Notes under the pieces: generated by a model
Database searches by the model: none
The model's input: the letters and a program-made list of their open reading frames with translations, nothing else
What the model was told of the DNA's origin: nothing
Program-made: the position numbers and the translations under genes
DNA from: Escherichia coli
Lineage (GTDB): Bacteria > Pseudomonadota > Gammaproteobacteria > Enterobacterales > Enterobacteriaceae
Assembly: GCF_003334305.1 (NCBI RefSeq)
Contig: NZ_QOWS01000021.1
DNA: 64,000 nucleotides
Direction: 5' to 3' (one strand)
Shown: positions 1 to 64,000 of the stretch, one piece after another
How the letters are laid out: every line of letters begins with the position of its first letter
Numbering within the stretch: the stretch's first letter is position 1

Positions 1-451
1 GAAGACGACTGCAAAATAAGAAGAGGAAACGCCGCAGAATTATTTTCAGGGATACGGCACATCGCTATTAATATTTTAACGAATGATAAGGTATTCAAGG
101 CAGGGTTAAGACGTAAGATGCGAAAAGCAGCCATGGACAGAAACTATCTCGCGTCAGTCCTTGCGGGGAGCGGGCTTTCGTAATCTTGCCCTGCCTGCTC
201 ACCTCCTCCAGGCACTTCCACTACATTATGACCTGCTCGGTGCCACCGCTCCTTTTCACTATGACGTTAACCTCCCCTCCTTGACACCATGCTTTTGTCT
301 ACATTCTACGCAAACGGCAACTTTTATAACCAGTGTAAAAATAACGTGCCGCAATAGTCATACCTATTAATGGTAAAAAGCTGTCACAATTCATAAAAAA
401 CCTTAATATACGCCACCCTAAACATAACCAGCGTTAATGTAAGGTTTTTGT

Positions 452-2689
452 GTGGACTGGCTTCTTGATGTTTTTGCAACCTGGCTCTACGGCTTAAAAG
501 TAATCGCGATAACGTTAGCGGTCATCATGTTCATCAGCGGGCTGGACGATTTTTTTATTGATGTCGTCTACTGGGTACGCCGCATTAAACGCAAGTTGAG
601 TGTTTATCGCCGCTACCCGCGAATGAGTTACCGCGAACTGTATAAACCAGATGAAAAACCGTTAGCGATTATGGTTCCGGCGTGGAATGAAACGGGCGTC
701 ATCGGCAATATGGCCGAGCTGGCGGCGACCACGCTCGACTACGAAAACTATCATATCTTTGTTGGCACCTACCCCAACGACCCCGATACTCAACGTGATG
801 TTGACGAAGTGTGCGCTCGCTTTCCGAACGTGCATAAGGTAGTCTGCGCGCGTCCTGGTCCCACCAGCAAAGCCGACTGTCTGAACAACGTGCTGGACGC
901 CATCACCCAGTTTGAACGTAGCGCCAATTTCGCTTTTGCTGGTTTTATTCTGCATGACGCCGAAGATGTGATTTCACCGATGGAATTGCGTCTGTTCAAC
1001 TATCTGGTCGAGCGTAAAGATCTGATTCAGATCCCGGTGTATCCGTTCGAACGCGAATGGACGCACTTCACCAGCATGACTTACATTGATGAGTTTTCAG
1101 AGCTGCATGGCAAAGATGTTCCGGTGCGTGAAGCCCTCGCCGGACAAGTGCCCAGCGCAGGCGTCGGCACCTGTTTCAGCCGCCGCGCCGTGACCGCTCT
1201 GTTAGCTGACGGTGACGGTATTGCTTTCGACGTGCAGAGTCTGACTGAAGATTACGACATTGGTTTCCGCCTGAAAGAGAAAGGTATGACGGAAATTTTT
1301 GTCCGTTTTCCGGTGGTGGACGAAGCCAAAGAACGCGAGCAGCGCAAATTTTTACAGCACGCACGGACGTCAAACATGATCTGCGTGCGCGAATATTTCC
1401 CCGATACCTTTTCGACTGCAGTTCGACAAAAATCTCGCTGGATCATCGGCATTGTTTTCCAGGGCTTTAAAACCCACAAATGGACCTCCAGCCTGACGCT
1501 GAACTACTTTCTCTGGCGCGACCGCAAAGGGGCAATCAGTAACTTTGTCAGCTTCCTCGCGATGCTGGTGATGCTCCAGCTTTTGCTGTTGCTGGCGTAT
1601 GAAAGTTTGTGGCCCAATGCCTGGCATTTCCTTTCTATTTTTAGCGGCAGCGCATGATTAATGACCCTGCTGTGGCTAAACTTTGGCTTGATGGTTAACC
1701 GCATCGTGCAGCGGGTGATTTTCGTCACTGGCTACTACGGTCTGACGCAGGGGCTGCTATCTGTCCTGCGTCTTTTCTGGGGCAACCTGATTAACTTCAT
1801 GGCCAACTGGCGCGCGCTAAAACAGGTACTTCAACACGGCGATCCACGTCGCGTCGCGTGGGATAAAACAACGCATGACTTCCCCAGCGTGACTGGCGAT
1901 ACCCGCTCGTTGCGCCCGTTAGGCCAAATTCTGCTGGAAAATCAGGTCATCACTGAAGAACAACTCGATACAGCACTGCGTAATCGCGTCGAAGGTCTAC
2001 GCCTGGGCGGTTCAATGCTGATGCAGGGGCTGATTAGCGCCGAGCAGCTGGCACAGGCGCTGGCAGAGCAAAACGGCGTGGCGTGGGAATCCATCGATGC
2101 CTGGCAGATCCCGTCCTCGCTGATTGCCGAAATGCCAGCCTCCGTAGCGCTGCATTATGCAGTACTGCCGCTGCGTCTGGAAAATGATGAGTTAATTGTC
2201 GGCAGTGAAGATGGTATTGACCCGGTTTCGCTGGCGGCCCTGACGCGTAAAGTCGGACGCAAAGTGCGTTACGTCATTGTTCTGCGGGGACAAATTGTCA
2301 CGGGGTTACGTCACTGGTATGCACGCCGACGCGGTCACGATCCGCGGGCAATGTTGTACAATGCGGTTCAGCATCAGTGGCTCACGGAACAGCAGACCGG
2401 TGAAATCTGGCGGCAATATGTGCCGCATCAGTTCCTGTTCGCCGAAATACTGACCACGCTCGGTCATATTAATCGTTCAGCAATTAACGTGTTGTTATTG
2501 CGCCATGAACGCAGTTCTCTGCCGCTCGGCAAGTTTTTGGTCACCGAAGGCGTTATCAGCCAGGAAACGTTGGATCGCGTCCTGACAATTCAACGCGAAT
2601 TACAAGTTTCGATGCAATCACTATTACTCAAAGCAGGTTTAAACACAGAACAGGTTGCGCAACTGGAGTCCGAAAATGAAGGAGAATAA
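452..2689 (+). pseudogene. nfrB: NfrB-like GT2 glycosyltransferase (phage N4 adsorption protein B) interrupted by an in-frame TGA at 1655-1657
   Basis: ORFs 452-1657 and 1661-2689 are in the same frame, separated only by a stop and one codon; the joined translation reads as one continuous NfrB-like protein. Confidence 0.7.
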
Positions 2690-5648
2690 CCTTAATCGCG
2701 TCATCGGATGGTCTGGTTTACTGCTGACGTCTTTATTGAGTACCAGCGCACTCGCAGACAATATCGGCACCAGCGCAGAAGAGCTGGGGCTGAGCGATTA
2801 TCGCCATTTTGTTATTTATCCCCGTCTCGATAAGGCGCTGAAGGCACAGAAAAATAACGACGAAGCAACCGCCATCCGCGAATTTGAATATATACACCAG
2901 CAGGTGCCGGATAATATTCCGCTGACTTTATACCTTGCGGAAGCCTATCGCCATTTTGGTCATGATGACCGGGCGCGGCTGTTGCTTGAGGATCAACTGA
3001 AACGTCACCCAGGAGATGCCCGACTTGAGCGCAGTCTGGCGGCTATTCCGGTTGAAGTGAAAAGCGTTACGACTGTTGAAGAACTGCTTGCCCAGCAAAA
3101 AGCGTGCGACGCTGCGCCGACCCTGCGTTGTCGCAGTGAAGTCGGGCAGAATGCCCTGCGGCTGGCACAATTACCTGTCGCCAGAGCGCAACTGAACGAT
3201 GCGACGTTTGCTGCATCGCCAGAAGGAAAAACGCTGCGAACCGATCTGCTGCAACGGGCAATCTACCTGAAACAATGGTCCCAGGCAGATACGCTATACA
3301 ATGAAGCACGCCAGCAGAACACATTAAGCGCGGCAGAACGCCGTCAGTGGTTTGACGTGCTTCTTGCCGGGCAGCTGGACGATCGGATCCTGGCACTGCA
3401 ATCACAGGGGATCTTCACCGATCCTCAGTCATATATTACTTACGCGACCGCGCTGGCTTATCGTGGCGAAAAAGCACGCCTCCAGCATTATCTCAATGAA
3501 AATAAGCCGCTGTTTACCACGGACGCACAAGAGAAAAGTTGGCTCTATCTGTTATCTAAATACAGCGCCAACCCCGTTCAGGCATTGGCGAATTATACGG
3601 TGCAGTTTGCCGATAACCGCCAGTATGTTGTTGGCGCGACGCTACCGGTGCTGTTAAAAGAAGGTCAGTACGACGCAGCGCAAAAACTGCTCGCCACCCT
3701 CCCCGCCAATGAAATGCTTGAGGAGCGTTATGCTGTCAGCGTGGCGACCCGTAACAAGGCTGAATCTCTGCGTCTGGCACGATTGCTGTATCAGCAAGAA
3801 CCGGCAAATCTTACCCGCCTGGATCAACTGACCTGGCAACTGATGCAGAACGAGCAGTCACGCGAAGCTGCCGATTTATTGCTGCAACGCTATCCTTTCC
3901 AGGGCGATGCGCGTGTCAGCCAGACTTTAATGGCGCGACTGGCGTCTCTGCTGGAAAGTCATCCTTACCTGGCAACGCCGGCGAAGGTGGCGATTTTATC
4001 GAAACCCTTACCGCTGGCGGAGCAACGTCAGTGGCAAAGTCAGTTGCCGGGTATTGCAGATAATTGCCCGGCAATAGTTCGCTTGCTGGGCGATATGTCG
4101 CCTTCCTACGATGCTGCCGCCTGGAACCGTCTGGCAAAGTGTTATCGGGACACGCTACCCGGTGTGGCGCTGTATGCATGGCTTCAGGCCGAACAACGAC
4201 AACCGAACGCCTGGCAACATCGTGCGGTAGCCTATCAGGCGTATCAGGTTGAGGACTACGCCACCGCACTGGCGGCCTGGCAGAAAATCAGTCTTCACGA
4301 CATGAGCAATGAGGATCTGCTTGCTGCTGCCAATACCGCCCAGGCGGCAGGAAATGGTGCAGCTCGCGATCGCTGGCTACAACAGGCAGAACAACGTGGA
4401 CTGGGAAACAATGCCCTCTACTGGTGGCTGCATGCGCAACGTTACATTCCTGGTCAGCCGGAACTCGCACTGAGCGATCTCACGCGCTCAATCAATATTG
4501 CGCCTTCTGCCAACGCTTACGTTGCGCGGGCGACAATTTATCGCCAACGTCATAATGTCCCGGCGGCGGTGAGTGATTTGCGCGCCGCGCTGGAACTGGA
4601 ACCGAATAATAGCAACATCCAGGCAGCGCTTGGTTACGCCTTGTGGGATAGCGGTGATATCGCACAGTCGCGGGAAATGCTCGAACAGGCGCATAAAGGG
4701 CTTCCGGACGATCCGGCACTGATCCGACAACTGGCCTACGTGAACCAGCGTCTGGATGACATGCCTGCGACGCAGCACTACGCCCGGCTGGTGATTGATG
4801 ACATTGATAATCAGGCGCTGATAACCCCACTGACCCCAGAGCAAAATCAGCAACGCTTCAATTTCCGCCGTTTGCATGAGGAGGTCGGTCGCCGCTGGAC
4901 GTTCAGTTTCGATTCTTCTATCGGCTTGCGTTCCGGGGCAATGAGCACCGCTAACAATAATGTCGGCGGCGCAGCGCCAGGGAAAAGCTATCGTAGCTAC
5001 GGGCAACTGGAAGCCGAGTACCGCATCGGACGCAATATGCTGCTGGAAGGCGACCTGCTCTCAGTTTATAGCCGCGTCTTTGCCGATACCGGAGAAAACG
5101 GGGTGATGATGCCGGTGAAAAATCCGATGTCCGGCACCGGTCTGCGCTGGAAGCCGCTGCGCGATCAGATCTTTTTCCTCGCCGTCGAACAGCAGTTGCC
5201 GCTGAACGGGCAAAATGGCGCATCCGATACCATGCTGCGCGCCAGCGCCTCATTCTTTAATGGCGGCAAATACAGCGACGAATGGCACCCGAACGGTTCA
5301 GGCTGGTTTGCCCAAAACCTGTACCTCGATGCGGCGCAATATATCCGCCAGGATATTCAGGCGTGGACGGCAGATTATCGCGTCAGCTGGCATCAGAAGG
5401 TAGCTAACGGACAGACTATTGAGCCTTACGCTCACGTTCAGGACAACGGCTATCGTGATAAAGGCACTCAGGGCGCGCAGCTTGGCGGAGTCGGGGTCCG
5501 CTGGAATATCTGGACCGGCGAGACGCACTACGACGCCTGGCCGCACAAAGTCAGTCTCGGCGTCGAGTATCAACATACCTTTAAGGCGATTAATCAACGT
5601 AACGGAGAGCGCAACAACGCGTTTCTCACCATTGGAGTGCACTGGTAA
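2676..5648 (+). CDS. nfrA: Outer membrane protein NfrA (phage N4 adsorption protein A), TPR-rich, 990 aa
   Basis: ORF 2655-5648; internal Met at codon 8 gives a signal-peptide-like N-terminus (MKENNLNRVIGWSGLLLTSLL); synteny with nfrB. Confidence 0.85.
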   Translation: MKENNLNRVIGWSGLLLTSLLSTSALADNIGTSAEELGLSDYRHFVIYPRLDKALKAQKNNDEATAIREFEYIHQQVPDNIPLTLYLAEAYRHFGHDDRARLLLEDQLKRHPGDARLERSLAAIPVEVKSVTTVEELLAQQKACDAAPTLRCRSEVGQNALRLAQLPVARAQLNDATFAASPEGKTLRTDLLQRAIYLKQWSQADTLYNEARQQNTLSAAERRQWFDVLLAGQLDDRILALQSQGIFTDPQSYITYATALAYRGEKARLQHYLNENKPLFTTDAQEKSWLYLLSKYSANPVQALANYTVQFADNRQYVVGATLPVLLKEGQYDAAQKLLATLPANEMLEERYAVSVATRNKAESLRLARLLYQQEPANLTRLDQLTWQLMQNEQSREAADLLLQRYPFQGDARVSQTLMARLASLLESHPYLATPAKVAILSKPLPLAEQRQWQSQLPGIADNCPAIVRLLGDMSPSYDAAAWNRLAKCYRDTLPGVALYAWLQAEQRQPNAWQHRAVAYQAYQVEDYATALAAWQKISLHDMSNEDLLAAANTAQAAGNGAARDRWLQQAEQRGLGNNALYWWLHAQRYIPGQPELALSDLTRSINIAPSANAYVARATIYRQRHNVPAAVSDLRAALELEPNNSNIQAALGYALWDSGDIAQSREMLEQAHKGLPDDPALIRQLAYVNQRLDDMPATQHYARLVIDDIDNQALITPLTPEQNQQRFNFRRLHEEVGRRWTFSFDSSIGLRSGAMSTANNNVGGAAPGKSYRSYGQLEAEYRIGRNMLLEGDLLSVYSRVFADTGENGVMMPVKNPMSGTGLRWKPLRDQIFFLAVEQQLPLNGQNGASDTMLRASASFFNGGKYSDEWHPNGSGWFAQNLYLDAAQYIRQDIQAWTADYRVSWHQKVANGQTIEPYAHVQDNGYRDKGTQGAQLGGVGVRWNIWTGETHYDAWPHKVSLGVEYQHTFKAINQRNGERNNAFLTIGVHW

Positions 5649-6539
5649 ATGCGTAAGTTCATTTTCGTATTGCTGACACTGCTTTTGGTCAGCCCTTTTT
5701 CCTTTGCGATGAAAGGTATTATCTGGCAACCACAAAACCGAGATAGTCAGGTTACCGATACCCAGTGGCAGGGGCTGATGAGTCAGTTACGTTTGCAAGG
5801 CTTCGATACCCTGGTTTTGCAATGGACCCGTTACGGCGATGCATTTACCCAGCCAGAACAGCGCACGTTATTGTTTAAGCGTGCCGCAGCTGCGCAACAG
5901 GCTGGCCTGAAGCTGATTGTCGGGCTGAACGCCGATCCGGAATTTTTTATGCACCAGAAACAGTCGTCCGCAGCGCTGGAAAGCTATCTTAATCGCCTGC
6001 TGGCTGCCGATCTCCAGCAAGCCAGATTATGGAGCGCCGCGCCTGGCATAACGCCGGATGGCTGGTACATCAGCGCGGAAATTGACGACCTGAACTGGCG
6101 CAGCGAAGCTGCCCATCAGCCTTTGCTAACATGGTTAAACAACGCGCAGCGGCTGATTAGCGATGTTTCAGCAAAACCGGTTTATATCAGTAGTTTTTTC
6201 GCCGGAAACATGTCGCCCGATGGCTATCGCCAACTGCTGGAACACGTTAAAGCAACCGGCGTTAATGTTTGGGTACAGGATGGCAGCGGCGTGGATAAAC
6301 TGACCGCTGAACAGCGTGAACGTTATCTACAAGCCAGCGCCGATTGCCAAAGTTCCGCCCCAGCAAGCGGCATTGTTTATGAACTTTTTGTCGCCGGCAA
6401 AGGCAAAACCTTTACAGCGAAACCGAAACCGGACGCAGAAATTGCCTCGCTGTTAGCGAAACGTTCCTCTTGCGGTAAAGACACTCTCTATTTCTCTCTG
6501 CGCTATTTGCCCGTCGCGCACGGCATTCTCGAGTATTAA
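5649..6539 (+). CDS. ybcH: YbcH-like secreted protein (DUF4434-like), 296 aa
   Basis: ORF with N-terminal signal peptide immediately after nfrA; matches recalled K-12 gene order nfrB-nfrA-ybcH. Confidence 0.75.
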   Translation: MRKFIFVLLTLLLVSPFSFAMKGIIWQPQNRDSQVTDTQWQGLMSQLRLQGFDTLVLQWTRYGDAFTQPEQRTLLFKRAAAAQQAGLKLIVGLNADPEFFMHQKQSSAALESYLNRLLAADLQQARLWSAAPGITPDGWYISAEIDDLNWRSEAAHQPLLTWLNNAQRLISDVSAKPVYISSFFAGNMSPDGYRQLLEHVKATGVNVWVQDGSGVDKLTAEQRERYLQASADCQSSAPASGIVYELFVAGKGKTFTAKPKPDAEIASLLAKRSSCGKDTLYFSLRYLPVAHGILEY

Positions 6540-6721
6540 ATCTCCTCCAGGTAAGTCGGGTACGACCTGGCTTACCTCTTTCGCTCTCGTCAGAATTCCA
6601 TCAAGATTAATTGCTAAAAAGCGTGCTAAAGAAAGAAGATCGTTATCGGCGAACGGGCCGATCACTCATGCAGGAAGCATAGATCCTTTGAGCGGAGTTT
6701 CTGATATCTGAGGAGTGCGAA

Positions 6722-7483
6722 ATGCAATTGAGCAGCAGTGAACCTTGCGTGGTGATCCTGACCGAAAAAGAGGTAGAGGTAAGCGTCAATAACCATGCTA
6801 CGTTTACCCTTCCGAAAAACTACCTGGCCGCCTTCGCGTGCAACAATAACGTCATTGAACTCTCAACGTTAAATCACGTATTAATCACCCACATCAACCG
6901 TAACATCATCAACGATTATCTGTTGTTTTTAAATAAGAACTTAACCTGTGTAAAGCCCTGGTCGCGGCTGGCAACCCCGGTTATTGCTTGTCATAGCCGT
7001 ACACCGGAAGTGTTCCGGCTAGCCGCCAACCACAGCAAGCAGCAACCCAGCAAACCCTGCGAAGCGGAGTTGACGCGCGTATTGCTTTTTACCGTATTGT
7101 CTAACTTTCTTGAGCAATCGCGGTTTATTGCCCTACTGATGTATATCTTACGCAGCAGCGTCCGCGACAGCGTCTGCCGCATTATTCAAAGCGATATTCA
7201 GCATTACTGGAATCTGCGAATTGTCGCCAGTTCGCTATGTTTAAGCCCCAGCCTGCTCAAAAAGAAATTAAAAAACGAAAATACCAGCTATAGCCAGATT
7301 GTCACAGAGTGTCGTATGCGTTACGCCGTACAGATGTTATTGATGGATAACAAAAATATCACTCAGGTGGCGCAATTATGTGGCTATAGCAGCACGTCAT
7401 ACTTTATCTCTGTTTTTAAGGCGTTTTACGGCCTGACACCGTTGAATTATCTCGCCAAACAGCGACAAAAAGTGATGTGGTGA
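6722..7483 (+). CDS. envY: AraC-family transcriptional regulator EnvY (porin thermoregulation)
   Basis: 253-aa ORF with a C-terminal AraC-type HTH (…YSSTSYFISVFKAFYGLTPLNY); position next to the argU-derived att remnant. Confidence 0.8.
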   Translation: MQLSSSEPCVVILTEKEVEVSVNNHATFTLPKNYLAAFACNNNVIELSTLNHVLITHINRNIINDYLLFLNKNLTCVKPWSRLATPVIACHSRTPEVFRLAANHSKQQPSKPCEAELTRVLLFTVLSNFLEQSRFIALLMYILRSSVRDSVCRIIQSDIQHYWNLRIVASSLCLSPSLLKKKLKNENTSYSQIVTECRMRYAVQMLLMDNKNITQVAQLCGYSSTSYFISVFKAFYGLTPLNYLAKQRQKVMW

Positions 7484-7528
7484 AGGGCAAAGCGGAAACG
7501 GATAAGACGGGCATAAATGAAGAAGAAA

Positions 7529-7573
7529 TGGCGCGCCCTGCAGGATTCGAACCTGCGGCCCACGACTTAGAAG
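7529..7573. repeat. attL: 45-bp partial copy of the tRNA-Arg 3' end (pauD-like remnant)
   Basis: tggcgcgccctgcaggattcgaacctgcggcccacgacttagaag is identical to 54073-54117; coordinates approximate. Confidence 0.85.
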
Positions 7574-7995
7574 TTCCTAGAACGACATTTTAAGTCAACA
7601 AATTACCGCGCCATCTCTGCGCTCACACGTCCCACTACCTCAAAACATGTAAAGCCTTGCAAGCCATTGTGAGGCCTTATGTGTCTCAGTTTTGTCCCTC
7701 TTTTTTGTACTAAAAAACATAGCAATTGAGGATAAACCTCATGCTATTTTCGCTTATATGCCTTTAAAGGCATGGCGCTTAAATAGATAAAAACACCACA
7801 AAAGCATAAAAAACCACACAGTAAAACCGCAACATAAAACAATAACAGATAATTAAACCAAAAACAGATAGCGCATTGTGATAATCATTCAATACTAAAC
7901 AAAATATAAACAGTGGAGCAATATGTGATTGACTCATTAAGTTAGATATAAAAAATACATATTCAATCATTAAAACGATTGAATGGAGAACTTTT

Positions 7996-8949
7996 ATGCG
8001 GGCGAAACTTCTGGGAATAGTTCTGACAACCCCTATTGCGATCAGCTCTTTTGCTTCTACCGAGACTATATCGTTTACTCCTGACAACATAAATGCGGAC
8101 ATTAGTCTTGGAACTCTGAGCGGAAAAACAAAAGAGCGCGTTTATCTAGCTGAAGAAGGAGGCCGAAAAGTCAGTCAACTCGACTGGAAATTCAATAACG
8201 CTGCAATTATTAAAGGTGCAATTAATTGGGATTTGATGCCCCAGATATCTATTGGGGCTGCGGGCTGGACTACTCTCGGCAGCCGAGGTGGCAATATGGT
8301 CGATCAGGACTGGATGGATTCCAGTAACCCCGGAACCTGGACAGATGAAAGTAGGCACCCTGATACACAACTCAATTATGCCAACGAATTTGATCTGAAT
8401 ATCAAAGGCTGGCTCCTCAACGAACCCAATTACCGCCTGGGACTCATGGCCGGATATCAGGAAAGCCGTTATAGCTTTACAGCCAGAGGTGGTTCCTATA
8501 TCTACAGTTCTGAGGAGGGATTCAGAGATGATATCGGCTCCTTCCCGAATGGAGAAAGAGCAATCGGCTACAAACAACGTTTTAAAATGCCCTACATTGG
8601 CTTGACTGGAAGTTATCGTTATGAAGATTTTGAGCTAGGTGGCACATTTAAATACAGCGGCTGGGTGGAAGCATCTGATAACGATGAGCACTATGACCCA
8701 GGAAAAAGAATCACTTATCGCAGTAAAGTCAAAGACCAAAATTACTATTCTGTTGCAGTCAATGCAGGTTATTACGTAACACCTAACGCAAAAGTTTATG
8801 TTGAAGGCGCATGGAATCGGGTTACGAATAAAAAAGGTAATACTTCACTTTATGATCACAATGATAACACTTCAGACTACAGCAAAAATGGTGCAGGCAT
8901 AGAAAACTATAACTTCATCACTACTGCTGGTCTTAAGTACACCTTTTAA
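7996..8949 (+). CDS. ompT: Outer membrane protease OmpT (omptin), 317 aa
   Basis: Full-length match to the OmpT sequence as recalled (MRAKLLGIVLTTPIAISSFA…TTAGLKYTF). Confidence 0.95.
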   Translation: MRAKLLGIVLTTPIAISSFASTETISFTPDNINADISLGTLSGKTKERVYLAEEGGRKVSQLDWKFNNAAIIKGAINWDLMPQISIGAAGWTTLGSRGGNMVDQDWMDSSNPGTWTDESRHPDTQLNYANEFDLNIKGWLLNEPNYRLGLMAGYQESRYSFTARGGSYIYSSEEGFRDDIGSFPNGERAIGYKQRFKMPYIGLTGSYRYEDFELGGTFKYSGWVEASDNDEHYDPGKRITYRSKVKDQNYYSVAVNAGYYVTPNAKVYVEGAWNRVTNKKGNTSLYDHNDNTSDYSKNGAGIENYNFITTAGLKYTF

Positions 8950-9135
8950 CGAAGTTAACCAGATTTTCTCCCCGGTGGTATTGTATAACCCCGGGGAATT
9001 TGTTTACAGTTACAAGTAGGCAATATCCACTAATTTTGTAAGCATTTAACCTATGTCATAACGTGTAATCTCTTACCGCAACACAAGACCTCAATATATT
9101 CAAATCTTATCTTTATTCCGATATTCAGAGACACA

Positions 9136-10620
9136 ATGCGAAAAATAATCACTCATTTCAAAGTTGTTTTAACGTTACTTCTACCAGTAACCGTATCTGC
9201 CCAGCAGATACAGTGGCAATCCTGTATGGCCAGTCAATTCAACCACTGGTTTGGTGAGGAAAAACCGTCTCCTGACTTACTATGTGGTTATTTGTCTGTT
9301 CCATTAAAATATACAGACACAGGCGGAGATGCTTCTTATGAAAAAAAATCACAAGTCAAACTAGCGTTGACAAAATTGCCGGCAAAAAGCAAGCATAAAG
9401 GAAGTATCCTGATAATAAGTGGTGGTCCCGGGTTACCAGGCATAAATCCTTATATTAACTTTGACTGGCCAGTCACAAATCTTCGTGAGTCATGGGATAT
9501 TATTGGATTTGATCCTCGAGGCGTCGGACAGTCCACTCCGACAATAAACTGCCGGCAATCAGATACAGAGACTCAGGAAAACATAACCGAAAAGCAACAA
9601 GTATTAAATAAAATTAATGCCTGTATCCATAATACCGGAGCCGAAGTCATTCGCCATATCGGCTCTAACGAGGCTGTATACGATATTGATCGTATTAGGC
9701 AAGCCTTGGGGGATAAACAACTGACAGCCGTGGCGTATTCGTATGGAACTCAAATTGCAGCCTTATATGCAGAACGTTTTCCCTACAACGTAAGATCTAT
9801 CGTTCTTGATGGAGTCGTCGATATCGATGACCTGGAGGACAACTTCACATGGCAACTCAAACAGGCACAGAGTTATCAGGAAACGTTTGATCGCTTTGCA
9901 TCCTGGTGTGCGCGTACAAAAAGTTGCCCGCTTTCTTCAGACAGAGATAAGGCAATAACTCAGTTCCATGAGCTATTATCAAAATTACATCACAAACCTT
10001 TATTAGACAGTAAGGGAGAAAATATATCTTCAGATGAACTCATATCATTAACAACAGACCTTCTGCTATGGCGTTCATCATGGCCAACCCTTGCAACTGC
10101 CATACGCCAGTTCTCTCAGGGGATTGTCAGTAATGAAATTGAAACTGCGCTCAGTGCTCCGATAGCCTCAGAAGAGTCAAGCGATGCTTCGGGGGTAATC
10201 CTCTGTGTAGATCAGGGGGATGAGCAATTAACACCAGAAGAGCGAAAATCCCGAAAAGACGCTCTTGCGAATGCCTTCCCGGCTATTAACTTTGACAATG
10301 GACGTTCCGATTCACCTGATTTTTGTGAATTATGGCCAATACATAGCGACCTGAACAAAACTCGCCTGAAAAATACTGTTCTGCCCTCTGGTTTACTGTT
10401 TGTAGCACACAAATACGACCCAACAACGCCCTGGATTAATGCCCGTAAGATGGCAGAGAAATTTTCCAGCCCGTTACTAACAATAAATGGTGATGGGCAT
10501 ACATTAGCTCTCACCGGAGTTAATTTATGTGTAGATAAAGCAGTTGTACATTACCTGATCACTCCACAAAAAATAGAAAATATATACTGCCCAGGAAATT
10601 CTGAAGCAGAAATACAATAA
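9136..10620 (+). CDS. Secreted alpha/beta-hydrolase-fold peptidase-like protein (S33 / tripeptidyl-aminopeptidase-like), 494 aa
   Basis: Signal peptide (…VTVSA|QQ), GGPG and Ser-nucleophile-like AYSYGTQ motifs; AT-rich; sits where appY is in K-12. Confidence 0.55.
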   Translation: MRKIITHFKVVLTLLLPVTVSAQQIQWQSCMASQFNHWFGEEKPSPDLLCGYLSVPLKYTDTGGDASYEKKSQVKLALTKLPAKSKHKGSILIISGGPGLPGINPYINFDWPVTNLRESWDIIGFDPRGVGQSTPTINCRQSDTETQENITEKQQVLNKINACIHNTGAEVIRHIGSNEAVYDIDRIRQALGDKQLTAVAYSYGTQIAALYAERFPYNVRSIVLDGVVDIDDLEDNFTWQLKQAQSYQETFDRFASWCARTKSCPLSSDRDKAITQFHELLSKLHHKPLLDSKGENISSDELISLTTDLLLWRSSWPTLATAIRQFSQGIVSNEIETALSAPIASEESSDASGVILCVDQGDEQLTPEERKSRKDALANAFPAINFDNGRSDSPDFCELWPIHSDLNKTRLKNTVLPSGLLFVAHKYDPTTPWINARKMAEKFSSPLLTINGDGHTLALTGVNLCVDKAVVHYLITPQKIENIYCPGNSEAEIQ

Positions 10621-10641
10621 TTTCAAAATATTCCGCTATTT

Positions 10642-10692
10642 GCTCCCAATGCAAAACATATATTGCATTGGGAGCATATTCATATTTTTGTT
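10642..10692 (+). terminator. Rho-independent terminator after the hydrolase gene
   Basis: 12-bp perfect inverted repeat gctcccaatgca / tgcattgggagc followed by a T-rich tail; coordinates approximate. Confidence 0.6.
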
Positions 10693-10803
10693 ATTATTGT
10701 ATGAAATCGTCTCATGTACACGGTCCTTTTTTCGCCGAAAACTGATATTACTTTAATCAAAAGTTGACGTGCCAGATTCGAAGTAAATTTATAAAATATC
10801 AAA

Positions 10804-11109
10804 TCAATATACATTTTGCACCTTCGAGATAGTAATGACTGTTACTGTAACATGAGTTACAAACAGCTTCATACCCAGAGCTACTGATGTATCAACTCGA
10901 TTCAACAATACCCGATATTTATTCCATGCCTCCAGCAACGATCTTTCTTCCTCCGTTGCGATTTCCAGATCTACAGCATCCTGCAGTGGCGCAATATACT
11001 CACTGAATTCCTGGATGTAGAACTGTGTGGTGACGGTCTTCCAGCCATTCGGCTCCTGCTGTATCGAAGCATACCAGGCTATTTCAATATCGCTATGCTG
11101 CGGCAGCAT
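10804..11109 (-). pseudogene. Tail fibre assembly protein C-terminal remnant (tfaX-like)
   Basis: Translation contains the conserved Tfa motif [37 protein letters not shown] with no N-terminal domain; about 110 nt is a direct repeat of 13690-13800. Confidence 0.7.
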
Positions 11110-11165
11110 TTAACCCCTTGTAATTCATCGCCATAATTGATTTAATTCACAAATAAAACTATAAC

Positions 11166-11834
11166 ATGGTGAAATTAATGAAAAAAAACACAGATGATGG
11201 GGCTAAAATTTACACACCACTTACCCTAAAGCTTTATGACTGGTGGGTTTTGGGAGTATCAAATCGGCTTGCATGGGGATGTCCTACAAAGGAACACCTT
11301 CTTCCACACTTTCTGGAACATTTAGGTAACAACCATCTGGATATTGGTGTTGGAACTGGGTTTTACCTTACTCACGTACCTGAGAGTAGTCTGATATCTT
11401 TAATGGATTTGAACGAAGCTAGCCTGAACGCGGCATCTACAAGGGCTGGGGAATCAAAAATTAAACATAAAATTAACCATGATGTTTTTGAACCTTATCC
11501 CGCGGCGTTACATGGTCAATTTGATTCCATTTCCATGTTTTACCTTCTTCACTGCCTGCCTGGAAATATATCTACAAAAAGCTGTGTAATACGCAATGCG
11601 GCGCAGGCCTTAACTGACGATGGAACTCTATACGGAGCCACAATTCTTGGCGATGGAGTTGTGCACAATAGCTTCGGTCAAAAACTGATGCGCATTTACA
11701 ATCAGAAAGGCATCTTTTCAAACACAAAAGATTCCGAAGAAGGCTTAACACATATACTCTCAGAGCATTTCGAGAATGTTAAAACCAAGGTTCAAGGTAC
11801 TGTAGTAATGTTTTCCGCTTCAGGGAAAAAATAG
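11166..11834 (+). CDS. ybcY: Class I SAM-dependent methyltransferase (YbcY-like), 222 aa
   Basis: Gly-rich SAM-binding motif DIGVGTGFY; same position as the ybcY pseudogene of DLP12. Confidence 0.65.
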   Translation: MVKLMKKNTDDGAKIYTPLTLKLYDWWVLGVSNRLAWGCPTKEHLLPHFLEHLGNNHLDIGVGTGFYLTHVPESSLISLMDLNEASLNAASTRAGESKIKHKINHDVFEPYPAALHGQFDSISMFYLLHCLPGNISTKSCVIRNAAQALTDDGTLYGATILGDGVVHNSFGQKLMRIYNQKGIFSNTKDSEEGLTHILSEHFENVKTKVQGTVVMFSASGKK

Positions 11835-11840
11835 CATCCA

Positions 11841-11882
11841 ACCGCAGCACGTTCTTGCATAAGGCGTGTCTGCGGTTTTTCA
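11841..11882 (+). terminator. Rho-independent terminator after ybcY
   Basis: Stem accgcagcacg…cgtgtctgcggt followed by TTTTT; coordinates approximate. Confidence 0.55.
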
Positions 11883-12348
11883 ACTATTCAGATACATCAC
11901 TCCCATCACATTCATTCCTCCGCATCATAGGCATATAGGCTATATCACCTTGATATTTTTCTTCTTCAGATAAAAACTGTTATCTATGTATACTTTTAAA
12001 CCCAATCCGTGTAGAGTCTCTGCATAAGATAGTTTGCAGTTGCCACTTCAGCTTGCGCCATAAACCGCCTGATTTTTGCCGCCACCTGTTAGCATTCCTG
12101 TATACCTGAAACGACAATGTTTATCTACGAACTTTAAGAACACCCAGGATAAAAATTGTCAACTATATCATATATAACACATTACTAATTCGAGGCTATA
12201 TGAACAGCATACTGATAATCACTTCTCTCCTTATCATATTCAGCATTTTTAGTCATGCCCTAATAAAATTAGGGATTGGCATATCCAATAACCCAGACAA
12301 AACCGATGTATAAGTCAACATATCCTGAATCAGACATACAATATCGCA

Positions 12349-12615
12349 ATGAAAATCAATAATATTTTAAGGAATATCTTCATGAAATCAAAAGACACCC
12401 TAAAGTGGTTCCCTGCGCAGCTTCCTGAAGTAAGAATTATCCTAGGGGATGCTGTAGTGGAAGTAGCAAAACAGGGAAGACCTATCAATACCAGAACATT
12501 GCTTGATTACATTGAAGGAAACATAAAGAAAAAATCATGGCTGGATAACAAAGAATTATTACAAACAGCGATATCAGTTCTTAAAGACAACCAAAATTTA
12601 AATGGTAAAATGTAA
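12349..12615 (+). CDS. Hypothetical protein, 88 aa, AT-rich cargo
   Basis: ORF only; no recognisable motif. Confidence 0.3.
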   Translation: MKINNILRNIFMKSKDTLKWFPAQLPEVRIILGDAVVEVAKQGRPINTRTLLDYIEGNIKKKSWLDNKELLQTAISVLKDNQNLNGKM

Positions 12616-12931
12616 TATAATAAACTTACTTTTTTATCATTTTTCCACTTTAACAACATTTTGCTCCACTTTTCCACGATCAAACAACTTGAAATCTGGT
12701 TAAAATAACACGCAACACTATTCTTCTTCCTTGAGTCCGCCCGGAACTCGAAAAACAAACCGAGTTAAAGCCATTTTTCACAAAATCGATTTTGGGTCTC
12801 ACCAAAATTACGGGGTTGCATACGCATTCGTTTATTTTCGAACGTGTACATACAAATATGCACAAAAATAATCAAAATTATTTTCTGAGATGCATTATGA
12901 TATGAACACCAATTTCGTATAGAGTCTCACT

Positions 12932-13522
12932 ATGTCTCGAATTTTTGCTTACTGTCGGATATCAACGCTGGATCAGACCATCGAAAATCAACGCAGGGAA
13001 ATCGAAAGTGCAGGTTTTAAAATCAAACCTCAGCAAATAATCGAAGAACACATTAGCGGCTCAGCAGCAACCAGTGAGCGTCCTGGTTTTAACCGGTTGC
13101 TTGCTCGCCTGAAATGTGGTGATCAATTGATTGTGACAAAACTGGATCGCCTTGGTTGTAATGCAATGGATATCAGGAAAACAGTGGAACAACTGACCGA
13201 AACAGGTATCAGAGTGCATTGCTTAGCATTGGGGGGCATTGACCTGACCAGTCCAACAGGAAAAATGATGATGCACGTAATTTCAGCAGTCGCTGAATTT
13301 GAACGAGACCTTTTACTTGAACGCACTCATTCCGGGATAGTAAGAGCCCGCGGCGCAGGGAAACGTTTTGGTCGACCACCTGTGTTAAATGAAGAACAGA
13401 AACAGGTGGTATTCGAACGAATTAAGTCAGGTGTAAGTATAAGTGCCATTGCCCGGGAATTCAAAACCTCGCGGCAAACCATTTTAAGAGCCAAAGCAAA
13501 ACTTCAGACACCTGACATATAA
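12932..13522 (+). CDS. pin: Serine recombinase / DNA invertase (Pin/Gin/Hin family), 196 aa
   Basis: N-terminal resolvase catalytic motif (YCRISTLDQ) and C-terminal HTH; strong similarity to e14 Pin as recalled. Confidence 0.9.
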
Positions 13523-13619
13523 AAAATAATCTCGGTGTGAGATGCTTTACGTCTTCCAAGCCCCCTTCCTTGCCGTAAATGGAAAGATACATCTAATTAT
13601 AGAATTTATATGTTTTACC

Positions 13620-14195
13620 CTACGGCAGTGCTGGCCATTCAATATCCTGTGCAGTTGACGTATCAACACGGTTCAGCAACACCCGATACTTTTTCCAGGC
13701 TTCCAGCAATGAGGTTTCTTCCTCCGTTGCGATTTCCAGATCTACAGCATCCTGAAGTGGCGCAATATGCTCACTGGCTACCTGCATCAGGCTGTTTTTT
13801 GTTTCTTCCGCCTCTCGGATCCGGAACAGTTTTTCTGCTTCTGCATCTTTCACCCAGGCTGTGCCGTTCCACTTCTGAAACTCCCCTTCCGGCGATAACC
13901 AGGTAACATTTTCCGGTAACGGACCGAGTTCAGAAATAAATAACGCGTCCCCTGACGCTACGTCATAAACCGTTTTACCCCGATGGTCTTCAACGAGATG
14001 CCACGATGCCTTATCACTGTTGAAAACAGCCACAAAGCCAGCAGGAATATCTGGTGGTGCAATATCGGTACTGTTTGCTGGCAGACCTGTATGAGGCGGA
14101 ATATATGCGTCACCTTCACCAATAAATTCATTAGTTCCGGCCAGCAGATTATAAATTTTTATGGTCCGTGGTTGTTCACTCATTCTGAATGCCAT
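13620..14195 (-). CDS. tfa: Tail fibre assembly protein Tfa, 191 aa
   Basis: Conserved Tfa C-terminal motif; immediately downstream of the side tail fibre gene. Confidence 0.85.
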
Positions 14196-17029
14196 TATGC
14201 AAGCCTCACAATATAGTTAAATGCGATGTTTTTGACGGTGTTTTCCGCGTTACCAGCAGCGTTAACGGTGATGGTGTGTCCATGTGAACCAATCGCAACG
14301 GAGTGCGTATGAGCACCAATACCGACAGTATGCGCGTGTGCACCTGCAGATGCTGCTGTGCCGGACAGTGAATGGCTATGATTACCATCTGTACTGGTAT
14401 TCGCTAACCACCCCGTAGACATACCTACTGAGCCTTGTACACCCCAGGTATTTTGACCTGAGCTTGTATAACCATATTGATAAGTATCTTTAAAAACACT
14501 GGGGTTAAATCGACGGCCATCTCTATGGCTGTGATTACCAGCTGCATTCGTGCTGCCACTTAAACTATGGGTATGCGCACCAGTGTTATTCGTGGATTTA
14601 GTGCCGTAATCAAACGACGATGTGGTTTTCGTCCCCAAATCCGTACTGGATGCGCTGGCGCTGTGGGTATGCGATTTAATGCCGTCCTGTTCCTGAGACA
14701 ATACGGCCCGACCACTGGCAGGTTTGCCCTTAATCGTCCAGCCACGCATATCAGGGATCACGCCTGACGGATAAGCGGCTGCAAGTTTCGGGTATGCAGA
14801 TTTGTCAAAAGTCTGCCCCTGCATCAGGGCATAGCCAGACGGAACGGTATCTGATGGCCACGGGATTGGTGCGCCAGGCGGATAAAACTGCTCTGATGGC
14901 GTATAGAGTGAATAAACTGTACCGTCCGTTAACCCTTCCGGCTTATTAGCAGAATATGCTGGTGACGTATGAATCGTCACGCTGGCATTACTGGTATAAT
15001 CCCATTGAATATTTACACCAGTCGCATAATTTCCGATTGCAACGTAAATATCGTAAGTATCACCAGATGTATTGACCCAGGCAAAATTTGTAAACCCTGT
15101 CGATGTGCGCTGCCATAAAGCACCAGTAATCCCCTTCGGATTACCATTACCTGCACGTAAAACAAGTTCAGATATACCTGCCTGTTGAGGTGACCCCACG
15201 TTAAATCCAGCGCCACCAATCAACGTAATTGAAACAACAGAACTCGCCTGTGGCATGGTTACCGTTGCTAATTTGAACCAACCAGCACCACCGCTGAATG
15301 ACATTGTTGTTGAGTTAAGCGTACCAATATCTTTCGGCGTCAGTGTTATATCCGCTGAAAGCGCCTTACCATTCACCTTACGGGCAGAAGGTACCCGACC
15401 ATTCGCATTGTCATTAGCTGCTTTCACTGCTTTCGGTGTCGCAGCAAGCGTTTCAGATGTGCTGTTGGTTGCACTACTGAGCTGGACAATTCCTTTTTGT
15501 GCTGTCGTAGCGTCCTGTGCGGTGTATTTCCCGTTAGCCAGGTCATACGCGGCCTTAACGGCTTTTGGCGTTGCCGCCTGTGACTCGGAAGTGCTGTTGG
15601 TCGCACTGCTGAGCTGTACTATCCCCTTTTTCGTCGTGCTCGCATCCTCAAGCGCCACGGCGGATGCAATATCCTCTGCCCGTTTTGCTGCTGTCTCGGC
15701 GCGCGTTGCCGCGGATTCCGCCGTACTTTTGCTCTGTGCTGCCGCTGCCGCACTGCCAGCAGCCTCTGTCGCCTTCGTGGATGCCGTCGTGGCGCTGCCC
15801 CTCGCTGCTGACGCCTGTCTGGTCGCCTCATCTTTTGAAGCAGACGCAGATGATGCCGATGACGCCGCCGAACTGGCGGACGATGCGGCAGCCGTTTTTG
15901 AGGATTCTGCGCTGGTTTCCGACGCTTTCGCGTTCGTTTCGGATGTCTTCGCTGCGGAAGCAGACCTCGCTGCTGCGCTGGCCTGTTCAGTGGCTTCGCC
16001 AGCCTTCGTTGTGGCTGTTGAAGCGGATGATGCGGCGCTTTCTGCCGATTTTCCGGCGGCGGTGGCACTGACTGCTGCCTCCTCTGCCTTAATGGACGCC
16101 TCACGGGCCGATGATGCAGCTGCTGTCTCAGAGTCTGCCGCAGCTGAGGCGCTCTGTTCCGCTGCCGTTTCAGAAGACCTGGCATTCGTCTCGGACGTTT
16201 TTGCCGCCTTCACGGAATTTCCTGCCGCCGTTGCCGAGGAGGCTGCACTGCTGGCGCTTGTGGAGGCGTTCGTTTCTGATGATTTTGCCGCCTCTTTGGA
16301 GGCCGCCGCATCTCTGGCTGAAGTGGCGGCTTCTGACGCTTTCGTCGTCGCAGTGGATGCAGAAGTGGCTGCTGATTTTTGTGACGCTGCAGCATTCGTT
16401 TCTGACGTTTTCGCCGCACCGGCACTGGTGGCCGCCGCGCTTTTTGAGGACTCTGCAGCGGCAGCACTTTTTGATGCTTCAGTGGCCTTTGTTGATGCCG
16501 TTCCTGCGCTGGAAGACGCCTCCTGAGCCGAAGTCGCGGCCTGTCCGGCTGACGTGCTGGCTGCACGCGCTGAGCCTGCAGCATCAGTCGCATGGGTTGC
16601 CGCCTCACGGGCAGATGTGCCGGCATCACTGGCTGACTTCTTCGCGGCTGCCGTGTTCTGTGCCACCGCGGACGCGTTACGCGTCACCTCTTCCACCATC
16701 AGTTCAAAACGGCGCAGAGCCTCCGGACGGGCATCATCCTCCGTCATGGCACCGAGAAAATCATTCAGCGTACCGGGTCGGGAATCTTCATACACGGTGA
16801 TGGTCCCGGCATGTGACGGCGGGAATCCTTCCACCAACAGAATAACGCTGTACTGACCGTACTCAACGTCCATGCTGTAACGCCCGGCTTCATCCGGATT
16901 TTCTGAGGCCAGCGTGTTCACCACCACCGTGGTGCTGTTACGTTTTGCTTTCAGCTGGATTGTGCAGTTCTGTACCGGTTTTCCTGTGCCGTCTTTCAGT
17001 ACACCTGAAATCTTTACTGCCATATTCAC
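14195..17029 (-). CDS. stf: Side tail fibre protein (Stf-like), 944 aa, with long Ala/Ser/Thr-rich repeats
   Basis: Repeated KTSETNA-type units, His-rich C-terminal tip (HTHS…HSHS…HAHT…HGHT); lies between lom and tfa. Confidence 0.85.
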
Positions 17030-17087
17030 CCCACAAAAAAGCCCGCCTGAACCGGCGGGCTGTCATAACACTGTGTTACCTGGCTAA

Positions 17088-17687
17088 TCAGAACTTATAA
17101 CCGACACCCACGATGAAACCGTCAGTGCGCCAGTCGCCACTGCCGGAGCCTTCATAAGCAATATCAATGGCCACGGATTCGGTCGGGTTAAACTGCACGC
17201 CAGCTCCCCACGCCAGAGACGTGTTGCTGTGGCGACCGTCATCACTTCCGGTCAGCACGTCGTGCGTTTTCCCCTTGTTGTCAGTTACGCGGAGATAATC
17301 CCCGGAGAAAGTCGACACACGGCTGTAAGCCACACCCGCCATCGCATACGCGCTGAACCATTCATTCACGCGCACAGACGGCCCCGCCATTACGCTGAAC
17401 CAGCGGTTACGAACGGAATCTTCATGCCAGCGAGTATCGCTGTAATGGGTCAGTTGGCGATTCTTGTCTCCTGCATAGCTGAATGACGTCACCAGCCCCA
17501 GCGTATCCGTAAACTCATAACGGTATTTCACGTTAATCCCGTTCAGATCATCACTGCCGGGAACGTTGGTCCGGGCATGAAGATACCCCGCGCTCAGCGT
17601 GGACTGATGTTCAGACGCCCATGCAGGCGCACCGGATACGGCCAGACAAATGGCTGCGGACAAAATGGCGGCACAAACTTTACGCAT
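17088..17687 (-). CDS. lom: Lom outer membrane protein (Ail/Lom family), 199 aa
   Basis: Signal peptide plus beta-barrel-like sequence ending …VGVGYKF; directly downstream of J as in lambda. Confidence 0.85.
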   Translation of the reverse strand: MRKVCAAILSAAICLAVSGAPAWASEHQSTLSAGYLHARTNVPGSDDLNGINVKYRYEFTDTLGLVTSFSYAGDKNRQLTHYSDTRWHEDSVRNRWFSVMAGPSVRVNEWFSAYAMAGVAYSRVSTFSGDYLRVTDNKGKTHDVLTGSDDGRHSNTSLAWGAGVQFNPTESVAIDIAYEGSGSGDWRTDGFIVGVGYKF

Positions 17688-17757
17688 AATTACCTCTCGC
17701 TTTTCTGCAATAAAAAAGGCGTCATTCCTGACGCCATTTATTGGGGTTATAAATATT

Positions 17758-20700
17758 TCAACGAATACTGATGCCGGAAGCCGCTTTTTTGGTCACAATC
17801 ACCGTACAGTCGGTGATATTGCCTGCCCCCTGATTGCCTTTCTGGAAAATCTTAAACTCCAGAGTGACGCTACCACCACCACTAGGCATATCAATAACTG
17901 CACTGTAACTACCGGGAATGGCCCCTTTAGTTTCTCTGGATGCGATTAATACGCCGTTTTTGCGAACTTCAAAACCATAACCCGTGTATCGCGTGCCTCC
18001 TGGGTTATTTCCGCTCCCCGGATCGTCATACGCTATACCGTTAAAAATAATGGGCGGAATAATAATCTGGCGGTCAAAGTTATGATCATCGCTGATGGTG
18101 ACTGTAACCGTACCGTTTGGTGTTTCCGTGTTACCCCACGTACCGACTTTTTTCGGGAAGGCTTTTGATACAGCTTTAACGAAATCCCCTCTGACCTGGG
18201 TCGCCTCCAGCATGCCCTTAATCGTACAGTTTTCATTTACCGTGACATTGTTGAGCGTTCCTGAGTTCGCATTCACACTACCACTGATATCCGCATTTTT
18301 AGCGGTCAGCTTTCCGTCTGATGTCAGGGAAAATACCGGAGGACTGCCACCGCTGGTAATGGTGGGGGCTGTCAGGCGCTTCAGGAACACGTCGTTCATG
18401 AATATCTGGTTGCCCTGCGCCACAAACATCGGCGTTTCATTCCCGTTTGCCGGGTCAATAAACGCGATACGATTGGCGGCAACCAGAAACTGGCTCAGCT
18501 TGCCTTCCTCCGTGTCCTCCATGCTGAGGCCAATACCCGCGACATAATGTTTGCCGTCTTTGGTCTGCTCAATTTTGACGCCCCACATAGCATTCCATTT
18601 ATCGTTAGCGTCCTTCCACTCTTTCGAAAACTCATCCAGTCTGCTGGCGTTATCCTCCGTCAGGTCGACTTTTTCCAGCAGCTCTTTACCGAGATGGGAT
18701 TCGGTTATCTTGCCTTTGAAAAAATCCAGGTAACCTTCCGCATCATCGCTCGCCCGACCGACGGCCTCCACGAATGCCGATTTGCCAACGGTGTTCACAC
18801 TGCGGATATAAAAGTAATAATCATGGCCCGGTTTGATATTGATACTGGCGGCTATCCAGTACAGCCCCGTGCCAAGGTAGCGGGCTGTGGTTTCAACCTG
18901 CCTGATATCGGTAATCCGCGTTTCCGAGAACCAGAACTCAAACTGTACCGTCGGATCATAAACCGCAAGATGCGGCGTGGCGGTTATCTGAAAATAGCCC
19001 GGCGTCAGCTCAATCCGCGACGGCGCTGCCGGGGCGGCAATCCGGAACGATACCGACGCCGGATCGCCCTGCTGTCCCCGGGCATTTACCGCCCGGACCG
19101 TCAGCGTGTAACGCCCCAGCGCCAGTTGCCTGAAGCGGTAAGTGGTTTCCGTCGTCCGGGCCGTGCTGACCAGCCGCTCACTGCCGTCATCGGCGGCCAC
19201 GGTCAGGCGAAGCATAAAGCTCACGCCCTTCACCACCTTCGGCGTATCCCAGCGCGCCAGCACCTGGTATTCCCCGCTGTCTGCGGTGACTTCGGCGGTC
19301 AGGTGCTGCACCGCTGGCGGCGTGACACCATTCACCGTGCCGCTCTGGTCGCCGTCAAAGTGCGCCCCGTTATCCACGATGGCTTCTTTTTCCGGTACAT
19401 GCTGCACGGCGGTGATGGCATACGTGCCGTCGTCGTTCTCACGGATACTCACGCAGCGGAACAGGCGCTGGCGCAGCGTCGGCAGCTTCAGCCCCCACAC
19501 GCTGTATTCAGCAACGCCGTCAGGAACACGGCTCACTTTCACCTTCACGCCGTCGGTGACGGACTGAACCTCCACGCTGACCGGATTGCCACTTCCGTCA
19601 ACCAGGCTTATCAGCGTGGTACCGGAGGATGGCAGCGTGATTTCACGGTCGAGCGTCAGCGTCCGGGTCTGGCTGTTTACCGCCAGCACGCGACCACCGG
19701 TGCTGATACCGGCATAGTCATCATCGCAGATTTCAATGACATCGCCCGGTACATGGCGAAGCCCTTCAGCACCCACGCTGAAGTCCACGGTCTGCGTTTC
19801 CAGCAGTTCCGTTTTAATCAGCCACAGCCCGGCGCGGTGCGCCTGCCCCCGGCTGGTACAGCCAAAGGCATCCATCTTCGTGACGTTACGACCGTAACGG
19901 GCAATGGCCTGCGCATCTTCAACAAGCTCTGTCGCCGTCTCCCAGCCGTTATCCGGGTCAATCCAGTTCACCTCAACGGCATTATGGCGGTCCTTCAGGG
20001 CGCTGAAACTGTAGCGGAACGGCGCGCCATCATCCGGCATCACCACATTACTGCGGTTATAGGTCCACACCTTATCTGATGGTCGGTCCTGCACGAACGT
20101 CAGCGTCTGCCCGTTCCATACCGGCATACAGCGCATCGCCGAGCAGAAATCACTGAGCACATCCCACGCCTTACGCTGCGTGGTCAGGTAGGCATTACAG
20201 GTGATGCGCGGCTCCGTGCCGCCAAAACCGTCCGGCACTGACTGGTCGCAGTACTGGCCGATGACATACAGCGCCCATTTATCCACATCCGCCGCACCAA
20301 GACGTTTCCCCATGCCGTAGCGCGGATGGGTCAGCATATCCCACAGACACCAGGCCATGTTGTTGCTGTATGCCGGTTTAAACGTTCCGTCCCAGATACC
20401 GCTGTATTGCCGCGTCTGCGGGTTATAGTTCGACGGCACCTGCAGAATGCGCCCGCGCAGATGATAATTACGGCTCACCTGCTGGCTGCCGAACTGCTCC
20501 GAATCCACCTGCACGCCGACCAGTGCCGTGTTCGGGTAGCCCTGTTTCACATCGATGATTTCGGTGTATGACGACCAGAGCGTTTTGTTCTGCAGCTGGT
20601 CTGTGGTGCTGTCCGGCGTCATCCTGCGCATCCGGATATTAAACGGGCGCGGCGGCAGGCTACCCACCACCACCGAGGCCAGATACTGCGAGGTGGTTTT

Positions 20701-21171
20701 GCCCTTAATGGTGATGTCTTTTTCCGTCACCCAGCCACCGTTACGTTGTATCTGAACCAGCAGACGGACTTCCGACGGATTCCTGTCACCCTTTGAGGTG
20801 GTTTCCACCAGTGCCTGTACACCGAAGGTAAAGCGCAGACGGTCGATGTTTGCAGACGTAATGGTGCGGGTGATCGGCGTGTCATATTTCACTTCCGTAC
20901 CCAGCACCGTCTCGGAGCCGGAGGATTCAAACCCCTCCGGCGGTGTCTGCTCCTGCTCACCGGCACGGAACACCACCGTGACACCGGAGATGTTGGTATT
21001 CCCCTCAGTGTCCAGCACCGGCGTACTGTTCAGCAGCACGCTTTTTAATCCATCCACCGGACCTTCAACCGGCCCTTCGCTGATGGCATCGATCACACTC
21101 AGCAACTGCGTGGACTTCAGGTTGTCCTTCGCTTCGCGCGGGGTATGCCCCTTACTGCTTCCTTTACCCAT
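17758..21171 (-). CDS. J: Tail tip / host specificity protein J, 1137 aa
   Basis: Near-identical to lambda J over about the first 980 residues as recalled; the C-terminal ~150 aa diverge. Confidence 0.95.
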
Positions 21172-21231
21172 TCCTCACGCTCCATAAATGACAAAACCGC
21201 CCGCAGGCGGTTTCACATAAAACATTTTGCA

Positions 21232-21903
21232 TCAGCGACCAATCACCACAACCTGACCACCGTCCCCTTCGTCTGCCGTGCTGATCTCCTGAGAAACCAC
21301 GCGTGACCCCACGCGCATTTCCCCGTACAGAACAGGCAGAACATTGCCCTGGGCAACCATGTTATCCAGTGAGGAGAAATAGGTGTTCTGCTTACCGTTA
21401 TCCGTTGTCTGTGTACGGGGAGTTCTGGCTTTCGGTGCCAGCATCTGCGCCACACCACCGAGCACCATACTGGCACCGAGAGAAAACAGGATGCCGGTCA
21501 TACCACCGGCCCCAATGGCTGCCCCCCATGCTGCAAGGGTGGCTCCGGCGGTAAAGAATGATCCGGCAATGGCGGCAGCCCCCAGGACAATCTGGAATAC
21601 GCCACCTGACTTGGCCCCGGCGACTCTGGGAACAATATGAATCACAGCGCCATCAGGCAGAGTCTCATGTAACTGCGCCGTTAACCCGGACGTGCTGACG
21701 TCCCGCCCGGCAATCCGTACCTGATACCAGCCGTCGCTCAGTTTCTGACGAAACGCCGGGAGCTGTGTGGCCAGTGCCCGGATGGCTTCAGCCCCCGTTT
21801 TCACACGAAGGTCGATGCGGCGACCAAGTCGTTGTAAATCCCCGTAAAGGCAGATGCGCGCCATGCCCGGTGACGCCAGAGGGAGTGTGTGCGTCGCTGC
21901 CAT
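21232..21903 (-). CDS. I: Tail tip assembly protein I, 223 aa
   Basis: Matches lambda I as recalled (MAATHTLPLASPGMARICLYGDLQ…). Confidence 0.9.
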   Translation of the reverse strand: MAATHTLPLASPGMARICLYGDLQRLGRRIDLRVKTGAEAIRALATQLPAFRQKLSDGWYQVRIAGRDVSTSGLTAQLHETLPDGAVIHIVPRVAGAKSGGVFQIVLGAAAIAGSFFTAGATLAAWGAAIGAGGMTGILFSLGASMVLGGVAQMLAPKARTPRTQTTDNGKQNTYFSSLDNMVAQGNVLPVLYGEMRVGSRVVSQEISTADEGDGGQVVVIGR

Positions 21904-22544
21904 TTGTCGGTGTACCTCTCTCGTTTGCTCAGTTGTTCAGGAATATGGTGCAGCAGCTCGCCGTCGCCGCAGTAAATTGCGGCGTGATTCGGCACCGATG
22001 AACCAAAACAGCACAGCAGCACATCGCCCGGCTGTGCCGCTGACAACGGCACCTGATACAGCCCCGTCGCCTCCAGATTATCCAGATAGAGATTCTGGCC
22101 GTTACGCCACCAGTCATCCTCACGATGAAAGTCCGGCATCTCAATCCCCGCCAGATGATAAGCATCCCGGAACAGTGTGTAACAGTCCGTCACACCGTGC
22201 TCAAAGCGCCGCCCGGTGAGATGCGGCACACAGCGGAACTTATGAATCGTCCCCCGGCAGACCAGCCACCACGGCAAATCACTCTGCACCTGCAGCCGCC
22301 GGTCGGCCTCACTCAGCCAGGGCAGACCACCGGGGTGGCTGTGGACCAGCGCCACAATCTCACCCTGCATTTCTGCCTGCAGCCAGTCTTCCGGCGACAT
22401 ACGGAAATACGCCTCCGGCTCACCGGAGATATTCACGCAGGGGAAATATCTTTCCCCCTCCGGCGTGCTTACCACGAAGCCGCACGACTCCGCTGGCGCA
22501 CATCGCCGGGCGTGCGCCAGAATCGCTGATTCTGTCTGTGTCAT
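21801..22544 (-). CDS. K: Tail tip assembly protein K (JAB/MPN + NlpC/P60-like)
   Basis: Matches lambda K; the classical lambda annotation uses an internal start (about 22400, 199 aa); overlaps I by about 100 nt. Confidence 0.85.
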   Translation of the reverse strand: MTQTESAILAHARRCAPAESCGFVVSTPEGERYFPCVNISGEPEAYFRMSPEDWLQAEMQGEIVALVHSHPGGLPWLSEADRRLQVQSDLPWWLVCRGTIHKFRCVPHLTGRRFEHGVTDCYTLFRDAYHLAGIEMPDFHREDDWWRNGQNLYLDNLEATGLYQVPLSAAQPGDVLLCCFGSSVPNHAAIYCGDGELLHHIPEQLSKRERYTDKWQRRTHSLWRHRAWRASAFTGIYNDLVAASTFV

Positions 22545-22549
22545 GGGAT

Positions 22550-23248
22550 TTACTGCGAAAGTTTGTTAATGGAAAGGAAGCCGCCAAAGTTGCCGACGTT
22601 ATTGCGGAACTTACAACCGCTCAGGCATTTGCTGCATTTATCCTTCGTGATATCGGACGTTGGCTGGTCATATTCATCCGCGACAGCCGGACCGCTATAA
22701 CCGCACTCGTCACCGCGATAGGTCCAGGTGCAGGTGTTGGCCAGCATGATACGTCCCGGAAAAACAGCGCCATCCGTTTCCGTCGGCGTGGACAGTACAA
22801 AGGAGGCACTCACCGCGCTCAGTTCGCTGCACTGCTCAATGCGCCAGCGGCTGATCACCTCCTGCTCCGGATCGGCATAACTGTTTCCGTTGACGAAGTT
22901 CACCGCATCCAGAAAACGGGCGTAAACCTTACGCCGGACCACCGTTCCGCCGACCAGACTCTGCATATCTTCCGCCATCCCGGTGACCATACCGTACAGG
23001 TTAGAAACCGTCAGCGTGGGGCGCGTACTGGTGCCTTTGCCATTCAGTTCAAAACCGCTCCCCTGAATGGGATACGGCTGATACTGTCGCCCCTGCCAGG
23101 TGACCGGCTCACCTTTTTCGTTCTGCTCATTACAGAAAAAATAACGTTCTCCACCGACCTCTGTCAGGTCGATTTCCCAGAGCACCACGCTGGCCGACTG
23201 CTCCGCACGGGTGCATTCATTCAGTGTTTCCTGCCGGATATCCTGCAT
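22550..23248 (-). CDS. L: Minor tail protein L, 232 aa
   Basis: Matches lambda L as recalled. Confidence 0.9.
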   Translation of the reverse strand: MQDIRQETLNECTRAEQSASVVLWEIDLTEVGGERYFFCNEQNEKGEPVTWQGRQYQPYPIQGSGFELNGKGTSTRPTLTVSNLYGMVTGMAEDMQSLVGGTVVRRKVYARFLDAVNFVNGNSYADPEQEVISRWRIEQCSELSAVSASFVLSTPTETDGAVFPGRIMLANTCTWTYRGDECGYSGPAVADEYDQPTSDITKDKCSKCLSGCKFRNNVGNFGGFLSINKLSQ

Positions 23249-23577
23249 CAGTTCACCACCTGTTCAAACTCTGCGCTGAACTCAACACGCAGCATACTGA
23301 CCCGCGACGACCATTTTGCGCAGGTCACCTTTATCTGCCGCCACTCATAAGGCGGCGTCCACAGAAAGGATTTCCAGCCCCCGTGCTCTTCCAGAAACGA
23401 CTCCAGTACCGTGGCCTCCTCACGGGGGACAGAAAGCGTCACGCTGTACGTTTTCAGGTTGGCATTCAGCCCGGCAGGCGCTCGCTGAGAATAGCCATCA
23501 CCAAAGCGCACCTTTCTTACAGAAGGGACCGAAGCCACATCCATACCGGGTTTCACTTTCCAGCGGAAGGTCTTCAT
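23248..23577 (-). CDS. M: Minor tail protein M, 109 aa
   Basis: Matches lambda M; lambda gene order. Confidence 0.9.
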   Translation of the reverse strand: MKTFRWKVKPGMDVASVPSVRKVRFGDGYSQRAPAGLNANLKTYSVTLSVPREEATVLESFLEEHGGWKSFLWTPPYEWRQIKVTCAKWSSRVSMLRVEFSAEFEQVVN

Positions 23578-26135
23578 CGTCCACCTCCGGAGAACAGGCC
23601 ACCATCACGCATCTGTGTCTGAATTTCATCACGGGCACCCTTGCGGGCCATGTCATACACCGCCTTCAGAGCAGCCGGACCTATCTGCCCGTTCGTGCCG
23701 TCGTTGTTAATCACCACATGGTTATTCTGCTCAAACGTCCCGGACGCCTGCGACCGGCTGTCTGCCATGCTGCCCGGTGTACCGACATAACCGCCGGTGG
23801 CATAGCCGCGCATCAGCCGGTAAAGATTCCCCACGCCAATCCGGCTGGTTGCCTCCTTCGTGAAGACAAACTCACCACGGTGAACAATCCCCGCTGGCTC
23901 ATATTTGCCGCCGGTTCCCGTAAATCCTCCGGTTGCAAAATGGAATTTCGCCGCAGCGGCCTGAATGGCTGTACCGCCTGACGCGGATGCGCCGCCACCA
24001 ACAGCCCCGCCAATGGCGCTGCCGATACTCCCGACAATCCCCACCATTGCCTGCTTAAGCAGAATTTCTGTCATCATGGACAGCACGGAACGGGTGAAGC
24101 TGCGCCAGTTCTGCTCACTGCCGGTCAGCATCGCTGCCATATTCTGTGCAATACCATCAAAGGTCTGCGTGGCTGCACTTTTTACCTGCGACATACTGTC
24201 CGTGGCGCTCTCTTCCCACTCACTCCAGCCGGACTTCAGGCCTGCCATCCAGCTCCCGCGAAGCTGGTCTTCAGCCGCCCAGGTCTTTTTCTGCTCTGAC
24301 ATGACGTTATTCAGCGCCAGCGGATTATCGCCATACTGTTCCTTCAGGCGCTGTTCCGTGGCTTCCCGTTCTGCCTGCCGGTCAGTCAGCCCCCGGCTTT
24401 TCGCATCAATGGCGGCCCGTTTTGCCCGTTGCTGCTGTGCGAATTTATCCGCCTGCTGCGCCAGCGCGTTCAGGCGCTCCTGATACGTAACCTTGTCGCC
24501 AAGTGCAGCCAGCTGGCGTTTGTACTCCAGCGTCTCATCTTTATGCGCCAGCAGGGATTTCTCCTGTGCGGATAGCTGGCGACGTTGTGCCGCCTCCTCC
24601 AGTACCGCGAACTGACTTTCTGCCTTCCACAAATCCCGGCGCTGCTGGCTGATTTTCTCATTTGCTCCGGCATGCTTCTCCAGCGTCCGGAGTTCTGCCT
24701 GAAGCGTCAGCAGGGCAGCATGAGCACTGTCTTCCTGACGATCGCCCGCAGACACCTTCACGCCGGACTGTTTCGGCTTTTTCAGCGTCGCTTCATAATC
24801 CTTTTTCGCCGCCGCCATCAGCGTGTTGTAATCCGCCTGCAGGATTTTCCCGTCTTTCAGTGCCTTGTTCAGTTCTTCCTGACGGGCGGTATATTTCTCC
24901 AGCGGCGTCTGCAGCCGTTCGTAAGCCTTCTGCGCCTCTTCGGTATATTTCAGCCGTGACGCTTCGGTATCGCTCTGCTGCTGCGCATTTTTGTCCTGTT
25001 GAGTCTGCTGCTCAGCCTTCTTTCGGGCGGCTTCAAGCGCAAGACGGGCCTTTTCACGATCATCCCAGTAACGCGCCCGCGCTTCATCGTTAACAAAATA
25101 ATCATCCTTGCGCAGATTCCAGATGTCGTCTGCTTTCTTAAACGCAGCCTCTGCCTTAATCAGCATCTCCTGCGCGGTATCAGGACGACCAATATCCAGC
25201 ACCGCATCCCACATGGATTTGAAGGCCCGCGCAGTCCTGTCTGCCCAGGTCTCCAGCGTGCCCATGTTCTCTTTCAGGCGGCGGGTCTGGTCATCAAACC
25301 CTTTCGTTGCGGCCTCGTTCGCCGCCTGCAATGCCCCGGCTTCATCGCCGGAACGCTGCAACTGAGCAACATACGCAATCTGCTCCGCCGTCACGTTATG
25401 GAACTGGCGTGCCATCGCCGTCAGCCCCGACGTCGGGTCTGTGGTCAGCTTCCCGAAGGCTTCAGCGACCTTGTCCACCTCCACGCCGGATGCAGAGGAG
25501 AAACGCGCCACACTCTGGCTGATGGACGCAATCTGAGCCTCACCGCTTACCCCCGCCTTAACCAGTGCGCTGAGTGACTCGCTGGTCTGGTTAAACGTCA
25601 GCCCTGCCGCCTGCCCGGCTCTGGACAGGACCAGCATACGATCTGCCGTCAGCCCCGACTGATTGCCGGAAAGGACCAGCGTTTTGTTGAAATCGGACAA
25701 GGTTGAGTTGCCCTGATACCAGGCATACGCCAGCGCACCGGTCGCCACCGCCAGCGAGGTGGCCCCCACCATCGGCAGGGTGATCGCACCGGCAAGCCCC
25801 CTGAACATGGGGATCATCCCGCCGAAGGAGTCCTTAACCTGACCACCCTGTTGCAGCAGGATCAGCCACGGACTTTGCCCGCCTGCAAGCTGCGTGGCCA
25901 CGTCGGTGAACTGTGCAGGCAGCATACGCATGGCGGCTTTATACTGCCCGACGGAAATCCCCGCTTTCTGTGCAGCCAGCGCCTGTCGGCTCAGCGACTG
26001 TTCAACGACTGCCGCTGTTTTTTTCGCATCACTTTCCGTACCGGAAAAATGACGCCTGACTCTGGCCATCTGCTCGTCAAATCTGGCCGCATCCAGACTC
26101 AAATCAACGACCAGATCGCCTACCGGTTCAGCCAT
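23574..26135 (-). CDS. H: Tail tape measure protein H, 853 aa
   Basis: Same length and sequence as lambda H as recalled. Confidence 0.95.
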   Translation of the reverse strand: MAEPVGDLVVDLSLDAARFDEQMARVRRHFSGTESDAKKTAAVVEQSLSRQALAAQKAGISVGQYKAAMRMLPAQFTDVATQLAGGQSPWLILLQQGGQVKDSFGGMIPMFRGLAGAITLPMVGATSLAVATGALAYAWYQGNSTLSDFNKTLVLSGNQSGLTADRMLVLSRAGQAAGLTFNQTSESLSALVKAGVSGEAQIASISQSVARFSSASGVEVDKVAEAFGKLTTDPTSGLTAMARQFHNVTAEQIAYVAQLQRSGDEAGALQAANEAATKGFDDQTRRLKENMGTLETWADRTARAFKSMWDAVLDIGRPDTAQEMLIKAEAAFKKADDIWNLRKDDYFVNDEARARYWDDREKARLALEAARKKAEQQTQQDKNAQQQSDTEASRLKYTEEAQKAYERLQTPLEKYTARQEELNKALKDGKILQADYNTLMAAAKKDYEATLKKPKQSGVKVSAGDRQEDSAHAALLTLQAELRTLEKHAGANEKISQQRRDLWKAESQFAVLEEAAQRRQLSAQEKSLLAHKDETLEYKRQLAALGDKVTYQERLNALAQQADKFAQQQRAKRAAIDAKSRGLTDRQAEREATEQRLKEQYGDNPLALNNVMSEQKKTWAAEDQLRGSWMAGLKSGWSEWEESATDSMSQVKSAATQTFDGIAQNMAAMLTGSEQNWRSFTRSVLSMMTEILLKQAMVGIVGSIGSAIGGAVGGGASASGGTAIQAAAAKFHFATGGFTGTGGKYEPAGIVHRGEFVFTKEATSRIGVGNLYRLMRGYATGGYVGTPGSMADSRSQASGTFEQNNHVVINNDGTNGQIGPAALKAVYDMARKGARDEIQTQMRDGGLFSGGGR

Positions 26136-26562
26136 ACCGGACTCCTCCTGCGATCCCTTCTGATACTGTCATCAGCATTACGTCATCCTCCGTCATGTCC
26201 GCCACATCCGGGGAAGTAGGGATAACTTCATTCCCGTCCGGGCCAAAGCGGACACCTCCGGCAAGCCCTGCCGCTTTCTGCATCAGCACATCATCTTCAG
26301 GCTCTTCGTCAGCCTCGCGCCGGTTCAGCAGACTGAAATCCAGCGGATGCATATCCGGATCGCTGAAAAACAGGCTGAGCACGGTGTACGTCAGCCCGGA
26401 AAAGTGCATATCCAGCAGAACATCATGAAAATAATGGGTACTGTAAAAGCGGTGCCAGTCGGCATACTCCGTGGATGACATCCCGGCAAGCATGGCACGC
26501 CAGTCGGGTCGCCCCATCTCACGCGCCAGTTTCAGGGCAAAACTCAGCTCACCGTCGAACAC
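26128..26562 (-). CDS. T: Tail assembly chaperone T segment (expressed as the G-T frameshift fusion)
   Basis: 144-aa ORF overlapping the 3' end of G in the -1 frame. Confidence 0.85.
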   Translation of the reverse strand: MFDGELSFALKLAREMGRPDWRAMLAGMSSTEYADWHRFYSTHYFHDVLLDMHFSGLTYTVLSLFFSDPDMHPLDFSLLNRREADEEPEDDVLMQKAAGLAGGVRFGPDGNEVIPTSPDVADMTEDDVMLMTVSEGIAGGVRYG

Positions 26563-26966
26563 TTTCCCGCAGAAACAGGCTCTGCGGGCCCGGCGACCTC
26601 TGTCTGTTCAGGGGCATTATTCACAACAAACTCATACATACCAGACAGCCGGTACACCACGTTTTCAGCATGAGAAATTGCCTCCGTGGGCCAGGTGGTA
26701 AGCACTTCCTGCTCAATCTGTTTAACGGCTTCATTCATGGACGGCATCTGCGTCTTCTGCGGATGGTTATGCCACAGGGACATCGCCACCAGAAACGCGC
26801 CGGTTCTGATGGCGTCTTCCACAGTAAACTTCCGGTTGCTGTCTGACTCCGCCTGTTCTGCCTGCCGTTTCATCAGGGCGAGATGCTCAATACGCTGCAG
26901 GGCTGACAGTTCAGAAAGCGTGACGGTCACGCCGTTATGTTCAAATGATTCGGTTTTCAGGAACAT
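26544..26966 (-). CDS. G: Tail assembly chaperone G, 140 aa
   Basis: Matches lambda G; lambda gene order V-G-T-H. Confidence 0.9.
   Translation of the reverse strand: MFLKTESFEHNGVTVTLSELSALQRIEHLALMKRQAEQAESDSNRKFTVEDAIRTGAFLVAMSLWHNHPQKTQMPSMNEAVKQIEQEVLTTWPTEAISHAENVVYRLSGMYEFVVNNAPEQTEVAGPAEPVSAGKCSTVS
26563..26569 (-). other. Programmed -1 ribosomal frameshift slippery site GGGAAAG (G to G-T)
   Basis: The heptamer is present on the coding strand exactly in the G/T overlap; coordinates approximate. Confidence 0.7.
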
Positions 26967-26981
26967 CGCTGACTCTCCGGA

Positions 26982-27722
26982 TTAACTGTCGGTGACAGTG
27001 ATTTCTGCAACCGCAGCAAGTTCACCATTACCGGATACAACCGGAATGTTGACCTTACCTGCAGCAACGCCTTTCACGGTGATGGTCATACCACTGACCG
27101 ACACGGTGGCTTTTGTTTTATCCGCTGACACCGCACGGAAGCTCTTGTCAGTTGCGCCCTCCGGCTGGAATGCTGCGGTCAGCGTGGTGCTCTGCCCTTT
27201 CACCACCGAGGAGCTGGCAGGCGTCACAGTCATACCGGTTGCCGCCGTCACCGTACTGCGATCTTCTGCCATTGACGGACGGCCCACATTGGTGACCTTC
27301 ACCGTACGGGTGATCACTTCCTTCGCCGTCACCGCCTTACCGATACTGCTGACCCAGCCACGGAACACATCGACCGTGCCGTTCGGGAAGCGGATTTTAT
27401 AGGCACGGGTATCACCTTCATTAAACCACGCCAGCAGCGCCTGCTGCCCCTGCTCTCCGGGCATCCACGCCAGCGTGAAGCTGGTATCTCCGGCGGATTT
27501 CTGCCCCTGCCCGGTCGCGGTCCAGTCCGCATCTTCATCATCGAGATAACTGTCGTCATAGGACTCAGCGGTCAGTTCGCCGGGCGTCAGGTCTTTAACT
27601 TTAGCCAGACGCGACCAGTCAACGTCTGAAAGCGGGTTCGCATAAGGGTCGCCGCTCCCGTTATAAACCCACAGGGTGGTTCCGGCACCTTTCACCGGTA
27701 TTGCTGGATTTGGTACAGGCAT
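26982..27722 (-). CDS. V: Major tail tube protein V, 246 aa
   Basis: ORF 26982-27752; internal Met gives the lambda V N-terminus MPVPNP…. Confidence 0.9.
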
Positions 27723-27729
27723 ATCGTCC

Positions 27730-28125
27730 TCACATTTCATAGGTAATGACATAAGTCAGATCGGCAGAACTCCACAGGCCCGCATCATCGTCGCGCCGGT
27801 AGTCATAGCCACTGGCCACCATACTGGTGATCAAATCTGACAGTGCCGGGATATCGCTCATCACCGGATAAATCCGGGACTCCATCCACGCATCCAGCTC
27901 TGAATCCGGCACCTGAGCAGGCAGGAAAACTTCGATATGCAGTTCCGCCTGCCAGGTATCGCTGTCCAGCTCTTCGCCCGTGTATTCAGCGCCGGTGAGA
28001 TAAACGGCAACTGCCGGAAAATCCGCCTCATCAAAAACAGCGGGGCGACCATCAAAAAACGTCGCCCCGGTGTCATGCTTCTCCAGTGCATCCAGTACGG
28101 CTGCACGGAGTTCAGTATGTTTCAT
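27730..28125 (-). CDS. U: Tail terminator protein U, 131 aa
   Basis: Matches lambda U. Confidence 0.9.
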
Positions 28126-28700
28126 CGCTTTATTACCATCCTCAGTTGATGCTGCAGCGCATAGCCCAGCTCTTTCGGAAGACGCTCACGCCGTATCCGC
28201 TCAATATTCTGTTTAAACGCCGTGGTCAGCGGCACCGCCATCGGGATTTTCACCACATCAATGGGGTAACGGTTTTTCCCGGCCACACGCTGCATGACAT
28301 GCCAGCGGCCATTTTTCAGTTGCTGAATAAACGCGCCGGGAATACGACGGTTTCCCACCACAAGCACGCTGCCGCCACCTTTCAGGGCTGAACGCTGCCC
28401 CTTTTTACGACGCCTGCGTCGGGACAGGACAATCCGCGCGTTACCCAGCTTTATTACGGGCAAATCCCCCCGGTTAACCTTGATTCTGGCCTGCGGATTT
28501 TTGACCGTGGCCCTTTTCAGCCTGGCCCTTTCCTTTACCAGTTTCCGGCGTACCTTTGTCTCACGGGCAACCTGTGACGCCGACTGCGATATCGCGGATG
28601 AAGCAACGCGGTTAATGGCCATTGCGGCGGCACCAGGCACCGCCGTTTTGCTGATACGGCTGAGGTTTTCAATGGCCTGCTCAAGACCTTTTATGGCCAT
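28122..28700 (-). CDS. Z: Tail completion protein Z, 192 aa
   Basis: Matches lambda Z. Confidence 0.9.
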   Translation of the reverse strand: MAIKGLEQAIENLSRISKTAVPGAAAMAINRVASSAISQSASQVARETKVRRKLVKERARLKRATVKNPQARIKVNRGDLPVIKLGNARIVLSRRRRRKKGQRSALKGGGSVLVVGNRRIPGAFIQQLKNGRWHVMQRVAGKNRYPIDVVKIPMAVPLTTAFKQNIERIRRERLPKELGYALQHQLRMVIKR

Positions 28701-28711
28701 ACATCCCCCTT

Positions 28712-29065
28712 TCAGCGGCGACGGTTAACGGCAGGCGGTACGCCCCGCCCAAGCCAGAGATGACAGCTTCCACCATCATCCGGCGAAACCCGGTCTATCC
28801 AGAAGTTTTCCTCACCGATGGTCAGCGTGTCTCCACGCCGCAGCTGCCGCACATCATCAGTCCGGACAAACAGGGACGGGCTGGAGCCTTCAACGCGCAC
28901 GCCCTGTCCGGCATAGCTGATATTTTCAGGGTCATCAAAAACACCACGTATTACTGCGCCGGACTGCTCACCGGATGTCATGGTGGCTGACGTTCCCATG
29001 TACCCGCGTATCGTTTCATCGGCGCGGACAATGGCAGCATCGAACAGGTTATCGAAATCAGCCAC
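28712..29065 (-). CDS. FII: Head-tail joining protein FII, 117 aa
   Basis: Matches lambda FII. Confidence 0.9.
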   Translation of the reverse strand: MADFDNLFDAAIVRADETIRGYMGTSATMTSGEQSGAVIRGVFDDPENISYAGQGVRVEGSSPSLFVRTDDVRQLRRGDTLTIGEENFWIDRVSPDDGGSCHLWLGRGVPPAVNRRR

Positions 29066-29076
29066 AGCGCCTCCCG

Positions 29077-29472
29077 TTATTGCATTCTGGCCAGGCCGCG
29101 CTCTGTCATTTCGGCTGCCACACCGGCAGAGACACGGAACGCCGTTCCCGGCAGCACAAATGCCACAGCCTCATCCCGCGTGGCGTGAAGTGCATCAGTA
29201 TGCAGCGTCACCAGTGCCACAACCGTGACCAGATCAGCCGTATCAGTCACGGTATCCGGCTGCGCTGATACAACCTCATTTTCATGTCCGGTCAGCGCAT
29301 TTTCCGGGCTGACAGATGTGTCCTGACCAGCAGCGTCATCCGTGTCATCAAGCTCCTCTTCCAGCTCTGCCACACGGAGTGCCAGTTCTTCTTTCGTCCC
29401 CGTCAGGCTGACATCACGGTTCAGTTGCTCACCCAGCACCTGAAGACGGGCAATCAGTTCATCTTTCGTCAT
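29077..29472 (-). CDS. FI: DNA packaging protein FI
   Basis: ORF 29077-29511; internal Met gives the lambda FI N-terminus MTKDELIARL. Confidence 0.85.
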   Translation of the reverse strand: MTKDELIARLQVLGEQLNRDVSLTGTKEELALRVAELEEELDDTDDAAGQDTSVSPENALTGHENEVVSAQPDTVTDTADLVTVVALVTLHTDALHATRDEAVAFVLPGTAFRVSAGVAAEMTERGLARMQ

Positions 29473-29513
29473 GGACTCCTCCACAGAGAGAAAATGGCCC
29501 CGAAGGGCCATGA

Positions 29514-30539
29514 TTACGCCAGTTGTACGGACACGAACGCATCAGGGTCAGCCAGCAGCATCAGCGGTGCTGACTGAATCATGGTGAACTCACGCGCCGG
29601 ATCGCCGGTGGTCACCCAGTTTTTCGGGTAGCGGGCAGAGGCGTTAATACCTTCGCGCTGTGCGTCCGCATCCTGAATGCAGCCATAGGTGCGCAGACCG
29701 CGTGCCTGAGTGTTCCCCAGCACCATCGTGTTGTCCGGCAGGAAGTTCTTTTTGACGTCGTTTTCCACGTACTGTCCGGAATACACGACGATCGCCGTAT
29801 CGCCATACATCCCCTTATAGGACACCGCTTCGCCCAGGTCTTTTACCGCTGTCTCCAGCTCGGAATTAGAGCCGCGACGGGTATCCAGCTTCTCCTTGAC
29901 GGCTTTGAAGGAACGGAACAGCGCCCAGCCTTTCGGATCAAACACGATGATATTCACCACACCGCTGGCGTTCAGCGCGTAGGCTTCGATATCGTCGGTC
30001 GGGTCATACGTGGACTTGTCACGCTTGCTCCACTCCGTACCGCCGGACTGCGTGATGTTGTTCGCCACACTGCGGCCCATATCCACTTCAACCGGATCGA
30101 AGGCTTCACCGGTCATGGTATATTTGCCCTTAAGCACGGCAGAAACGGCCTGCATCTCTTCGACCTGAGCAATGGCCAGCTCTTCGTCTCGCATGTTCTG
30201 CAGGATGATGCGACGGCGGCGGTAAGCCGGGTCCGCCAGATTCTGTGGATCTTCATCCGGCAGGCGACGCAGGGTCATCTGCGGATTCACCTCATGCTTC
30301 GGCTTGACATATCCCGGTGTAAATTCAGAGGTGGAGCCGCCACGGGAGCGGATAACCTCACCGGAAACAATCGGCGAAACGTACAGCGCCATGTTTACCA
30401 GTCCCGGAATTTGTGAGAGATAGACTTTCTCCGTGGTGAAGGGATAGCTCTCACGGAAAAAGAGACGCAGAAACAGCGGATCAAACTTAAATTTCTTCTC
30501 ATTTGCCGCCAGCAGCTGGGCGGTTGTGTACATCGACAT
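29514..30539 (-). CDS. E: Major capsid protein E, 341 aa
   Basis: Internal Met gives the lambda E N-terminus MSMYTTAQLLAANE. Confidence 0.95.
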   Translation of the reverse strand: MSMYTTAQLLAANEKKFKFDPLFLRLFFRESYPFTTEKVYLSQIPGLVNMALYVSPIVSGEVIRSRGGSTSEFTPGYVKPKHEVNPQMTLRRLPDEDPQNLADPAYRRRRIILQNMRDEELAIAQVEEMQAVSAVLKGKYTMTGEAFDPVEVDMGRSVANNITQSGGTEWSKRDKSTYDPTDDIEAYALNASGVVNIIVFDPKGWALFRSFKAVKEKLDTRRGSNSELETAVKDLGEAVSYKGMYGDTAIVVYSGQYVENDVKKNFLPDNTMVLGNTQARGLRTYGCIQDADAQREGINASARYPKNWVTTGDPAREFTMIQSAPLMLLADPDAFVSVQLA

Positions 30540-30594
30540 AAAAAAATCCCGTAAAAAAAGCCGCACAGGCGGCCTTTAGTGATGAAGGGTAAGG

Positions 30595-30927
30595 TTAAAC
30601 GATGCTGATTGCCGTTCCGGCAAACGCGGTCCGTTTTTTCGTCTCGTCGCTGGCAGCCTCCGGCCAGAGCACATCCTCATAACGGAACGTGCCGGACTTG
30701 TAGAACGTCAGCGTGGTGCTGGTCTGGTCAGCAGCAACCGCCAGAATGCCAACGGCAGCACCGTCGGTGGTGCCATCCCACACAACCAGCTTACGGGTGG
30801 AGGTGTCCAGCATCAGCGGGGTCATTGTAGGCGCTTTCGCACTCAATCCGCCGGGCGCGGTTGCCGTATGTGCCGGGTCACTGTTGCCCAGCGGCTGGTA
30901 ATGGGTAAAGGTTTCTTTGCTCGTCAT
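30595..30927 (-). CDS. D: Head decoration protein D, 110 aa
   Basis: Matches lambda D ([12 protein letters not shown]…). Confidence 0.95.
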
Positions 30928-30936
30928 AAACATCCC

Positions 30937-32236
30937 TTACACTGGTGTGTTCAGCAAATCGTTAACGGCATCAGATGCCGGGTTACCTGCAGCCAGCGGT
31001 GCCGGTGCCCCCTGCATCAGACGATCCAGCGCAGTGTCACTGCGCGCCTGTGCACTCTGTGGTGCAGCTGCCAGAATGCGGCGGGCCGTTTCCACGGTCA
31101 TACCGGGGGTTTCGGCCAGCACGCGTGCCTGTTCTTCGCGTCCGTGAGCCTCCTCACAGTTGAGGATCCCCATAATGCGACTGTTTTCTGCCGCAACCGC
31201 TGCGGTGATCTGCGCGTTCACGTCCGGCTGCGCCGCGCTGGCGTTCTCGCCCTCCGTCGCTTGCACCACGCCAGTAACGTCAGCCTGCGAAGCAGTGGCT
31301 GAAACAGTTGTTGATTGAGTCTCTTTGGTCATTCGCCCTCCTGAGAGACGGGATTTACGTGCATCCAGTGCATCACGCATGACGGTGATCGCATCGGTAC
31401 TGTTAACAAGTTCATCAGCCAGTCCGGCATCAATGGCCTCCTGACCGCTGTACACTGCAGCCTCGGTATCCAGCACAGCCTGCACGGACAGGCCGGTATA
31501 TGCCGACACCTTCTGTGCAAACATCCGGCGGGTTGCATCCATCCGGGACTGCAATGTTTCCCGGACATCATCCGGTAGATGGCTGTAGGGGTTGCCATCC
31601 ACCTTATGGCTACCGCTGTAAATCAGCGTGATTTCCACGCCCTGTTTCTCCAGCGCAGCGCCGTAATTACTGTGAGCCATCATGACGCCGATGGAGCCTG
31701 TCCGGGCGGTCTGCGTGACCAGACGCCGGGAGGAGGCACTGGCAAGCAACTGACCTGCGCTGCAGTTCATGTCATTGGCCAGCGCCCATACCGGCTTTAT
31801 GTCACGCACACGGGCGATGATGTCAGCGCAGTCAAATGCCCCTGCCACCATCCCGCCTGGCGTATCCATATCGAGCAGAATGCCGTCCACCATCGGGTCG
31901 CTGGCAGCCTGTTGCAGACGGGCGATAATGCCGTTGTAACCGGTCATCCCCGAATACGGCTGCAGCGCCCGCGTCCGGCTGACCAGCGTGCCGGACACCG
32001 GCAGCACGGCGATGCCGTTCATGACCTGATAACTGCGGGCCTGTCGTGGTCCGTCATCATCAACGGATAACGCCAGCGCCGCGGGTGCCTCTCCGGCAGT
32101 CAGGCTGTCGCCGGATACCGCATCCGTCAGGCGGCTGATCCCAAGCTGGCCTGCAAGCGCACAAAAGAAAACCCGCGCATAGGCGGGTTCAAGCATCAGC
32201 GGCTCATTAAAGGCCATACTGGCAATATGCGGGAGA

Positions 32237-32256
<20 letters not shown>
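30937..32256 (-). CDS. C: Capsid assembly protease C (Nu3 scaffold nested in frame), probable GTG start
   Basis: ORF 30937-32391; the lambda C N-terminus (TAELRNLPH) begins at a Val codon about 32256, overlapping the end of B. Confidence 0.85.
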
Positions 32257-35937
<3,681 letters not shown>

Positions 35938-35963
<26 letters not shown>

Positions 35964-36483
35964 TCAGCAACCCCGGTATCAGTTCATCCAGCGCGGCTGC
36001 TTTGTTCATGGCTTTGATGATATCCCGTTTCAGGAAATCAACATGTCGGTTTTCCAGTTCCGGAAAACGCCGCTGCACCGACAGGGGGATCCCGTCGAGA
36101 ATACTGGCAATTTCACCTGCGATCCGCGACAGCACGAAAGTACAGAATGCGGTTTCCACCACTTCAGCGGAGTCTCTGGCATTTTTCAGCTCCTGTGCGT
36201 CGGCCTGCGCACGCGTAAGTCGATGGCGTTCGTACTCAATAGTCCCTGGCTGGAGATCTGTCTCGCTGGCCTGCCGCAGTTCTTCAACTTCCCGGCGCAG
36301 CTTTTCGTTCTCAATTTCAGCATCCCTTTCGGCATACCATTTTATGACGGCGGCAGAATCATAAAGCACCTCATTACCCTTGCCACCGCCTCGCAGAACG
36401 GGCATTCCCTGCTCCTGCCAGTTCTGAATGGTACGGATACTCGCACCGAAAATATCAGCCAGCTGCTTTTTGTTGACTTCCAT
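35938..36483 (-). CDS. nu1: Terminase small subunit Nu1, 181 aa
   Basis: Matches lambda Nu1 (MEVNKKQLADIFGASIRTIQNWQEQGMP…). Confidence 0.95.
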
Positions 36484-36660
36484 TGTTCATTCCACGGACA
36501 AAAACAGAGAAAGGAAACGACAGAGGCCAAAAAGCTCGCTTTCAGCACCTGTCGTTTCCTTTCTTTTCAGAGGGTATTTTAAATAAAAACATTAAGTTAT
36601 GACGAAGAAGAACGGAAACGCCTTAAACCGGAAAATTTTCATAAATAGCGAAAACCCGCG

Positions 36661-36672
36661 AGGTCGCCGCCC
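36661..36672. other. cos cohesive-end site (cosN core)
   Basis: aggtcgccgccc is the reverse complement of the lambda left cohesive end GGGCGGCGACCT, upstream of nu1; coordinates approximate. Confidence 0.8.
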
Positions 36673-36871
36673 CGTAACCTGTCGGATCGCCGGAAAGGAC
36701 CCGCAAAATGATAATAATTATCATCTACATGTCACAACGTGCATCTACGCCATCAAACCACGTCAAATAATCAATTATGACGCAGGTATCGTATTAATTG
36801 ATCTGCATCAACTTAACGTAAAAACAACTTCAGACAATACAAATCAGCGACACTGAATACGGGGCAACCTC

Positions 36872-37066
36872 ATGTCAACGAAGAACAGAACCCGCAGAAC
36901 AACAACCCGCAACATCCGCTTTCCTAACCAAATGATTGAACAAATTAACATCGCTCTTGAGCAAAAAGGGTCTGGGAATTTCTCAGCCTGGGTCATTGAA
37001 GCCTGCCGTCGGAGACTAACGTCAGAAAAGAGAGCATATACATCAATCCAAAGTGATGATGGATGA
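36872..37066 (+). CDS. Small hypothetical protein near cos (lambda right-end ORF equivalent), 64 aa
   Basis: ORF in a region colinear with the lambda right end. Confidence 0.4.
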   Translation: MSTKNRTRRTTTRNIRFPNQMIEQINIALEQKGSGNFSAWVIEACRRRLTSEKRAYTSIQSDDG

Positions 37067-37427
37067 ACATCCCGGTTTCTTCCACCATCGCACCGGAAAA
37101 GCGACTATGAGGGTAACCCTGCGTCTGTCAGCACAGTAAAACCCGGTGTGCATCGTTTTTGATTATTCCCGCACACTCACGCAGAAGGAATTCCCCGTCG
37201 GGCTACGGTCATGGTTAATGCGGGAATACGGCGACGATACAGCGCAGCTAAAAGGGTAATGGACAGATAGAGCGGTTTATTTCATTCCACAGGATTCTGA
37301 GTGCCCCCCCCTCCTCCAATAGGCTGAGCATCCACCTATATAGTTTTAATTTTCATCAATCCATTTAACTATCGTTTAATTGTTGTCACATAGGATTCTG
37401 CCGTTTTTAACAATGCAGGATAATAAG

Positions 37428-37721
37428 ATGAAAAAAATGTTGTTTTCTGCCGCTCTGGCAATGCTTATTACAGGATGTGCTCAACAGACGTTTACTGTTG
37501 GAAACAAACCGACAGCAGTAACACCAAAGGAAACCATCACCCATCATTTCTTCGTTTCGGGAATTGGACAGGAGAAAACTGTTGATGCAGCCAAAATTTG
37601 TGGCGGCGCAGAAAATGTTGTTAAAACAGAAACCCAGCAAACATTCGTAAATGGATTTCTCGGTTTTATTACTTTAGGCATTTATACTCCGCTGGAAGCG
37701 CGTGTGTATTGCTCACAATAA
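37428..37721 (+). CDS. bor: Bor lipoprotein (serum-resistance-associated), 97 aa
   Basis: MKKMLFSAALAMLITGCAQQ lipobox; matches lambda Bor; opposite orientation to the lysis genes. Confidence 0.85.
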   Translation: MKKMLFSAALAMLITGCAQQTFTVGNKPTAVTPKETITHHFFVSGIGQEKTVDAAKICGGAENVVKTETQQTFVNGFLGFITLGIYTPLEARVYCSQ

Positions 37722-37752
37722 TTGCATGAGTTGCCCATCGATATGGGCAGCT

Positions 37753-38214
37753 CTATCTGCACTGCTCATTAATATACTTCTGGGTTCCTTCCAGTTGTTT
37801 TTGCATAGTGATCAGCCTCTCTCTGAGGGTGAAATAATCCCGTTCAGCGGTGTCTGCCAGTCGGGGGGAGGCTGCATTATCCACGCCGGAGGCGGTGGTG
37901 GCTTCACGCACTGACTGACAGACTGCTTTGATGTGCAACCGACGACGACCAGCGGCAACATCATCACGCAGAGCATCATTTTCAGCTTTCGCATCAGCTA
38001 ACTCCTTCGTGTATTTTGCATCGAGCGCAGCAACATCACGCTGACGCATCTGCATGCCAGTAATTGCCGCGTTCGCCAGCTTCAGTTCTCTGGCATTTTT
38101 GTCGCGCTGGGCTTTGTAGGTAATGGCGTTATCACGGTAATGATTAACAGCCAATGACAGGCAGACGATGATGCAGATAACCAGAGCGGAGATAATCGCG
38201 GTTACTCTGCTCAT
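37753..38214 (-). CDS. Rz: Spanin inner-membrane subunit Rz, 153 aa
   Basis: Matches lambda/DLP12 Rz; follows the endolysin gene. Confidence 0.85.
37812..37994 (-). CDS. Rz1: Spanin outer-membrane lipoprotein Rz1, embedded in Rz in the +1 frame
   Basis: 60-aa ORF with a lipobox (VVGC) and proline-rich sequence, fully nested within Rz. Confidence 0.75.
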
Positions 38215-38708
38215 TGTTTCCCCCACAAACAGACTTCACGCTCAATCTCACGGCGAGTCATCAGTCCTTTCCATTGATTACCGCCAGCGTATGTCCAGCG
38301 CTGTAGCTGATCACATGCGCCTTTAATATCACCCTGGTTTATTTTGCGAAGAAGCGTCGATGTTCTGAAATTGCCAGCACCCACGTTGTAGACGAACGAG
38401 TAAAGAGCGCCGCGCGTTGTTTCCGGTATATCGACTTTGATGTACCGGTTAATTTGTCTGGCGACAGTTGCAAGGTCTTTATTCAGGAGGGCTTTGCACT
38501 CTGCTTCGGTATACGTTTTACCGGGAATGATGTCTTTTCCTGTATGCCCGTAACATACAGTCCATACACCAACTATGTCTTTGTAAGGATTATGTCTCAC
38601 ACCTTCCAGACCATCGTTACCACTTGGGCCAGTGATTAACACAGATGCTATAGCAATAGCCCCGCCACCAATAGCAGCAGCAACAGCTTTTCGTAATGAT
38701 GGAGGCAT
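38211..38708 (-). CDS. rrrD: SAR endolysin (phage-21-type lysozyme, RrrD-like), 165 aa
   Basis: N-terminal signal-anchor-release segment ([16 protein letters not shown]) plus T4-lysozyme-like domain; matches DLP12 RrrD as recalled. Confidence 0.85.
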
Positions 38709-38923
38709 TATTCACCTCTCGCAGCCTTGCGCTTATCTTCTTTAATCTTGAAATAAAGGTTTGTCAGGTACGTCAGCAGGCCAAATACCAGGCTACCCAG
38801 CACACCTATTGCTGCCCACTGTGAGGGCGTGACTTTATCGAGCAGCTGTAAAAACCAGTACCCGGCACTACCTGCTGAGGTGCCATAGGCGACACCCGTT
38901 GTTAACTTATCCATGGATTTCAT
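38708..38923 (-). CDS. essD: Pinholin S (phage-21-type, EssD-like), 71 aa
   Basis: Two TM segments and a charged C-terminus; immediately upstream of the SAR endolysin. Confidence 0.85.
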
Positions 38924-39032
38924 AACCCCACCTCGCAGACAAAGCGGGTGTAAATTGAGGGAATACTACGAAACGTAACAGACTCGGAGTCAGTGAATAA
39001 CTCAGGTATTGGGTTATCAGCTAATATCGAGA

Positions 39033-39068
39033 CTCAAAAAATGGAAAAACCCGCTCGACGGCGGGTTT
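39033..39068 (-). terminator. Intrinsic terminator hairpin upstream of S
   Basis: On the minus strand: aaacccgccgtcgagcgggttt followed by a T-tract; coordinates approximate. Confidence 0.5.
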
Positions 39069-39496
39069 AAGCTGTGTGACGAAGTAACCACTCTTAACAG
39101 CATAACCAATTTTTTACGTACGTAAACCACTAAATGATATTTGCGAGAATGCTACCGAGTATTGAAAACACCACTACAAATACATAAGCAAATCTCAACA
39201 AATAACCAACAAATAATTTCCAGCGTTATTTTTAGCCAATTTAAATTGAACCTTCAAATTATAGAGCACTTATAAATAACAGCCATTAATATAAATTGGC
39301 TAATAGATTTATTTTTATTCAGCCAAGAGCCATGAATAGGATTCGATAGAAAAAAGTTCAGATAAAAATAGAGATCTACTTCACAAATTAAACGAGAAAC
39401 CAAAACTTACATCTTGAAATAATCACATTGATTAGATGAATATTTATCGCGCAGTGACATCATTTTTTAATAATAGTTCAAAAAAAAGGGCTCACG

Positions 39497-40579
39497 ATGA
39501 AAAAATTAACAGTGGCAATTTCTGCTGTAGCTGCATCAGTACTGATGGCGATGTCTGCTCAGGCAGCTGAAATTTATAATAAAGACAGTAACAAGCTGGA
39601 TCTGTACGGGAAAGTTAATGCTAAGCACTACTTCTCCTCTAATGATGCAGATGATGGTGATACTACTTATGCCCGTCTTGGCTTCAAAGGTGAAACCCAA
39701 ATCAACGATCAACTGACTGGTTTCGGTCAGTGGGAATATGAATTCAAAGGCAACCGCGCTGAATCTCAAGGTTCCTCCAAAGATAAAACCCGTCTTGCCT
39801 TCGCTGGCCTGAAATTCGGTGACTACGGCTCCATCGATTATGGCCGTAACTACGGTGTAGCATACGATATTGGTGCATGGACCGACGTTCTGCCAGAATT
39901 CGGTGGCGATACCTGGACCCAAACAGATGTATTCATGACTGGTCGCACCACAGGTGTTGCAACTTATCGTAACAACGACTTCTTTGGTCTGGTTGATGGC
40001 CTGAACTTTGCAGCTCAGTATCAGGGCAAAAATGACCGAAATGAAGTAACTGAAGCTAATGGCGATGGTTTCGGTTTCTCAACTACTTATGAGTATGAAG
40101 GATTCGGCGTGGGTGCAACCTATGCTAAATCTGATCGCACTAATAATCAGGTTATCTACGGTAACAACGGTCTGAATGCTTCTGGTCAAAATGCTGAAGT
40201 ATGGGCAGCTGGTCTGAAATATGATGCGAACAACATCTATCTGGCCACCACCTATTCTGAAACCCAGAACATGACTGTTTTTGGTAATAACCATATTGCC
40301 AACAAAGCACAAAACTTCGAAGCTGTTGCACAATATCAGTTCGACTTCGGCCTGCGTCCATCCGTTGCTTACCTGCATTCTAAAGGAAAAGACTTGGGTG
40401 TTTGGGGTGATCAGGACCTGGTTGAATATGTTGATGTAGGTGCAACCTATTACTTCAACAAAAATATGTCCACTTTTGTTGACTACAAAATCAACCTGAT
40501 TGATAAGAGCGATTTCACGAAAGCATCTGGCGTTGCTACCGATGATATCGTTGCTGTAGGTATGGTTTACCAGTTCTAA
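39497..40579 (+). CDS. nmpC: Prophage-encoded general porin (NmpC/Lc, OmpC/OmpF family), 360 aa, apparently intact
   Basis: Signal peptide, porin beta-barrel sequence ending …VGMVYQF; located between Q and the lysis genes as in DLP12. Confidence 0.9.
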
Positions 40580-40594
40580 TTTGATTACTAAAAG

Positions 40595-40650
40595 ATATGT
40601 TGTGGGAGGCTTTGCCTCCCCAACATATAAGTGGCTCCCTCAAGCCACTT
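40595..40650. terminator. Two adjacent hairpins downstream of the porin gene (candidate bidirectional terminator / tR')
   Basis: 15-bp inverted repeat atatgttgtgggagg…cctccccaacatat followed by a second hairpin aagtggct…agccactt; coordinates approximate. Confidence 0.45.
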
Positions 40651-40715
40651 CCTTTAGAAGCACAACCTTGCTTCTAACTATACAAACCTTCTGTTATATA
40701 TTACCCTTTATTTTT

Positions 40716-40742
40716 GGGGGCGTTTCAACGCCCCATTTTTAA
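40716..40742 (+). terminator. Rho-independent terminator (plus strand)
   Basis: ggggcgtttcaacgcccc followed by TTTTT; coordinates approximate. Confidence 0.55.
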
Positions 40743-40767
40743 TAACTTTTAGTAAATAATTGGCGTA

Positions 40768-41151
40768 TTAATTAGAGTTATTAACAACGATATCCATCTC
40801 TAACCGGATATCTAATGCCATTAACATCCCTTCAATTATGCCCTCAGCCTTTTGTAACCTTTTCCCGATATAACCATCAGAGCAGCAATGCTTACCTGCC
40901 AGTGACATGAATGTCATACCGACTACATAATAATCTACTAATAAATCGTGCAAATCGCTGTTGTTCTTTTTCAGACGGGCCATGCACCCGCAAATGATCA
41001 TCGCGTCATCGTCACAACATTGCGGGCGAGATTTTACTTTTGAAGGAATTAATCCCTTAAAACCGGCGGCAATGGACGACCAGGTCACATCTTCATGATT
41101 ATTAGCCGCCCACGCTCCCCAACGCTCAAGAACCATCTGAATATCACGCAT
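40768..41151 (-). CDS. quuD: Late-gene antiterminator Q (QuuD-like), 127 aa
   Basis: Matches DLP12 QuuD as recalled ([21 protein letters not shown]…). Confidence 0.85.
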
Positions 41152-41236
41152 CAACTTACTCCACAAAAATCAGACCAGAACGCCAATTACAAGCAAAAAT
41201 CAACAAAACAGTATTAGTTGATTGTTATCTCTGACT

Positions 41237-41377
41237 TCATACTCCTGCTCCTGTCAGTGTTTTGGCGTAATTCTTCAGTATTCGGTAATCGGTCAAAACA
41301 GAACCGGGGAAACGATATAAGCGCAGGCGCACCCAGCGGCGGCGAAGACGCTCTGCCATATAAGACTCAAACATCAT
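41237..41377 (-). CDS. ylcG: Small protein YlcG-like, 46 aa
   Basis: Manually translated ([46 protein letters not shown]); ATGA overlap with the rusA stop; coordinates approximate. Confidence 0.55.
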
Positions 41378-41736
41378 TCATCTCCCAGTTCGGTGATGGT
41401 CAGTTCCAGCCTCCCACCTTTGGTAACAGGCATCTTCACAACGCGGTAATCAACGACCTGAGCATCATCCAGCCAGAAACCTGCTTTGGTGAGTGCGTCA
41501 AAAGCGGCTTTTTGCAGATTATCCAGGTCACGGCGACGGCGATCCGGCATGTGGCACTCAATACGGATTTTCACTGGCATAGCCAGGCCGATATCCAGCA
41601 TTGCGTTTTTAATGATTCGGGTGACGTTATCGCGGTATGCCTGCCCTTCTGCGCTGATGTGTGTGCGCCCGCGATTATGGCGGTAATAGCGGTTATTGCT
41701 CGGAGGCCAGGGTAATGTGATGCTGTAGGTATTCAC
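41374..41736 (-). CDS. rusA: Holliday junction resolvase RusA, 120 aa
   Basis: Matches RusA as recalled. Confidence 0.9.
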
Positions 41737-42023
41737 GCCTTAATAACCCCCTCTTTCAGCCAGATAACCTGCGTTCTCGCCATACCTTCCAGCGCGCATT
41801 CTTTTGCATACTCAGCATCGACAAAATATGTGCGGCGGTCGATTTCGTCGTGACAGGCAGAACATGCAATGGTGGCAATCAGGTCTGGCGGTTTGATACC
41901 GGTACCGCACAATCCAGCCAGCCGGATATGTGCCAGTACTGACGTTTCAGGATTGCCATTACATACGCCAGGGATTCTTACCTGGCATTCCCGACCACGC
42001 GCTGCTTTTCTCAAATCAGCCAT
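41733..42023 (-). CDS. ybcO: YbcO-like putative nuclease, 96 aa
   Basis: Internal Met gives [16 protein letters not shown]… with Cys-rich motifs; DLP12 gene order. Confidence 0.75.
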
Positions 42024-42186
42024 GATTCCTCCTTGCTGCCAGTCGCAACCATTTTTTATCAACCAGGCTAGCGGTATATCCGAGCAGTGTTGGTATTTCG
42101 GATGGCTTCAGCTCAGGCTTACGCTTACGACGATTTGATACTCTGTAGATGTGCCCGTTCATGACACGAATAAGCGGTGTAGCCAT
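42016..42186 (-). CDS. ninE: NinE-like protein, 56 aa
   Basis: Manually translated ([56 protein letters not shown]); start overlaps the ybcN stop; coordinates approximate. Confidence 0.55.
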   Translation of the reverse strand: MATPLIRVMNGHIYRVSNRRKRKPELKPSEIPTLLGYTASLVDKKWLRLAARRNHG

Positions 42187-42641
42187 TACGCCTCCTGCTT
42201 ATCGCGCAGCTGCTGGTATTCACAGCTCTGCGGAATTGTCAGGTGGCAGCCGATATTCATCGCCCAGGCTTCGACTTTGCACAGGAAGATGTACATCTCG
42301 CCGGTTTCCAGCTCTGACGTATGGCGGAGGGATTGGACGGTGGTGACCTCGCCGGACACGACATCTACACGGTCTTTGCTTTCGTAGCCGAGATAGGTGT
42401 GCTTCATCGCGTCTTTGACCCACTCAGGCGTAGCGAAGGTCTTGCCGCGGGCGATGAGATATTCGCTGATCTCCGTGTACCACATGTGGCTGAGCGCGTT
42501 CTGCGACAGGCTGCGCTTCTCGCGCCACGGCTTAACCTGCAGGCGTAAGCATTGCCCGGCATCCAGCAATGGCTGAATCTGCTGGCCGATGGCCGCGAAG
42601 TTACCGCGATGGAGTTTGATGCCGTCTACTGGCAGAGTCAT
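42186..42641 (-). CDS. ybcN: YbcN-like nin-region protein, 151 aa
   Basis: Same size and position as DLP12 ybcN; function not assigned from sequence. Confidence 0.6.
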   Translation of the reverse strand: MTLPVDGIKLHRGNFAAIGQQIQPLLDAGQCLRLQVKPWREKRSLSQNALSHMWYTEISEYLIARGKTFATPEWVKDAMKHTYLGYESKDRVDVVSGEVTTVQSLRHTSELETGEMYIFLCKVEAWAMNIGCHLTIPQSCEYQQLRDKQEA

Positions 42642-42905
42642 ACGGCCTCCCTAACGGAAACCGCAGAATGCAGAAAATCGCAGGTGCATTTCTGCATCTG
42701 TGACAAGGTGATGAGTTCAGATTGTGGTCGCATTTAAGTCCCCTTAAATGCGCAGAAGTCACCGGAGTTGTTCAGGCTCCGATGAGAGGATTATGGCGGA
42801 TTGATTACGATAAATCAAAACTATCTTGAAGCCAAAACAGTGATCTTCGCTTTAAAAACCTTGTATACTTTCACCTAATCACAGCCAGAACTATGGATCT
42901 AACCA

Positions 42906-43283
42906 ATGACCAACAAAGAAAACAAAGATAAATATATTAACAAGTTCAAGAAAGAGCTTTCAAAATATATACAACCAACTGCTGGAGTGGACATTCAATT
43001 ATTTAACTCTAAGGATGGTGGTGGTGTAATTAAAGCCACTTTGAATAGAAGTGGAAAAAGAAAATCATCTATTGCAGGTAATTTTACTAAATTAGGTGAG
43101 GCAATTACCTCGAGTGGGCAGAGGGTTTTTGGTGGTGATCTATCAAATGTAAATTTTTACGGAACAAATACGATTTTTGATGGAGATACAATATTTTTAA
43201 TTAAATCACCTGATTCAGAGGAGTGGTCATCACAAAAAGCTTCCAAAGACGTAGAGGGCATCGTATTTGGAGGGAAAAAATGA
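42906..43283 (+). CDS. Hypothetical small soluble protein, 125 aa (first gene of an AT-rich reverse-oriented cargo pair)
   Basis: ORF on the strand opposite to the flanking early genes; Lys/Gly-rich; no recognisable motif. Confidence 0.5.
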   Translation: MTNKENKDKYINKFKKELSKYIQPTAGVDIQLFNSKDGGGVIKATLNRSGKRKSSIAGNFTKLGEAITSSGQRVFGGDLSNVNFYGTNTIFDGDTIFLIKSPDSEEWSSQKASKDVEGIVFGGKK

Positions 43284-43708
43284 TTAACATTACTACTAAG
43301 GATGGCACTCAAGTCAGTGGTGAAGTAAGAGATCTAGTAATTCTTCTTGAAACTGATGGAAAAACGGTGTCTGATTATTTGCAGCCAATCCCTCCCAAAA
43401 AAGATACACACTGGAGCATGATTTTCATTCCGGTAGCAATTTATATACTACTTAATCTTGTATACATTATTGCTCACCCATTATTTCCTGAAAAATATCT
43501 AAAAACATCAACATCTATATTTCTATTCATTTCCTTCATATTAAGTGCAATAGTAGCATATTTTGTTTTCCATAAGCATAAATCTGCCACTCTATCCATA
43601 TGCAGCTTAGTGTTCTTAGTGTTAATTGTAGGTGCTAACGTAGGGTTTATCAGTTACAGCGACCTAACACAAAAAGCGACGCAAAAATTAGATAGTTTGT
43701 CTAAATAA
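43280..43708 (+). CDS. Hypothetical membrane protein with about 3 TM helices, 142 aa
   Basis: ATG preceded by GGAGGG; ATGA overlap with the upstream gene; three hydrophobic stretches of about 20 aa. Confidence 0.5.
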   Translation: MINITTKDGTQVSGEVRDLVILLETDGKTVSDYLQPIPPKKDTHWSMIFIPVAIYILLNLVYIIAHPLFPEKYLKTSTSIFLFISFILSAIVAYFVFHKHKSATLSICSLVFLVLIVGANVGFISYSDLTQKATQKLDSLSK

Positions 43709-43786
43709 TTATGTTGCCATGCGAAGTATGCATGGCTGCATGTCTGCCTTCCATTTAAAATGGGCTAAGACCTATAACCCTAAATA

Positions 43787-44500
43787 TTATTCTTTATTAT
43801 CTTCTTTACCACTTCGCACCATCCCGTTCGACTTGTTGCGGTTGTACTTCGCCTGAAGCAGCTGGATTGGCGTCGGGCCATGCTCGGCAGCCGGTGCTGC
43901 AATCGCCCGGCGCACAGGCGGTACTGGTTTGCCCTCGGTGACGCGCCTCTCCCACATGTCCAGCAGATCGCCGGCTTCACGCGCCAGCTCACCATGCGTT
44001 AACTGGCGCTCTGTGCTGCGGTGGCGCAGTTCGACGCAGATGTGGTACATGACAGGCTGTGACCACGGGAAATGCTCGCTGGAAGTGAATTCGAAGGAAC
44101 GATTACGCCAATCCCAGTATTCGGTTATGACTTGGTCAACAGTGATACCTAACGCCCCGCCACTCTGCTTACACCACGCTACGAACTGGCCGGGCGACGG
44201 CAGGAATGGTCGCTCCTGTCGGCGGGCCACGCGCATTCCGGCGTTAACCTGTTCCATTGTGGTGATCCCGTTTTCCCGGAAAGCCAGAACCCACTGGCGG
44301 CGAATTTCGTTCAGTTCGTTCTGGTCACGGTTAGCCAGGCTCGCAGGGAAAGTTGCCAGCAACTGGCTGAATACACCGTTGATGATCTGCGCTACCTGCT
44401 GTACCTGCGGCTTTTCGTCGTACTGTTCCGGCATGTTGTTGGCGATCCGGCGCATCTGCTCACGGTCAAAGTTAACCATCTGTGCGGCGATGTTTTTCAT
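43787..44500 (-). CDS. P: Replication protein P (helicase loader), 237 aa
   Basis: N-terminal two-thirds match lambda P as recalled; the C-terminus diverges. Confidence 0.85.
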   Translation of the reverse strand: MKNIAAQMVNFDREQMRRIANNMPEQYDEKPQVQQVAQIINGVFSQLLATFPASLANRDQNELNEIRRQWVLAFRENGITTMEQVNAGMRVARRQERPFLPSPGQFVAWCKQSGGALGITVDQVITEYWDWRNRSFEFTSSEHFPWSQPVMYHICVELRHRSTERQLTHGELAREAGDLLDMWERRVTEGKPVPPVRRAIAAPAAEHGPTPIQLLQAKYNRNKSNGMVRSGKEDNKE

Positions 44501-45426
44501 AAATCCACCCCGTAAATCCAGTCAGTGTTCGTCAGGTCGAGTTTTGGTTTGCCGGCTGTCACGCCAGCCTGTTGCTTGTTTCGGTTGATTTCGAGCTGGG
44601 TCCACTTGTCGCGGAGTTTGGCCGGACTCAGCACGTTACCGGACCAGAAGTTGTCCTGGCAGGCCCAGCGAAACAGTACACACATGTCGCGGTGGTTACG
44701 TCCATCACGTTCACGCATCAGACGGATATCGTTAGCCCACCCTGCAAAATTCGGTTTTCTGGCTGATGGTGCGATAGTCTTCACCATGTCAAACATCCAC
44801 TCTGCGGCGGTCAGGTCTTCTGCTGTCCCCCACTTGCTGCCGTTCTGAATCGCAGCATCCGCTTTCACCACAGGAAGGTCGTTTTCTGGCAGGTCAGAGG
44901 ATTCGCCAGAATTCTCTGACGAATAAGGTTTTATATTGTCTTTTGTTAGTTTGTCTTTTGTGTTTACCGGATTCGGGTAAGTGCCTTTACCTGATTTGGG
45001 TAAACTTTTCTTACCTGATTCAGGTAAATTTACCTCTTTCAGGTAAACTTTATTTTTCTTACCTGATTCGGGTAATGTTGACCATTCACTGACCACATTA
45101 TTAATGCCTATATTCCGCCCGCTCTGAATAAAAATCCCACGCTTTACCAGAACACTTTTTGCAGCAGAACACTTGTGCGGCAATATCCCGGTCAACTCGG
45201 AAAGTTGCTCGTTGCTCACCCAATCCAGTTTTTTATTAAAGCCATATGTTTTGCGCATGACAGCCAGGAAGACCAGAAGCTGGTGCTGTGTTAATCCGGC
45301 CAGCATTACAGCTTCCAGCAACTCATTTGCAATGCGCGTATAACCATCATCGAGATCTGCCACGCGCGGCTCCTTTTGTGCCGCATCCGGCACAGGAAAA
45401 TTGAATATCTCAGCAGTGTTTGCCAT
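44497..45426 (-). CDS. O: Replication initiator O (contains ori iterons)
   Basis: ORF 44497-45516; ATG at 45426 has a GGGAGG SD and an N-terminus (MANTAEIFNF) like lambda O (MTNTAKILNF). Confidence 0.8.
   Translation of the reverse strand: MANTAEIFNFPVPDAAQKEPRVADLDDGYTRIANELLEAVMLAGLTQHQLLVFLAVMRKTYGFNKKLDWVSNEQLSELTGILPHKCSAAKSVLVKRGIFIQSGRNIGINNVVSEWSTLPESGKKNKVYLKEVNLPESGKKSLPKSGKGTYPNPVNTKDKLTKDNIKPYSSENSGESSDLPENDLPVVKADAAIQNGSKWGTAEDLTAAEWMFDMVKTIAPSARKPNFAGWANDIRLMRERDGRNHRDMCVLFRWACQDNFWSGNVLSPAKLRDKWTQLEINRNKQQAGVTAGKPKLDLTNTDWIYGVDL
44963..45075. repeat. ori: five ~17-bp iterons (ttacctgattcgggtaa-like) with a flanking AT-rich stretch, inside the O gene
   Basis: Direct repeats ttaccggattcgggtaa, ttacctgatttgggtaa, ttacctgattcaggtaa, ttacctctttcaggtaa, ttacctgattcgggtaa; coordinates approximate. 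Confidence 0.75.
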
Positions 45427-45512
45427 AATTCCTCCCGCAATGAGTGTGTTACGATTTGCACCTGAAAGTCGGTTCTGTTCCCGCAGACCGACTTTCGCCA
45501 TTTTTAAACCTG

Positions 45513-46058
45513 TCATATTGCCCCCAACATGGTGGTAACCATCGCCATCAATGGACCAGCCAGATCCGGGTCCACACGAAACATCGACACAATACCTTCA
45601 CTCATCTCCTTCAGTTTCTGGTGGCGTGGTGCGTTGAGAATGACAGCCTGTTTTGCCTCACTGAGTTCCTTTTCCATTTCAGCCAACCGAGTCATGAAGC
45701 TATCCTGCTCAACCAGGTAACCGCGATATTCCAGCGGTAGTACCGCCAGAATTGCCGGGGTCAGTTCACGCACGTTATTTCGGTATTTTTCAGAATCGAA
45801 TTTGTTATCGAGGAAGCGGAACAGCTTCTGGCGTGCACGGCTGACATCATCAGGGAAATCGATGGTGCCGCCGCCCTGTGCTCGATACTCATTCACAATG
45901 AGTGCGGCAACAACATCCTGATTATCTGCAGCCGACCAGGCGCGGACGGCATCACGGATTTTTTCGTGGCCTGGCACCTGTTTTGTTTGAGAACGATTTA
46001 TCACCGCAGTCGGGCTAAATCCGCTAGTCTGTTGGTATGTAAGTGGTTGCATAGTCAT
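45513..46058 (-). CDS. YdaT-family protein in the cII position, 181 aa
   Basis: Similarity to Rac YdaT as recalled (EYRAQGGG…LTPAILAVLP vs EYLRQGGG…LIPAILAILP). Confidence 0.6.
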   Translation of the reverse strand: MTMQPLTYQQTSGFSPTAVINRSQTKQVPGHEKIRDAVRAWSAADNQDVVAALIVNEYRAQGGGTIDFPDDVSRARQKLFRFLDNKFDSEKYRNNVRELTPAILAVLPLEYRGYLVEQDSFMTRLAEMEKELSEAKQAVILNAPRHQKLKEMSEGIVSMFRVDPDLAGPLMAMVTTMLGAI

Positions 46059-46082
46059 TGCCTTATCAGTTAACGCCGCAGT

Positions 46083-46316
46083 TTAGGCGGCAGAATTACT
46101 CGCGTTAAACAATGGTGCGAGGTCGGGACGAATATCTGCTGGTTTAATCTTTCCACCAGTGGCTGAGACAATTTTCATTACATAGCGGGCATCAATTCCG
46201 CCACCGTGTAGCCAACGCCAAACTGTGGGTTGGGCTACACCGCATAGATCTGCCAGTCGTTTTTGACTACCTGTAATACTGATTGCGAGTTGAATGGTTT
46301 GATTTGTCATTATCAA
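46083..46316 (-). CDS. Cro/YdaS-like HTH regulator, 77 aa
   Basis: HTH (LADLCGVAQPTVWRW); divergent from the cI-like gene across an operator region. Confidence 0.7.
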   Translation of the reverse strand: MIMTNQTIQLAISITGSQKRLADLCGVAQPTVWRWLHGGGIDARYVMKIVSATGGKIKPADIRPDLAPLFNASNSAA

Positions 46317-46324
46317 TTCCTATT

Positions 46325-46380
46325 GGTATTGCAATGAATGAATAATAGCAATGAGTATTAACCCAAGCAATAGCAAAACG
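46325..46380. promoter_or_regulatory. OR-like operator/promoter region between the cro-like and cI-like genes
   Basis: Repeated atagcaat(g/a)agtatt-type motifs shared with the OL region; TATAAA about 9 nt upstream of the cI ATG suggests a leaderless PRM transcript; coordinates approximate. Confidence 0.5.
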
Positions 46381-46420
46381 TGTTTTGACCATCAATACGC
46401 AAGCGTATAAATTAAAACTT

Positions 46421-47113
46421 ATGAAAAAAGAAACTCTTGCTGATCGCTTAAATCTAGCGATGGAACAATCTGGAATGTCTCAAGGCGCTCTTGCAAAGGC
46501 GTCTGGCGTAGCTCAACCCACAATCTGGAGACTGACAAGCGGCAACGCGCGCGGCTCAACAAAAATTGTTGAAATAGCTAATGCATTGGGTGTTCGAACA
46601 GAATGGCTCTCTTCAGGCATAGGCCCGATGAGAAATGACGGTCAACAATCAGGGAAGCCTGCTGTCAGCCATTCCAAATACTTCAAAATTGACGTTCTTG
46701 ATATAGAAGTCAGTGCCGGGCCGGGTGTAATCAACCGTGAGTTTGTAGAAGTTCTACGCTCGGTTGAATACTCGTTTGACGATGCTCGTCACATGTTCGA
46801 TGGCAGGAAGGCGGAAAATATCCGCATCATTAACGTGCGTGGTGACAGCATGTCAGGAACGATCGAACCAGGTGATCTGCTGTTCGTTGATATCACGGTT
46901 AAATCTTTCGACGGTGATGGTATCTATGCGTTTCTGTATGACGACACCGCCCATGTAAAACGCCTGCAAATGATGAAGGATAAGCTGCTGGTTATCTCTG
47001 ATAACAAGAGCTACTCACCGTGGGACCCGATCGAGAAAGACGAGATGAACCGCGTGTTCATCTTCGGGAAAGTCATCGGGAGCATGCCGCAGACATATAG
47101 AAAGCATGGGTAG
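46421..47113 (+). CDS. cI: CI-type repressor (HTH + S24 LexA-like peptidase domain), 230 aa
   Basis: N-terminal HTH (MSQGALAKASGVAQPTIWRL) and C-terminal S24 region (VRGDSMSGTIEPGDLLFVD…KRL). Confidence 0.85.
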   Translation: MKKETLADRLNLAMEQSGMSQGALAKASGVAQPTIWRLTSGNARGSTKIVEIANALGVRTEWLSSGIGPMRNDGQQSGKPAVSHSKYFKIDVLDIEVSAGPGVINREFVEVLRSVEYSFDDARHMFDGRKAENIRIINVRGDSMSGTIEPGDLLFVDITVKSFDGDGIYAFLYDDTAHVKRLQMMKDKLLVISDNKSYSPWDPIEKDEMNRVFIFGKVIGSMPQTYRKHG

Positions 47114-47175
47114 AAATCAGAACAAAATTATGCACTTCGCTTTTCAGCTTACTGTAGTAAGGCAATAAATTAGGC

Positions 47176-47212
47176 TTGACGTTAGCTATCAGGTGCACAA
47201 CAATAATTGTTG
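47176..47212 (+). promoter_or_regulatory. Candidate promoter with a 15-bp perfect palindrome (caacaataattgttg) upstream of the HTH-peptidase gene
   Basis: TTGACG -35-like hexamer followed by the palindrome, 30-65 nt upstream of the 47243 start; coordinates approximate. Confidence 0.4.
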
Positions 47213-47242
47213 AATAATAGGTTTTTTTAACTAGGTGATAAC

Positions 47243-48382
47243 ATGGCAGCGGTTGAATTTCAATTGTCTAGGAAGATGATTGATTGGATAGCAAATTCTC
47301 AAGGAGTTTCTATCGAAACTCTTGCTGACCAAGTCATGCCCAAAAAGATTAATAAATTTCTTAACGGAGTGGTAAGTAAATCCGCAGCAGAAAAACTGGC
47401 AAAAATTGGAGGAATCCCTTTCGGTTTTTTATTTCTTGAAACGCCACCAACTCCAGCCAAACCCAAGATCCCTGACTTAAGGCAAGCTATAAATAGCCGT
47501 GAGTTAGGAAAAGATTTTTTTGATGTTTACTATGATATAGAATATAAACTTGAGTGGTACAAAGACTATTTAAGAGAAAATGGTAATGATGATCCACTCG
47601 ATTTTATTGGTAAATTTAAATTTAATAGAAAATTAAATTATAAGGTTGTTGCTACAGACATAGCAAACACAATACATTTTGATATACAAAAAGAGATAAA
47701 AAATGTCACTTTTGAGAGCTATTTTTCTAAAGTGGCAAAACTAATAGAAGACACTGGCGTATTAGTTTTCAAGAATGGTGTTGTGGGTAATAATAATAAA
47801 AGAAAACTTGACACGCGAGAGTTTCGTGGTTTCTGTATATCTGATAGCGTTGCTCCGATCATTTTTGTAAATAGCTCGGACGCGTTATCTGCGCAGGTAT
47901 TTACATTATTTCATGAGGTGGCTCATCTTTGGCTTGGAGTCGATGGAGTCTCTGGGTGGGACACAGAAAAAAACATAGAATCTTTTTGTAATAAAGTTGC
48001 TGCTGAAATCTTAATGCCTGATAATCTCTTCAAATCTTTCTGGCTTAATGCATCCAGCGATAATAATTATTATCGAGTAAAAGAGGTTTCTAAGTTATTT
48101 AAGGTTAGTGATTTCGCTTGTGCAATCAAAGCGTTACAATTAGATTTGATAGAAAGAAACACTTTGGAGATAATTAAAGATCAAGCTTACAATAAGCCCA
48201 AAAAAGAATCCAATGGTGGTTCTTTCTTTAACACATTACCTGTTCGTAACAGTCCAAAACTTACGAATATAATAATTTCCAAAGCAATGTCTCAACAATT
48301 ACCATTAAGGGAAGCAGGCGTACTGCTAAATGTAAAAGCAGATACAGTTGTTGAATTTTATAAAAAACGAGAATCTCTATGA
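47243..48382 (+). CDS. HTH-fused ImmA/IrrE-family (M78/DUF955-like) zinc metallopeptidase, 379 aa
   Basis: N-terminal XRE-like HTH; HEXXH motif (FHEVAHLW); AGGTGA SD; AT-rich; directly downstream of cI. Confidence 0.7.
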   Translation: MAAVEFQLSRKMIDWIANSQGVSIETLADQVMPKKINKFLNGVVSKSAAEKLAKIGGIPFGFLFLETPPTPAKPKIPDLRQAINSRELGKDFFDVYYDIEYKLEWYKDYLRENGNDDPLDFIGKFKFNRKLNYKVVATDIANTIHFDIQKEIKNVTFESYFSKVAKLIEDTGVLVFKNGVVGNNNKRKLDTREFRGFCISDSVAPIIFVNSSDALSAQVFTLFHEVAHLWLGVDGVSGWDTEKNIESFCNKVAAEILMPDNLFKSFWLNASSDNNYYRVKEVSKLFKVSDFACAIKALQLDLIERNTLEIIKDQAYNKPKKESNGGSFFNTLPVRNSPKLTNIIISKAMSQQLPLREAGVLLNVKADTVVEFYKKRESL

Positions 48383-48891
48383 TTCATAATGGAAAATTCT
48401 TAATTGATAGTAATGTCTTCATAGAGGCAAAAAACTTTGCATATAACTTCAATTATTGCAAAATATTTTGGGATTTTCTTCTCGCTTTACACATTAATGG
48501 TCTGATTTATAGCATTAATGCTGTAAAAAAAGAACTATGTGCAAAAGATGATCCATTGTGTAAATGGATTAAAGAAGAGTTACCATCATCATTCTTCGAA
48601 GATGAGCATAGTTCAATAGAAAATTATGCAAAGTTAATAAATTGGTCAACTAAATTAGATGTTACCGAAAAGGCAAAGTTTGATTTTGCAAGCCATGAAA
48701 AAGCAGATGCTTTTTTAATAGCCCATGCGATGACACATGGATATACTATTATTACCCATGAGAAACCATCCGGTGGCAAACCTAAAAAAAGAATAATGAT
48801 CCCGGATGCTGCTGCTTCTCACGGCGTTAAGACATTAACACTATATGAATTTCTTCCAAGATACGCTAGTCATAATTTTTCTTTGAAATAA
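48379..48891 (+). CDS. PIN-like (possibly DUF4411-family) putative nuclease/effector, 170 aa
   Basis: ATGA overlap with the upstream gene; N-terminal strand-Asp motif (FLIDSNVFIEA) typical of PIN folds; fold assignment is tentative. Confidence 0.5.
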   Translation: MIHNGKFLIDSNVFIEAKNFAYNFNYCKIFWDFLLALHINGLIYSINAVKKELCAKDDPLCKWIKEELPSSFFEDEHSSIENYAKLINWSTKLDVTEKAKFDFASHEKADAFLIAHAMTHGYTIITHEKPSGGKPKKRIMIPDAAASHGVKTLTLYEFLPRYASHNFSLK

Positions 48892-48896
48892 AACGT

Positions 48897-48923
48897 CCCG
48901 GCCACCGTGCCGGGTTTTCTTTT
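48897..48923 (+). terminator. Rho-independent terminator after the two-gene cassette
   Basis: cccggccaccgtgccggg followed by TTTTCTTTT. Confidence 0.75.
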
Positions 48924-49044
48924 GCCTCCCCTCATCACACACACCGTTCAAAAAACCACCACAACCCCGCTTCAGTTATCGCTATGCGATGCAAGTCACA
49001 AAATTAATTCTTTTTGCTATCAAATATTTAATATCAAAACACAT

Positions 49045-49092
49045 CTAGCAATAGCAATAAGTATTGATATCATCAATAGCAATAGCTATTAT
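49045..49092. promoter_or_regulatory. OL-like operator region (pL)
   Basis: tagcaatagcaataagtattg and atcaatagcaatagctattatc repeat the motif seen in the OR region; coordinates approximate. Confidence 0.45.
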
Positions 49093-49198
49093 CACCATGT
49101 CGCAACAACACAACGATACGGCAATCACCTGATTCACCGTTGCGATGACCGCTTAGATCCGCAGCTTGAATTTCAGCAGGCTCCGGGGAGTGCGAGGG

Positions 49199-49576
49199 GT
49201 GAAGCGGACGCGTGAACGTCGGTGTGACCAGCTGAAATCAACTCAACACTTCATACCTCAGTCGCTTCAACGAGGCGGCTTAGTTATGACAACCGGCGGC
49301 CATCCACCGCCTGAATACGCGCAGAAGTCTTTATATGTTCAGCAGCCCAGCTTACGGGCAGGAGTTTTTATGGTTCATCAACATTACGGAACGCAGACCG
49401 TTAATCGCGGTGCGGTCATGCCAGGAATGCTGGTCAAACACAAAGATGGTACCTGGACTGCATCAGCTAATTTACGCGGACGGCTTTATCTGCATCGCGG
49501 CATCGAGCGCACTTATACCCGTGATTTGCTCGTAGAAGTTTTTCTCGACGGACGCGGTAACGGCCTGAATCACTAA
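49199..49576 (+). CDS. Possible N-like antitermination protein with an arginine-rich motif (GTG start)
   Basis: First gene after the OL region; KRTRERR at the N-terminus resembles N-protein ARMs; no other similarity recognised. Confidence 0.3.
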   Translation: MKRTRERRCDQLKSTQHFIPQSLQRGGLVMTTGGHPPPEYAQKSLYVQQPSLRAGVFMVHQHYGTQTVNRGAVMPGMLVKHKDGTWTASANLRGRLYLHRGIERTYTRDLLVEVFLDGRGNGLNH

Positions 49577-49652
49577 CCCCCCTTTCCTGTTTTCCTAATC
49601 AGCCTGGCATTTCGCAGGCGATATTTTCACAGCCATTTTCAGGAGTTCAGCC

Positions 49653-49949
49653 ATGAACGCTTATTACATTCAGGATCGTCTTGAGGCTCAGAGCTGGGCA
49701 CGTCACTACCAGCAGATCGCCCGTGAAGAGAAAGAGGCAGAACTGGCAGACGACATGGAAAAAGGTCTTCCACAGCACCTGTTTGAATCACTCTGTATCG
49801 ATCATTTGCAACGCTGCGGGGCCAGCAAAAAAGCCATTACCCGTGCGTTTGATGACGATGTTGAGTTTCAGGAGCGCATGGCAGAACACATCCGGTACAT
49901 GGTTGAAACCATTGCTCACCACCAGTTTGATATTGATTCAGAGGTATAA
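49653..49949 (+). CDS. gam: Gam (RecBCD inhibitor, short form), 98 aa
   Basis: Matches lambda GamS as recalled ([21 protein letters not shown]…). Confidence 0.9.
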
Positions 49950-49954
49950 AACGG

Positions 49955-50740
49955 ATGAGTACAGCACTCGCAACGCTGGCAGGAAAGCTGGCTGAACGTG
50001 TCGGCATGGATTCTGTCGACCCACAGGAACTGATCACCACTCTTCGCCAGACGGCATTTAAAGGTGATGCCAGCGATGCGCAGTTCATCGCATTGTTGAT
50101 CGTCGCCAACCAGTACGGCCTTAATCCGTGGACGAAAGAAATTTACGCCTTCCCTGATAAGCAGAACGGCATCGTTCCGGTGGTGGGCGTTGATGGCTGG
50201 TCCCGCATCATCAATGAAAACCAGCAGTTTGATGGCATGGACTTTGAGCAGGACAATGAATCCTGTACATGCCGGATTTACCGCAAGGACCGTAATCATC
50301 CGATCTGCGTTACCGAATGGATGGATGAATGCCGCCGCGAACCATTCAAAACTCGCGAAGGCAGAGAAATCACGGGGCCGTGGCAGTCGCATCCCAAACG
50401 GATGTTACGGCATAAAGCCATGATTCAGTGTGCCCGTCTGGCCTTCGGATTTGCTGGTATCTATGACAATGATGAAGCCGAGCGCATTGTCGAAAATACT
50501 GCATACACTGCAGAACGTCAGCCAGAACGCGACATCACTCCGGTTAACGATGAAACCATGCAGGAGATTAACACTCTGCTGATCGCCCTGGATAAAACAT
50601 GGGATGACGACTTATTGCCGCTCTGTTCCCAGATATTTCGCCGCGACATTCGCGCATCGTCAGAACTGACACAGGCCGAAGCAGTGAAAGCTCTTGGATT
50701 CCTGAAACAGAAAGCCACTGAGCAGAAGGTGGCAGCATGA
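49955..50740 (+). CDS. bet: Bet single-strand annealing recombinase, 261 aa
   Basis: Matches lambda Beta. Confidence 0.95.
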
Positions 50741-51417
50741 TACCGGACATTATCCTGCAGCGTACCGGGATCGACGTGAGAGCTGTCGAACAGGGGGATG
50801 ATGCATGGCACAAATTACGGCTCGGCGTCATCACCGCTTCAGAAGTTCACAACGTGATAGCAAAACCCCGCTCCGGAAAGAAATGGCCTGACATGAAAAT
50901 GTCCTACTTCCACACCCTGCTTGCCGAGGTTTGCACCGGTGTGGCTCCGGAAGTTAACGCTAAAGCACTGGCCTGGGGAAAACAGTACGAGAACGACGCC
51001 AGAGCCCTGTTTGAGTTTACTTCCGGCGTGAATGTTACTGAATCCCCGATCATCTATCGCGACGAAAGTATGCGTACCGCCTGCTCTCCGGATGGTTTAT
51101 GCAGTGACGGCAACGGCCTTGAACTGAAATGCCCGTTTACCTCCCGGGATTTCATGAAATTCCGGCTCGGTGGTTTCGAGGCCATAAAGTCGGCTTACAT
51201 GGCCCAAGTGCAGTACAGCATGTGGGTGACGCGAAAAGATGCCTGGTACTTTGCCAACTATGACCCGCGCATGAAGCGTGAAGGCCTGCATTATGTCGTG
51301 ATTGAGCAGGATGAAAAGTACATGGCGAGTTTTGACGAGATGGTGCCGGAGTTCATCGAAAAAATGGACGAGGCACTGGCTGAAATTGGTTTTGTATTTG
51401 GGGAGCAATGGCGATGA
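50737..51417 (+). CDS. exo: Lambda-type exonuclease Exo, 226 aa
   Basis: Matches lambda Exo. Confidence 0.95.
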
Positions 51418-51596
51418 AGCATCCTCACGATAATATCCGGGTAGGTGCGATCACTTTCGTCTACTCCGTTACAAAGCGAGGCTGGGTATTTCCCGGCCTT
51501 TCTGTTATCCGAAATCCACTGAAAGCCCAGCGGCTGGCTGAGGAGATAAATAATAAACGAGGGGCTGTATGCACAAAGCATCTCCTGTTGAGTTAA
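51408..51596 (+). CDS. Small hypothetical protein (lambda orf60a position)
   Basis: ORF following exo, colinear with lambda. Confidence 0.5.
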
Positions 51597-51760
51597 GAAC
51601 GAGCATTGAGATGGCACATAGCCTTGCTCAAATTGGAGTCAGGTTTGTGCCAATACCAGCAGAAACAGACGAAGAATTTCATACGTTAGCCACATCCCTT
51701 TCACAAAAGCTGGAAATGATGGTGGCGAAAGCAGAAGCAGATGAGAGAGACCCGGTATGA
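51569..51760 (+). CDS. Small hypothetical protein (lambda orf63 position)
   Basis: ORF; colinear with lambda. Confidence 0.5.
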   Translation: MHKASPVELRTSIEMAHSLAQIGVRFVPIPAETDEEFHTLATSLSQKLEMMVAKAEADERDPV

Positions 51761-52058
51761 CAGCCACGGAATGCATTTTTCTGGCAGCGGGCTTCATATT
51801 CTGTGTGCTTATGCTTGCCGACATGGGACTTGTTCAATGACACCTCAGCAGGAAAACGCCCTTCGCAGCATTGCCCGTCAGGCTAATTCTGAAATCAAAA
51901 AAGCCAGACAGCAGTTTCCGGATAAAAACGTCGATGACATTTGCCGTAGCGTACTGAAGAAGCACCGTGAAACGGTAACGCTGATGGGATTCACACCGAC
52001 TCATTTAAGCCTGGCGATCGGCATGTTAAACGGCGTCTTTAAGGAACGGTTAACATGA
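51741..52058 (+). CDS. Small hypothetical protein (lambda orf61 position); the true start may be the internal MTPQQ about 51837
   Basis: ORF; colinear with lambda. Confidence 0.45.
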   Translation: MRETRYDSHGMHFSGSGLHILCAYACRHGTCSMTPQQENALRSIARQANSEIKKARQQFPDKNVDDICRSVLKKHRETVTLMGFTPTHLSLAIGMLNGVFKERLT

Positions 52059-52074
52059 AAAGCAAAATCATCAG

Positions 52075-52098
52075 GGAGCTACAGGCTCCTTTTTTATT
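52075..52098 (+). terminator. Rho-independent terminator
   Basis: ggagctacaggctcc followed by TTTTTTATT; coordinates approximate. Confidence 0.6.
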
Positions 52099-52150
52099 GT
52101 TCGCATTCATCCTCAAGCGTATTAACCAACAATTCAGGGATTAATGGAAG

Positions 52151-52369
52151 ATGGCAGACATCATTGATTCAGCATCAGAAATCGAAGAATTACAGCGCAA
52201 TACAGCAATAAAAATGCGTCGTCTGAACTACCAGACTGTATCCGCAACTCATTGTTGTGAGTGTGGCGATCCGATAGATGAGCGAAGACGCCTGGCTGTT
52301 CAGGGTTGTCGGACTTGTGCAAGTTGCCAGGAGGAGATCGAACTTAAGAACAAACAATGGGGACTGTGA
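52151..52369 (+). CDS. TraR/DksA-family C4 zinc-finger protein, 72 aa
   Basis: CxxC…CxxC motif (CCECGDPIDERRRLAVQGCRTCASC). Confidence 0.7.
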   Translation: MADIIDSASEIEELQRNTAIKMRRLNYQTVSATHCCECGDPIDERRRLAVQGCRTCASCQEEIELKNKQWGL

Positions 52370-52416
52370 TGGCCTCAAAGCAGCAAATTTCAACATCGTC
52401 CAACTGAGGTGTAAAA

Positions 52417-52695
52417 ATGTTCAGAATCATTTTTCCTAACACCTGGTACGTCGACCACCACGGCACTCCCTGCAAAATCCTGCGTTCTACCCACAACAAA
52501 GTTCACTACATCCGAAAAGGCAGAACATGTATCGCCAGCATGTTCCGCTTTAATCATGACTTTGAACCTGTGAATAAAGCTGATGCAGATCAGATAGCAG
52601 AAGAGATCGAAACGGCAGAACACATTAAGAAGTTACGTGACATGCGTTCAAAAAGCAGAGGTAACCATGGAATCATACAGCCTCACACTCGATGA
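52417..52695 (+). CDS. Hypothetical protein, 92 aa
   Basis: ORF only. Confidence 0.35.
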   Translation: MFRIIFPNTWYVDHHGTPCKILRSTHNKVHYIRKGRTCIASMFRFNHDFEPVNKADADQIAEEIETAEHIKKLRDMRSKSRGNHGIIQPHTR

Positions 52696-53038
52696 GGCCT
52701 GTCAGTTTCTTAAGATATCCAGACCAACCGCCACCAACTGGATACGAACAGGCCGCCTACAGGCAACACGTAAAGATCCAACCAAGCCAAAATCTCCTTA
52801 CCTCACAACACGGCAAGCCTGCATTGCGGCGCTTCAGTCTCCGCTGCATACTGTCCAGGTGAGCGCGGGTGATGGCATAACAGAGGAAAGAAAATGTCAC
52901 TCTTCCGCAGAAATGAAATATGGTATGCCTCGTATTCGCTCCCGGGCGGGAAACGAATTAAGGAATCTCTTGGCACAAAGGACAAGCGGCAAGCTCAGGA
53001 GTTGCACGACAAGCGAAAAGCAGAACTCTGGCGAGTAG
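52667..53038 (+). CDS. xis: Putative excisionase (Xis-like HTH protein); overlaps the int start
   Basis: ORF 52637-53038; internal Met [31 protein letters not shown] has an HTH; lies immediately upstream of int. Confidence 0.45.
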
Positions 53039-54057
53039 AAAAGCTAGGGGATTTACCTGATGTCACTTTTGAAGAGGCCTGCCTAAGATGGCTTGAGGAA
53101 AAAGCTGATAAAAAATCTCTCGATTCAGATAAAAGCCGGATTGAGTTCTGGCTTGAACATTTTGAGGGTATAAGGCTTAAAGATATCTCGGAGGCAAAGA
53201 TTTACTCTGCTGTAAGCAGAATGCATAACAGAAAGACGAAAGAAATATGGAAACAGAAAGTTCAGGCCGCCATCAGGAAAGGTAAAGAACTGCCTGTTTA
53301 TGAACCAAAGCCAGTATCAACTCAGACAAAGGCAAAGCATCTTGCCATGATAAAGGCCATTCTCCGTGCTGCAGAACGCGACTGGAAGTGGCTGGAAAAA
53401 GCGCCTGTCATCAAGATACCAGCGGTCAGAAACAAGCGAGTCAGATGGCTGGAAAAGGAGGAAGCAAAACGCCTTATTGATGAGTGCCCCGAACCACTGA
53501 AATCTGTCGTCAAGTTTGCGCTGGCAACTGGTCTGAGAAAGTCGAACATCATAAATCTGGAATGGCAACAAATCGACATGCAGCGACGAGTTGCCTGGGT
53601 GAATCCAGAAGAGAGCAAATCAAACCGCGCCATTGGTGTGGCGCTGAACGATACCGCCTGTAAAGTGTTGCGTGATCAAATAGGCAAGCATCACAAATGG
53701 GTGTTTGTACATACCAAGGCGGCTAAGCGAGCAGATGGAACATCAACGCCTGCGGTCAGGAAGATGCGCATCGACAGCAAGACATCATGGCTATCAGCTT
53801 GTCGTCGTGCAGGAATTGAAGATTTCCGTTTCCATGACCTCAGACACACCTGGGCAAGCTGGCTGATTCAGTCAGGCGTCCCATTATCAGTGCTTCAGGA
53901 AATGGGCGGATGGGAGTCCATAGAAATGGTTCGTAGGTATGCTCACCTTGCGCCTAATCATTTGACAGAGCATGCGAGGAAAATAGACGACATTTTTGGT
54001 GATAATGTCCCAAATATGTCCCACTCTGGAATTATGGAGGATATAAAGAAGGCGTAA
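52894..54057 (+). CDS. intD: Tyrosine integrase (IntD-like), 387 aa
   Basis: Matches DLP12 integrase as recalled; C-terminal catalytic region (…[15 protein letters not shown]…RYAHL); adjacent to tRNA-Arg. Confidence 0.9.
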
Positions 54058-54072
54058 CTGATTGAATTGTAA

Positions 54073-54117
54073 TGGCGCGCCCTGCAGGATTCGAACCTGC
54101 GGCCCACGACTTAGAAG
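54073..54117. repeat. attR core (3' 45 nt of argU), identical to 7529-7573
   Basis: Direct repeat seen in sequence. Confidence 0.85.
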
Positions 54118-54149
54118 GTCGTTGCTCTATCCAACTGAGCTAAGGGCGC
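54073..54149 (-). tRNA. argU: tRNA-Arg (anticodon UCU), argU; prophage attachment site
   Basis: Reverse complement reads GCGCCCTTAGCTCAGTTGGATAGAGCAACGACCTTCTAAGTCGTGGGCCGCAGGTTCGAATCCTGCAGGGCGCGCCA (77 nt, cloverleaf-compatible, CCA end); coordinates approximate. Confidence 0.9.
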
Positions 54150-54391
54150 GTTGATACCGCAATGCGGTGTAATCGCGTGAATTATACGGTCAACCCTTGC
54201 TGAGTCAATGGCTTTTGATCTGGTTGCTGAACAAGTGAACGACCGCGTCTGATTTTCTGATTTATTTCGCTATAGCGGCAAACAAACACACACCGCTGCG
54301 CGTCTGAATCAAGAAAACCCGTATTTTCATGTATCAAAGTACAATTTACCGCCCTAACGGAAAATTGTCCGCTCCTATGAGACTGGTAACT

Positions 54392-55024
54392 ATGAAACCA
54401 ACGTCGGTGATCATTATGGATACTCATCCTATCATCAGAATGTCTATTGAAGTTCTGTTGCAAAAAAACAGTGAATTGCAGATTGTCCTGAAAACGGATG
54501 ATTACCGCATAACCATCGATTATCTCCGAACCCGTCCTGTTGATTTAATCATTATGGATATAGACTTGCCCGGAACAGACGGTTTTACCTTCCTGAAAAG
54601 GATCAAACAAATCCAGAGCACAGTGAAAGTGTTATTTTTATCATCGAAATCAGAATGCTTTTATGCTGGCAGAGCGATACAAGCTGGTGCTAACGGTTTT
54701 GTCAGTAAATGCAATGATCAGAATGATATTTTTCATGCCGTTCAGATGATCCTCTCCGGATACACGTTTTTTCCCAGCGAAACGCTTAACTATATAAAAA
54801 GCAATAAATGTAGTACGAATAGTTCAACGGTCACTGTACTATCTAATCGTGAAGTGACCATATTACGTTATCTGGTTAGCGGATTATCTAATAAAGAAAT
54901 TGCCGATAAGTTATTACTTAGCAATAAAACAGTTAGTGCGCATAAATCTAATATTTATGGCAAGCTAGGTTTGCATTCAATTGTAGAACTTATCGACTAC
55001 GCCAAATTATACGAATTAATATAA
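54392..55024 (+). CDS. fimZ: LuxR-family response regulator FimZ, 210 aa
   Basis: ORF 54329-55024; internal Met gives MKPTSVIIMDTHPI…; REC domain plus LuxR HTH. Confidence 0.85.
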   Translation: MKPTSVIIMDTHPIIRMSIEVLLQKNSELQIVLKTDDYRITIDYLRTRPVDLIIMDIDLPGTDGFTFLKRIKQIQSTVKVLFLSSKSECFYAGRAIQAGANGFVSKCNDQNDIFHAVQMILSGYTFFPSETLNYIKSNKCSTNSSTVTVLSNREVTILRYLVSGLSNKEIADKLLLSNKTVSAHKSNIYGKLGLHSIVELIDYAKLYELI

Positions 55025-55026
55025 TA

Positions 55027-55542
55027 TTAATTATAATTGATCATAAATATCGCATCCGCTTTCGCCACACCTGGCCGAACACCGCTGGCTAACGCTCGAT
55101 AATTGGCAAAAAAGTTTAGTGTGACATTGCCATTTGCATCTACTTCCTCAGTCGGGCTCGCCGCTCCCAGTGCGAGCCGGGAGCGATCGCTATTACGTAA
55201 TTCGATGGCGATGGTTTGCGCCATTGCGGGATCATCCAGAGCCAGCAGGTTGGTATCGGATGCCGGCGTTCCCGTAAATAAAATCGCAACTGAACCCGGA
55301 GGACATCCCTCCAGCCGCAGGCTAAAAGGGACGAGTGCCGTGGTATCGCCAGCGTTCAGTAATTGTGTCGTAGGCCATCTGCCTAAATCTACCGTCTTAT
55401 CAATATCCGCAGTGTTTACGGTACAGGAGAAATCAACAACGTTACCGTGCAAATTGATATTAATCGTTCCCAAAGGGTCAGCTACCCATCCACTGGAAAT
55501 CCACAGTAACCCGCAGAAACAGCTAAAGAGTGCTCTTCTCAT
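55027..55542 (-). CDS. sfmF: Fimbrial-like protein SfmF, 171 aa
   Basis: Internal Met with a signal peptide; fimbrial subunit-like; sfm operon synteny. Confidence 0.75.
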   Translation of the reverse strand: MRRALFSCFCGLLWISSGWVADPLGTININLHGNVVDFSCTVNTADIDKTVDLGRWPTTQLLNAGDTTALVPFSLRLEGCPPGSVAILFTGTPASDTNLLALDDPAMAQTIAIELRNSDRSRLALGAASPTEEVDANGNVTLNFFANYRALASGVRPGVAKADAIFMINYN

Positions 55543-55552
55543 TCTCCGTACC

Positions 55553-56560
55553 TCATTGATAATCGACGCGTAAATACCCCAGCGCGCTAAACGGCCCTTC
55601 GGTCGGTTTTTGACCGGTAATACTGATAGGCCAGGCGCGAAGTGTGACATTGGCTGCCGCAGCTGCATCCAGACGGAAAGGAATAACGCTATTGAGATCG
55701 TTAGGCGTGATCGGCGTATCGTTCTGATCGGCGACAATAAAACCTAAATCCTGATTGTCCGACACCATCGCCTGACCAGAAACGGCACTGGCTTCCAGAC
55801 GCATTGTTAAATAAGCCTGCGCAGCAACATTCGTACATTTGACCGCAATGCTCTTGGTTTGCGGCATGACACCAGCAGGTCGATTACCCGGCCCTGCCGC
55901 ACTAAATAACGATGCGCCGATATCACCAAAATCAAATTCAACAATCTGCCCGGCATTTAATTCGCAGTTTTGCGGTACTTCAACCCGGCCACCAAAACTA
56001 ATGGTATAAACAGGTGTAACCAACGGATCGTAAGGCGTTGATGTCACATACACGGTAAACATCACCTGTCTGGGGATCTCCACCATGTTAATAAAGGGAC
56101 GAATAACCTTTAAACGAAATATTAAACGAGAATCCATCACCCCGAATGGAAGGTTTTGTGAAACGTTAGGATCTGTTCCCATCCGAATATAATTTTGCGG
56201 GGGGAACTGAATATCCATCACACTATCAACCAGACTCACCGCACCTAATAGATAATCATTTAATTGCATATATTTATAATTATCGATAGTTTCCTGAACA
56301 ATAAAGTTGGTGACATAACTACGGTATGTATAATTCACCAGCGTGCCGGGTGGACAAATTGCTGACACACCTACCCAGCCGGATTTTTCCGGTAAAACAA
56401 CAATCTGCCCTGGCTGGTTATTGGTGCTATTAAAGATATTTGAGAGATCATAGTGTTCATCTTCTGCTACGCCAGTACTATTTGCACAAACAGTAGCCCA
56501 GGATATGTTTGCCAGACACAAACATTCCATCGCCAATAATAATCTGCAGATTATCTTCAT
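55553..56560 (-). CDS. sfmH: Fimbrial adhesin-like protein SfmH
   Basis: FimH-like two-domain protein in the sfm operon; start codon uncertain. Confidence 0.75.
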   Translation of the reverse strand: MKIICRLLLAMECLCLANISWATVCANSTGVAEDEHYDLSNIFNSTNNQPGQIVVLPEKSGWVGVSAICPPGTLVNYTYRSYVTNFIVQETIDNYKYMQLNDYLLGAVSLVDSVMDIQFPPQNYIRMGTDPNVSQNLPFGVMDSRLIFRLKVIRPFINMVEIPRQVMFTVYVTSTPYDPLVTPVYTISFGGRVEVPQNCELNAGQIVEFDFGDIGASLFSAAGPGNRPAGVMPQTKSIAVKCTNVAAQAYLTMRLEASAVSGQAMVSDNQDLGFIVADQNDTPITPNDLNSVIPFRLDAAAAANVTLRAWPISITGQKPTEGPFSALGYLRVDYQ

Positions 56561-56572
56561 TGATAATTTCCT

Positions 56573-59182
56573 TTATGAGCCAGGATGTGTGCAAACTGCC
56601 GAAATAACAGTGACGGCTTGCTGTAAGCTTTGCTTCGGCAATACATAGTGCGCAATGCAGCGTGAGTTCGCGCCGTCTCCCCACTGAACCAGTAATTCAC
56701 CAGACAATGGCGCACCACTTAAATAAACTTGCCCGTCATCACCCACCATACTGGTTATTCCGGTACTGTTTTCCCGTACCAGTGATCCAAACGGCACCGG
56801 TTTTCCGCCCTGGGTAACGGTAATGAGCGCCCGCACGCCTATGCGGGTATCAAAATTGGCACGAACCAACGCGCCTTGCGTCGGCACAACGCTGCTAATA
56901 TTTTTTTCAACATCGATGGAATTCCCCATCGTATTGGTATCAAGCGCGATACGGTTATACCGATAAACCGTGGCATACGGCATCACCGCATAGCCGCGCC
57001 AGTCGGTTAAAATGCCAGTTTGATTTTCAATGCGTACACCGCCTGCGCCAGGCGCTTTAATCAAAACATTGGTATCCCCTAAAGGCTGGCTCAGCGTTAT
57101 GCCATTTTCGTGCCCGACCACACCGCCAGACAGCTGCCAGTTAACGTCATGTTGATCGCGGTCGTAGTTATACCCGACCCCCAGCGTACCGTAAGTGGCC
57201 TGCCAGTTTGCCGTGGCGCTGCCCGTATACCCATTATTCGAGGTATCACCCTGGCTTACGTGATAACTCAGGTTGTGGCCTTCCAGTAAGGTCCCACCTA
57301 CACCTGCCAGCCAGCTATTTTGCCCGTTGCTGTTACGGTTGGCGTTAAAGGAGGCATAAGCGCGGTCGAGCGCATTTTCCCGGGTGTAGCGACGTTTGGT
57401 CAGAACATTGAAAGGCACTGAAACATTAAGTCCGACAATACGTTCGTTATCGGGGATCCCTACAGATTCATTCCACGAAAATGAGAGTGAATAACTGATA
57501 CCAACCCAGCTGCTGGTATACCCCACCTGATACCAGGTATCTGAATCCGAAGTATTCCAGTATTTTTGATGGGTACCAGAGATATAAAGCGAGCCAAAGT
57601 CATTAAGTGATTGTGAAATATTTAACTGCAAACGGTCTTTACGGCTAAAGCGTAAATTGTGGTAATTCACGATTATCGGTTCATCCCGATGCTCACCGTC
57701 GTAATCGTAATCATATTCGTACCCCTCCATTCGACGATACGCAACATCATCAAGGGTATAAAAACCTTGTGTCGAATAGCGGTAACCCATTAACTGAAAA
57801 TTGGTGCCGAAGGTGTTCATCGATTTCGCATAGAGGAAGCGAATGGAATCCCCCTCATGACGACTGTCGTCGGCTAACTGACTGCGCGCATGGGTCACAT
57901 CCAGCGACACTGCCCCCCAGTTTCCGAGATTGCGCCCCAGTCCTAATAAAAAGGCGGTGTAATTGGCAGATAATTGCGTCCCGCCGTAGGCAGTAAATTC
58001 CTGTGGTAAACCGCCGAGTGCCGTGCCCTGAAAAAAGAAAGGTGATGATTGCTGACTATTACCGCTACGAAAATCGCCCGCCTTCAGGTCAAATTTGAAA
58101 CGCCCTTCGCGTTGTAAAATCGGCACTGTTGAATACGGAATTGTGTAATTCTGCTGATTGCCATCGCGCTCGTCGATGGTGACATCCAGATCGCCATTTG
58201 AAGATGTCGGGTGCAAATCTGTAATTTCAAAAGCGCCGGGGGAAACATAGCTTTGATAGATAATCAAACCATTTTGCCGAATCGTTAGCTGGGCCGCCGT
58301 ACGGGCAATCCCACGTACCGTTGGGGCAAACCCTTGCTGGCTATCAGGATACATATTATCGGAAGAGTAAAGCCGTATACCACGAAATCCAACACCATCG
58401 AAAATATCACTTCCTGTATTGCCGTCTCCCATTACCAGTTCACTTTTCAGCGGAATAATGGCGCGCTGTACCCAGGTGCCAATATTATTCCACTGCTCTG
58501 AATGATATCCATTTCCGCGAAAATAGTTCCAGGAACCATTGTTGCGTAAACGCCACGGGCCAATATTAATCCCGCTGAGCTCACTAAAAAAATAGCTATC
58601 GTTACCATTACCTCTGTTACCGGTGAAATTATAATTCAGGAGTAAAGCAGGAATACCTTCATCCCACTCTTCAGGCGGAATGTAACCGTGAGCGCTACTC
58701 AACAACGCTATCTGAGGAATAGTGATGTTCAGGCGCATCGCTGCAAAATCAAAGTTAATTGTGGCATCAGGTACAGCTTTCAGTAAATTGATGCATTTAT
58801 TGTTTTGCTGCTGGGCTAACTCGGGAAATGCACTGCTATTAAGGCCAATTCGTTCAAGGAGTACCTGGTTAAAACAGGGCATTAACCCACCTGATTTATC
58901 ACCTGTATTTTCTGTTGTCGATTCAAATACGATATCCTGTGAACCAATGAACTCATCATTACGCCAGAGATCCACCCGATACACGCCCGCAGGTTGATGA
59001 TTACCTCTCTCAAAGCGCGATAAATCAGCAACGGATGTGCCATTCTCTAATAAAAATGCCGGGTTGAAATAACTTTCCGCATAGCTTAAAAAGGAGGGTA
59101 AAATGGCAAGAGATGAATAACAAATTCCGGCCAGACACCAGGTATACCTCTGCGGAATATCCGTAGTAGTGGGTATTTTCAT
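56573..59182 (-). CDS. sfmD: Fimbrial usher SfmD
   Basis: About 869-aa outer-membrane usher-like protein. Confidence 0.85.
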
Positions 59183-59212
59183 AATTAGCTCTGATATTGT
59201 CAGATGATTCGG

Positions 59213-59905
59213 TTAGTTTAAGTTCACTTCTCTGACCGGGGTTACTGAACCATAATCATTAACGGTCTGAAATTTCAGCTTTCCCTGCACTCCTGAGGGT
59301 AAGGGAATTTGTGAACTAACTCTGGGTGCCGCCATAGCATTCCCCAACTTTTGGCTGCCCACTTGCAGGTTAACGAGGGTGACATAAAAAGGTGATGGAT
59401 TATGAACATTGATATAGTTACCGGATCGCGAAAACTTGAGTGTGTCCGGCGCTTCTGCGGGTAATTCTTGTAATTGAATTGGACGGAGAAATAATTTCAT
59501 GCGCGATAAAATCGCCAGTTGCAAAACATTCCTGCCGTTCAATGCATTTTTATCTACCGAAGGGATCGTCTTAACATTCATCCAGAACAGAGACTCACGA
59601 TCTGCTGCCAGCGGTGGACCGGTGTAAATAATACGCAAAGTATTTTCGCTTTTGGGTTCACTAACAAACAGTGGCGGTGTAATGATGAATGACTTTTCTT
59701 TTACACCGCTGCTGTTTTCAATCCACGAATTGACCAGAAAACGCTCATTGGTATGGCTATTTCTAATCCATACCGCAGTCTGTTTAGCATCAGCGGGATA
59801 AATAATACGCGTGGCACCTAATGCGATCCCTCCGGCAGCATGGGCGCTGGCCGAAATGATTAAAAAAAATATAATGAGCATCAATAACTTTATTTTAGTC
59901 ATCAT
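59213..59905 (-). CDS. sfmC: Periplasmic fimbrial chaperone SfmC, 230 aa
   Basis: PapD-like chaperone sequence with a signal peptide. Confidence 0.85.
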
Positions 59906-60124
59906 AGTTAATACGCCTTGTGTATTCCTGACGGCAAAAATAAGAAATATAAAGAAATGATTGCTTTGGTTTCTTACAACACATCATTCCCTTTTCATTT
60001 AATAAAGCGGCATGATACAAAGTGAACATGATTTCGATTTACATTGCCACCATACCGCTTCAGACAACCGGCACATTACTTTGTTATAAGACGTGATATA
60101 TAATTCAAAACAACGTGGTTTTGA

Positions 60125-60667
60125 TTATTCGTATCTCATAATAAAAGTCGCGTCAGCATTTGCTTGCCCTGCTGATGCACTTGTACCGGTGCCTTTATAA
60201 CGTGCAGAAAAATGAAGAACGTTGGTCCCGGGGATCAAGTTCTGGTTGGTTGAGAAGCTATTCCCATCAGGTTTGAGAATTGCGGATGTATTATCAAGTA
60301 TTTCAATACCGACACCCGTTGCTGTTGTTGTATTGGTACTGGATGCAATGGCCAATAAATTATCATTGATTGCATCAGCCTGACCAGAAAATGCAACGGC
60401 AGCATTAGCGGCAACAACAGGATCGCAGTCGTTCAACTGAATGGTGAATGGAATTAATGCAGAGGTATTACCAACAGCATTGAAAATATCGGTACGATAT
60501 TGACCGAGTGTGACAACCTGGTCTGCCGAGTCAGTATTCACTGAACAGGCAGCATTCACCAGTTCGCCTTCAAAGTGAATTGTACCGCCATCTACAACGG
60601 CAGCATAACTACCCGTAGCGGCGAATAGTGCGGCAGCCAGCGCAGACGAAATAAATCTTAATTTCAT
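60125..60667 (-). CDS. sfmA: Type 1 fimbrial-like major subunit SfmA, 180 aa
   Basis: Internal Met [22 protein letters not shown] signal peptide; FimA-like. Confidence 0.8.
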
Positions 60668-61147
60668 ATATATTCCTTCAATCTCATTTATCGACTCCAC
60701 ATCCGTATATAACCGATTACTTTATTTAAGTCACTGATAGTAGTAAAATTCCTTTTTATCCTCTAAGAATGTCTTAATTGAAAATATGCACTCTAATCTA
60801 AAAAATAGAGAGCCCCGTTAGATGAATACTTCCGCGCAAAATATATTCAACACAAATATAGACCTGAAGCGGTAAATCACCAGGCTGAAAATTCTTTTTA
60901 TATTGTCAGGTATTTCTTAAATTATCTTAATCCTTAAACAAGGAAATAAATCAGTTCCAGATTTACAACGCCATCATGGACGAAAAATGAAGCTTTCAAT
61001 CTCAGCGACCTCAGCGACGGTGCGCCTAACCTTCGCAAGAGGTCGCTTCACGCGATAAATCTGAAACGAAACCTGACAGCGCGCCCCGCTTCTGACAAAA
61101 TAGGCGCATCCCCTTCGACCTACGTAACAGATGGAATCCTCTCTCTG

Positions 61148-62014
61148 ATGGCAGCAAAGATTATTGACGGTAAAACGATTGCGCAGCAGGTGCGCTCTGA
61201 AGTTGCTCAAAAAGTTCAGGCGCGTATTGCAGCCGGACTGCGGGCACCAGGACTGGCCGTTGTGCTGGTGGGTAGTAACCCTGCATCGCAAATTTATGTC
61301 GCAAGCAAACGCAAGGCTTGTGAAGAAGTCGGGTTCGTCTCCCGCTCTTATGACCTCCCGGAAACCACCAGCGAAGCGGAGCTGTTGGAGCTTATCGATG
61401 CGCTGAATGCCGACAACACCATCGATGGCATTCTGGTTCAACTGCCGTTACCGGCGGGTATTGATAACGTCAAAGTGCTGGAACGTATTCATCCGGACAA
61501 AGACGTGGACGGTTTCCATCCTTACAACGTCGGTCGTCTGTGCCAGCGCGCGCCGCGTCTGCGTCCCTGCACCCCGCGCGGTATCGTCACGCTGCTTGAG
61601 CGTTACAACATTGATACCTTCGGCCTCAACGCCGTGGTGATTGGCGCATCGAATATCGTCGGTCGCCCAATGAGCATGGAACTGTTGCTCGCAGGTTGCA
61701 CCACTACCGTGACTCACCGCTTCACTAAAAATCTGCGTCATCACGTAGAAAATGCCGATCTGTTGATCGTTGCCGTTGGCAAGCCAGGCTTTATTCCCGG
61801 TGACTGGATCAAAGAAGGCGCAATTGTGATTGATGTCGGCATCAACCGTCTGGAAAATGGCAAAGTTGTGGGCGACGTCGTGTTTGAAGACGCGGCTAAA
61901 CGCGCCTCATACATTACGCCTGTTCCCGGCGGCGTTGGCCCGATGACGGTTGCCACGCTGATTGAAAACACGCTACAGGCGTGCGTTGAATATCATGATC
62001 CACAGGATGAGTAA
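61148..62014 (+). CDS. folD: Bifunctional methylenetetrahydrofolate dehydrogenase/cyclohydrolase FolD, 288 aa
   Basis: Full-length match to FolD as recalled. Confidence 0.95.
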
Positions 62015-62015
62015 C

Positions 62016-62228
62016 ATGGCGACATTTTCTTTAGGTAAACATCCGCACGTTGAGCTGTGCGACTTGCTGAAACTGGAAGGCTGGAGCGAAAGCGGCGCGC
62101 AGGCGAAAATCGCGATTGCCGAAGGCCAGGTGAAAGTCGACGGTGCGGTTGAAACGCGCAAACGCTGCAAAATCGTCGCCGGTCAGACAGTGAGTTTTGC
62201 AGGTCACAGCGTACAGGTTGTTGCCTGA
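62016..62228 (+). CDS. ybcJ: S4-like RNA-binding protein YbcJ, 70 aa
   Basis: Internal Met MATFSLGKHPHVELCDLLK…. Confidence 0.8.
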   Translation: MATFSLGKHPHVELCDLLKLEGWSESGAQAKIAIAEGQVKVDGAVETRKRCKIVAGQTVSFAGHSVQVVA

Positions 62229-62335
62229 TCCCTTTCCCGGCCTGTATCAACAGGCCGGTTCTCTTTTCAGACTTTTGCCCTCTACGCCCCGTTCATCCAT
62301 GCTGATAGCATCGACATTTTGCCGAAGCGACCATC

Positions 62336-62857
62336 ATGCCAACCGTTATTACGCACGCCGCCGTTCCCCTATGCATTGGTTTAGGGTTGGGTTCGAAAGT
62401 CATCCCTCCGCGTCTGTTATTTGCCGGAATCATCCTGGCGATGCTGCCCGACGCCGACGTATTGTCGTTTAAATTTGGCGTTGCTTACGGCAATGTTTTT
62501 GGTCATCGCGGTTTTACCCATTCGCTGGTGTTTGCGTTTGTTGTCCCGCTGTTATGTGTGCTGATTGGACGCCGATGGTTCAGGGCTGGGCTGATTTGCT
62601 GCTGGCTGTTTTTAACCGTCTCGTTGCTATCGCACAGCTTGCTGGATTCGGTAACCACTGGCGGTAAGGGCGTTGGCTGGCTGTGGCCGTGGTCAGATGA
62701 ACGCTTTTTCGCTCCCTGGCAGGTGATTAAAGTCGCGCCGTTTGCATTGTCTCGTTACACCACGCCGTACGGGCATCAGGTGATAATTTCTGAATTGATG
62801 TGGGTGTGGTTGCCGGGGATGGTGCTTATGGGAATGTTGTGGTGGCGCAGGCGATAA
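62336..62857 (+). CDS. ybcI: Inner membrane protein YbcI (DUF457-like), 173 aa
   Basis: Multi-TM ORF; synteny. Confidence 0.8.
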   Translation: MPTVITHAAVPLCIGLGLGSKVIPPRLLFAGIILAMLPDADVLSFKFGVAYGNVFGHRGFTHSLVFAFVVPLLCVLIGRRWFRAGLICCWLFLTVSLLSHSLLDSVTTGGKGVGWLWPWSDERFFAPWQVIKVAPFALSRYTTPYGHQVIISELMWVWLPGMVLMGMLWWRRR

Positions 62858-62892
62858 CCGGATGCGAAAACTCGCATCCGGCAACAGCGCAA

Positions 62893-64000
62893 TTACTTAC
62901 GACGCCAGGTGGTCCCTTGCGGGCCATCTTCCAGCACGATCCCCATCTCGTTAAGACGGTCACGCGCCGCATCTGCCGCCGCCCAGTCTTTCGCTTTACG
63001 GGCATCCAGACGCTGTTGAATTAACGCTTCAATCTCAGCCACTTCGCTGTCGTCTGCCTGCGCGCCGCTTTGCAGGAACGCTTCCGGTTCTTGCTCCAGC
63101 AGGCCCAATACAGCGGAAAGTTTACGCAGGTGAGATGCCATTGCATTCGCCGCTGCCATATCTTCTGCTTTCAGACGGTTTACTTCACGCGCCATATCAA
63201 ACAGTACGGAATAGGCTTCCGGGGTGTTGAAATCGTCGTCCATCGCTTCAATAAAGCGCGCTTCAAACGCTTCGCCACCGGCAGGCGCAACGGTTTTATC
63301 TGTGCCGCGCAGCGCAGTGTAGAGACGCTCCAGCGCCGCACGCGCCTGCTTCAGGTTCTCTTCGCTGTAGTTCAACTGGCTGCGATAGTGGCCCGACATC
63401 AGGAAGTAACGCACGGTTTCCGCGTCGTAGTATTTCAGCACATCGCGCACGGTAAAGAAGTTACCCAGCGATTTGGACATCTTCTCGCGGTCAACCATCA
63501 CCATCCCCGAGTGCATCCAGTAGTTCACATACTGGCCATCATGGGCACAGGTGGACTGCGCGATTTCGTTCTCGTGGTGCGGGAACATCAGGTCTGAACC
63601 GCCGCCGTGGATATCAAAGTGGTTACCCAGCTGCTTGCAGTTCATTGCCGAACATTCAATGTGCCAGCCTGGACGGCCCGCGCCCCACGGAGACGGCCAG
63701 CTCGGTTCGCCCTCTTTCGACATCTTCCACAGAACGAAGTCCATCGGGTTGCGTTTGTCGTCGACCACGTCAACGCGCGCACCTGCCTGCAGCTGGTCGA
63801 GATCCTGACGCGACAGCACGCCATATGTCGGATCGGTCGGGACGTCGAACATCACGTCGCCGTTGTCCGCCACATAAGCGTGACCTTTGGCGATCAGTTG
63901 TTCAGTGAGTTCAATAATTTCTGCGATATGGTGCGTCGCGCGCGGCTCCATATCCGGGCGCAGAATGTTCAAAGCATCAAAATCTTTGTGCATTTCGGCG
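62893..64000 (-). CDS. cysS: Cysteine--tRNA ligase CysS, 3' part only; the gene runs past the window end
   Basis: C-terminal CysS sequence including the KMSKS motif; no N-terminus within the window. Confidence 0.9.

Follow-up and report, generated by a model that had tools for sequence, protein, structure and literature searches.

Organization of the early right operon

The window analysed here is a 64,000-nucleotide stretch of an Escherichia coli genome (contig NZ_QOWS01000021.1 of assembly GCF_003334305.1). It includes a lambdoid prophage of the phi80/HK639/4A7 type, inserted beside a tRNA-Arg gene and fimZ. An earlier note on this DNA had described an early operon opening with a Cro-like helix-turn-helix (HTH) gene and a YdaT-family gene ahead of O and P. 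This arrangement was borne out by the open reading frames and by comparison with Pfam and PHROGs, and the context of the gene pair is identical to that of a lambda-type immunity region. The features are as follows.

49006..49090: OL region, three copies of the OR operator motif upstream of kil-gam-bet-exo (pattern search)
46421..47113, plus strand: CI-type repressor gene (HTH and S24 peptidase), divergent from the cro-like gene
46315..46413: OR region, with operator-like repeats AATAGCAATNAGTATT at 46315-46330, 46344-46359 and 46369-46384
46385-46413, plus strand: pRM-like promoter, TTGACC-17-TAAATT (consensus scan)
46370..46342, minus strand: putative pR, TTGCTT (46370..46365), 17-nt spacer, TATTAT (46347..46342), read by eye
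46083..46310, minus strand: cro-like gene of the YdaS family (75 aa and stop codon), heading the pR-type operon
45513..46052, minus strand: cII-like gene of the YdaT family and phi80-CII subtype (179 aa and stop codon)
45401..45507, plus strand: candidate oop/M3-like antisense RNA, adjoining the cII stop codon
45516 or 45426 (start) to 44497-44499 (stop codon, just within the start of P), minus strand: O gene
44959-45075: five ori iterons, inside O
44500..43787, minus strand: P gene, P-like (phrog_109, 4e-89)

In PHROGs, the repressor matches phrog_4 (9e-70) and phrog_6201, 'CI-like repressor' (2.4e-46). Its C-terminal matches are of the LexA/UmuD type, and the RefSeq annotation of the identical strain A7 agrees. 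Behind cI the window carries genes for an ImmA/IrrE protein and a DUF4411 protein; PADLOC, run on this neighbouring cargo, returned only weak capP/RmrA-like matches, for the ImmA/IrrE protein. A fourth operator-like repeat AATAGCAATNAGTATT lies within cro (46275-46290), and the operator pattern search gave 10 matches for 1.8 expected, grouped at OR and OL. The putative pR scores under the threshold of the consensus promoter scan. Between 45300 and 46500, this promoter and terminator scan returned only the pRM-like and oop-like promoters, with no PRE-like site and no terminators, and an Rfam scan of 43000-50000 gave nothing meaningful. The O-like protein was matched by TIGR01610 (2.5e-23) and phrog_277 (3e-161).

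The oop-like promoter, TTGAAT-17-CATAAT (45401-45429; 9/12 with TG in the scan), is followed by a stem-loop (45464-45496) and a U run. For the candidate transcript of 77 nt, the predicted fold has -24.6 kcal/mol and the terminator hairpin of the centroid -20.1 kcal/mol, with z = -4.5. The M3 RNA of phi80, annotated as an oop homologue, occupies the equivalent position beside cII. Blastn searches of the window with the phi80 and HK639 M3 RNAs and the HK639 putL-like RNA found no similarity, and the RNA is retained as a candidate for its position and structure.

The first gene encodes a Cro-like protein of the YdaS family

The mechanical open reading frame of this gene extends over 46083..46316 (minus strand, 77 aa, TTG start). 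The true start is likely the ATG at 46310 (75 aa, MTNQ...), as called by RefSeq in the 100%-identical strain A7. The earlier note had proposed an HMM check against the YdaS and YdaT families, and both were found: in Pfam-A the 77-aa protein matches YdaS_toxin (PF15943, 1.3e-14), with weak matches to P22_Cro and HTH_3. In PHROGs it falls into phrog_35, 'transcriptional repressor' (1.2e-24). Identity to Rac YdaS is 32% (6e-10); among solved Cro-like proteins, 5W8Y and 3BD1 (Xfaso-1 Cro) gave weak sequence matches. The 75-aa protein thus belongs to the YdaS family by its profile match, its small single HTH domain and its place at the head of a pR-type operon.

The second gene encodes a YdaT-family protein of the phi80 CII subtype

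For the second gene the list of open reading frames gave 45513..46058 (minus strand, 181 aa). The true start is likely the ATG at 46052 (179 aa, MQPLTYQ...), since the equivalent methionine opens all homologues and an AAGG is found 8 nt upstream. The 181-aa protein matches YdaT_toxin in Pfam-A (PF06254, i-Evalue 7.5e-30, residues 69-156) and phrog_163, 'CII-like transcriptional activator', in PHROGs (5.9e-67, residues 19-181); NCBIfam has no family for it. BLASTP aligned it to Rac YdaT with 35% identity (4e-12), so that the similarity to YdaT on which the earlier assignment depended holds on formal alignment as well as in the fold. To the product of the gene annotated cII in phi80, identity is 66% over the full length (179 versus 180 aa, E 3e-92). 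Across Enterobacteriaceae, members of the family share 53-73% identity.

In an AF2 model (pLDDT 77), helices were assigned to residues 30-43, 45-58, 70-82, 88-104, 107-113 and 119-138. Foldseek placed 3C4R and 8BT1 on top (probability 1.0, target-normalised TM 0.67-0.72), with an rmsd of 2.9-3.7 A over 117-123 columns. The modelled protein is all-alpha and has the fold of the YdaT family: an N-terminal POU-like HTH domain (alpha1-alpha5, residues ~30-113) followed by a long oligomerisation helix (alpha6, 119-138), the one that forms the tetramer in homologues. Two additional C-terminal helices, within residues 143-178, are particular to the phi80-CII subtype.

The recognition helix, RQKLFRFLDN, is almost invariant within the subfamily, and its Gln75 and Arg79 are invariant in the six subfamily representatives aligned. 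As judged against the DNA-binding residues of Rac YdaT (H56/R57, W58), the DNA-contact Arg is retained in the 179-aa protein: Arg79 aligns with R57, the Rac His is absent, as in CP-933P (F-R-W), and the Rac Trp is replaced by Phe. The protein does not belong to the lambda CII family. Scanned against Pfam, the 181-aa protein gave no Phage_CII match, and the genes that tblastn with lambda CII picked up in control phages were lambda-type cII genes, which are a family separate from it. Sequence similarity of the YdaT family to lambda CII has been reported as undetectable (PMC9986795). The position is the one expected for YdaT, as second gene, behind a Cro-like gene, of an operon divergent from the prophage repressor.

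These observations very probably identify the pair as the counterparts of Cro and CII in a prophage of the phi80/HK639/4A7 type, acting as lysis-lysogeny regulators. The earlier suggestion of a regulatory, CII-like role gains support from the identity to phi80 cII and from the experiments on the Rac and CP-933P homologues; YdaS and YdaT of these two prophages were published as Cro/CII analogues and not as a toxin-antitoxin (TA) pair, which argues for the regulatory interpretation.

Predicted YdaT boxes in the window

CP-933P YdaT is a tetramer whose footprint covers TTGATT-N6-AATCAA (PMC9986795), and it activates a PRE-like promoter, PRE933P (PMC8630535). With Rac YdaT, a reverse promoter serving racR is activated 29-fold via a YdaT box, a function for which H56/R57 are required. 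In vitro, Rac YdaT recognises the CP-933P box as well, and in vivo the box-dependent promoter of Rac is activated by either protein, the two being only 30% identical (PMC11879457). Three predicted sites, S1 to S3, and one adjacent element were located in the window.

46299..46316: S1, YdaT-box-like palindrome TTGATTtgtcatTATCAA, 11/12 positions, with the cro-like ATG (46310..46308) in its spacer
45987..46004: S2, box-like element GTGATAaatcgtTCTCAA (gene sense), inside cII codons 17-22
42801-42818, minus strand: S3, exact YdaT box TTGATTacgataAATCAA, part of a promoter-like site (42790..42818)
42642..42789, minus strand: leader with predicted structure, from the S3 promoter-like site to ybcN

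S1 covers the ribosome-binding site and ATG of cro. Among the family loci it was found only in part of the near-identical immunity type, and it is absent from divergent loci. Since the conservation test showed it to be poorly conserved and missing from many loci with the same cII, S1 was downgraded and is a weak candidate for a YdaT box.

S2 agrees with the published consensus at only 8/12 positions. The pattern xTGAT(A/T)-N6-xxTCAA occurs at these codons in most phi80-type cII genes examined; in 33 aligned genes of this type, Ile is always encoded by ATA and Gln by CAA. BHUENT6 has a perfect palindrome at the S2 position despite a different peptide. Codons 1-22 of cII show nearly no synonymous variation (gene-wide, the mean codon entropy is 0.83 bits). 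This nucleotide conservation could instead come from a recombination-homogenised module junction or from translation signals.

S3 is the only exact occurrence of the published box in the window (0.005 matches expected per 64 kb). A promoter-like site on the minus strand takes its -35 hexamer (42818..42813) and the greater part of its 17-nt spacer from this box; its -10 element is CATAAT (42795..42790), and it lies 177 bp upstream of ybcN (CDS 42186-42641). When loci were compared, half-sites and -10 were conserved while spacer and distal flank were variable. The palindrome was present in 41 of 42 loci with a YdaT-type cII and in 5 of 61 with other cII types (Fisher 6e-22, uncorrected for relatedness, the loci being phylogenetically related). 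Exceptions include one locus with a phi80-type cII and no box (L133) and one with a lambda-type cII and an exact box (L164).

The idea that S3 merely travels with ybcN was rejected, as the box is missing from 56 of the 61 ybcN loci whose cII is of another type; these carry a box-less promoter, TTGCTT-17-GATAAT, at the S3 position. Nor is S3 a general property of YdaT prophages, as in CP-933P-type loci the only box is the one at the ydaT ATG. In the leader downstream of S3, RNAalifold on 14 phage sequences predicted 24 pairs, with compensatory changes at 11; an Rfam scan of 42100-43000 returned no match for it.

From its sequence, S3 may be a new and previously undescribed lead, as a target of the YdaT-type CII. 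We tentatively propose, at somewhat less than even confidence, that this protein has a second target in the sigma-70 promoter before ybcN-ninE-rusA-Q (TTGATT-N6-AATCAA-5 nt-CATAAT), where it would directly throttle transcription toward Q.

Proposed regulatory circuit

After infection or induction, when no CI-type repressor is present, a transcript would start from the pR-type promoter between cI and cro, a gap of 110 bp, and run leftward (in window coordinates) through the cro-like gene, the cII-like gene, O and P. Its first product, the HTH protein of 75 aa, would act like Cro, binding the AATAGCAAT-type operators used by CI and lowering cI transcription. By homology to Rac and CP-933P YdaT, and from the annotation of phi80 cII, the 179-aa protein is expected to bind inverted repeats of the type TTGAT(T/A)-N6-(A/T)ATCAA. 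Since it shares only 30-35% identity with the YdaTs studied biochemically, its DNA specificity is assumed, and its DNA binding, the sign of its regulation and its effect on lysogeny are put forward by analogy. By activating a reverse, PRE-like promoter it would increase repressor synthesis and thereby favour lysogeny. The likeliest site for this activation would be S2, in cII's own codons, possibly together with S1. The protein would also bind S3 and most likely repress the promoter there, delaying late-gene activation.

Alternatively, both proteins could be transcription factors of which the 179-aa one serves mainly as a repressor or brake, on the ybcN-Q promoter at S3 and on cro translation or pR elongation at S1, with no PRE-like activation. 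The placement of the one exact box over a -35 hexamer and spacer, a typical repression position, would fit such a brake, as would S1 over the cro translation start, although S1 is poorly conserved. Rac YdaT bound in the intergenic region does repress the racR promoters (PMC11879457), but in Rac and CP-933P alike YdaT activates the repressor operon from a reverse promoter. On the plus strand of 46004-46320, scan and inspection revealed no convincing PRE-like sigma-70 promoter; consensus scans, however, usually miss activator-dependent promoters, and S2 offers a box-like element in the corresponding position, shortly before the codons for the DNA-binding domain. We regard a protein confined to braking as unlikely, and retain the Cro/CII circuit with PRE-like activation as the preferred interpretation.

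Relatives and distribution of the module

YdaS/YdaT-type regulators have been recognised as Cro/CII analogues since 2003, with structure and biochemistry following in 2021-2025. The pair described here is thus correctly identified but ordinary and already known. Of the claim that it replaces cro and cII, the part that stands is a pair in the Cro and CII positions; it is not unusual, since the module is well populated and already annotated, as cI/cro/cII, in isolated phages that form plaques. Among 5,426 complete E. coli genomes, 717 contain at least 80% of the 1-kb segment; the cII family of the window is present in 39 phage records. The gene order repressor/cro-like/cII-like recurs in phi80, HK639, HK225, CobraSix, Rac and CP-933P.

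In phi80 the order cI, cro-like (gene 30, the Cro analogue), cII, small antisense RNA, O-like, P-like is as in the window, and a palindrome, TTGATA-N6-TATCAA, is likewise found upstream of ybcN. Similarity between the two Cro-like proteins is marginal (34% over 44 aa, E 0.001), which implies that immunity specificity differs. Phi80 also differs in possessing an N gene and nut sites, none of which was seen in the window, and its replication proteins are of other subtypes.

The closest relatives are Bievrevirus-like coliphages (4A7, Lambda_4C10, Perceval, 1W, 3W and the PhiR series), whose cI-cro-cII-O-P block is 96-97% identical, is annotated cI/Cro/cII and is accompanied by the box upstream of ybcN. 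Differences from 4A7 include the genes behind cI and a degenerate S1 (TTAATA in place of TTGATA); the cargo between P and ybcN also varies between the window and the 4A7-type phages. With respect to lambda, the positions and expected logic of Cro and CII are the same (pR operon, divergent cI, OR/OL, oop-type RNA, O, P). However, CII has 179 aa in the window and 97 aa in lambda, and an inverted repeat is expected as binding site instead of the direct repeat TTGC-N6-TTGC. The cro-cII gap of 30 bp (~24 bp from the 181-aa start) has neither nutR nor tR1, and the window shows no N or cIII gene.

Rac shares with the window the two Pfam families and the position facing the repressor, together with box-like sites near the cro-type start and just before the codons for the DNA-binding domain, ~310-330 bp apart. 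Its YdaT, of 140 aa, lacks both the 26-residue N-terminal extension, encoded over S2 in the window, and the conserved 40-residue helical C-terminus. RacR, unlike the repressor of the window, is not of the S24 type, and no ybcN module was found in the 6-kb Rac stretch examined. CP-933P YdaT (8BT1; related 3C4R) matches the fold of the 179-aa protein over ~120 residues, and the recognition-helix motif Q-K-(I/L)-F-R-(W/F)-L-D is common to both, at only 26-30% identity. In CP-933P a single exact box overlaps the ydaT ATG, with none downstream within 10 kb, and the repressor operon carries a ParE2 TA system.

Could the genes be inert remnants of a decaying prophage, without present function? The lysis genes Rz and Rz1 (rzoD) are annotated as broken pseudogenes in the identical prophage of strain A7, and many E. 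coli prophages beside this tRNA-Arg gene are defective, including DLP12 of K-12. Against decay, both reading frames are intact and 96-98% identical to their counterparts in isolated phages, the cII family is maintained across Enterobacteriaceae with invariant DNA-contact residues, and neighbouring cI, O and P, like the operator sites, are intact as well, so that we hold this to be very improbable.

We give almost no credence to a type II TA module with YdaT as toxin and YdaS as antitoxin: the Pfam names, the RefSeq product name 'toxin YdaT domain-containing protein' and the toxicity of overexpressed Rac ydaS/ydaT (as cited in PMC5917428 and PMC11879457) speak for it, but the 'toxin' label stems from an automatic TA predictor (PMC5917428), experiment does not support it (PMC5917428, PMC8630535) and the CP-933P pair is not a TA system (PMC8630535), the supposed toxin has a DNA-binding HTH fold (AF2; PMC9986795), the genes are no stand-alone bicistron but the start of a long operon that continues into O and P, they face a CI-type repressor with common OR/OL operators, the phi80 homologue is annotated cII, and lambda CII is also toxic if overproduced, yet is no toxin (PMC5917428).

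Implications

For the family, the consequence of the Cro/CII assignment is a correction of annotation: RefSeq 'toxin YdaT domain-containing protein' products are better taken as CII-type lysogeny regulators. Lambda CII limits Q through the paQ antisense promoter; direct repression at S3, if true, would do the same job. If S3 is a real operator, the lysis-lysogeny switch would be tied directly to Q expression in N-less, phi80/HK639-like phages.

In E. coli K-12, the DLP12 prophage carries an identical exact box upstream of ylcH-ybcN, at about 572285-572302 of NC_000913.3, and the same genome encodes Rac YdaT, making a cross-prophage regulatory link possible. The main text of PMC6765115 gives no YdaT effects on DLP12 genes in the transcriptome. 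A functional S3 would predict cross-talk between Rac and DLP12, two cryptic prophages of K-12.

The gene pair and its phage context

The earlier note had placed a Cro-like HTH protein and a 181-aa YdaT-family protein ahead of O and P, and ORFs, Pfam, PHROGs and gene order agree on this arrangement, which comprises:

45513-46316, minus strand: two ORFs, 77 and 181 aa as mechanically called
ATG 46310, minus strand: likely start of the cro-like gene, 75 aa (MTNQ...)
ATG 46052, minus strand: likely start of the cII-like gene, 179 aa (MQPLTYQ...)
46421-47113: repressor (HTH and S24 peptidase), upstream of and divergent from the pair
44959-45075: five iterons within the O gene, consensus TTACCTGATTCGGGTAA, spacing 19-29 bp

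Both likely starts are annotated in the RefSeq record of E. coli strain A7, which is 100% identical, the equivalent Met is the start in all homologues and 46052 has an AAGG 8 nt upstream; the 75-aa and 179-aa starts are therefore likely real. The HMM search proposed in that note assigned the small protein to YdaS_toxin (Pfam, 1.3e-14) and to 'transcriptional repressor' (PHROGs, 1.2e-24), and the large one to YdaT_toxin (7.5e-30) and to 'CII-like transcriptional activator' (5.9e-67), respectively. Identity of the small protein to Rac YdaS is 32%, and solved Cro-like proteins match it weakly. An O-type initiator and a P-type helicase loader follow downstream on the same strand, and the iterons are the expected replication origin.

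The window contains 10 matches (1.8 expected) to a 16-bp motif, AATAGCAATNAGTATT. Four of them fall in the cI-cro gap or next to it, including one within cro, and another four, at three sites in 49006-49090, lie upstream of kil-gam-bet-exo; such a distribution is the OR/OL operator arrangement of a lambda-type switch. An N-like gene is absent from the stretch (within 48892-49369) that separates OL/pL (49006-49110) from kil (49370-49576), the pL side (47114-49576) has no annotated cIII, and the cro-cII gap of just 30 bp leaves no room for nutR or tR1. No sequence similarity was found here to the putL-like antiterminator RNA annotated in the related phage HK639.

The window holds a full lambdoid prophage adjoining a tRNA-Arg gene and fimZ. 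Behind cI, at the lambda rexAB position (47243-48891, plus strand), genes for an ImmA/IrrE-family metallopeptidase (379 aa; weak capP/RmrA-like PADLOC matches only) and a DUF4411 protein (170 aa) may form a defence or exclusion pair expressed in the lysogen; the genes at this spot differ in phage 4A7. In the late region, which also carries an ompC/nmpC-type porin gene and iss/bor, the spanin genes Rz and Rz1 (rzoD; window about 37750-38215) are marked as frameshifted or partial pseudogenes in RefSeq (A7 copy, L001 4353-4815), and the prophage may thus be defective for lysis despite its intact regulatory region.

Isolated coliphages, among them 4A7, Lambda_4C10, Perceval, 1W, 3W and the PhiR series, share the cI-cro-cII-O-P block at 96-97% identity, and their depositors labelled it cI, Cro and cII; the cII family of the window is present in 39 phage records. 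A 1-kb segment was found (at least 80% of its length at at least 95% identity) in 717 of 5,426 complete E. coli genomes, and a protein search gave 891 homologous clusters across Enterobacteriaceae. YdaS and YdaT have been described as Cro and CII counterparts, with the 'toxin' label traced to an automatic toxin-antitoxin predictor (Casjens (2003); Jobling (2018, PMC5917428)). The CP-933P proteins are regulators, YdaT activating a promoter like PRE, the reverse repressor-establishment promoter (Jurenas et al., PMC8630535); the YdaT tetramer structure was solved and the inverted repeat TTGATT-N6-AATCAA, hereafter the YdaT box, footprinted (Prolic-Kalinsek et al., PMC9986795). In view of this explicit literature, the finding is already known: the pair is a phi80-type Cro/CII module mislabelled as toxin in databases.

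Relatives and fold of the CII-like protein

The 179-aa protein is 66% identical to the phi80 cII product over its full length (E 3e-92), 53% to HK639 and HK225 cII and 35% to Rac YdaT (E 4e-12). Together with the published YdaT work, the phi80 match supports the regulatory role that the earlier note had suggested. A sequence search of the PDB returned only two YdaT structures, 8BT1 and 3C4R. In an AlphaFold2 model built on 21 homologues (mean pLDDT 77), residues 1-26 are predicted to be disordered and are followed by six helices in the published YdaT topology, plus two additional C-terminal helices. Foldseek retrieved the same two structures as sole confident PDB matches (probability 1.0, target TM 0.67-0.72, rmsd about 3 Å across ~120 columns). 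Among six subtype representatives (window, phi80, HK639, BHUENT6, Rac and CP-933P), two residues are invariant, a recognition-helix Gln and the Arg equivalent to Rac R57; the helix RQKLFRFLDN is nearly invariant within the phi80 subtype.

The BHUENT6 representative is a very divergent YdaT/phi80-CII-like protein (27% identity to the window protein) of an unannotated Enterobacter phage (locus L091, 3278-3874); tblastn failed to find it when queried with the proteins of the window, Rac and lambda. It shares the N-terminus MHSLAYQQ, and has a perfect box within its own 5' codons and a degenerate one upstream of ybcN.

Box-like sites at the cro-like start and within cII

Since the recognition helix is conserved, the YdaT box was searched in the window. 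One exact and one single-mismatch copy were found (S3 and S1 below), for chance expectations of 0.005 (exact) and 0.22 (at most one mismatch); S2 emerged from positional conservation.

46299-46316: S1, one mismatch to the box, cro-like ATG in the spacer
45987-46004: S2, cII codons 17-22, gene-sense sequence GTGATAaatcgtTCTCAA
42801-42818: S3, exact box upstream of ybcN; read in the pR direction together with what follows it, TTGATT-N6-AATCAA-5 nt-CATAAT
45401-45507, plus strand: antisense RNA candidate of oop/M3 type, next to the cII stop codon and before the RefSeq O start
42642-42789, minus strand: structured leader of ~150 nt, between the S3 promoter-like site and ybcN

Rac YdaT binds ATGATT-N6-AATCAA on its own start codon, activates a reverse promoter for racR 29-fold and also binds around the ydaS start, from where it represses the racR promoters (Wons et al., PMC11879457). 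S1 recalls the latter footprint, and it lies 312 bp from S2, a spacing similar to that of the two Rac sites, which are some 320-330 bp apart. However, phage 4A7 and about half of the near-identical viral loci carry S1 only in degenerate form, and divergent loci lack it, which makes it a weak candidate YdaT site.

At S2, most phi80-type cII genes examined carry xTGAT(A/T)-N6-xxTCAA. Without exception, the 33 aligned genes of this type encode the Ile here by ATA and the Gln by CAA, with synonymous changes in the two spacer codons. The left half ATGATT and part of the right half (AATCGC) are retained in HK639 and HK225 despite a different peptide; in BHUENT6, whose peptide differs again, the palindrome TTGATTtcgattTATCAA is perfect. 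Synonymous variation is almost nil across codons 1-22, whereas codon entropy averages 0.83 bits over the whole gene. The CP-933P and Rac boxes lie on the ydaT ATG, ~10 nt before the first DNA-binding-domain codons; S2 is separated from the equivalent codons by ~27 nt, and its ORF begins 16 codons further upstream. In the phi80 subtype, the disordered N-terminal extension is thus probably encoded over a putative operator.

The candidate antisense RNA has a promoter-like TTGAAT-17-CATAAT (45401-45429) followed by a strong terminator hairpin (-20 kcal/mol, z = -4.5) and a U run, at exactly the position of phi80 M3 RNA; an oop/M3-type RNA fits CII-style control. It bears on the real O start, since a start at 45516 would overlap it and one at 45426 would not.

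A YdaT box upstream of ybcN

S3 forms a promoter-like -35 hexamer, 17-nt spacer and -10 hexamer. A conserved hairpin begins ~7 nt past the -10, and ybcN starts 177 bp from the box. The phage 82 GenBank record marks putative -35 and -10 elements here and the hairpin as a 'possible regulator-binding site', leaving the palindrome unmarked. Among 29 distinct versions, from loci with a YdaT-type cII and ybcN in range, conservation covers the half-sites and the -10 but not the 6-nt spacer, which is free to vary, and similarity stops abruptly at the distal edge of the box; on sequence grounds, this is the pattern of a protein-binding operator. In the window, an insertion of two small AT-rich genes between P and ybcN (42906-43708, plus strand, opposing the pR operon) abuts that edge. 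One encodes a soluble protein of 125 aa and the other a protein of 142 aa with hydrophobic segments; PADLOC gave no match for either.

The palindrome (at most one mismatch to TTGAT-N8-ATCAA, 160-200 bp upstream of ybcN) was scored in two locus sets, the second seeded with a Klebsiella-phage YbcN.

Loci with the palindrome, by cII type (first set; second set; total)
YdaT-type: 38/38; 3/4; 41/42
Lambda-type or Chronis-gp44-type: 0/3; 5/58; 5/61

The association (Fisher's exact 6e-22 on totals, not corrected for relatedness) has exceptions, L133 and L164 among the comparison loci, as expected in mosaic phages. Only one of the five box-carrying loci without a YdaT-type cII has an exact box, and box-less loci have an ordinary promoter-like TTGCTT-17-GATAAT at equal distance from the hairpin. 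No S3-like site was found in CP-933P-type prophages, which are without ybcN. A search of the open literature turned up the half-site sequences only in the two YdaT papers, and ydaT and ybcN named together only in an unrelated genome announcement. Altogether, S3 may be a genuine CII-type operator, a reading to which we give slightly less than an even chance.

The leader is predicted to form three or four hairpins, whose stems covary between phages (compensatory changes in 11 of 24 predicted pairs, 14 sequences), with conserved loops CCUGAACA and GGGA. It has no Rfam match and is present in ybcN phages regardless of cII type, and its role may be that of a 5' stabiliser or of an antitermination-type RNA.

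In K-12 MG1655, DLP12 carries an exact box, TTGATTttgggaAATCAA, with CATAAT upstream of ylcH-ybcN-ninE-ybcO-rusA-quuD (NC_000913.3 about 572285-572302; L095 6285-6302). Rac YdaT, encoded in the same chromosome, binds the TTGATT-form CP-933P box in vitro, and both homologues, at just 30% identity, activate the Rac box-dependent promoter in vivo (PMC11879457, which does not mention the DLP12 site). A cross-prophage regulatory link is therefore possible.

Proposed regulation

Family membership, fold, gene order, operator repeats and box presence and conservation are observed. Once infection or induction has occurred, a putative pR (minus strand, TTGCTT-17-TATTAT, picked by eye) would transcribe cro-like, cII-like, O and P. 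The Cro-like protein would compete with CI for common operators, and the CII-like tetramer would occupy its boxes and boost cI transcription, either through a reverse promoter within cro or close to it, the arrangement of Rac and CP-933P, or by stimulating a pRM-like promoter (46385-46413) ~110 bp from S1. It may also bind S3, where repression of transcription toward Q is predicted because the box covers the -35 hexamer and spacer.

The absence of a readable PRE-like promoter in the sequence and the repressive position of the sole exact box would suit a CII-like protein that only represses, which we consider rather unlikely. That the genes are inert remnants is improbable, as the ORFs are intact and almost identical to those of plaque-forming phages and the whole family is under constraint, and a toxin-antitoxin pair is very unlikely in view of the DNA-binding fold, the operon context and published negative evidence. 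The Cro/CII-analogue explanation is strongly favoured overall, and its by-products are a YdaT box in the putative ybcN promoter, an operator-like element in the 5' codons of cII and a structured ybcN leader.

Follow-up and report, generated by a model that had tools for sequence, protein, structure and literature searches.

Phage lambda provides the reference design for the locus analysed here. Its cro and cI genes are divergent, three OR dyads lie over PR and PRM, and related operators lie over PL about 2.7 kb away; its CI protein joins a helix-turn-helix to an S24 domain, a -10 hexamer stands 6-7 nt before a cI ATG that has no Shine-Dalgarno sequence, and accessory genes are found between cI and OL, at the rexAB position. 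Each of these features recurs in the prophage described below. The operators of phage 434 are 14 bp long with ACAA arms, and the recognition helices of its CI and Cro proteins are near-identical, as they are in the present case. The cI mRNA of lambda is the classical leaderless mRNA (PMC10491246), and a lambdoid precedent beyond lambda is offered by paaR2 of prophage CP-933P (E. coli O157:H7), whose transcript lacks a leader according to 5′ RACE (PMC8630535). Among P22-like typing phages, the ST104 type is one of five repressor types, and hence operator specificities, that have been distinguished (PMC10307801); the operators of the ST104 type are not given in that article.

In this work we examine a stretch of 64,000 nucleotides of Escherichia coli DNA, referred to throughout as the window. 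The early region of a lambdoid prophage spans 43.7-51.4 kb of the window, reversed relative to the lambda map, and we consider it highly probable, taking the whole switch and the leaderless-cI explanation jointly, that the region at 46-49 kb is the immunity switch of this prophage with its map orientation reversed with respect to lambda. The genes and signals that define the setting are the following:

43787-44500, minus strand: P-like replication gene
44497-45516, minus strand: O-like replication gene
45513-46058, minus strand: cII-like gene, 181 aa
46083-46310, minus strand: cro, 75 aa, first gene of the PR operon (open reading frame; assigned to PHROG 35, transcriptional repressor, with E 9e-24; helix-turn-helix alignable to the one in CI)
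46421-47113, plus strand: cI repressor gene, 230 aa (helix-turn-helix and S24 self-cleaving peptidase domain)
47243-48382, plus strand: cargo gene, HTH and Peptidase_M78 / ImmA/IrrE-like
48379-48891, plus strand: cargo gene, DUF4411
48897-48914, plus strand: terminator-like hairpin at the end of the cI-plus-cargo transcription unit, before OL (terminator scan)
about 49006-49092, plus strand: OL/PL control region
49370-49576, plus strand: kil, earliest gene that can be recognised in the leftward operon, ahead of gam, bet and exo (PHROG 294, Kil, E 1e-37)
49653 onward, plus strand: gam, bet and exo (open reading frames)

The cro and cI genes are divergent, with their ATG codons at 46310 (minus strand) and 46421 (plus strand), 110 bp apart. 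CI carries the Pfam domains HTH_3 (E 3e-6) and Peptidase_S24 (E 2e-18), together with Ala99-Gly100, Ser143 (in GDSM) and Lys180, which correspond to the Ala-Gly site and the Ser/Lys dyad of a predicted self-cleavage domain. The closest solved structure to its N-terminal domain is the 434 repressor (E about 2e-5). The recognition helix GVAQPT(I/V)WR is common to CI and Cro, a likeness that would fit two proteins reading one set of sites.

The slot between cI and OL differs among relatives of the prophage. In the window the cargo genes (47243-48891) occupy the rexAB position of lambda, and the Peptidase_M78 protein shows weak PADLOC similarity to CapP and RmrA. The relatives carry other genes at this place, among them an ASCH-domain protein, HipA-like kinases and ParA-like proteins, and in 71 loci OL2 lies between 1463 and 2675 nt from the cI ATG. 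Since both content and length vary, the slot can be regarded as a variable cargo or defence hotspot.

The sequence-only reading from which this analysis started had reported a motif of about 17 bp in the cro-cI intergenic region and again upstream of the leftward operon, at 49045-49092. The recurrence stands: the string ATAGCAAT[G/A]AGTATT has exactly two occurrences in the 64-kb window, at 46345-46359 and 49051-49065. The shared stretch, however, is 16 nt (AATAGCAATRAGTATT) rather than 17, and the second interval, which does contain the motif, holds two sites (49050-49065 and 49075-49090) instead of one. The search for further copies that had been suggested with that reading places three copies in OR and two in OL, with some weaker candidates besides:

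46344-46359: OR1, AATAGCAATGAGTATT, overlapping the PR -10
46369-46384: OR2, AATAGCAAAACGTGTT, 25 bp from OR1, covering the PR -35 and abutting the PRM -35
46394-46409: OR3, AATACGCAAGCGTATA, 25 bp from OR2, in the PRM spacer and reaching into its -10
49050-49065: OL2, AATAGCAATAAGTATT, overlapping the PL -35
49075-49090: OL1, AATAGCAATAGCTATT, 25 bp from OL2, a perfect 6-4-6 palindrome overlapping the PL -10

The repeat unit is a 16-bp dyad of two-fold symmetry with a 6-4-6 structure, AATA[G/C]N-N4-N[G/C]TATT, and OL1 is the sole match in the window to AATAGCN4GCTATT with zero mismatches. The pitch is exactly 25 bp within each cluster, at OR as at OL. The operator centres fall at -19.5, -44.5 and -69.5 relative to the A of the cI ATG, near those of lambda, which we take to be at roughly -20, -42 and -66. 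When up to three mismatches are allowed, the string given above returns 13 matches in the window against 2.9 expected (at least 13 were obtained in none of 100 shuffles), and six of the 13 fall inside the two regulatory regions. The loose consensus AATASN6STATT, with at most one mismatch, returns 12 hits against 5.5 expected; four of them lie within 46315-46409 and two within 49050-49090, and the remaining six equal the background expectation. By our own Poisson estimate, the probability of four hits in 95 bp at a background of about 9e-5 hits per bp is of the order of 1e-10.

A position weight matrix was trained on the five sites themselves, so that their own scores are circular and the matrix is useful only for other hits and for relatives. 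One site outside the prophage, at 353-368 (AATAGTCATACCTATT), scores as high as the five training sites and is a perfect match to the loose operator consensus. It is remote from the immunity region and precedes by about 85 bp a host-type membrane-protein gene (452-1657), which we take to be nfrB-like. We do not count this site as an operator; it is probably a chance match, because about 5.5 such hits are expected per window.

Three promoters are predicted in association with these dyads:

46342-46370, minus strand: PR, -35 TTGCTT (46370..46365), 17-nt spacer, -10 TATTAT (46347..46342); read from the sequence, 8/12
46385-46413, plus strand: PRM, TTGACC, 17-nt spacer, TAAATT; promoter scan, 9/12
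49064-49092, plus strand: PL, TTGATA, 17-nt spacer, TATTAT; promoter scan, 10/12

The threshold of the promoter scan was set at 9 of the 12 sigma-70 consensus positions, and PR, with 8, falls below it. PR and PL nevertheless share one layout, in which the -35 hexamer starts with the final TT of site 2 and the -10 hexamer with the final TATT of site 1. The OR1-OR2 and OL2-OL1 spacers contain the last four bases of the PR and PL -35 hexamers. The PRM hexamers are unchanged in all relatives compared.

The module formed by cro and cI is present at a coverage of at least 80% in 719 of 5,426 complete E. coli genomes and also in sequenced coliphages, including 4A7, 4C10, PhiR30_1 and Perceval, and CI homologues 82-86% identical to that of the window are encoded by P22-like Salmonella phages (Salfasec13b, SE1, ST160) and by Klebsiella phages. 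Three OR and two OL dyads with the same spacing are found in coliphage 4A7, in Salfasec13b and SE1, and in the Klebsiella phages ST11-VIM1phi8.2 and 6 LV-2017, with differing spacers. The relatives all retain TTGACC, TAAATT, the 11 nt between OR3 and the cI ATG, and two OL dyads placed 25 bp apart over a PL with an unchanged layout, and OR2 is identical in the E. coli, Salmonella and Klebsiella relatives.

For a population view of OR, we combined the window and two phage loci with 80 IMG/VR loci whose CI N-terminal domain is identical, giving 83 sequences that represent 33 distinct variants. The operators have a mean column entropy of 0.01-0.07, compared with 0.62 for the OR1-OR2 spacer, 0.42 for 46331-46343 and 0.08-0.12 for the flanking coding sequence; OR3 is the least variable of all segments (0.01). 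The OR1 half-sites are invariant in 44 distinct sequences. OL was recovered in 71 loci, comprising 41 variants, and one OL lineage with unrelated flanks retains both dyads and an upstream element described below.

The dyads also follow the DNA-binding proteins. The CI of phage PhiR5_1 is 100% identical to that of the window in its C-terminal domain and 51% identical in its N-terminal domain, and its Cro is a different one; the control regions of this phage show no AATAGC dyads and carry another repeat instead, similar to AACCAnnGGTTGT (locus L004, 3380-3500). The dyads thus co-vary with the CI DNA-binding domain and Cro, and PhiR5_1 shows that the specificity module has been swapped in nature among phages of a single group. 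The proposal that OR and OL carry operators of one immunity specificity is in this way supported by the dyads and their 25-bp phasing, by their overlap with the predicted promoters, by conservation across genera and by their absence in PhiR5_1.

Several observations concern variation at and between the sites. The OR1 allele of the window, which has A at 46354 (position 11, GAGTATT), is a rare one. Each of the 80 IMG/VR loci, like phage 4A7, carries C at this position (AATAGCAATNCGTATT), and A is otherwise seen only in Salmonella phages. The near-identity of OR1 and OL2 on which the initial reading was based is therefore in part specific to this allele. Among prophages that are otherwise near-identical, the spacers at 46360-46368, 46331-46343 and 49046-49049 vary far more than the flanking coding sequence: the 9-nt OR1-OR2 spacer occurs in at least 12 alleles and the 4 nt before OL2 in nine. 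Natural -35 alleles include TTGCTT, TTGATT and TTGCCA, and promoter strength therefore probably varies from one spacer allele to another. Five loci (L019, L032, L061 and others) have one extra base pair between OR1 and OR2, which makes their pitch 26 instead of 25 bp, so the spacing between OR1 and OR2 is not strictly fixed.

The geometry upstream of cI bears on how its maintenance mRNA begins. A TATAAA hexamer ending about 9 nt before the cI ATG had been taken to place the PRM start at or near the start codon, as in lambda. This hexamer is found at 46406-46411, with 9 nt between it and the ATG at 46421, and it overlaps the -10 of the better promoter, TAAATT, 2 nt downstream. Seven nt separate TAAATT from the ATG, the A of which is the 8th nt after the hexamer and the sole purine in 46418-46422. 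If TATAAA were the true -10, the start would instead lie about 3 nt upstream of the ATG and produce a very short leader in place of none. No Shine-Dalgarno sequence was detected at cI, where the best anti-Shine-Dalgarno duplex amounts to -0.1 kcal/mol against -3.0 to -8.4 kcal/mol for ten neighbouring genes, and the same value of -0.1 kcal/mol is obtained for cI in the E. coli, Salmonella and Klebsiella relatives examined.

The distances involved are conserved independently of the letters. Between the -10 and the ATG lie 7 nt whose letters differ (aaaactt, gaatatt, tgaaatt, tgagatt) but whose number is constant in all 33 OR variants, and the distance from OR3 to the ATG is 11 nt in these 33 variants and in the Salmonella and Klebsiella relatives, with six of those positions varying. 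Heteroimmune relatives likewise place a -10-like hexamer shortly before the ATG (TACATT at 6 nt in PhiR5_1, TATATT at 6 nt in HK639 and TATAGT at 7 nt in HK75/HK022), the geometry being less clear in SfII. The -10 geometry, the lack of a Shine-Dalgarno sequence and the invariant spacing support the proposed start of PRM transcription at or near the cI start codon, and the cI mRNA from PRM is likely to be leaderless.

Two competing explanations have to be weighed against these results. The dyads could be operators while the maintenance cI mRNA nonetheless has a leader, being transcribed from another upstream promoter or from an establishment-type promoter only, and translated from the ATG or from TTG 46385 without a Shine-Dalgarno sequence, with the help of A/U-rich upstream sequence. 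The cI frame is indeed open back to TTG 46385 in all relatives, and the record of Salfasec13b annotates the longer coding sequence. That TTG, however, forms the first three bases of the conserved PRM -35 TTGACC, and the substitutions at 46391-46420, which are mostly non-synonymous and would translate as KLKL, KLNI or KFEI in three genera, are not codon-like; TTG 46385 was rejected as the cI start on these grounds. Alignments by tblastn to distant CI homologues, moreover, begin at residues 1-2 of the ATG-started protein. The match of PRM to the consensus, at 9/12 only, speaks for a leadered mRNA, but the scan of the plus strand in the cro-cI gap returned no promoter-like site besides PRM, and the heteroimmune relatives repeat the -10-to-ATG geometry. 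Taken together, these points make a leadered maintenance mRNA unlikely.

Alternatively, the shared motif might bind no protein and be a by-product of paralogy, left by duplication of the PR and PL promoter regions. The two promoters do have the same layout, with the TT of a dyad plus four bases forming the -35, a 17-nt spacer, and a TATTAT that overlaps the next dyad. Such an origin would not account for OR3 and OR2, on the PRM side, where the promoter surroundings of the dyad are different, nor for the internal two-fold symmetry of every site. The sites are in addition more conserved than coding sequence, whereas the promoter spacers and the intervening -35 bases vary, and the motif is gone where the CI DNA-binding domain and Cro have been replaced. 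We therefore regard paralogy by itself as a most improbable source of the motif.

Returning to the reading of the locus as a lambda-type immunity switch with a leaderless cI mRNA, we infer the following course of binding, occupancy order, PRM activation and transcription start from the sequence. CI and Cro would both recognise the 16-bp AATA[G/C]N-N4-N[G/C]TATT dyads. In the lysogen, CI bound at OR1/OR2 and at OL1/OL2 would shut off PR and PL, and CI at OR2 would be positioned for activation of PRM, with OR3 providing negative autoregulation at high CI. PRM most likely initiates transcription at the A of the cI ATG or no more than 3 nt from it. The maintenance cI mRNA would in that case have no leader, and its translation would, as for lambda cI, proceed without a Shine-Dalgarno sequence.

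Two further elements were considered as candidate operators:

46315-46330: operator-like dyad AATTCCTATTGGTATT, a candidate fourth operator at OR that covers the cro ribosome-binding site, with 1 mismatch to the loose consensus
49006-49021: distal element, AATTCTTTTTGCTATC, candidate weak OL3, 44 bp before OL2

The dyad at 46315-46330 covers about +6 to +21 of the predicted PR transcript. Its outer positions are conserved in Salmonella and Klebsiella, where the adjoining 13 nt diverge; this conservation may partly reflect the cro Shine-Dalgarno sequence, and the dyad is only weakly indicated as an operator. The distal element maintains the same 44-bp offset in all four lineages, including the one with unrelated flanks, and has two mismatches to the consensus that are the identical two in every lineage; it may be a weak OL3. 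Klebsiella relatives possess a full extra dyad 20 bp upstream of OL2, at a place where the window has a half-site only.

By eye, the sequence TATCAAATATTTA at 49018-49030, which overlaps the conserved distal element, fits what we take to be the IHF core consensus (WATCAANNNNTTR). Its position is some 70-80 bp ahead of the point where PL transcription is predicted to start. E. coli and Klebsiella lineages preserve the match, which is missing from the Salmonella phages and from the divergent-flank E. coli lineage (L030 group).

These elements can be combined with the spacer variation in a reading in which the switch has more parts than that of lambda, namely a fourth dyad, a distal element and set-points tuned by the spacers. 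Through the dyad at 46315-46330, CI or Cro could obstruct the early transcript from PR, the "deliberately imperfect" element at 49006-49021 could serve long-range looping between OL and OR or bind a factor such as IHF, and the hypervariable operator spacers may reflect selection for differing switch set-points within one immunity type. As a joint proposition we consider this reading doubtful.

No N-like antiterminator gene follows PL, and a 277-nt leader (49093-49369) leads directly into kil. Antitermination of the PL operon by put RNA of the HK022/HK639 type was considered and is not retained. An E-value scan of 45900-49700 against Rfam returned a chance miRNA hit only, alignment to the annotated putL-like RNA of HK639 gave no convincing match after PL, and the predicted fold of 49100-49260 is no more stable than that of shuffled sequence (z = -0.36), although divergent put elements could escape these comparisons. 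The segment 49250-49311 is shared with HK225 (97%) and phi80 (85%), in unannotated sequence.

Compared with known systems, the design of this switch is that of lambda in every respect tested, and conceptually it adds nothing to the lambda model. The differences lie in the components. The operators here are 16 bp long, with 6-4-6 structure and AATAGC arms, as opposed to 17 bp in lambda, and the sequences are unrelated; the pitch is an even 25 bp, against 24 and 23 bp in lambda; and the window has two clear OL sites only, no N gene after PL, and a cII-like gene of 181 aa. With respect to phage 434, the likeness is confined to the N-terminal domain of CI, the recognition helix reads AQPTIWR in place of QQSIEQL, and the C-terminal domain has HK022-type relatives.

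Those relatives resemble the window in gene order and architecture. The CI of HK75 is 51% identical to that of the window in its C-terminal domain, and oR1-3, oL1-3 and pR/pL are annotated in its record with an equivalent arrangement. In HK639, CI is 43% identical in the C-terminal and 57% in the N-terminal domain, Cro is 57% identical, and a gene of the same cII-like family is present; three dyads of about 14 bp with ATAAC arms follow a 24-25 bp pitch, and the third ends 11 nt before the ATG, as here. The operator sequences of HK022, HK75 and HK639 differ from those of the window, and HK022/HK75 and HK639 would on that basis be heteroimmune to its type. HK022 has in addition a far-right operator (OFR), and HK022 and HK639 use put RNA antiterminators; no put-like similarity was found downstream of PL in the window. 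The switch has, by these comparisons, a 434-like DNA-binding domain and an HK022/HK639-like C-terminal domain and overall gene order.

The PaaR2/YdaS system of CP-933P (PMC8630535) is likewise a lambdoid divergent-promoter switch in which the mRNA of a CI-like regulator starts at the start codon, but it uses unrelated operators, with GTTTAGTAA repeats and four 18-bp palindromes, and a different regulator, which is far smaller, at about 15 kDa, than the CI of 230 aa here. The cI of the window would add a further probable leaderless repressor mRNA to those described.

The repressor belongs to the ST104 type of Salmonella phages (ST104, SE1, ST160 and several Anderson typing phages), whose CI is 86% identical to that of the window. 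The OR2 and OR3 dyads are identical, the OR1 of SE1/Salfasec13b is identical to that of the window, and the OL layout is the same; these phages differ from the prophage in being P22-like, with an N-type antiterminator and a nutL-like boxA after PL. The repressor type is thus already known. A literature search with six exact operator sequences returned no paper in the searchable literature, subscription journals lying outside its coverage. With the operator set and promoter map defined, prophages of this kind can be grouped by immunity from sequence alone, and the map provides a ready design for reporter and gel-shift tests. Together with PhiR5_1 and HK639, the type described here forms a natural series of CI, Cro and operator combinations in which changes of binding specificity can be studied.

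Follow-up and report, generated by a model that had tools for sequence, protein, structure and literature searches.

The segment upstream of a predicted antitoxin gene at positions 47170–47242 of the 64,000-nucleotide stretch of Escherichia coli DNA analyzed here (the window) most probably provides promoter and leader to a mobile cassette of two genes, or moron, inserted in a rex-like slot after the cI gene of a prophage, a reading to which we assign a probability of roughly 0.75. The proposed anatomy would run, from 5' to 3', through an A-rich UP-like tract, the −35 element TTGACG, a 17-nt spacer, the non-consensus −10 element AACAAT, a transcription start near 47211, a U-rich leader, the Shine-Dalgarno sequence AGGTGAT and the ATG of the first cassette gene (gene 1) at 47243. 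Such a promoter would sustain low-level, cI-independent transcription of an HTH-ImmA/IrrE antitoxin-sensor and a DUF4411 PIN toxin, and read-through from the cI promoters would add to it. The perfect palindrome that covers the −10 element would then not be an independent conserved element, its right arm being an inverted copy of the −10 block laid over the start site, and it may in addition be a site at which the XRE-like N-terminal domain of gene 1 represses transcription. What we infer here from the sequence comprises promoter activity, promoter strength, the transcription start (predicted at ~47211, beneath the right arm of the palindrome) and any protein binding.

Around the cassette, the window is a lambdoid prophage with cro at 46083–46316 on the minus strand and an S24-type cI repressor gene at 46421–47113, and a spacer of 129 nt separates the cI stop codon from gene 1. 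The first part of this spacer (47114–47159, plus strand, as are the following features unless noted) is a junction leading from the cI stop codon to the cassette-specific upstream region; cI-module homology ends at 47113, and the junction is unlike both the cassette-less cI modules and the other cassette lineages, appearing as unconserved sequence in the alignment of upstream regions described below (alignment A2). It is followed by the A-rich, UP-element-like tract 5' of the −35 (aggcaataaattaggc, 47160–47175), whose function is putative and which has a counterpart at the same position in most lineages of the alignment. The −35 hexamer TTGACG (47176–47181), assigned by promoter scan and conservation, is joined by a spacer of fixed length and variable sequence (17 nt, 47182–47198) to the −10 hexamer AACAAT (47199–47204), which lies within the invariant block CAACAAT (47198–47204). 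This block is also the left arm of the perfect palindrome at 47198–47212 (CAACAAT-a-ATTGTTG, that is, CAACAATaATTGTTG = CAACAATAATTGTTG; listed with no strand). The leader (47213–47242) holds a run of seven T residues at 47222–47228 and the Shine-Dalgarno sequence AGGTGAT at 47233–47239, 3 nt before the ATG. Gene 1 (47243–48382) encodes 379 aa in which an ImmA/IrrE (M78) metallopeptidase domain is flanked by an XRE-like N-terminal domain and C-terminal helices, and gene 2 (48379–48891), which overlaps it by 4 nt, encodes a putative DUF4411 PIN-like toxin of 170 aa. A bidirectional intrinsic terminator rich in GC (CCCGGCCACCGTGCCGGG and then a run of T, 48897–48924, given no strand and found by the terminator scan on both strands) starts 6 nt past the gene 2 stop codon and closes the cassette, after which recombination genes and operator-like repeats come.

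The immunity region around the cassette carries OR- and OL-like operator clusters at 46320–46420 and 49010–49095, built on ATAGCAAT/ATTGCTAT-type repeats, examples of which are ATAGCaataGCTAT at 49079–49092 and TATTGATatcATCAATA at 49062–49078. The 3' end of a PRM-like promoter (TTGACC and TAAATT, 17 nt apart) lies 7 nt before the cI ATG, a position which suggests that the cI mRNA is nearly leaderless, as in lambda.

The boundaries of the cassette can be drawn by comparing prophages with and without it. It is present in 33 complete E. coli genomes, always beside this cI allele and in copies that are all at least 99.7% identical here, with no within-species variation to compare, and the same cro-cI module is found without it in ~718 E. 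coli genomes and several phages (e.g., PhiR68_2 and Lambda_4C10). E. coli IAI1 (NC_011741) is one of the carriers. Homology to the cassette-less modules breaks off right at the cI stop codon (47113), where other two-gene cassettes come next, and this assigns the entire spacer to the cassette. The GC content of the cassette is 30–37%, compared to ~50% in the flanks. As for the criteria by which morons are recognized, we find a promoter of its own (predicted), a terminator, an atypical composition and presence or absence behind the same cI module. In its sequence features, then, the cassette is a self-contained moron in the rex slot, AT-rich and with a predicted promoter but no terminator in front and a strong terminator behind, and accessory or defence modules seem to be exchanged at this slot behind cI. 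Other two-gene cassettes in the same slot behind the same cI are seen at 3628–5083 of L091 (341 + 149 aa) and 3615–5031 of L092 (353 + 125 aa). Among isolated phages, a megablast search with the cassette gave no match, tblastn gave two distant matches only, and there is no annotated phage example. In E. coli H14 (NZ_CP024256.1) and H15 (NZ_CP035870.1) the cassette is interrupted by IS1, the match being split in two by an annotated IS1 transposase.

In lambda, rexA and rexB lie downstream of cI, with their own promoter (PLIT) and a terminator (tImm). The cassette shares with rexAB and with morons its slot and orientation relative to cI, accessory genes expressed from the prophage, the predicted combination of cI read-through with an own promoter, an odd base composition and a closing terminator, the position of the last being analogous to that of tImm. 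It differs from rexAB in that its genes are unrelated, in that its promoter stands before the first gene whereas that of rexAB lies inside it, and in that the cassette promoter goes along with the cassette from one immunity region to another. The predicted promoter is nothing out of the ordinary for a moron, and the cassette is of a known type.

A first-pass annotation of the window had pointed to a TTGACG hexamer and a perfect palindrome 30–65 nt upstream of the start codon, and both are found essentially where it placed them, the hexamer 62–67 nt and the palindrome 31–45 nt 5' of the ATG. The promoter scan pairs TTGACG with AACAAT at a 17-nt spacing, within the 16–18 nt expected of a sigma-70 promoter, with 9/12 matches to the consensus. 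Promoter-like sites are no more common here than expected by chance (12 in 3.8 kb vs. 9.7 ± 3.6 in shuffled sequences), and since a 9/12 hexamer pair stands at the shuffle background, the case for a promoter rests on conservation. Upstream regions for this comparison were taken from homologues with 53–82% protein identity (genomes, IMG/VR and assemblies). In alignment A2, which holds 15 such regions, TTGAC, AAnAnT (A107, A108, A110 and T112) and GGTG-ATGGC are invariant and a T-rich leader tract is conserved; the 17-nt spacer is constant in length and nearly unconstrained in sequence, and the flanks vary freely. The arrangement TTGACG-16 nt-CAACAAT is identical in 14 distinct lineages spanning 53–100% protein identity, all with a GGTG ribosome site at the same spacing.

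These 14 lineages are placed behind at least five unrelated repressors, the genes preceding the cassette ranging from S24 repressors of 217–242 aa and short CI-like repressors of 127–155 aa to YdcA and YoaK-like ORFs. Because the footprint is conserved behind unrelated genes, the segment is best read as a promoter carried by the cassette, and the earlier description of promoter-like elements can be made more specific: with −35, spacing, −10 and Shine-Dalgarno sequence invariant in 14 lineages behind different repressors, the elements would form a cassette-borne promoter. Some of the invariant positions deviate from the consensus: G6 in the −35 hexamer and, in the −10 region, A1, C3 and the C just before the hexamer. 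Such constancy exceeds what recognition by RNA polymerase alone calls for and hints at a second constraint, e.g., a bound protein; the conserved blocks might in principle have some other purpose. A metagenome scan with the pattern TTGACG-N16-CAACAAT-N18–34-GGTG was too loose to be selective, returning 120 matches among which only L233 encodes the cassette.

Sequence likeness at the 5' end of the cassette extends into the coding region in one set of relatives. Over the 70 nt before the gene and ~50 nt into it, L115, L105 and L106 on the one side and L082 on the other are far more alike than in the remaining protein (identity to the window protein is 80% for L082 and 54–55% for the L115 group). 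The likeness covers promoter, leader and the first ~18 codons, and in both the first 16 residues read MAVVEFQLS, two variable residues and MIDWIA. This likeness suggests either strong selection on the 5' end or recombinational exchange.

Expression of the cassette by read-through from PRM, in addition to its own promoter, had also been proposed, and it seems plausible that transcripts from the cI promoters enter the cassette since the terminator scan places no terminator-like site between cI and gene 1. Read-through RNA can form a 6-bp hairpin from the palindrome with a U7 run after it, and one could picture the palindrome acting in such transcripts as a hairpin that terminates, attenuates or stabilizes them. 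We regard this as very improbable: the stem is A/U-rich and weak, the U run begins 9 nt past the stem, the terminator scan is empty and the right arm is unconserved. The promoter/leader region matches no Rfam family and its RNA fold is no more stable than those of shuffled sequences (z = +1.19), and the palindrome was accordingly rejected as an RNA element or terminator on these grounds.

The palindrome itself is as perfect as had been stated, 15 bp in a 7-1-7 arrangement at 47198–47212, and it can also be read as CAACAA-N3-TTGTTG. Palindromes with arms of at least 7 and a spacer of 0–3 number 38 in the whole window (~1 per 2 kb) compared to 17 ± 5 in shuffled sequences, and the chance of meeting one anywhere in the 129-nt spacer is P ~0.05. 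A perfect inverted copy of the −10 block immediately 3' of it is a rarer event, with P ~0.0015 in shuffles of the downstream 38 nt. Thus TTGACG and the palindrome are each unremarkable relative to chance and it is the position, with the inverted copy immediately behind the −10 block, that is the unlikely part. The frequency of palindromes of this size in the window favors the view that the palindrome is incidental, meaning that the −10 is kept as a promoter element only, that drift or small indels in the A/T-rich start region gave rise to the inverted copy, that no protein binds it specifically, and that the promoter is constitutive; the low probability of the exact arm at the exact place speaks against it. 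Conversely, the placement over the −10 and the predicted start, the classic one for repression, and the same P ~0.0015 for the right arm favor an autoregulatory operator at which the N-terminal domain of gene 1, probably in two copies, binds the −10 and start and represses its own promoter. In this second case, linker self-cleavage (triggered by ssDNA in the homologue VapB52, discussed below) would both release the toxin and de-repress the operon.

A near-copy of the palindrome, CAACAAaaaTTGTTG, lies 641 bp upstream at 46557–46571, in the HTH-coding region of cI, with the same 6-bp arms and a 3-bp spacer. Two CAACAA-N3-TTGTTG sites in the window compare to 0.004–0.01 expected, and in E. coli the cassette is found only beside this cI allele; both facts would fit a palindrome that serves as the site for some other regulator (cI/Cro or a host factor), perhaps jointly with the copy in cI. 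The copy is, however, also present in the cassette-less phages L091 and L092 and in the c2 gene of Salmonella phage ST160 (L093). Because cassette-less alleles have it as well, CAACAAaaaTTGTTG belongs to the cI coding sequence (S-T-K-I-V-E), where it is probably a coincidence of that sequence, and it was rejected as a second operator linked to the cassette. A cI/Cro operator-like role of the palindrome was likewise discarded, as the phage's OR and OL repeats rely on differently spaced ATAGCAAT/GCTAT motifs and the left arm accompanies the cassette where it occurs in other immunity types. Another regulator of this kind is thus an unlikely explanation for the palindrome. A bolder version, in which the antitoxin N-terminal domain recognizes CAACAA-N3-TTGTTG and binds both its own promoter (47198–47212) and the cI-internal site (46557–46571), is something we would give very little credence. 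If both sites were bound, the defence or toxin module would be coupled to the lysogeny switch, e.g., with cI transcription blocked or looped until ssDNA-triggered self-cleavage.

Whether an operator is at hand depends in part on the nature of the gene 1 protein, for which the first-pass annotation had claimed an HTH of its own. A Pfam search did not detect an N-terminal HTH in gene 1; its presence is indicated instead by the structure model and a PDB homologue, which agree with the claim. The AF2 model (pLDDT 83.7) has five N-terminal helices at residues 10–19, 24–31, 36–40, 46–56 and 60–64 (pLDDT 77–89), and Foldseek gives a local match of this domain to the controller protein C.BclI (2b5a). 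A profile of 22 homologues matches PDB entry 9vzy over residues 10–328 with E = 3.6e-20; this is M. tuberculosis VapB52, an HTH-ImmA antitoxin associated with a DUF4411 PIN tRNase. Such a fold, resembling C-proteins and XRE repressors, which bind palindromes, favors the operator, as does the start of helix 3, which is basic (PKKxNK) and largely conserved. The body of the protein matches CapP, IrrE and PprI in Foldseek (best match CapP, 7t5t) and Pfam family PF06114 (M78/IrrE peptidase) at residues 169–291 with E = 3e-13, and the HExxH residues H224, E225 and H228 are invariant among homologues. PADLOC gives weak matches of gene 1 to CapP and RmrA, those to RmrA at E = 6e-8 to 8e-4 with two spanning residues 20–314. 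RosmerTA, too, combines an HTH and ImmA-peptidase antitoxin (RmrA) with a toxin; the matches to RmrA are weak, and the DUF4411 protein has no PADLOC match.

Gene 2 is annotated as DUF4411 in RefSeq on identical copies, PF14367 is found on its homologues, and none of the PADLOC models matches it. Of 80 genome loci spread from Proteobacteria to Bacteroidota, 77 have a DUF4411 gene behind the gene 1 homologue, and this pairing has earlier been predicted to form a toxin-antitoxin module (PMC5499597).

In the VapBC52 system, the five-helix XRE/C-protein-like N-terminal domain of VapB52 binds the outer face of the dimer of the DUF4411 PIN toxin, the IrrE-type peptidase carries an HTH motif, the C-terminal helices block the active site of the toxin, and ssDNA sets off self-cleavage in the linker that follows the N-terminal domain; the toxin is a tRNase that confers protection against a phage, and the complex has one antitoxin per toxin dimer (PMC13273310). 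EMSA, palindromes, autoregulation and promoter/operator binding go unmentioned in the paper (PMC13273310). The cassette matches this layout, with an XRE-like N-terminus, an ImmA/IrrE peptidase and C-terminal helices in gene 1 and a DUF4411 PIN gene next to it, and gene 1 is a putative VapB52-like antitoxin/sensor. The two are nonetheless distant in sequence and differ in several places. The start of helix 3 is basic in gene 1 (PKK) and acidic in VapB52 (PDD). In the linker, D78 and R80 are invariant and the residue between them is L in the window lineage (DLR) and F in several relatives (DFR), compared to FR in VapB52. The switch-loop cysteine of VapB52 aligns with V236/S237 and has no counterpart in gene 1, where residues 229–245, the loop after HEVAH, are free of Cys. 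With the cysteine missing and DLR in place of FR, activation in the gene 1 family may differ from the published ssDNA/cysteine-switch model. The role of the N-terminal domain in VapBC52, binding to the toxin with one antitoxin per toxin dimer, weighs against the operator.

Further comparison comes from systems in which the IrrE-type peptidase and the HTH are separate. CapH/CapP and ImmR/ImmA each consist of a promoter-bound HTH repressor that is cleaved by the peptidase (PMC13273310; PMC10440598), and CapH, the separate HTH partner of the CapP peptidase, is described there as a repressor cleaved upon ssDNA sensing (PMC13273310), which again would be in keeping with an operator. Common to the cassette, to CapH/CapP (CBASS regulation) and to ImmR/ImmA is an IrrE-type peptidase paired with an XRE-type HTH, whereas gene 1 fuses HTH and peptidase in a single polypeptide and has a PIN toxin as its cargo.

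The comparison among lineages also bears on the palindrome. The left arm, being the −10 block, is invariant, and the right arm ATTGTTG is exact only in the E. coli lineage of the window. Other dyads occur elsewhere, as ACAAT-ga-ATTGT in L115, ACAAT-nnn-ATTGT in L082, L001 and L085, AACAA-n5-TTGTT in L295, upstream as TGTTG-nn-CAACA in L081, L085 and L293, and as the 8-n8-8 dyad TCCATTGT-n8-ACAATGGA in L233. Counted downstream, the dyad spacers are 1, 2, 3, 3, 3 and 5, which puts the half-site centers 8 bp apart in the window and ~10 bp apart in the N3 variants, and 5 of the 14 lineages have no dyad. This changing geometry weighs against an operator, and the unconserved right arm is what an incidental palindrome would lead one to expect, all the more as the downstream variants step by 1 nt in an A run (TAAT, TGAAT, TGAAAT) in a slippage-like manner.

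An inverted 5-mer of the −10 block is nevertheless found within 16 nt upstream or 22 nt downstream in 9/14 lineages versus 3.3 ± 1.6 in flank shuffles, and direct copies nearby in 0/14. The nominal P ~0.001 treats the lineages as independent and, as they are related, is too optimistic; ~4 independent origins could account for the nine. Arms of at least 7 occur in two of the first 12 lineages versus 0.26 expected (P ~0.03), and all five lineages with a KK[ILV]NK helix have an inverted copy of part of CAACAAT. The enrichment and the KK[ILV]NK association count toward an operator, and the excess of inverted over direct copies, together with the two long-armed lineages, counts against a palindrome that is incidental altogether; the inverted-copy excess argues that the dyads are not purely so. 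The number of origins required, by contrast, is small enough to suit the incidental account.

The expectation for a regulator and its operator can be taken from type II toxin-antitoxin systems and from C-proteins with their C-boxes, where close relatives retain the operator and its sequence changes along with the recognition helix. The cassette is like these systems in having a dyad over the −10 and start of its own promoter and a first gene that encodes a small XRE/C-protein-like domain, and unlike them in that the dyad is neither conserved nor co-varying. In L081, an 82%-identical relative whose N-terminal domain is 93% identical (64 of 69 residues) with only an I to L change in helix 3, the right arm is absent. 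Helix-3 residues vary among lineages that share CAACAAT, so that helix 3 and the upstream sequence do not change together, and L104 has the same helix 3 as L115, yet an unrelated upstream region. Perfect palindromes are not enriched among the family's 97 distinct upstream regions (23 vs. 22.5 ± 3.9 in dinucleotide shuffles), a result that also suits the incidental account. The missing arm in L081, the lack of co-variation in helix 3 and the lack of enrichment in the 97 regions argue against a conserved pairing of HTH and operator.

The proposal that the palindrome is an autoregulatory operator is therefore upheld in part. The dyad over the −10 and start and the inverted copies in 9/14 lineages against 3.3 expected stand; the unconserved right arm, the armless L081 and the absence of enrichment in the family do not bear it out. 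We hold an operator in the window lineage only tentatively, at somewhat less than even odds, and think of autoregulation via −10 dyads as a putative trait that we would sooner doubt than affirm, and not as a conserved property of the family. That the palindrome is incidental falls just short of an even chance in our judgment. If it is an operator, it would be a lineage-variable feature and not a defining one, and should the dyads be operators, the family would display an unusually fast change of operator geometry around a fixed half-site.

Returning to the cassette promoter as the favored reading of the segment, its value lies mainly in annotation and experimental design. It defines promoter-to-terminator boundaries for a mobile VapBC52-like toxin-antitoxin or defence cassette that is recurrent in the rex slot of lambdoid prophages and that brings its own (predicted) promoter. 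It also names the bases to mutate, the −35 and −10 as conserved elements and the right arm ATTGTTG as a lineage-specific one. More generally, an operator should not be concluded from a perfect palindrome beside an HTH gene if one arm of that palindrome is a conserved promoter element.

Two further sets of palindromes were noted in the course of the comparison. In a Pseudomonas clade (L051–L064 and L072), the gene apparently starts ~95 nt further upstream, giving an N-terminal extension, and the leader holds a pair of small palindromes, CTACCGtCGGTAG and CGACTAatctgTAGTCG, which are eroded to differing degrees from strain to strain. The upstream palindromes of this clade (CGACTAnnnnnTAGTCG) were considered as support for an operator and rejected, since the right arm decays without compensating changes. 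Within gene 1 of the window, a perfect 18-bp palindrome with 9-bp arms, CGATAATAATTATTATCG, lies at 48058–48075 and is among the longest of the window; it encodes approximately residues 272–278 (SDNNYYR), a stretch that is variable among homologues.

What the first reader, a model, noticed from the sequence alone, without database searches (positions are those of the whole stretch)
47243..48891. Candidate defence / toxin-antitoxin cassette in the rexAB-equivalent position: HTH-ImmA metallopeptidase plus PIN-like protein
Immediately downstream of the cI-like repressor and co-oriented with it (the position lambda uses for rexAB) lie two translationally coupled genes (ATGA overlap at 48379-48382). 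They are markedly AT-rich (about 27% GC in one 60-nt stretch I counted by hand, against a visibly GC-richer prophage backbone) and are closed by a clean intrinsic terminator (48897-48923) just before the OL region. Gene 1 is an XRE-like HTH fused to an ImmA/IrrE-type peptidase with an HEVAH zinc motif. Gene 2 (170 aa) begins with a PIN-like strand-Asp motif. An HTH-M78 peptidase partnered with a small putative effector is the architecture of RosmerTA-like defence modules and of predicted Xre/COG2856 three-domain toxin-antitoxin systems, but I cannot assign this specific pair to any characterised system from sequence alone. A lysogen would express it constitutively alongside cI.
Basis: partly seen in the sequence, partly recalled or inferred. 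Interest (0 to 1): 0.88.

Follow-up and report, generated by a model that had tools for sequence, protein, structure and literature searches.

The report
Prophage peptidase–PIN nuclease candidate defence cassette
A two-gene cassette acquired from elsewhere (a DNA-binding zinc peptidase plus a PIN-type nuclease) sits right after the repressor gene of an E. coli lambdoid prophage, in a slot where related prophages carry other anti-phage genes; it is most likely a toxin-antitoxin-style phage-defence module of a kind already predicted but not functionally tested in anything I could find.

Summary
ORF1 (47243-48382, 379 aa) is an M78/ImmA-IrrE zinc peptidase with an invariant HExxH…E site. ORF2 (48379-48891, 170 aa) is a DUF4411 PIN-fold protein with four invariant acidic residues. 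The genes overlap by ATGA. The cassette has 33% GC against 50% around it.

New findings:
- In 149 of 159 other loci from many phyla, a full-length ORF1 homologue lies directly upstream of the DUF4411 gene, usually overlapping it. The pair is an obligate module.
- The cassette carries its own conserved promoter.
- The terminator belongs to the prophage backbone, not to the cassette.
- The cI-to-kil slot is hypervariable. The same cI occurs in 716 of 5426 E. coli genomes, but only 33 carry this pair. Others carry SIR2, PD-T4-6-type kinase, HipA-like and other cargos.
- Elsewhere the pair again follows prophage repressors (46 loci) or sits inside type I restriction-modification operons (about 20 loci).
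- PDB 9VZY holds chains of a distant HTH-M78 homologue and a DUF4411 protein, presumably a complex.

Verdict: a Rosmer-like toxin-antitoxin or abortive-infection candidate. The architecture was predicted in 2017. It is a new member of a known kind, and its defence function is untested.

The parts
47114..48896 (+). Whole acquired cassette (promoter, gene 1, gene 2), inserted between the cI stop codon and the backbone terminator
   Evidence: Homology with 716 E. coli genomes carrying the same cI stops at the cI stop codon, 47109-47114. Homology with lambdoid phages and other prophages resumes at 48896/48897. GC is 0.334 against 0.49-0.50 in the flanks.
47176..47204 (+). Cassette's own sigma70-type promoter: -35 TTGACG (47176-47181), 17-nt spacer, -10 AACAAT (47199-47204)
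   Evidence: Promoter scan, 9/12 match. TTGAC and AAnAnT are invariant, with the same spacing, in 10 cassettes from different genera whose surrounding DNA is otherwise poorly conserved (alignment A3).
47198..47212 (.). Perfect palindrome CAACAAT-A-ATTGTTG overlapping the -10 element; candidate operator for autoregulation by the N-terminal HTH-like domain (tentative)
   Evidence: An ACAAT-N2-3-ATTGT palindrome at the same place is seen in only some related cassettes (L002, L090), not all.
47233..47238 (+). Shine-Dalgarno AGGTGA of gene 1
   Evidence: GGTG is invariant in alignment A3.
47243..48382 (+). Gene 1: 379-aa multi-domain protein. N-terminal 5-helix HTH-like domain (res 1-64). Conserved linker with invariant D78 and R80 and near-invariant P77 (P-D-L-R-Q in this protein, res 77-81). 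Helical domain (res 90-169). M78 zinc peptidase core (res 169-291). Helical C-terminal region.
   Evidence: Pfam Peptidase_M78, E 3e-13. PHROG 2439, E 3e-76, full length. AF2 pLDDT 88.9. Foldseek top hits are CapP 7t5t and IrrE 3dti/3dte. PDB 9VZY_A matches the profile at 10-333, E 4e-22.
47912..47926 (+). HEVAH zinc-binding/catalytic motif (H224, E225, H228); the third ligand E246 lies downstream
   Evidence: H224, E225, H228 and E246 are invariant in 40 homologues of 36-82% identity.
48379..48382 (+). ATGA start/stop overlap (translational coupling)
   Evidence: Among 159 other loci the overlap is -4 in 68, -1 in 49 and -8 in 13.
48379..48891 (+). Gene 2: 170-aa DUF4411 PIN-fold nuclease (putative toxin/effector); acidic tetrad D10, E52, D110, E128
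   Evidence: Pfam DUF4411, E 1.5e-37. AF2 pLDDT 89.7. Foldseek top hits are VapC toxins, prob 1.0, TM 0.5-0.66. The four acidic residues are invariant in two alignments, down to 29% identity.
48897..48925 (+). Intrinsic terminator (CCCGGC-CACCGT-GCCGGG + TTTTCTTTT); a backbone element marking the right edge of the slot, not cassette-specific
   Evidence: The same sequence follows HipA_2+DUF3037 cargo (L174) and DUF6932 cargo (L176, L177), and occurs in lambdoid phage records.
49040..49100 (+). Context: OL/PL-like region (operator-like AATAGCAAT repeats; promoter-like TTGATA-17-TATTAT at 49064-49092 reading into kil-gam-bet-exo)
46421..47113 (+). Context: cI-type repressor (HTH + S24 autopeptidase), co-oriented and immediately upstream

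Best explanation
The cassette is a mobile two-gene, toxin-antitoxin-like conflict module. It is carried as a 'moron' (an added gene cassette not needed for phage growth) in the hypervariable slot between cI and PL of a lambdoid prophage. Its most likely role is to protect the lysogen against other phages by abortive infection.

Shown:
- Gene 2 is a PIN-fold protein with an intact, invariant four-acid active site.
- Gene 1 is a large protein with a catalytically intact M78 zinc peptidase.
- The two genes are almost always adjacent, in the same order, and translationally coupled across many phyla.
- The cassette has its own conserved promoter.
- The slot and the other recurrent contexts are defence-rich.
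- One PDB entry (9VZY) holds chains of distant homologues of both proteins.

Inferred:
- Gene 1 binds and silences the nuclease.
- Gene 1 represses the promoter through its N-terminal HTH-like domain at the palindrome overlapping the -10.
- Infection or a DNA-damage-type signal switches the peptidase, as in ImmA, IrrE and CapP. This leads to cleavage or loss of the inhibitor, possibly at the conserved post-HTH linker, and frees the PIN nuclease to cut RNA and stop growth of the infected cell.
- In a lysogen the cassette is transcribed from its own promoter and probably also by read-through from PRM, because no terminator is predicted between cI and gene 1.
For: - Domain and fold assignments.
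- Invariant catalytic residues.
- Obligate linkage: 149 of 159 loci have a full-length gene-1 homologue upstream, and 130 of 159 overlap by 1-8 nt.
- PDB 9VZY contains 3 chains of an HTH-M78 homologue and 6 chains of a DUF4411 protein.
- Own promoter conserved in 10 cassettes, with a palindrome over the -10.
- Slot hypervariability: the same cI is in 716 of 5426 genomes and the pair in 33. Alternative cargos match PDC-S25/ThsA-like SIR2, PD-T4-6/mad6 kinase, PDC-M11A/B, and HipA_2+DUF3037.
- The pair also follows a prophage repressor in 46 loci, including Klebsiella and Enterobacter Rac-like prophages with unrelated repressors.
- It lies next to hsdS, hsdM or hsdR in about 19-23 loci.
- Foreign composition.
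- Prior in-silico prediction of HTH-DUF955+DUF4411 as a three-component TA (PMC5499597). The ImmA-domain antitoxin hub is enriched in defence systems and linked to PIN-like toxins (PMC10440598). RosmerTA has been validated as defence (bioRxiv 10.1101/2022.05.11.491447).
Against: - There is no experimental evidence for toxicity, neutralisation or phage protection for this pair or any DUF4411 pair in the searched literature. Only 4 papers mention DUF4411.
- Gene 2 matches no PADLOC v2 model. Gene 1 matches RmrA models only weakly: 17-30 bits (E 6e-8 to 8e-4), mostly over the peptidase core.
- In two E. coli genomes IS1 splits gene 1 while gene 2 stays intact. Loss of full-length gene 1 is therefore tolerated. 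Possible reasons are polarity on gene 2, neutralisation by the C-terminal fragment, or a nuclease that is not toxic without a trigger.
- No Pfam HTH hit.
- The operator palindrome is not conserved in all relatives.
- 'Guilt by association' in hotspots is suggestive, not proof.
Confidence: 0.6

Rival explanations
1. Pure addiction or stabilisation module. The pair is a classical type II TA whose only role is to penalise loss of the prophage or cassette (post-segregational killing). It has no phage-defence activity.
For: TA-like architecture: coupled genes, a PIN toxin, and an upstream DNA-binding partner with a palindrome at its promoter. It travels on mobile elements, with 80 IMG/VR loci.
Against: Its recurrent placement in a slot that otherwise holds defence cargos, and inside type I R-M operons, is more typical of defence. 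The strictly conserved peptidase active site suggests signal-dependent activation rather than passive antitoxin decay. Natural IS1 disruption of gene 1 is tolerated.
Confidence: 0.15
2. CapH/CapP-like damage-responsive switch without direct toxin neutralisation. Gene 1 is a self-cleaving repressor-protease that keeps the PIN nuclease transcriptionally off. It turns the nuclease on upon DNA damage or prophage induction. The nuclease then serves the phage's own lytic programme (host or competitor nucleic-acid degradation), or serves defence purely through transcriptional induction.
For: Best PADLOC and Foldseek matches of gene 1 are CapP and IrrE. A palindrome overlaps the -10. The pair is immediately adjacent to SOS-responsive S24 repressors in 46 loci.
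Against: A PDB entry containing both homologous proteins (9VZY) points to a direct protein-protein complex. Translational coupling gives fixed stoichiometry, typical of TA pairs. In many genomes the pair is not in a prophage at all but in R-M operons.
Confidence: 0.15
3. ImmA-type anti-repressor. The M78 peptidase cleaves the prophage repressor to trigger induction, as ImmA does to ImmR, and the PIN protein is an accessory.
For: M78 peptidases next to repressors are the ImmR/ImmA pattern. In Klebsiella and Enterobacter the neighbouring repressors lack an S24 domain.
Against: Here cI has its own S24 autopeptidase domain. The identical cI works in hundreds of genomes without the pair. The peptidase's constant partner across phyla is DUF4411, not a repressor, including in non-prophage R-M contexts.
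Confidence: 0.04

Closest known systems
Predicted HTH-DUF955(COG2856)/DUF4411.1 three-component TA (Matelska et al. 2017, PMC5499597) and the solved complex PDB 9VZY/9VZZ
   Same: Same domain pair, same gene order (HTH-M78 fusion upstream of DUF4411). The profile of gene-1 homologues matches 9VZY_A (E 4e-22) and the profile of gene-2 homologues matches 9VZY_D (E 1e-13).
   Different: The solved proteins are distant: phmmer gives only E 8e-7 and 7e-6 to the window proteins. I found no publication describing their function. The 2017 prediction is purely in silico.
RosmerTA (RmrT/RmrA; Millman 2022; Ernits 2023)
   Same: Two-gene module. The antitoxin combines an N-terminal HTH-type domain with an ImmA/M78 zinc peptidase. 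The toxin partner is variable. It is found on phages and in defence contexts. PADLOC RmrA models hit gene 1 (E 6e-8 to 8e-4).
   Different: RmrA hits are weak (17-30 bits) and mostly limited to the peptidase core. Gene 2 hits no PADLOC model at all, RmrT models included. The one Rosmer toxin whose mechanism is described in what I read depolarises the membrane (PMC10440598), whereas this effector is a PIN nuclease.
VapBC (PIN toxin / small DNA-binding antitoxin)
   Same: PIN fold and acidic tetrad. The top structural matches are VapC toxins. The antitoxin-first, overlapping gene arrangement is shared.
   Different: The upstream partner is a 379-aa peptidase-containing protein, not a roughly 80-aa VapB. 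DUF4411 is a separate PIN family: Pfam PIN_3 scores only E 3.2.
CapH/CapP, ImmR/ImmA, DdrO/IrrE repressor-protease switches
   Same: M78 peptidase fold; the best structural hits are CapP 7t5t and IrrE 3dti. An HTH partner and association with defence systems or mobile-element regulation.
   Different: Here the HTH-like domain and the protease are fused in one polypeptide. The constant partner is a nuclease encoded in the same operon rather than a separately regulated system.
Lambda rexAB and other cargos of the cI-PL slot (e.g. PD-T4-6-type kinase, SIR2)
   Same: Same genomic position and orientation, downstream of cI and before OL/PL. Presumed expression in the lysogen and presumed superinfection-exclusion role.
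   Different: No sequence or fold relationship to RexA/RexB. The cassette has its own promoter.

Membership tests
HTH-M78 + DUF4411 module (Matelska 2017 class; PDB 9VZY) | Downstream gene encodes a DUF4411 (PF14367) PIN-like protein with conserved acidic residues | tested here: met
   Pfam E 1.5e-37. D10, E52, D110 and E128 are invariant. 9VZY_D matches the family profile at E 1e-13.
HTH-M78 + DUF4411 module (Matelska 2017 class; PDB 9VZY) | Upstream, co-transcribed gene encodes a fused HTH + DUF955/M78 peptidase | tested here: met
   M78 E 3e-13. Full-length homology to the partner gene in 149 of 159 loci. 9VZY_A matches the profile at E 4e-22. The HTH part is supported only indirectly.
RosmerTA | Antitoxin matches RmrA models (HTH + M78 peptidase) | tested here: inconclusive
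   Twelve RmrA models hit at E 6e-8 to 8e-4, 17-30 bits. Two alignments span residues 20-314; most cover only the peptidase core.
RosmerTA | Toxin matches an RmrT model | tested here: not met
   No PADLOC family at E <= 0.1 for gene 2.
RosmerTA | Toxin is toxic, antitoxin neutralises it, and the system protects against phage | not testable with these tools
   Requires expression and plaque assays.
VapBC type II TA | PIN-domain toxin with four conserved acidic residues | tested here: met
   Foldseek VapC hits with prob 1.0 and TM up to 0.66. Invariant tetrad.
VapBC type II TA | Small VapB antitoxin (AbrB/RHH/Phd-type DNA-binding domain plus toxin-binding tail) | tested here: not met
   The partner is a 379-aa M78 peptidase protein.
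ImmR/ImmA (and CapH/CapP, DdrO/IrrE) switch | Separate HTH repressor cleaved by a stand-alone M78 protease | tested here: not met
   The HTH-like domain and the peptidase are in one ORF. The neighbouring cI has its own S24 domain.
ImmR/ImmA (and CapH/CapP, DdrO/IrrE) switch | M78 fold with HExxH...E zinc site | tested here: met
Lambda RexAB | Homology to RexA/RexB | tested here: not met
   PHROG, Pfam, NCBIfam and PADLOC hits are to unrelated families. Only the position is shared.

The most novel reading that the evidence does not exclude
The HTH-M78/DUF4411 pair would be a widespread, still unnamed anti-phage system. In this reading the fused peptidase is the sensor. On detecting an infection or DNA-damage signal it cleaves itself, for example at the invariant post-HTH linker (D78/R80, P-D-L-R-Q here). 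That single cut would both derepress the operon and release a pre-bound PIN nuclease. Its strong preference for the position right behind prophage repressors (46 loci) would then reflect functional coupling to the lysogenic state or SOS signalling, not just a convenient insertion site.
Probability: 0.2. Interest if true: 0.7.

Novelty: new member of a known kind. Interest (0 to 1): 0.45.

Why it matters
If the cassette protects against phages, it adds a PIN-nuclease branch to the ImmA/Rosmer-type defence systems. That branch is large: 5,373 clusters at 50% identity at E <= 0.001 and 2,629 at E <= 1e-10. It is currently invisible to PADLOC v2 because gene 2 matches no model.

It also documents that the cI-PL ('rexAB') slot of a very common E. 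coli prophage immunity type is a swap site for defence cargo (same cI in 716 of 5426 complete genomes). That makes the slot a practical place to mine for further systems.

The conserved, apparently active peptidase fused to the putative antitoxin offers a tractable model for how M78 proteases convert an infection signal into toxin release.

Tried and rejected
- **Second operator inside cI.** A second copy of the palindrome (CAACAA-N3-TTGTTG at 46557-46571, inside cI) looked like a second operator. It is present in every cI allele whether or not the cassette is there. Two matches arise in 5 of 100 shuffles. I treat it as coincidence.
- **Pfam HTH detection in gene 1.** No HTH family in any of 40 family members.
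- **PADLOC and NCBIfam for gene 2.** No hits.
- **Isolated phage genomes (INPHARED).** DNA search found only the backbone terminator stretch. Protein search found one metagenomic phage at 27% identity. The pair is therefore seen in prophages, not in sequenced isolates.
- **Literature.** DUF4411 appears in 4 papers, none experimental on this pair. Searches for ImmA+PIN+defence, COG2856 and the PDB codes found no functional study. The E. coli CRISPRi essentiality paper describes a different toxin-antitoxin pair.
- **Rfam.** No RNA family in or near the cassette.
- **Antisense ORFs and promoter-like sites inside the AT-rich genes.** The number of promoter-like hits (12) is within the shuffle expectation of 9.0 +/- 3.1.
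- **Anti-repressor reading.** Rejected as the main explanation, because the identical cI functions without the pair in hundreds of genomes.
Full report
**Observation**

They overlap by ATGA at 48379-48382. They follow, in the same orientation, a cI-type repressor (46421-47113) that has an HTH and an S24 autopeptidase domain.

The stretch 47114-48896 has GC 0.334 and third-codon-position GC of 0.24-0.26. The window as a whole is 0.50, and cI, bet and exo have GC3 of 0.50-0.61.

A strong intrinsic terminator (6 G-C pairs plus a T-run) starts at 48897. It is followed by operator-like repeats shared with the OR side (49050-49098 against 46344-46392, 73% identity). A promoter-like site at 49064-49092 reads into kil-gam-bet-exo. 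This is the lambda rexAB-equivalent position.

**Gene 1**

- Pfam finds Peptidase_M78 at residues 169-291, E 3e-13.
- PHROG 2439 matches over the full length, E 3e-76.
- In 40 homologues of 36-82% identity, H224, E225, H228 (the HEVAH motif, nt 47912-47926) and the third zinc ligand E246 are invariant. Selection is therefore maintaining an active peptidase.
- The AlphaFold model (pLDDT 88.9) best matches CapP (7t5t, E 2e-4) and IrrE (3dti/3dte).

The N-terminal 64 residues fold as five short helices.
- No Pfam HTH family hits any of the 40 proteins.
- Foldseek similarity to XRE-type C-proteins is only local (TM 0.5-0.57, E > 1).

Support for the HTH comes from three indirect results:
- The window's cI HTH matches positions 6-67 of the PHROG 2439 profile, E 1e-7.
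- RmrA alignments reach residue 20.
- The solved homologue 9VZY_A is named 'HTH cro/C1-type domain-containing protein' and aligns to profile positions 10-333, E 4e-22.

A linker after this domain carries invariant D78 and R80 (P-D-L-R-Q here) in a lower-confidence segment.

**Gene 2**

- Pfam DUF4411, E 1.5e-37.
- AlphaFold pLDDT 89.7.
- The top Foldseek hits are all VapC PIN toxins (probability 1.0, TM up to 0.66, E about 2e-3).
- D10, E52, D110 and E128 are invariant among close relatives. Together with W31 they are the only invariant columns among 40 cluster representatives of 29-51% identity. This is the PIN acidic tetrad, so the protein is very probably an active metal-dependent nuclease.
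- The family has 5,373 clusters at 50% identity at E <= 0.001 (2,629 at E <= 1e-10) among 1.84 billion representatives.

**The pair is an obligate module**

I collected 79 loci from GTDB species genomes (Proteobacteria, Actinobacteria, Chloroflexi, Bacteroidetes, Planctomycetes, Acidobacteria, Cyanobacteria, Leptospira and others). I also collected 80 loci from IMG/VR viral contigs.

- In 149 of 159 loci a full-length homologue of gene 1 lies on the same strand directly upstream of the DUF4411 gene.
- The exceptions are mostly cut by contig ends.
- The junction overlaps by 4 nt in 68 loci, 1 nt in 49 and 8 nt in 13.

The PDB holds an entry, 9VZY, with three chains of a distant gene-1 homologue and six chains of a DUF4411 protein. 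A second entry, 9VZZ, holds the DUF4411 protein alone. This indicates that the two proteins form a physical complex. I found no paper for these entries.

**Boundaries and expression**

The same cI (95-98% DNA identity) occurs in 716 of 5426 complete E. coli genomes. Homology ends exactly at its stop codon. The complete cassette occurs in 33 genomes.

On the right, homology to lambdoid phages and to other prophages resumes at 48896/48897. The same terminator follows unrelated cargos in L174, L176 and L177. The terminator is therefore backbone, not cassette.

The cassette brings its own promoter. TTGAC(G/C), a 17-nt spacer, AAnAnT and the GGTG Shine-Dalgarno are invariant in ten cassettes from different genera amid otherwise divergent DNA.

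A perfect palindrome, CAACAAT-A-ATTGTTG (47198-47212), overlaps the -10. Comparable palindromes occur in some but not all relatives, so the operator assignment is tentative. No terminator is predicted between cI and gene 1, so PRM read-through is also plausible.

**Context argues for a conflict or defence role**

Behind the same or identical cI, other genomes carry different cargos in this slot:
- a SIR2 protein matching PADLOC PDC-S25 and ThsA
- a small protein plus a Ser/Thr kinase matching PD-T4-6 and mad6
- N-acetyltransferase plus ASCH, matching PDC-M11A/B
- HipA_2 plus DUF3037
- DUF6932 plus a 310-aa protein
- several unannotated one- or two-gene cargos

Homologous pairs at 53-72% identity in Klebsiella and Enterobacter sit in the same relative position of Rac-like prophages. 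Those prophages have unrelated repressors that lack an S24 domain.

Across all loci, an S24 cI-like repressor is the first or second upstream co-oriented gene in 46 loci, 41 of them viral. hsdS, hsdM and hsdR neighbours occur in 23, 19 and 19 loci, mostly chromosomal. There the pair is embedded in type I restriction-modification operons.

**What is known**

- Matelska et al. 2017 (PMC5499597) predicted from gene neighbourhoods that DUF4411.1 proteins are toxins of three-component systems with HTH and DUF955 protease domains.
- Ernits et al. 2023 (PMC10440598) place an ImmA-protease antitoxin hub (Rosmer zone) in a defence-enriched part of the TA network and note its association with PIN-like domains.
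- Millman et al. 2022 (bioRxiv 10.1101/2022.05.11.491447) validated RosmerTA as a defence system.
- RefSeq already annotates the two genes as 'ImmA/IrrE family metallo-endopeptidase' and 'DUF4411 family protein'.
- I found no experimental study of this pair.
- By PADLOC v2 models it is not a RosmerTA member. RmrA hits are weak, and gene 2 matches no PADLOC model, RmrT models included.

**Mechanism**

Best-supported reading (confidence about 0.6): this is a TA-like abortive-infection module. The PIN nuclease is made together with, and held inactive by, the gene-1 protein, which also represses the cassette promoter. A phage- or damage-derived signal acts through the conserved peptidase, removes the inhibition, and the nuclease arrests the infected cell.

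Direct binding is suggested by 9VZY and by translational coupling. The trigger, the role of proteolysis, the RNA target and the phage specificity are inferred by analogy with ImmA, IrrE, CapP and VapC.

The main counter-observation is that IS1 splits gene 1 near codon 189 in two ETEC genomes while gene 2 stays intact. This could reflect polarity, neutralisation by the C-terminal fragment, or a nuclease that is harmless without a trigger.

Rivals are an addiction-only TA, a CapH/CapP-like purely transcriptional switch, and an ImmA-type anti-repressor. The last is unlikely, because the identical cI works without the pair in hundreds of genomes.

**Verdict**

It is not categorically new. The architecture was predicted in 2017, is annotated, and a homologous complex has been solved. 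The specific demonstration of anti-phage function, and the recognition of the cI-kil slot of this common prophage type as a cargo swap site, would be useful but incremental.

Noticed in passing
window 47114-48896 slot; loci L161-L165, L173-L182: The cI-to-kil slot of this prophage immunity type is a hypervariable cargo site. With the same or identical cI it carries SIR2 (PDC-S25), a small protein plus PD-T4-6-type kinase, NAT+ASCH (PDC-M11), HipA_2+DUF3037, DUF6932+310 aa, and several unannotated cargos. A full census of the 716 genomes was not done.
   Followed up: partly
window 42906-43708 (+), between the P-like replication gene (43787-44500, -) and the ybcN-like gene (42186-42641, -): A second low-GC (0.33-0.36) two-ORF insert, 125 aa plus a roughly 142-aa protein with long hydrophobic stretches (possibly membrane). 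It is oriented against its neighbours and has no PADLOC hit. In related prophages the same position holds SIR2_2, HEPN, PRTase-CE+NADAR, DUF4145 or Pua-like+Metallophos genes, so it looks like a second cargo hotspot.
   Followed up: partly
L172 (E. coli ATCC 43886; also E2528-C1), equivalent to about window 47800: IS1 is inserted in gene 1 near codon 189, separating the N-terminal half from the peptidase half. The DUF4411 gene is intact and identical. This is a natural test of whether full-length gene 1 is essential.
   Followed up: partly
window 52894-54057 (+) and 54073-54149 (-): An integrase-sized ORF (387 aa, by position; identity not tested) abuts tRNA-Arg(TCT), so this prophage probably sits at that tRNA-Arg gene. 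The identical immunity region and cassette in strain CV839-06 (L001) is in a prophage integrated next to icd. The immunity module is shared by mosaic prophages with different integration modules.
   Followed up: no
window 49100-49576: No N-like antiterminator ORF lies between the PL-like promoter (49064-49092) and kil (49370-49576). There is only an extended ORF (49166-49576) in the kil frame with an Arg-rich N-terminus. Rfam finds no RNA family here. How early-left antitermination works in this phage is unclear.
   Followed up: no
window 46557-46571: CAACAAAAATTGTTG inside cI closely resembles the cassette's promoter palindrome (18 of 20 nt with flanks). It is present in all cI alleles regardless of cargo, so it is probably coincidental.
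   Followed up: yes
window 13654-13852 (-): Full-length match to Rfam RF02111 (IS009 RNA), 226.7 bits.
   Followed up: no
window 45513-46316 (-): The cro position is occupied by a YdaS-type HTH gene (46083-46316), followed by a YdaT-domain gene (45513-46058). Both carry 'toxin' family names, but here they are the conserved early-right genes of the immunity region.
   Followed up: no
PDB 9VZY / 9VZZ: Solved structures of a distant HTH-M78 protein together with a DUF4411 protein exist in the PDB sequence copy. They were not returned by the Foldseek PDB library (entries to April 2026), and no paper mentions them in the searched library.
   Followed up: partly

Follow-up and report, generated by a model that had tools for sequence, protein, structure and literature searches.

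A TraR/DksA-like zinc-finger protein of an Escherichia coli argU prophage corresponds to phage lambda Orf73

The argU prophage and its early-left genes

The window analysed here, a 64,000-nucleotide stretch of an Escherichia coli contig (NZ_QOWS01000021.1), contains a lambdoid prophage that extends from ~10,600 to a tRNA-Arg(tct) gene (54073..54149, - strand; found by ARAGORN and Rfam), the argU / DLP12 integration site. The tRNA gene marks the attachment site and adjoins int, an integrase gene of the intD type (52894..54057, +; ORF and RefSeq) that ends the early-left gene string. The gene of interest, at 52151..52369 (+; ORF, profiles and RefSeq), is an ATG-to-TGA ORF in the ORF listing and encodes a 72-aa protein, MADIIDSASEIEELQRNTAIKMRRLNYQTVSATHCCECGDPIDERRRLAVQGCRTCASCQEEIELKNKQWGL. 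Its stop codon lies 525 nt ahead of the integrase start (52894), which agrees with the first-pass annotation of a prophage-encoded gene in the int-proximal region. A search of the whole window returned no second TraR-like gene there, giving a copy number of one.

The other end of the early-left region begins with a gene for a CI-like repressor (46421..47113, +). It contains a C-terminal S24/UmuD-like part and matches PHROG 4 (E 5e-69), PHROG 6201 ('CI-like repressor') and a UmuD-like profile; RefSeq names it 'XRE family transcriptional regulator'. An ImmA/IrrE-like gene of the metallopeptidase type (47243..48382, +) and a DUF4411 gene (48379..48891, +) follow, and then a bidirectional hairpin (48897..48914). 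This immunity region (46421..49100) is unlike that of lambda, with the ImmA/IrrE-like and DUF4411 genes in the position of rexAB.

A candidate pL-like promoter (TTGATA-17-TATTAT) lies at 49064..49092 (+), on the same strand as the TraR-like gene and 3.06 kb upstream of it; it is a weak candidate, as the consensus scan returned no more hits than in shuffled sequence. Between this site and 52073 we found kil, gam, bet, exo, orf60a, orf63 and a long form of orf61, in that order and all on the + strand. A hairpin followed by T6 (52073..52097, +; 8-bp stem and 3-nt loop, from a pattern scan) separates the orf61-like ORF from the TraR-like gene and ends 54 nt ahead of its ATG. Downstream are a DUF4222 gene (52417..52695, +) and a 123-aa excisionase ORF (52667..53038, +), and every gene from kil through int is on the + strand. 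For annotation, the TraR-like gene can serve as a marker of the exo-xis block of the lambdoid prophage at argU.

Two of these neighbours differ from their current annotation. The excisionase ORF, which runs 145 nt into the start of int, is matched by PHROG 2907 ('excisionase') along its entire length (E 5.9e-46). RefSeq has only a 66-nt helix-turn-helix pseudogene fragment there, and judging from the ORF this excisionase may be intact and under-annotated. The orf61 homolog (51741..52058, +) encodes 105 aa and matches PHROG 303 over 93 of its 101 positions. At 51897..51902 the window has a run of A6 where the lambda reference has A7, and in lambda the annotated orf61 is cut to 61 aa, with a separate 60-aa ORF. 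From this, lambda orf61 appears to be a longer conserved gene that has suffered a frameshift, or else a slippery-run variant.

Apart from the Rz/Rz1 lysis genes, which RefSeq gives as incomplete or frameshifted, the prophage is complete in its head, tail, replication, recombination, int and xis genes. Its genes between ~10,600 and 46,000 (NZ_CP028767.1, 1323800-1359200) include those for an OmpC-like porin and a Lom/Ail-family protein, iss (a serum-survival lipoprotein) and pinR. Outside the prophage, a host gene next to nfrA that the record names 'nrfB' is annotated with an internal stop.

Relationship to TraR, DksA and lambda Orf73

Family profiles placed the protein with the TraR/DksA zinc fingers. 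Residues 33-64 matched positions 4-35 of the 36-position Pfam model PF01258 (zf-dskA_traR) at E 3.5e-9, and PHROG 54 ('DksA-like zinc-finger protein') was matched over the full length, residues 1-70, at E 3.6e-26. The NCBIfam model TIGR02419 (C4_traR_proteo, the TraR family of phages and conjugal plasmids) gave E 2e-14 and 53.9 bits, below its curated cut-off of 59.7. For comparison, lambda Orf73 scores 54.7 and F TraR 80.5 with the same model. Because the experimentally validated lambda Orf73 also falls under the cut-off, we read the shortfall as a property of the whole Orf73 clade and not as counter-evidence to membership. The first-pass annotation had staked its assignment on a profile match, and all three of these profiles matched.

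The nearest named families were considered and set aside. With the equivalog models for F-type conjugal TraR (NF010268) and YbiI (NF008243) the protein reached 25.8 of the 108 bits and 42.8 of the 96 bits set as cut-offs, scores on which we rejected F TraR or YbiI proper and placed the protein in a paralogous clade. DksA proper was rejected as well, although the protein would act in a DksA-like manner, as it has 72 aa and not ~150, lacks a coiled coil, and has no DksA model among its NCBIfam hits.

The sequence carries the motifs of TraR-type proteins. Six cysteines are present, at positions 35, 36, 38, 53, 56 and 59, of which C35, C38, C56 and C59 form a CxxC-x17-CxxC pattern in register with the zinc-binding cysteines of TraR and YbiI. 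The protein had been described as a 72-aa four-cysteine finger; its size and C4 pattern stand, but the cysteine count was short by C36 and C53. Residues 3-8 (DIIDSA) make up an N-terminal DxxDxA motif (D3, D6 and A8), on which TraR and lambda Orf73 depend for activity (PMC9239242), R46/R47 are the counterparts of R48/R49 in TraR, and the ExxRL variant of ExxRK is found. We aligned the protein with 11 homologs, namely 10 phage homologs from the tblastn hits and F TraR. D3, D6, C35, C38, I42, R46, R47, C56 and C59 were invariant among them, and A8, S31, E44, G52, Q60 and E64 nearly so.

Structural comparison points in the same direction. By sequence, the protein matched the PDB chains of TraR (5w1s_M and 6n57_M) and YbiI (2KGO), the TraR alignment covering residues 1-69. 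An AlphaFold2 model built from the alignment of 11 homologs has moderate confidence (mean pLDDT 78) and contains a long N-terminal helix (3-27), a short helix (44-49) and a C-terminal helix (57-70), with no coiled coil. Its top Foldseek match in the PDB was TraR on RNA polymerase (RNAP; 6n57_M, 71 columns, TM 0.59, probability 1.00), followed by YbiI, TraR 5w1s and DksA. Taking the domain, the C4 and DxxDxA motifs, the arginine pair, and the size and predicted fold together, we assign the protein to the TraR family.

Within this family the protein resembles F-plasmid TraR (5W1S, 6N57) in size (72 against 73 aa), in its N-terminal helix, C4 zinc globule and C-terminal helix, and in the DxxDxA, RR and CxxC-x17-CxxC elements, and TraR is the best structural match of the model. 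It differs from TraR in that identity is only ~30%, in its two extra cysteines, and in being phage-borne where TraR is encoded in the tra operon. With E. coli YbiI (2KGO) and DksA it shares the zf-dskA_traR zinc-finger domain. However, YbiI is chromosomal and has 88 aa, and DksA has ~150 aa, depends on ppGpp and bears its DxxDxA on a coiled-coil tip, whereas the window protein has a single N-terminal helix.

The closest characterised relative is phage lambda Orf73, with 87% identity over 71 residues, no gaps and nine substitutions. Lambda Orf73 is a 73-aa ORF (complement 30392..30613), one residue longer than the window protein; it is unannotated in NC_001416, which has no CDS annotated between ea22 and orf61. 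Both proteins have the same six cysteines, DxxDxA motif and ExxRL/RR segment, and both genes directly follow orf61 in the exo-xis block. Gene order from exo through orf60a, orf63 and orf61 to orf73 is common to the window and lambda, the upstream genes match PHROGs 1998, 292 and 303, and the DNA from exo through the TraR-like gene is ~97% identical to lambdoid phages, including lambda. In addition, the hairpin and leader upstream of the gene are identical in lambda. On protein identity and shared gene order, the gene is an ortholog of lambda Orf73. The homology to PF01258, PHROG 54 and lambda Orf73 (87%) also identifies this 72-codon ORF as a genuine protein-coding gene rather than a chance reading frame. 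The TraR/DksA-like identity proposed from the letters alone is thus upheld by the profiles, by a fold nearest to RNAP-bound TraR, and by 87% identity to lambda Orf73 with the same gene order.

Divergence from lambda is concentrated at one end of the gene. Codons 1-60 differ from lambda by 7 synonymous and 4 non-synonymous changes, which is consistent with purifying selection, and codons 61-71 by 2 synonymous and 5 non-synonymous changes. Five of the nine substitutions therefore fall in the last 11 residues (E62, I63, K66, N67 and W70, the last being R70W relative to lambda), which form the C-terminal helix. The homology to lambda breaks within the last ~11 codons, and this mosaic junction (52330..52700) explains the divergent helix. 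Past the junction, a 12-codon mini-ORF and the DUF4222 gene take the place of lambda ea22 and ea8.5; the prophage also differs from lambda in its xis, its intD-type integrase at tRNA-Arg and its immunity region, and in having no recognisable N.

Expression and predicted activity

Copies of the ATAGCAAT repeat flank the pL-like site (49045-49090) and recur beside the CI-like repressor gene (46340-46380), and we propose these repeats as candidate operators. By this layout the repressor presumably keeps the early-left operon, and hence the TraR-like gene, silent in the lysogen. We infer from the lambda parallel that loss of the repressor allows early-left transcription of the gene, with the candidate site at 49064..49092 as the presumed source of the transcript after induction. 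Nearer to the gene, no sigma-70-like promoter was found within 51300..53000.

How far such a transcript would run is a separate matter. Between the repressor block and kil, PHROG matching and the RefSeq annotation gave no recognisable N-like antiterminator: a 102-aa ORF (48907..49215) has no PHROG match, and the only match of a 136-aa ORF (49166..49576) is to Kil, through its C-terminal part. Rfam searched over 44000..55000 at E<=1 gave no nut- or put-like RNA, only the tRNA-Arg and chance hits, and the predicted fold of the leader RNA (49100..49300) is no more stable than that of shuffled sequence (z -1.3). The same early-left layout without N is found in the viable phage 4A7 and its relatives. 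The hairpin at 52073..52097 stands out in a prophage that lacks a recognisable N antiterminator, and it may control what share of early-left transcription gets through to the TraR-like gene. It is base-for-base the same in lambda (about 30669-30691) and in phage ev243, and its fold is unremarkable (-11.1 kcal/mol, z-score -1.5). We dropped an identification with a named lambda terminator such as tL3, for which the literature search gave only vector papers without coordinates.

The activity of lambda Orf73 has been described in detail by Gopalkrishnan et al. (mBio 2022, PMC9239242). The purified protein inhibits rrnB P1 with an IC50 of ~50 nM and without ppGpp, like TraR, and also inhibits rpsT P2. 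It binds RNAP at the DksA/TraR site in competition with DksA, and the substitutions D3N or D6N inactivate it. Expressed from pL in vivo, it lowered pre-16S rRNA to 29% and rpsT mRNA to 45% and slowed host growth, and phage yield from lysogens with intact orf73 was 3-4-fold higher than from those carrying D3A/D6A or an in-frame deletion. Unlike TraR, it activated the tested promoters weakly if at all. The conserved features named in that study are DxxDxA, the equivalents of R48/R49 (which in TraR contact the rim helices and beta' Si3), a C-terminal helix that contacts beta Si1, and two extra cysteines specific to Orf73. DxxDxA, the arginine pair and the two additional cysteines are all kept in the window protein; it also has the C-terminal helix, where 5 of the 9 substitutions lie. 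Using TraR in RNAP as the template, Donaldson et al. (2021, PMC8614690) built models of lambda and Stx-phage Orf73 and noted the same hallmarks, including ExxRL for ExxRK.

By homology, the N-terminal helix would insert into the RNAP secondary channel with DxxDxA at its tip, bringing D3 and D6 near the active site. The C4 zinc globule would rest on the rim of the channel, touching the rim helices and beta' Si3 through R46/R47, and the C-terminal helix would contact beta Si1. Binding of this kind is expected to alter open-complex kinetics without ppGpp, so that promoters with short-lived open complexes, those of rRNA and ribosomal proteins, would be inhibited. As the gene lies in the early-left operon, its product would presumably be absent from the lysogen and made early after induction, when diverting host transcription from ribosome synthesis could raise phage yield. 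By analogy with lambda Orf73, whose activity and expression timing the window allele would be expected to share, we therefore favour a TraR-type, ppGpp-independent factor of the RNAP secondary channel that inhibits rRNA and ribosomal-protein promoters and favours phage production after induction (probability roughly 0.93). The first-pass suggestion that such proteins can reprogram host transcription matches the wording of the PMC9239242 title for the Orf73 clade, although it did not name lambda orf73.

Two qualifications concern this particular allele. Its potency or promoter range could differ from those of lambda Orf73, because the five C-terminal substitutions fall in the helix that contacts beta Si1 in TraR. 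There is a slim chance that the divergent helix, together with the hairpin in a prophage without N, gives a promoter range or expression regime unlike that of lambda Orf73, for example weak expression in lysogens that adjusts host growth. The role in burst size may moreover be moot in this strain because Rz/Rz1 are annotated as disrupted.

We weighed three other readings of the locus. The protein might be intact but a silent passenger, without effect on host or phage here, either because the prophage has partly decayed or because the hairpin ends transcription. The RefSeq status of Rz and Rz1, the hairpin and T6 54 nt upstream, the failure to recognise an N-like antiterminator from the repressor to kil, and the lack of a sigma-70-like promoter within 51300..53000 all lean that way. 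However, the ORF and all its functional residues are intact, the remaining head, tail, replication, recombination, int and xis genes are complete, viable 4A7 and its relatives share the layout without N, and lambda has the identical hairpin and yet expresses Orf73 from pL (PMC9239242). We consider this reading unlikely, and it bears on the relevance of the protein in this strain rather than on its identity. By contrast, the notion of a generic small zinc ribbon, DNA-binding or other, that is TraR/DksA-like only through four cysteines retains practically no weight, even though short C4 motifs recur across many unrelated folds and the protein has weak Pfam matches (C1_1, DpnI and zf-HYPF, all at E > 0.1). 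The similarity is full-length (residues 1-70 for PHROG 54 and 1-69 for TraR) and includes DxxDxA and the RR pair, the fold search puts TraR, YbiI and DksA first, and lambda Orf73, an RNAP binder validated by experiment, shares 87% identity with the protein. On this full-length homology we rejected a generic ribbon, or a chance zinc-finger ORF, as effectively refuted.

A further reading takes its main role to be the blocking of host replication initiation or a bias in the lysis-lysogeny decision, and not the reprogramming of rRNA transcription. It draws on older genetics of the lambda block, in the summaries given by PMC9239242 and PMC8614690: the block orf73-ea22-ea8.5-orf55 was tied to an inhibition of replication initiation (the 'bin' phenotype), and deletion of orf73 lowered lysogenisation and host survival. 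An older study, as those two papers discuss it, also found an effect of Orf73 on phage yield of the opposite sign. In PMC9239242, however, lambda Orf73 from a single-copy prophage barely lowered dnaA mRNA, and in vitro the dnaA promoters were inhibited only at ~10-40-fold higher concentration than rrnB P1; in its authors' proposal, the effects on replication are an indirect consequence of RNAP binding. The window prophage also has no ea22 or ea8.5, the partner genes of the lambda block, but the DUF4222 gene in their place, and the same RNAP-binding mechanism would still lie upstream of any such effects. A primary role in replication or lysogeny thus seems very improbable, and inhibition of rRNA and ribosomal-protein promoters by a secondary-channel factor is the reading we prefer.

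Distribution among phages and E. coli genomes

The chromosome of E. coli strain A7 (NZ_CP028767.1) matches the window at 100% identity, and RefSeq labels the identical gene there WP_000763385.1, 'TraR/DksA family transcriptional regulator'. The gene is thus already known and annotated, and the first-pass observation and its interpretation are correct without being new. With the mechanism of the ortholog published in 2022, the locus has little discovery value. The questions raised by expression in lysogens and by the conflicting reports on phage yield concern the whole Orf73 clade, not this locus.

A tblastn search found homologs of the protein in 608 phage records, among them an identical protein (100%) in Shigella phage SfI; in Stx phages (933W and others) and lambda hybrids the protein is 87-96% identical. 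SfI, ev243, 2G7b, 4A7 and the Stx phages carry it at the same exo-to-int position under the name 'DksA-like zinc-finger protein' or 'TraR/YbiI family protein', and we regard these as the same gene in other lambdoid genomes, with no substantial difference. By megablast, 3312 of 5426 complete E. coli genomes (61%) contain close DNA copies, up to six per genome and uniformly annotated, and the ORF stays intact in thousands of E. coli genomes. A ppGpp-independent factor that reprograms RNAP would, on these counts, be widespread in the species.

The phage record closest to this region is ev243 (NC_049955.1). At 5900..7601 it has ompT and an alpha/beta hydrolase gene beside its integrase, which are host genes flanking the DLP12 site. 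This suggests that ev243 is a lambda hybrid that took the int end of an argU prophage together with host DNA.

Follow-up and report, generated by a model that had tools for sequence, protein, structure and literature searches.

Gene layout at the argU end of the prophage

The window, a 64,000-nt stretch of an Escherichia coli genome (contig NZ_QOWS01000021.1), carries a short excisionase gene, xis, whose last codons share their DNA with the first codons of the integrase gene, int. The features on which the analysis rests are as follows.

7527..7573, strand not applicable: the other att core copy, at the end of the prophage distant from int (47-bp exact direct repeat)
52417..52695, + strand: upstream DUF4222 gene (PHROG 285, E=2.5e-38), whose last 29 nt overlap the start of xis
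52637..52666, + strand: 5′ extension of the mechanically called reading frame from a GTG, probably untranslated and in no homologue a conserved N-terminus
52658..52661, + strand: xis Shine-Dalgarno GAGG, read from the sequence, 5 nt before the ATG at 52667
52667..53038, + strand: xis coding sequence, P22/DLP12-type excisionase, 123 aa plus TAG stop (from homology and the common start)
52667..52846, + strand: winged helix-turn-helix DNA-binding domain, Xis residues 1-60 (HTH_17; AlphaFold2 block-mean pLDDT 82-94)
52883..52887, + strand: int Shine-Dalgarno GAGGA, inside xis codons 73-74, a motif kept across loci
52894..53038, + strand: dual-coding segment of 145 nt, Xis 76-123 in one frame and Int 1-48 in frame +2
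52894..54057, + strand: int, tyrosine integrase of P22/DLP12 (IntD) type, 387 aa (from the reading-frame list, Pfam and PHROG)
52928..52975, + strand: predicted tail helix, Xis 88-103, with conserved L98 and L102, followed by Q104-R105-T106 (AlphaFold2 block-mean pLDDT about 50-68)
54071..54117, strand not applicable: att core copy beside int, sharing sequence with the 3′ part of argU (exact 47-bp direct repeat of 7527-7573)
54073-54149, minus strand: argU, tRNA-Arg(tct) (ARAGORN)

The reading-frame list gives the upstream gene as 52637..53038 (+), 133 aa from a GTG codon. The ATG at 52667 is equivalent to the start in all homologues, which open with M-E/D-x, and it is preceded by the GAGG; the gene is therefore placed at 52667..53038, and the GTG at 52637 becomes a by-product of mechanical calling. 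On this comparison translation almost certainly begins at ATG 52667 (123 aa) rather than GTG 52637, and the first 30 nt of the called frame are probably not translated. Counted with the stop codon, the overlap with int is 53038-52894+1 = 145 nt, with int in frame +2 relative to xis. An earlier reading of the letters alone, hereafter the sequence-only reading, had described an open reading frame that carries a helix-turn-helix and runs about 145 nt into int in another frame. Both points hold, the second exactly and the first through a Pfam HTH_17 match to residues 6-36 of the 123-aa form (E=6.8e-8).

For the integrase itself, PHROG 10426 covers Int residues 1-192 and Pfam Phage_integrase residues 184-355 (E=2.6e-46), and the gene is annotated as intD in an identical E. 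coli locus. Its ribosome-binding site lies inside xis, and a GAGG or GGAG is found 6-9 nt upstream of the int ATG in all 12 loci with upstream context printed. Downstream of int come argU and then fimZ; upstream of xis there are several small early genes together with bet and exo of lambda type. Since the 47-bp repeat stands at both ends, the prophage spans about 46.6 kb. The intact xis, the intact int and the two att cores together suggest an excisable element, and the argU prophage appears complete and potentially able to excise, unlike DLP12 in K-12. Just upstream of argU a near-consensus sigma-70 promoter is found at 54181-54208 (minus; TTGACT, 16-nt spacer, TATAAT; 11 of 12 matches), which is presumably the argU promoter.

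Some database proteins join xis to other coding regions. Proteins of 199-207 aa with both DUF4222 (PF13973) and HTH_17 (hits P0001, P0003-P0006 and P0023) are 94-100% covered by the window Xis; these apparent fusions are probably frameshifts or sequencing errors. Two further hits from E. coli, P0007 and P0008 (210-212 aa), bear the name ‘recombinase family protein’ and have a resolvase-type domain (PF00239) together with an Xis-like region, 99% identical to the window Xis along 96% of its length. This suggests that the xis locus of some strains has been fused or rearranged.

The excisionase gene and its relatives

The window Xis aligns over its full length with the annotated excisionases of P22 (78% identity) and epsilon34 (80%), collinear with both and free of frameshifts or stops. 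It matches the PHROG 2907 “excisionase” family with E=5.9e-46, residues 1-116 falling on profile positions 2-117 of 117. Alongside the HTH_17 match, the TIGR01764 ‘excise’ model gives 27.7 bits, slightly short of its curated cutoff of 28.8. The layout agrees with the family as well: xis lies upstream of a P22/IntD-type int and overlaps it in frame +2, the att site is at a tRNA gene, and the same xis-int-overlap arrangement recurs in 13 other loci. With 123 aa and a stop 145 nt inside int, the protein also falls within the range of the family (115-123 aa, with the xis frame ending 124 or 145 nt past the start of int). Among the Pfam, PHROG and PDB matches there is none to a lambda Xis family. 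We therefore hold with high confidence that the reading frame is the xis of a complete P22/DLP12-type lambdoid prophage in argU and that its overlap with int is real; what had been put forward as a putative xis is confirmed by the full-length match to P22-type excisionases. In tblastn searches, 161 phage records cover at least 80% of the window Xis protein, and 996 of 5,426 complete E. coli genomes contain 80% or more of the 801-bp region.

Experimental knowledge of this family comes from P22. Its Xis, once purified, was shown both to bind att DNA and to bend it (Mattis et al. 2008, J Bacteriol 190:5781, as cited in PMC7498355), and P22 delta-xis mutants served as excision-defective controls (PMC8575938); for the xis-int module see also Leong et al. 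1986 (J Mol Biol 189:603).

DLP12 and phage 21 had been proposed as the comparison for this gene, and only the first is apt. The K-12 DLP12 gene xisD (b4633) is the same gene, in the same fimZ-argU-intD-xisD locus, and is identical at residues 45-117 except for S107N. Phage 21 was rejected as a comparator; its DNA matches only over the upstream DUF4222 gene (query 14-247). The comparison should instead be made with P22, epsilon34 and K-12 DLP12 xisD. The P22 locus has the same order of xis, int and att at a tRNA gene, the same +2 relation of int to xis and the same int Shine-Dalgarno inside xis. The excisionases of epsilon34 (gp24), Serratia phage BZS1 and APSE-2, of 122-123 aa, share the 145-nt overlap and the stop at Int codon 48/49; the window Xis is 69% identical to that of BZS1 and 46% to that of APSE-2. 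These three belong to other hosts and phage backbones, whereas the window element is a lambda-like prophage with bet and exo.

The K-12 copy raises the question of whether the gene is alive in the window. In K-12, xisD is a pseudogene because its first 44 codons, which encode the N-terminal helix-turn-helix, are missing. A pseudogene call has also been made closer to the window: in the E. coli A7 locus, whose 801-bp region is 100% identical, PGAP annotates xis only as a 22-aa HTH pseudogene, ‘incomplete, missing C-terminus’, equivalent to window positions 52767-52832 (1768-1833 of locus L001). Both facts would suit a decayed remnant that is no gene here. We consider that very improbable, given that the window copy retains the 44 codons lost in K-12, is collinear from end to end with the P22 and epsilon34 proteins, keeps its Shine-Dalgarno and lies in a prophage with both att cores. 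The PGAP call may instead be an artefact of the long overlap, since several phage records annotate int and omit xis; we suspect that the overlap itself is what leads pipelines to under-annotate xis or to mark it as a pseudogene. For annotation, the practical point is that this xis is real and full length, starting at ATG 52667, and that automatic annotation often overlooks it or calls it a pseudogene.

The overlap across the family and selection on the Xis tail

That xis overlaps int is already known, the arrangement being annotated for P22 and many relatives. The annotated overlap is 124 nt in P22, ES18, SfII and HK446 and 145 nt in epsilon34, BZS1 and APSE-2. We compared 14 phage and prophage loci, including Hafnia, Proteus, Citrobacter and Enterobacter phages, some with Xis proteins only about 36-50% identical. 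In all 14 the xis frame stays open until it reaches a stop at one of just two places, 124 or 145 nt past the int start, while the third frame of the overlap contains 1-5 stops per locus. Full-length homologues in a large protein database are likewise 115/116 or 122/123 aa long, the other hits being annotated partials, N-terminally extended calls or fusions. The sequence-only reading had allowed that the true Xis might be shorter and had named a conserved earlier stop in homologues as the observation that would count against the long form. Such a stop was found neither in the 14 loci nor among the full-length database homologues, and the suggestion does not stand for the C-terminus; Xis is shorter than the mechanically called frame only at its N-terminus, by the difference between GTG 52637 and ATG 52667.

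The choice between the two stops is set by a single integrase residue. Where Int has Leu41-Lys42, the Leu codon (CTG or CTA) followed by A gives the xis frame a TGA or TAA. With Arg41 this stop is lost, and xis then reads on to the codon for Val/Ile48 (GTA or ATA, then G or A). Xis length, 116 or 123 aa, is thus a consequence of Int residue 41. The 116-aa Xis of P22 ends 21 nt earlier than that of the window, with a 124-nt overlap, because P22 Int has Leu41-Lys42 (CTG AAA, giving TGA); the window Int has Arg41, so that its Xis carries seven extra residues (EKQNSGE). This comparison of sequences shows that dual coding is ancestral to P22-type xis-int modules as a whole and has been conserved in them.

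An open second frame is in itself weak evidence for coding. When synonymous codons were resampled for the observed Int N-terminus, the probability that the xis frame is open through the overlap, given the Int protein and local codon usage, was 0.39 for the window, with values of 0.15-0.52 for the 13 further loci. The value of 0.39 means that the open frame in one genome is not significant alone, and stop-codon avoidance was rejected as a stand-alone proof of coding. The case for the overlap rests instead on homology and on conservation across the family.

The synonymous sites of int are distinctly more constrained inside the overlap than outside it. Pooled pS is as low as 0.61 there, whereas eight 40-codon windows further downstream in int have values of 0.79-0.87. 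Between divergent groups, the fraction of identical codons at identical residues is 0.546 in the overlap, while 60 sliding windows elsewhere in int have a mean of 0.377 (sd 0.034) and a maximum of 0.481; the excess is present in every between-group pair. Among invariant degenerate Int columns, a single codon is used in 14/14 loci at 2/14 columns in the overlap and 0/89 outside it (Fisher p=0.017), and one codon is used in at least 12/14 loci at 5/14 and 3/89 invariant columns, respectively (p=0.001). Codon heterozygosity is 0.39 in the overlap and 0.57 outside (p=0.0085).

The fixed codons keep particular residues of the Xis tail. Int Leu26 is CTT in all 14 loci, a codon used for only 19% of Leu residues elsewhere in int; it keeps Xis L102, where CTA would give a stop and CTG a Trp. 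Int Asp30 is GAC in 14/14 loci and keeps Xis T106, which is invariant in 58 proteins. In this way Xis L98, L102 and T106 are conserved through positions that are synonymous in int, while the int-synonymous sites of Gly19, Gly27, Ala34 and Leu37 vary freely. Freedom at these neighbouring sites argues for selection on Xis codons rather than on a contiguous nucleic-acid motif. In the opposite direction, the second codon position of the xis frame is its most variable (0.425, against 0.238 and 0.263 for the others), from which it follows that Int dominates the shared segment and the tail is largely a passenger of Int. Some of its residues are dictated outright: Xis C77 is forced by Int Met1-Ser2 (the TG of ATG plus the T of Ser2) and G86 by Int Trp10. 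With moderate confidence, the pattern of sequence constraint points to an Xis tail that is translated and under weak purifying selection, visible at the int-synonymous sites. The point that this analysis adds to a known arrangement is a small one, namely that the overlapped tail appears weakly selected and that the length of Xis is set by an Int residue.

Whether such a tail does anything for the protein is a further step. We lean towards a functional tail, with appreciable room for other explanations. One of these holds that functional Xis is confined to its N-terminal ~60-87 residues and that the rest is selectively neutral read-through, arising from an Int sequence that rarely makes stops. 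The per-locus open-frame probabilities of 0.15-0.52 would allow it, as would the existence of two different stop positions, and it fits a tail that is weakly conserved, most variable at its second codon positions, in part forced by Int and predicted to be disordered bar one low-confidence helix. What neutral read-through leaves unaccounted for is that the int-synonymous sites of the overlap are significantly more constrained than those elsewhere in int, that the fixed codons keep L102 and T106 while the sites of Gly19, Gly27, Ala34 and Leu37 vary, and that an earlier stop occurs in none of the full-length homologues; we regard it as unlikely on these grounds. A second possibility is that the long overlap couples or balances expression, ribosomes on xis opening or occluding the int ribosome-binding site and so setting the Xis:Int ratio. 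The int Shine-Dalgarno and ATG do lie within the translated xis frame in every locus, and a function at the level of the mRNA could account for part of the extra synonymous constraint. The position of the constraint argues otherwise: the synonymous sites under the strongest constraint lie in int codons 22-39, which is 65-115 nt past the start and not around it, and dropping the first 10 int codons leaves the identical-codon excess essentially unchanged in 5/6 group comparisons. The xis stop, 124-145 nt past the int ATG (145 nt in the window), excludes termination-reinitiation coupling, and int has its own conserved GAGG/GGAG upstream of its ATG. Nor does the int ribosome-binding site lie in an unusually stable RNA structure, the fold of 52840-52940 having an MFE of -23.7 kcal/mol and z=0.16 against shuffles, which leaves masking of this site by RNA structure as a means of translational coupling unsupported. 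Coupling is, in our estimate, slightly less probable still than a neutral tail.

Predicted structure, mechanism and promoters

An AlphaFold2 model of Xis was built with 58 homologues. Beyond the confident winged helix of residues 1-60, it has a low-confidence linker (residues 61-87), then the predicted tail helix 88-103, and after this helix an end that is basic and disordered in the model; over residues 76-123 there are 10 K+R and 4 D+E. The nearest solved folds to the N-domain are mycobacteriophage Pukovnik Xis (4j2n) and BldC (6ama), which resemble it over about 55 residues (profile E=0.0011; Foldseek target-normalised TM-score 0.75-0.76) at an identity of 19-22%. Unlike the window Xis, these proteins have about 55-70 residues and lack a long tail. 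On the other side of the shared segment, Int residues 1-50 are predicted to form a three-stranded sheet plus a helix. A sheet plus helix is what an arm-type DNA-binding domain would be expected to have, as in lambda Int. On these models, one frame of the overlap encodes the Xis tail and the other encodes most of the Int N-domain.

A mechanism can be proposed from these parts. The 123-aa Xis consists of an N-terminal winged helix (HTH_17, residues 1-60), a flexible linker and a basic C-terminal tail with the predicted helix 88-103. By homology with P22 Xis, it would bind repeated sites in one att arm, bend the DNA and direct Int towards excision. The last 48 xis codons occupy the same DNA as the first 48 int codons, the int side encoding the predicted sheet of the Int N-domain and the beginning of its helix, with Int dominating the evolution of the shared segment and the Xis tail weakly selected. 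Both genes would share a transcript with the leftward early operon (bet, exo ... xis, int), and int would be translated from its own Shine-Dalgarno inside xis.

Lambda provides an analogy for what the tail could contact. Lambda Xis (72 aa) is also a small winged-helix recombination directionality factor encoded just upstream of int and overlapping it. It belongs to a different family, and similarity between its sequence and that of the window Xis was undetected in the searches run here. Its C-terminal tail contacts the Int N-terminal domain, and the lambda xis/int overlap is only about 20 nt. By this analogy, the shared 124-145 nt may hard-wire the co-evolution of two interacting surfaces, with the Xis tail (helix 88-103 and the QRT that follows) contacting Int and encoded by the same nucleotides as the Int arm-binding domain. 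This is a speculative idea to which we give low odds. If it were true, a mutation in Xis or Int would change its partner too, and the Leu41/Arg41 polymorphism of Int would switch Xis between 116 and 123 aa; the overlap would lock in specificity by preventing mosaic recombination from separating cognate Xis-Int pairs. An AlphaFold2 fusion of Xis, a linker and Int(1-72) showed no docking of the tail on the Int N-domain, in what was a weak test with a shallow alignment (13 paired sequences) and without interface metrics; the tail had a block-mean pLDDT of about 35-61, with no rise, and pTM was 0.28.

Lambda also has a cII-dependent pI promoter at the start of xis. A promoter of this kind was rejected for the window, where a search of the + strand found neither a cII site (TTGC-N6-TTGC with at most one mismatch, 52300-54071) nor a sigma-70-like promoter (52100-54400). 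In related phages, perfect TTGC-N6-TTGC motifs occur beyond attP on the strand opposite int, at 3040-3065 in P22 (locus L002), 3031-3056 in epsilon34 (L003) and 3116-3131 in HK446 (L012), and the epsilon34 record annotates them as putative CII-binding sites. Motifs so placed would drive transcription antisense to int. P22 has another TTGC-N6-TTGC upstream of xis, at 1364. The counterpart arm of the window, at the far prophage end (about 7649-7670), holds degenerate copies only (TTGCAAGCCATTGT).
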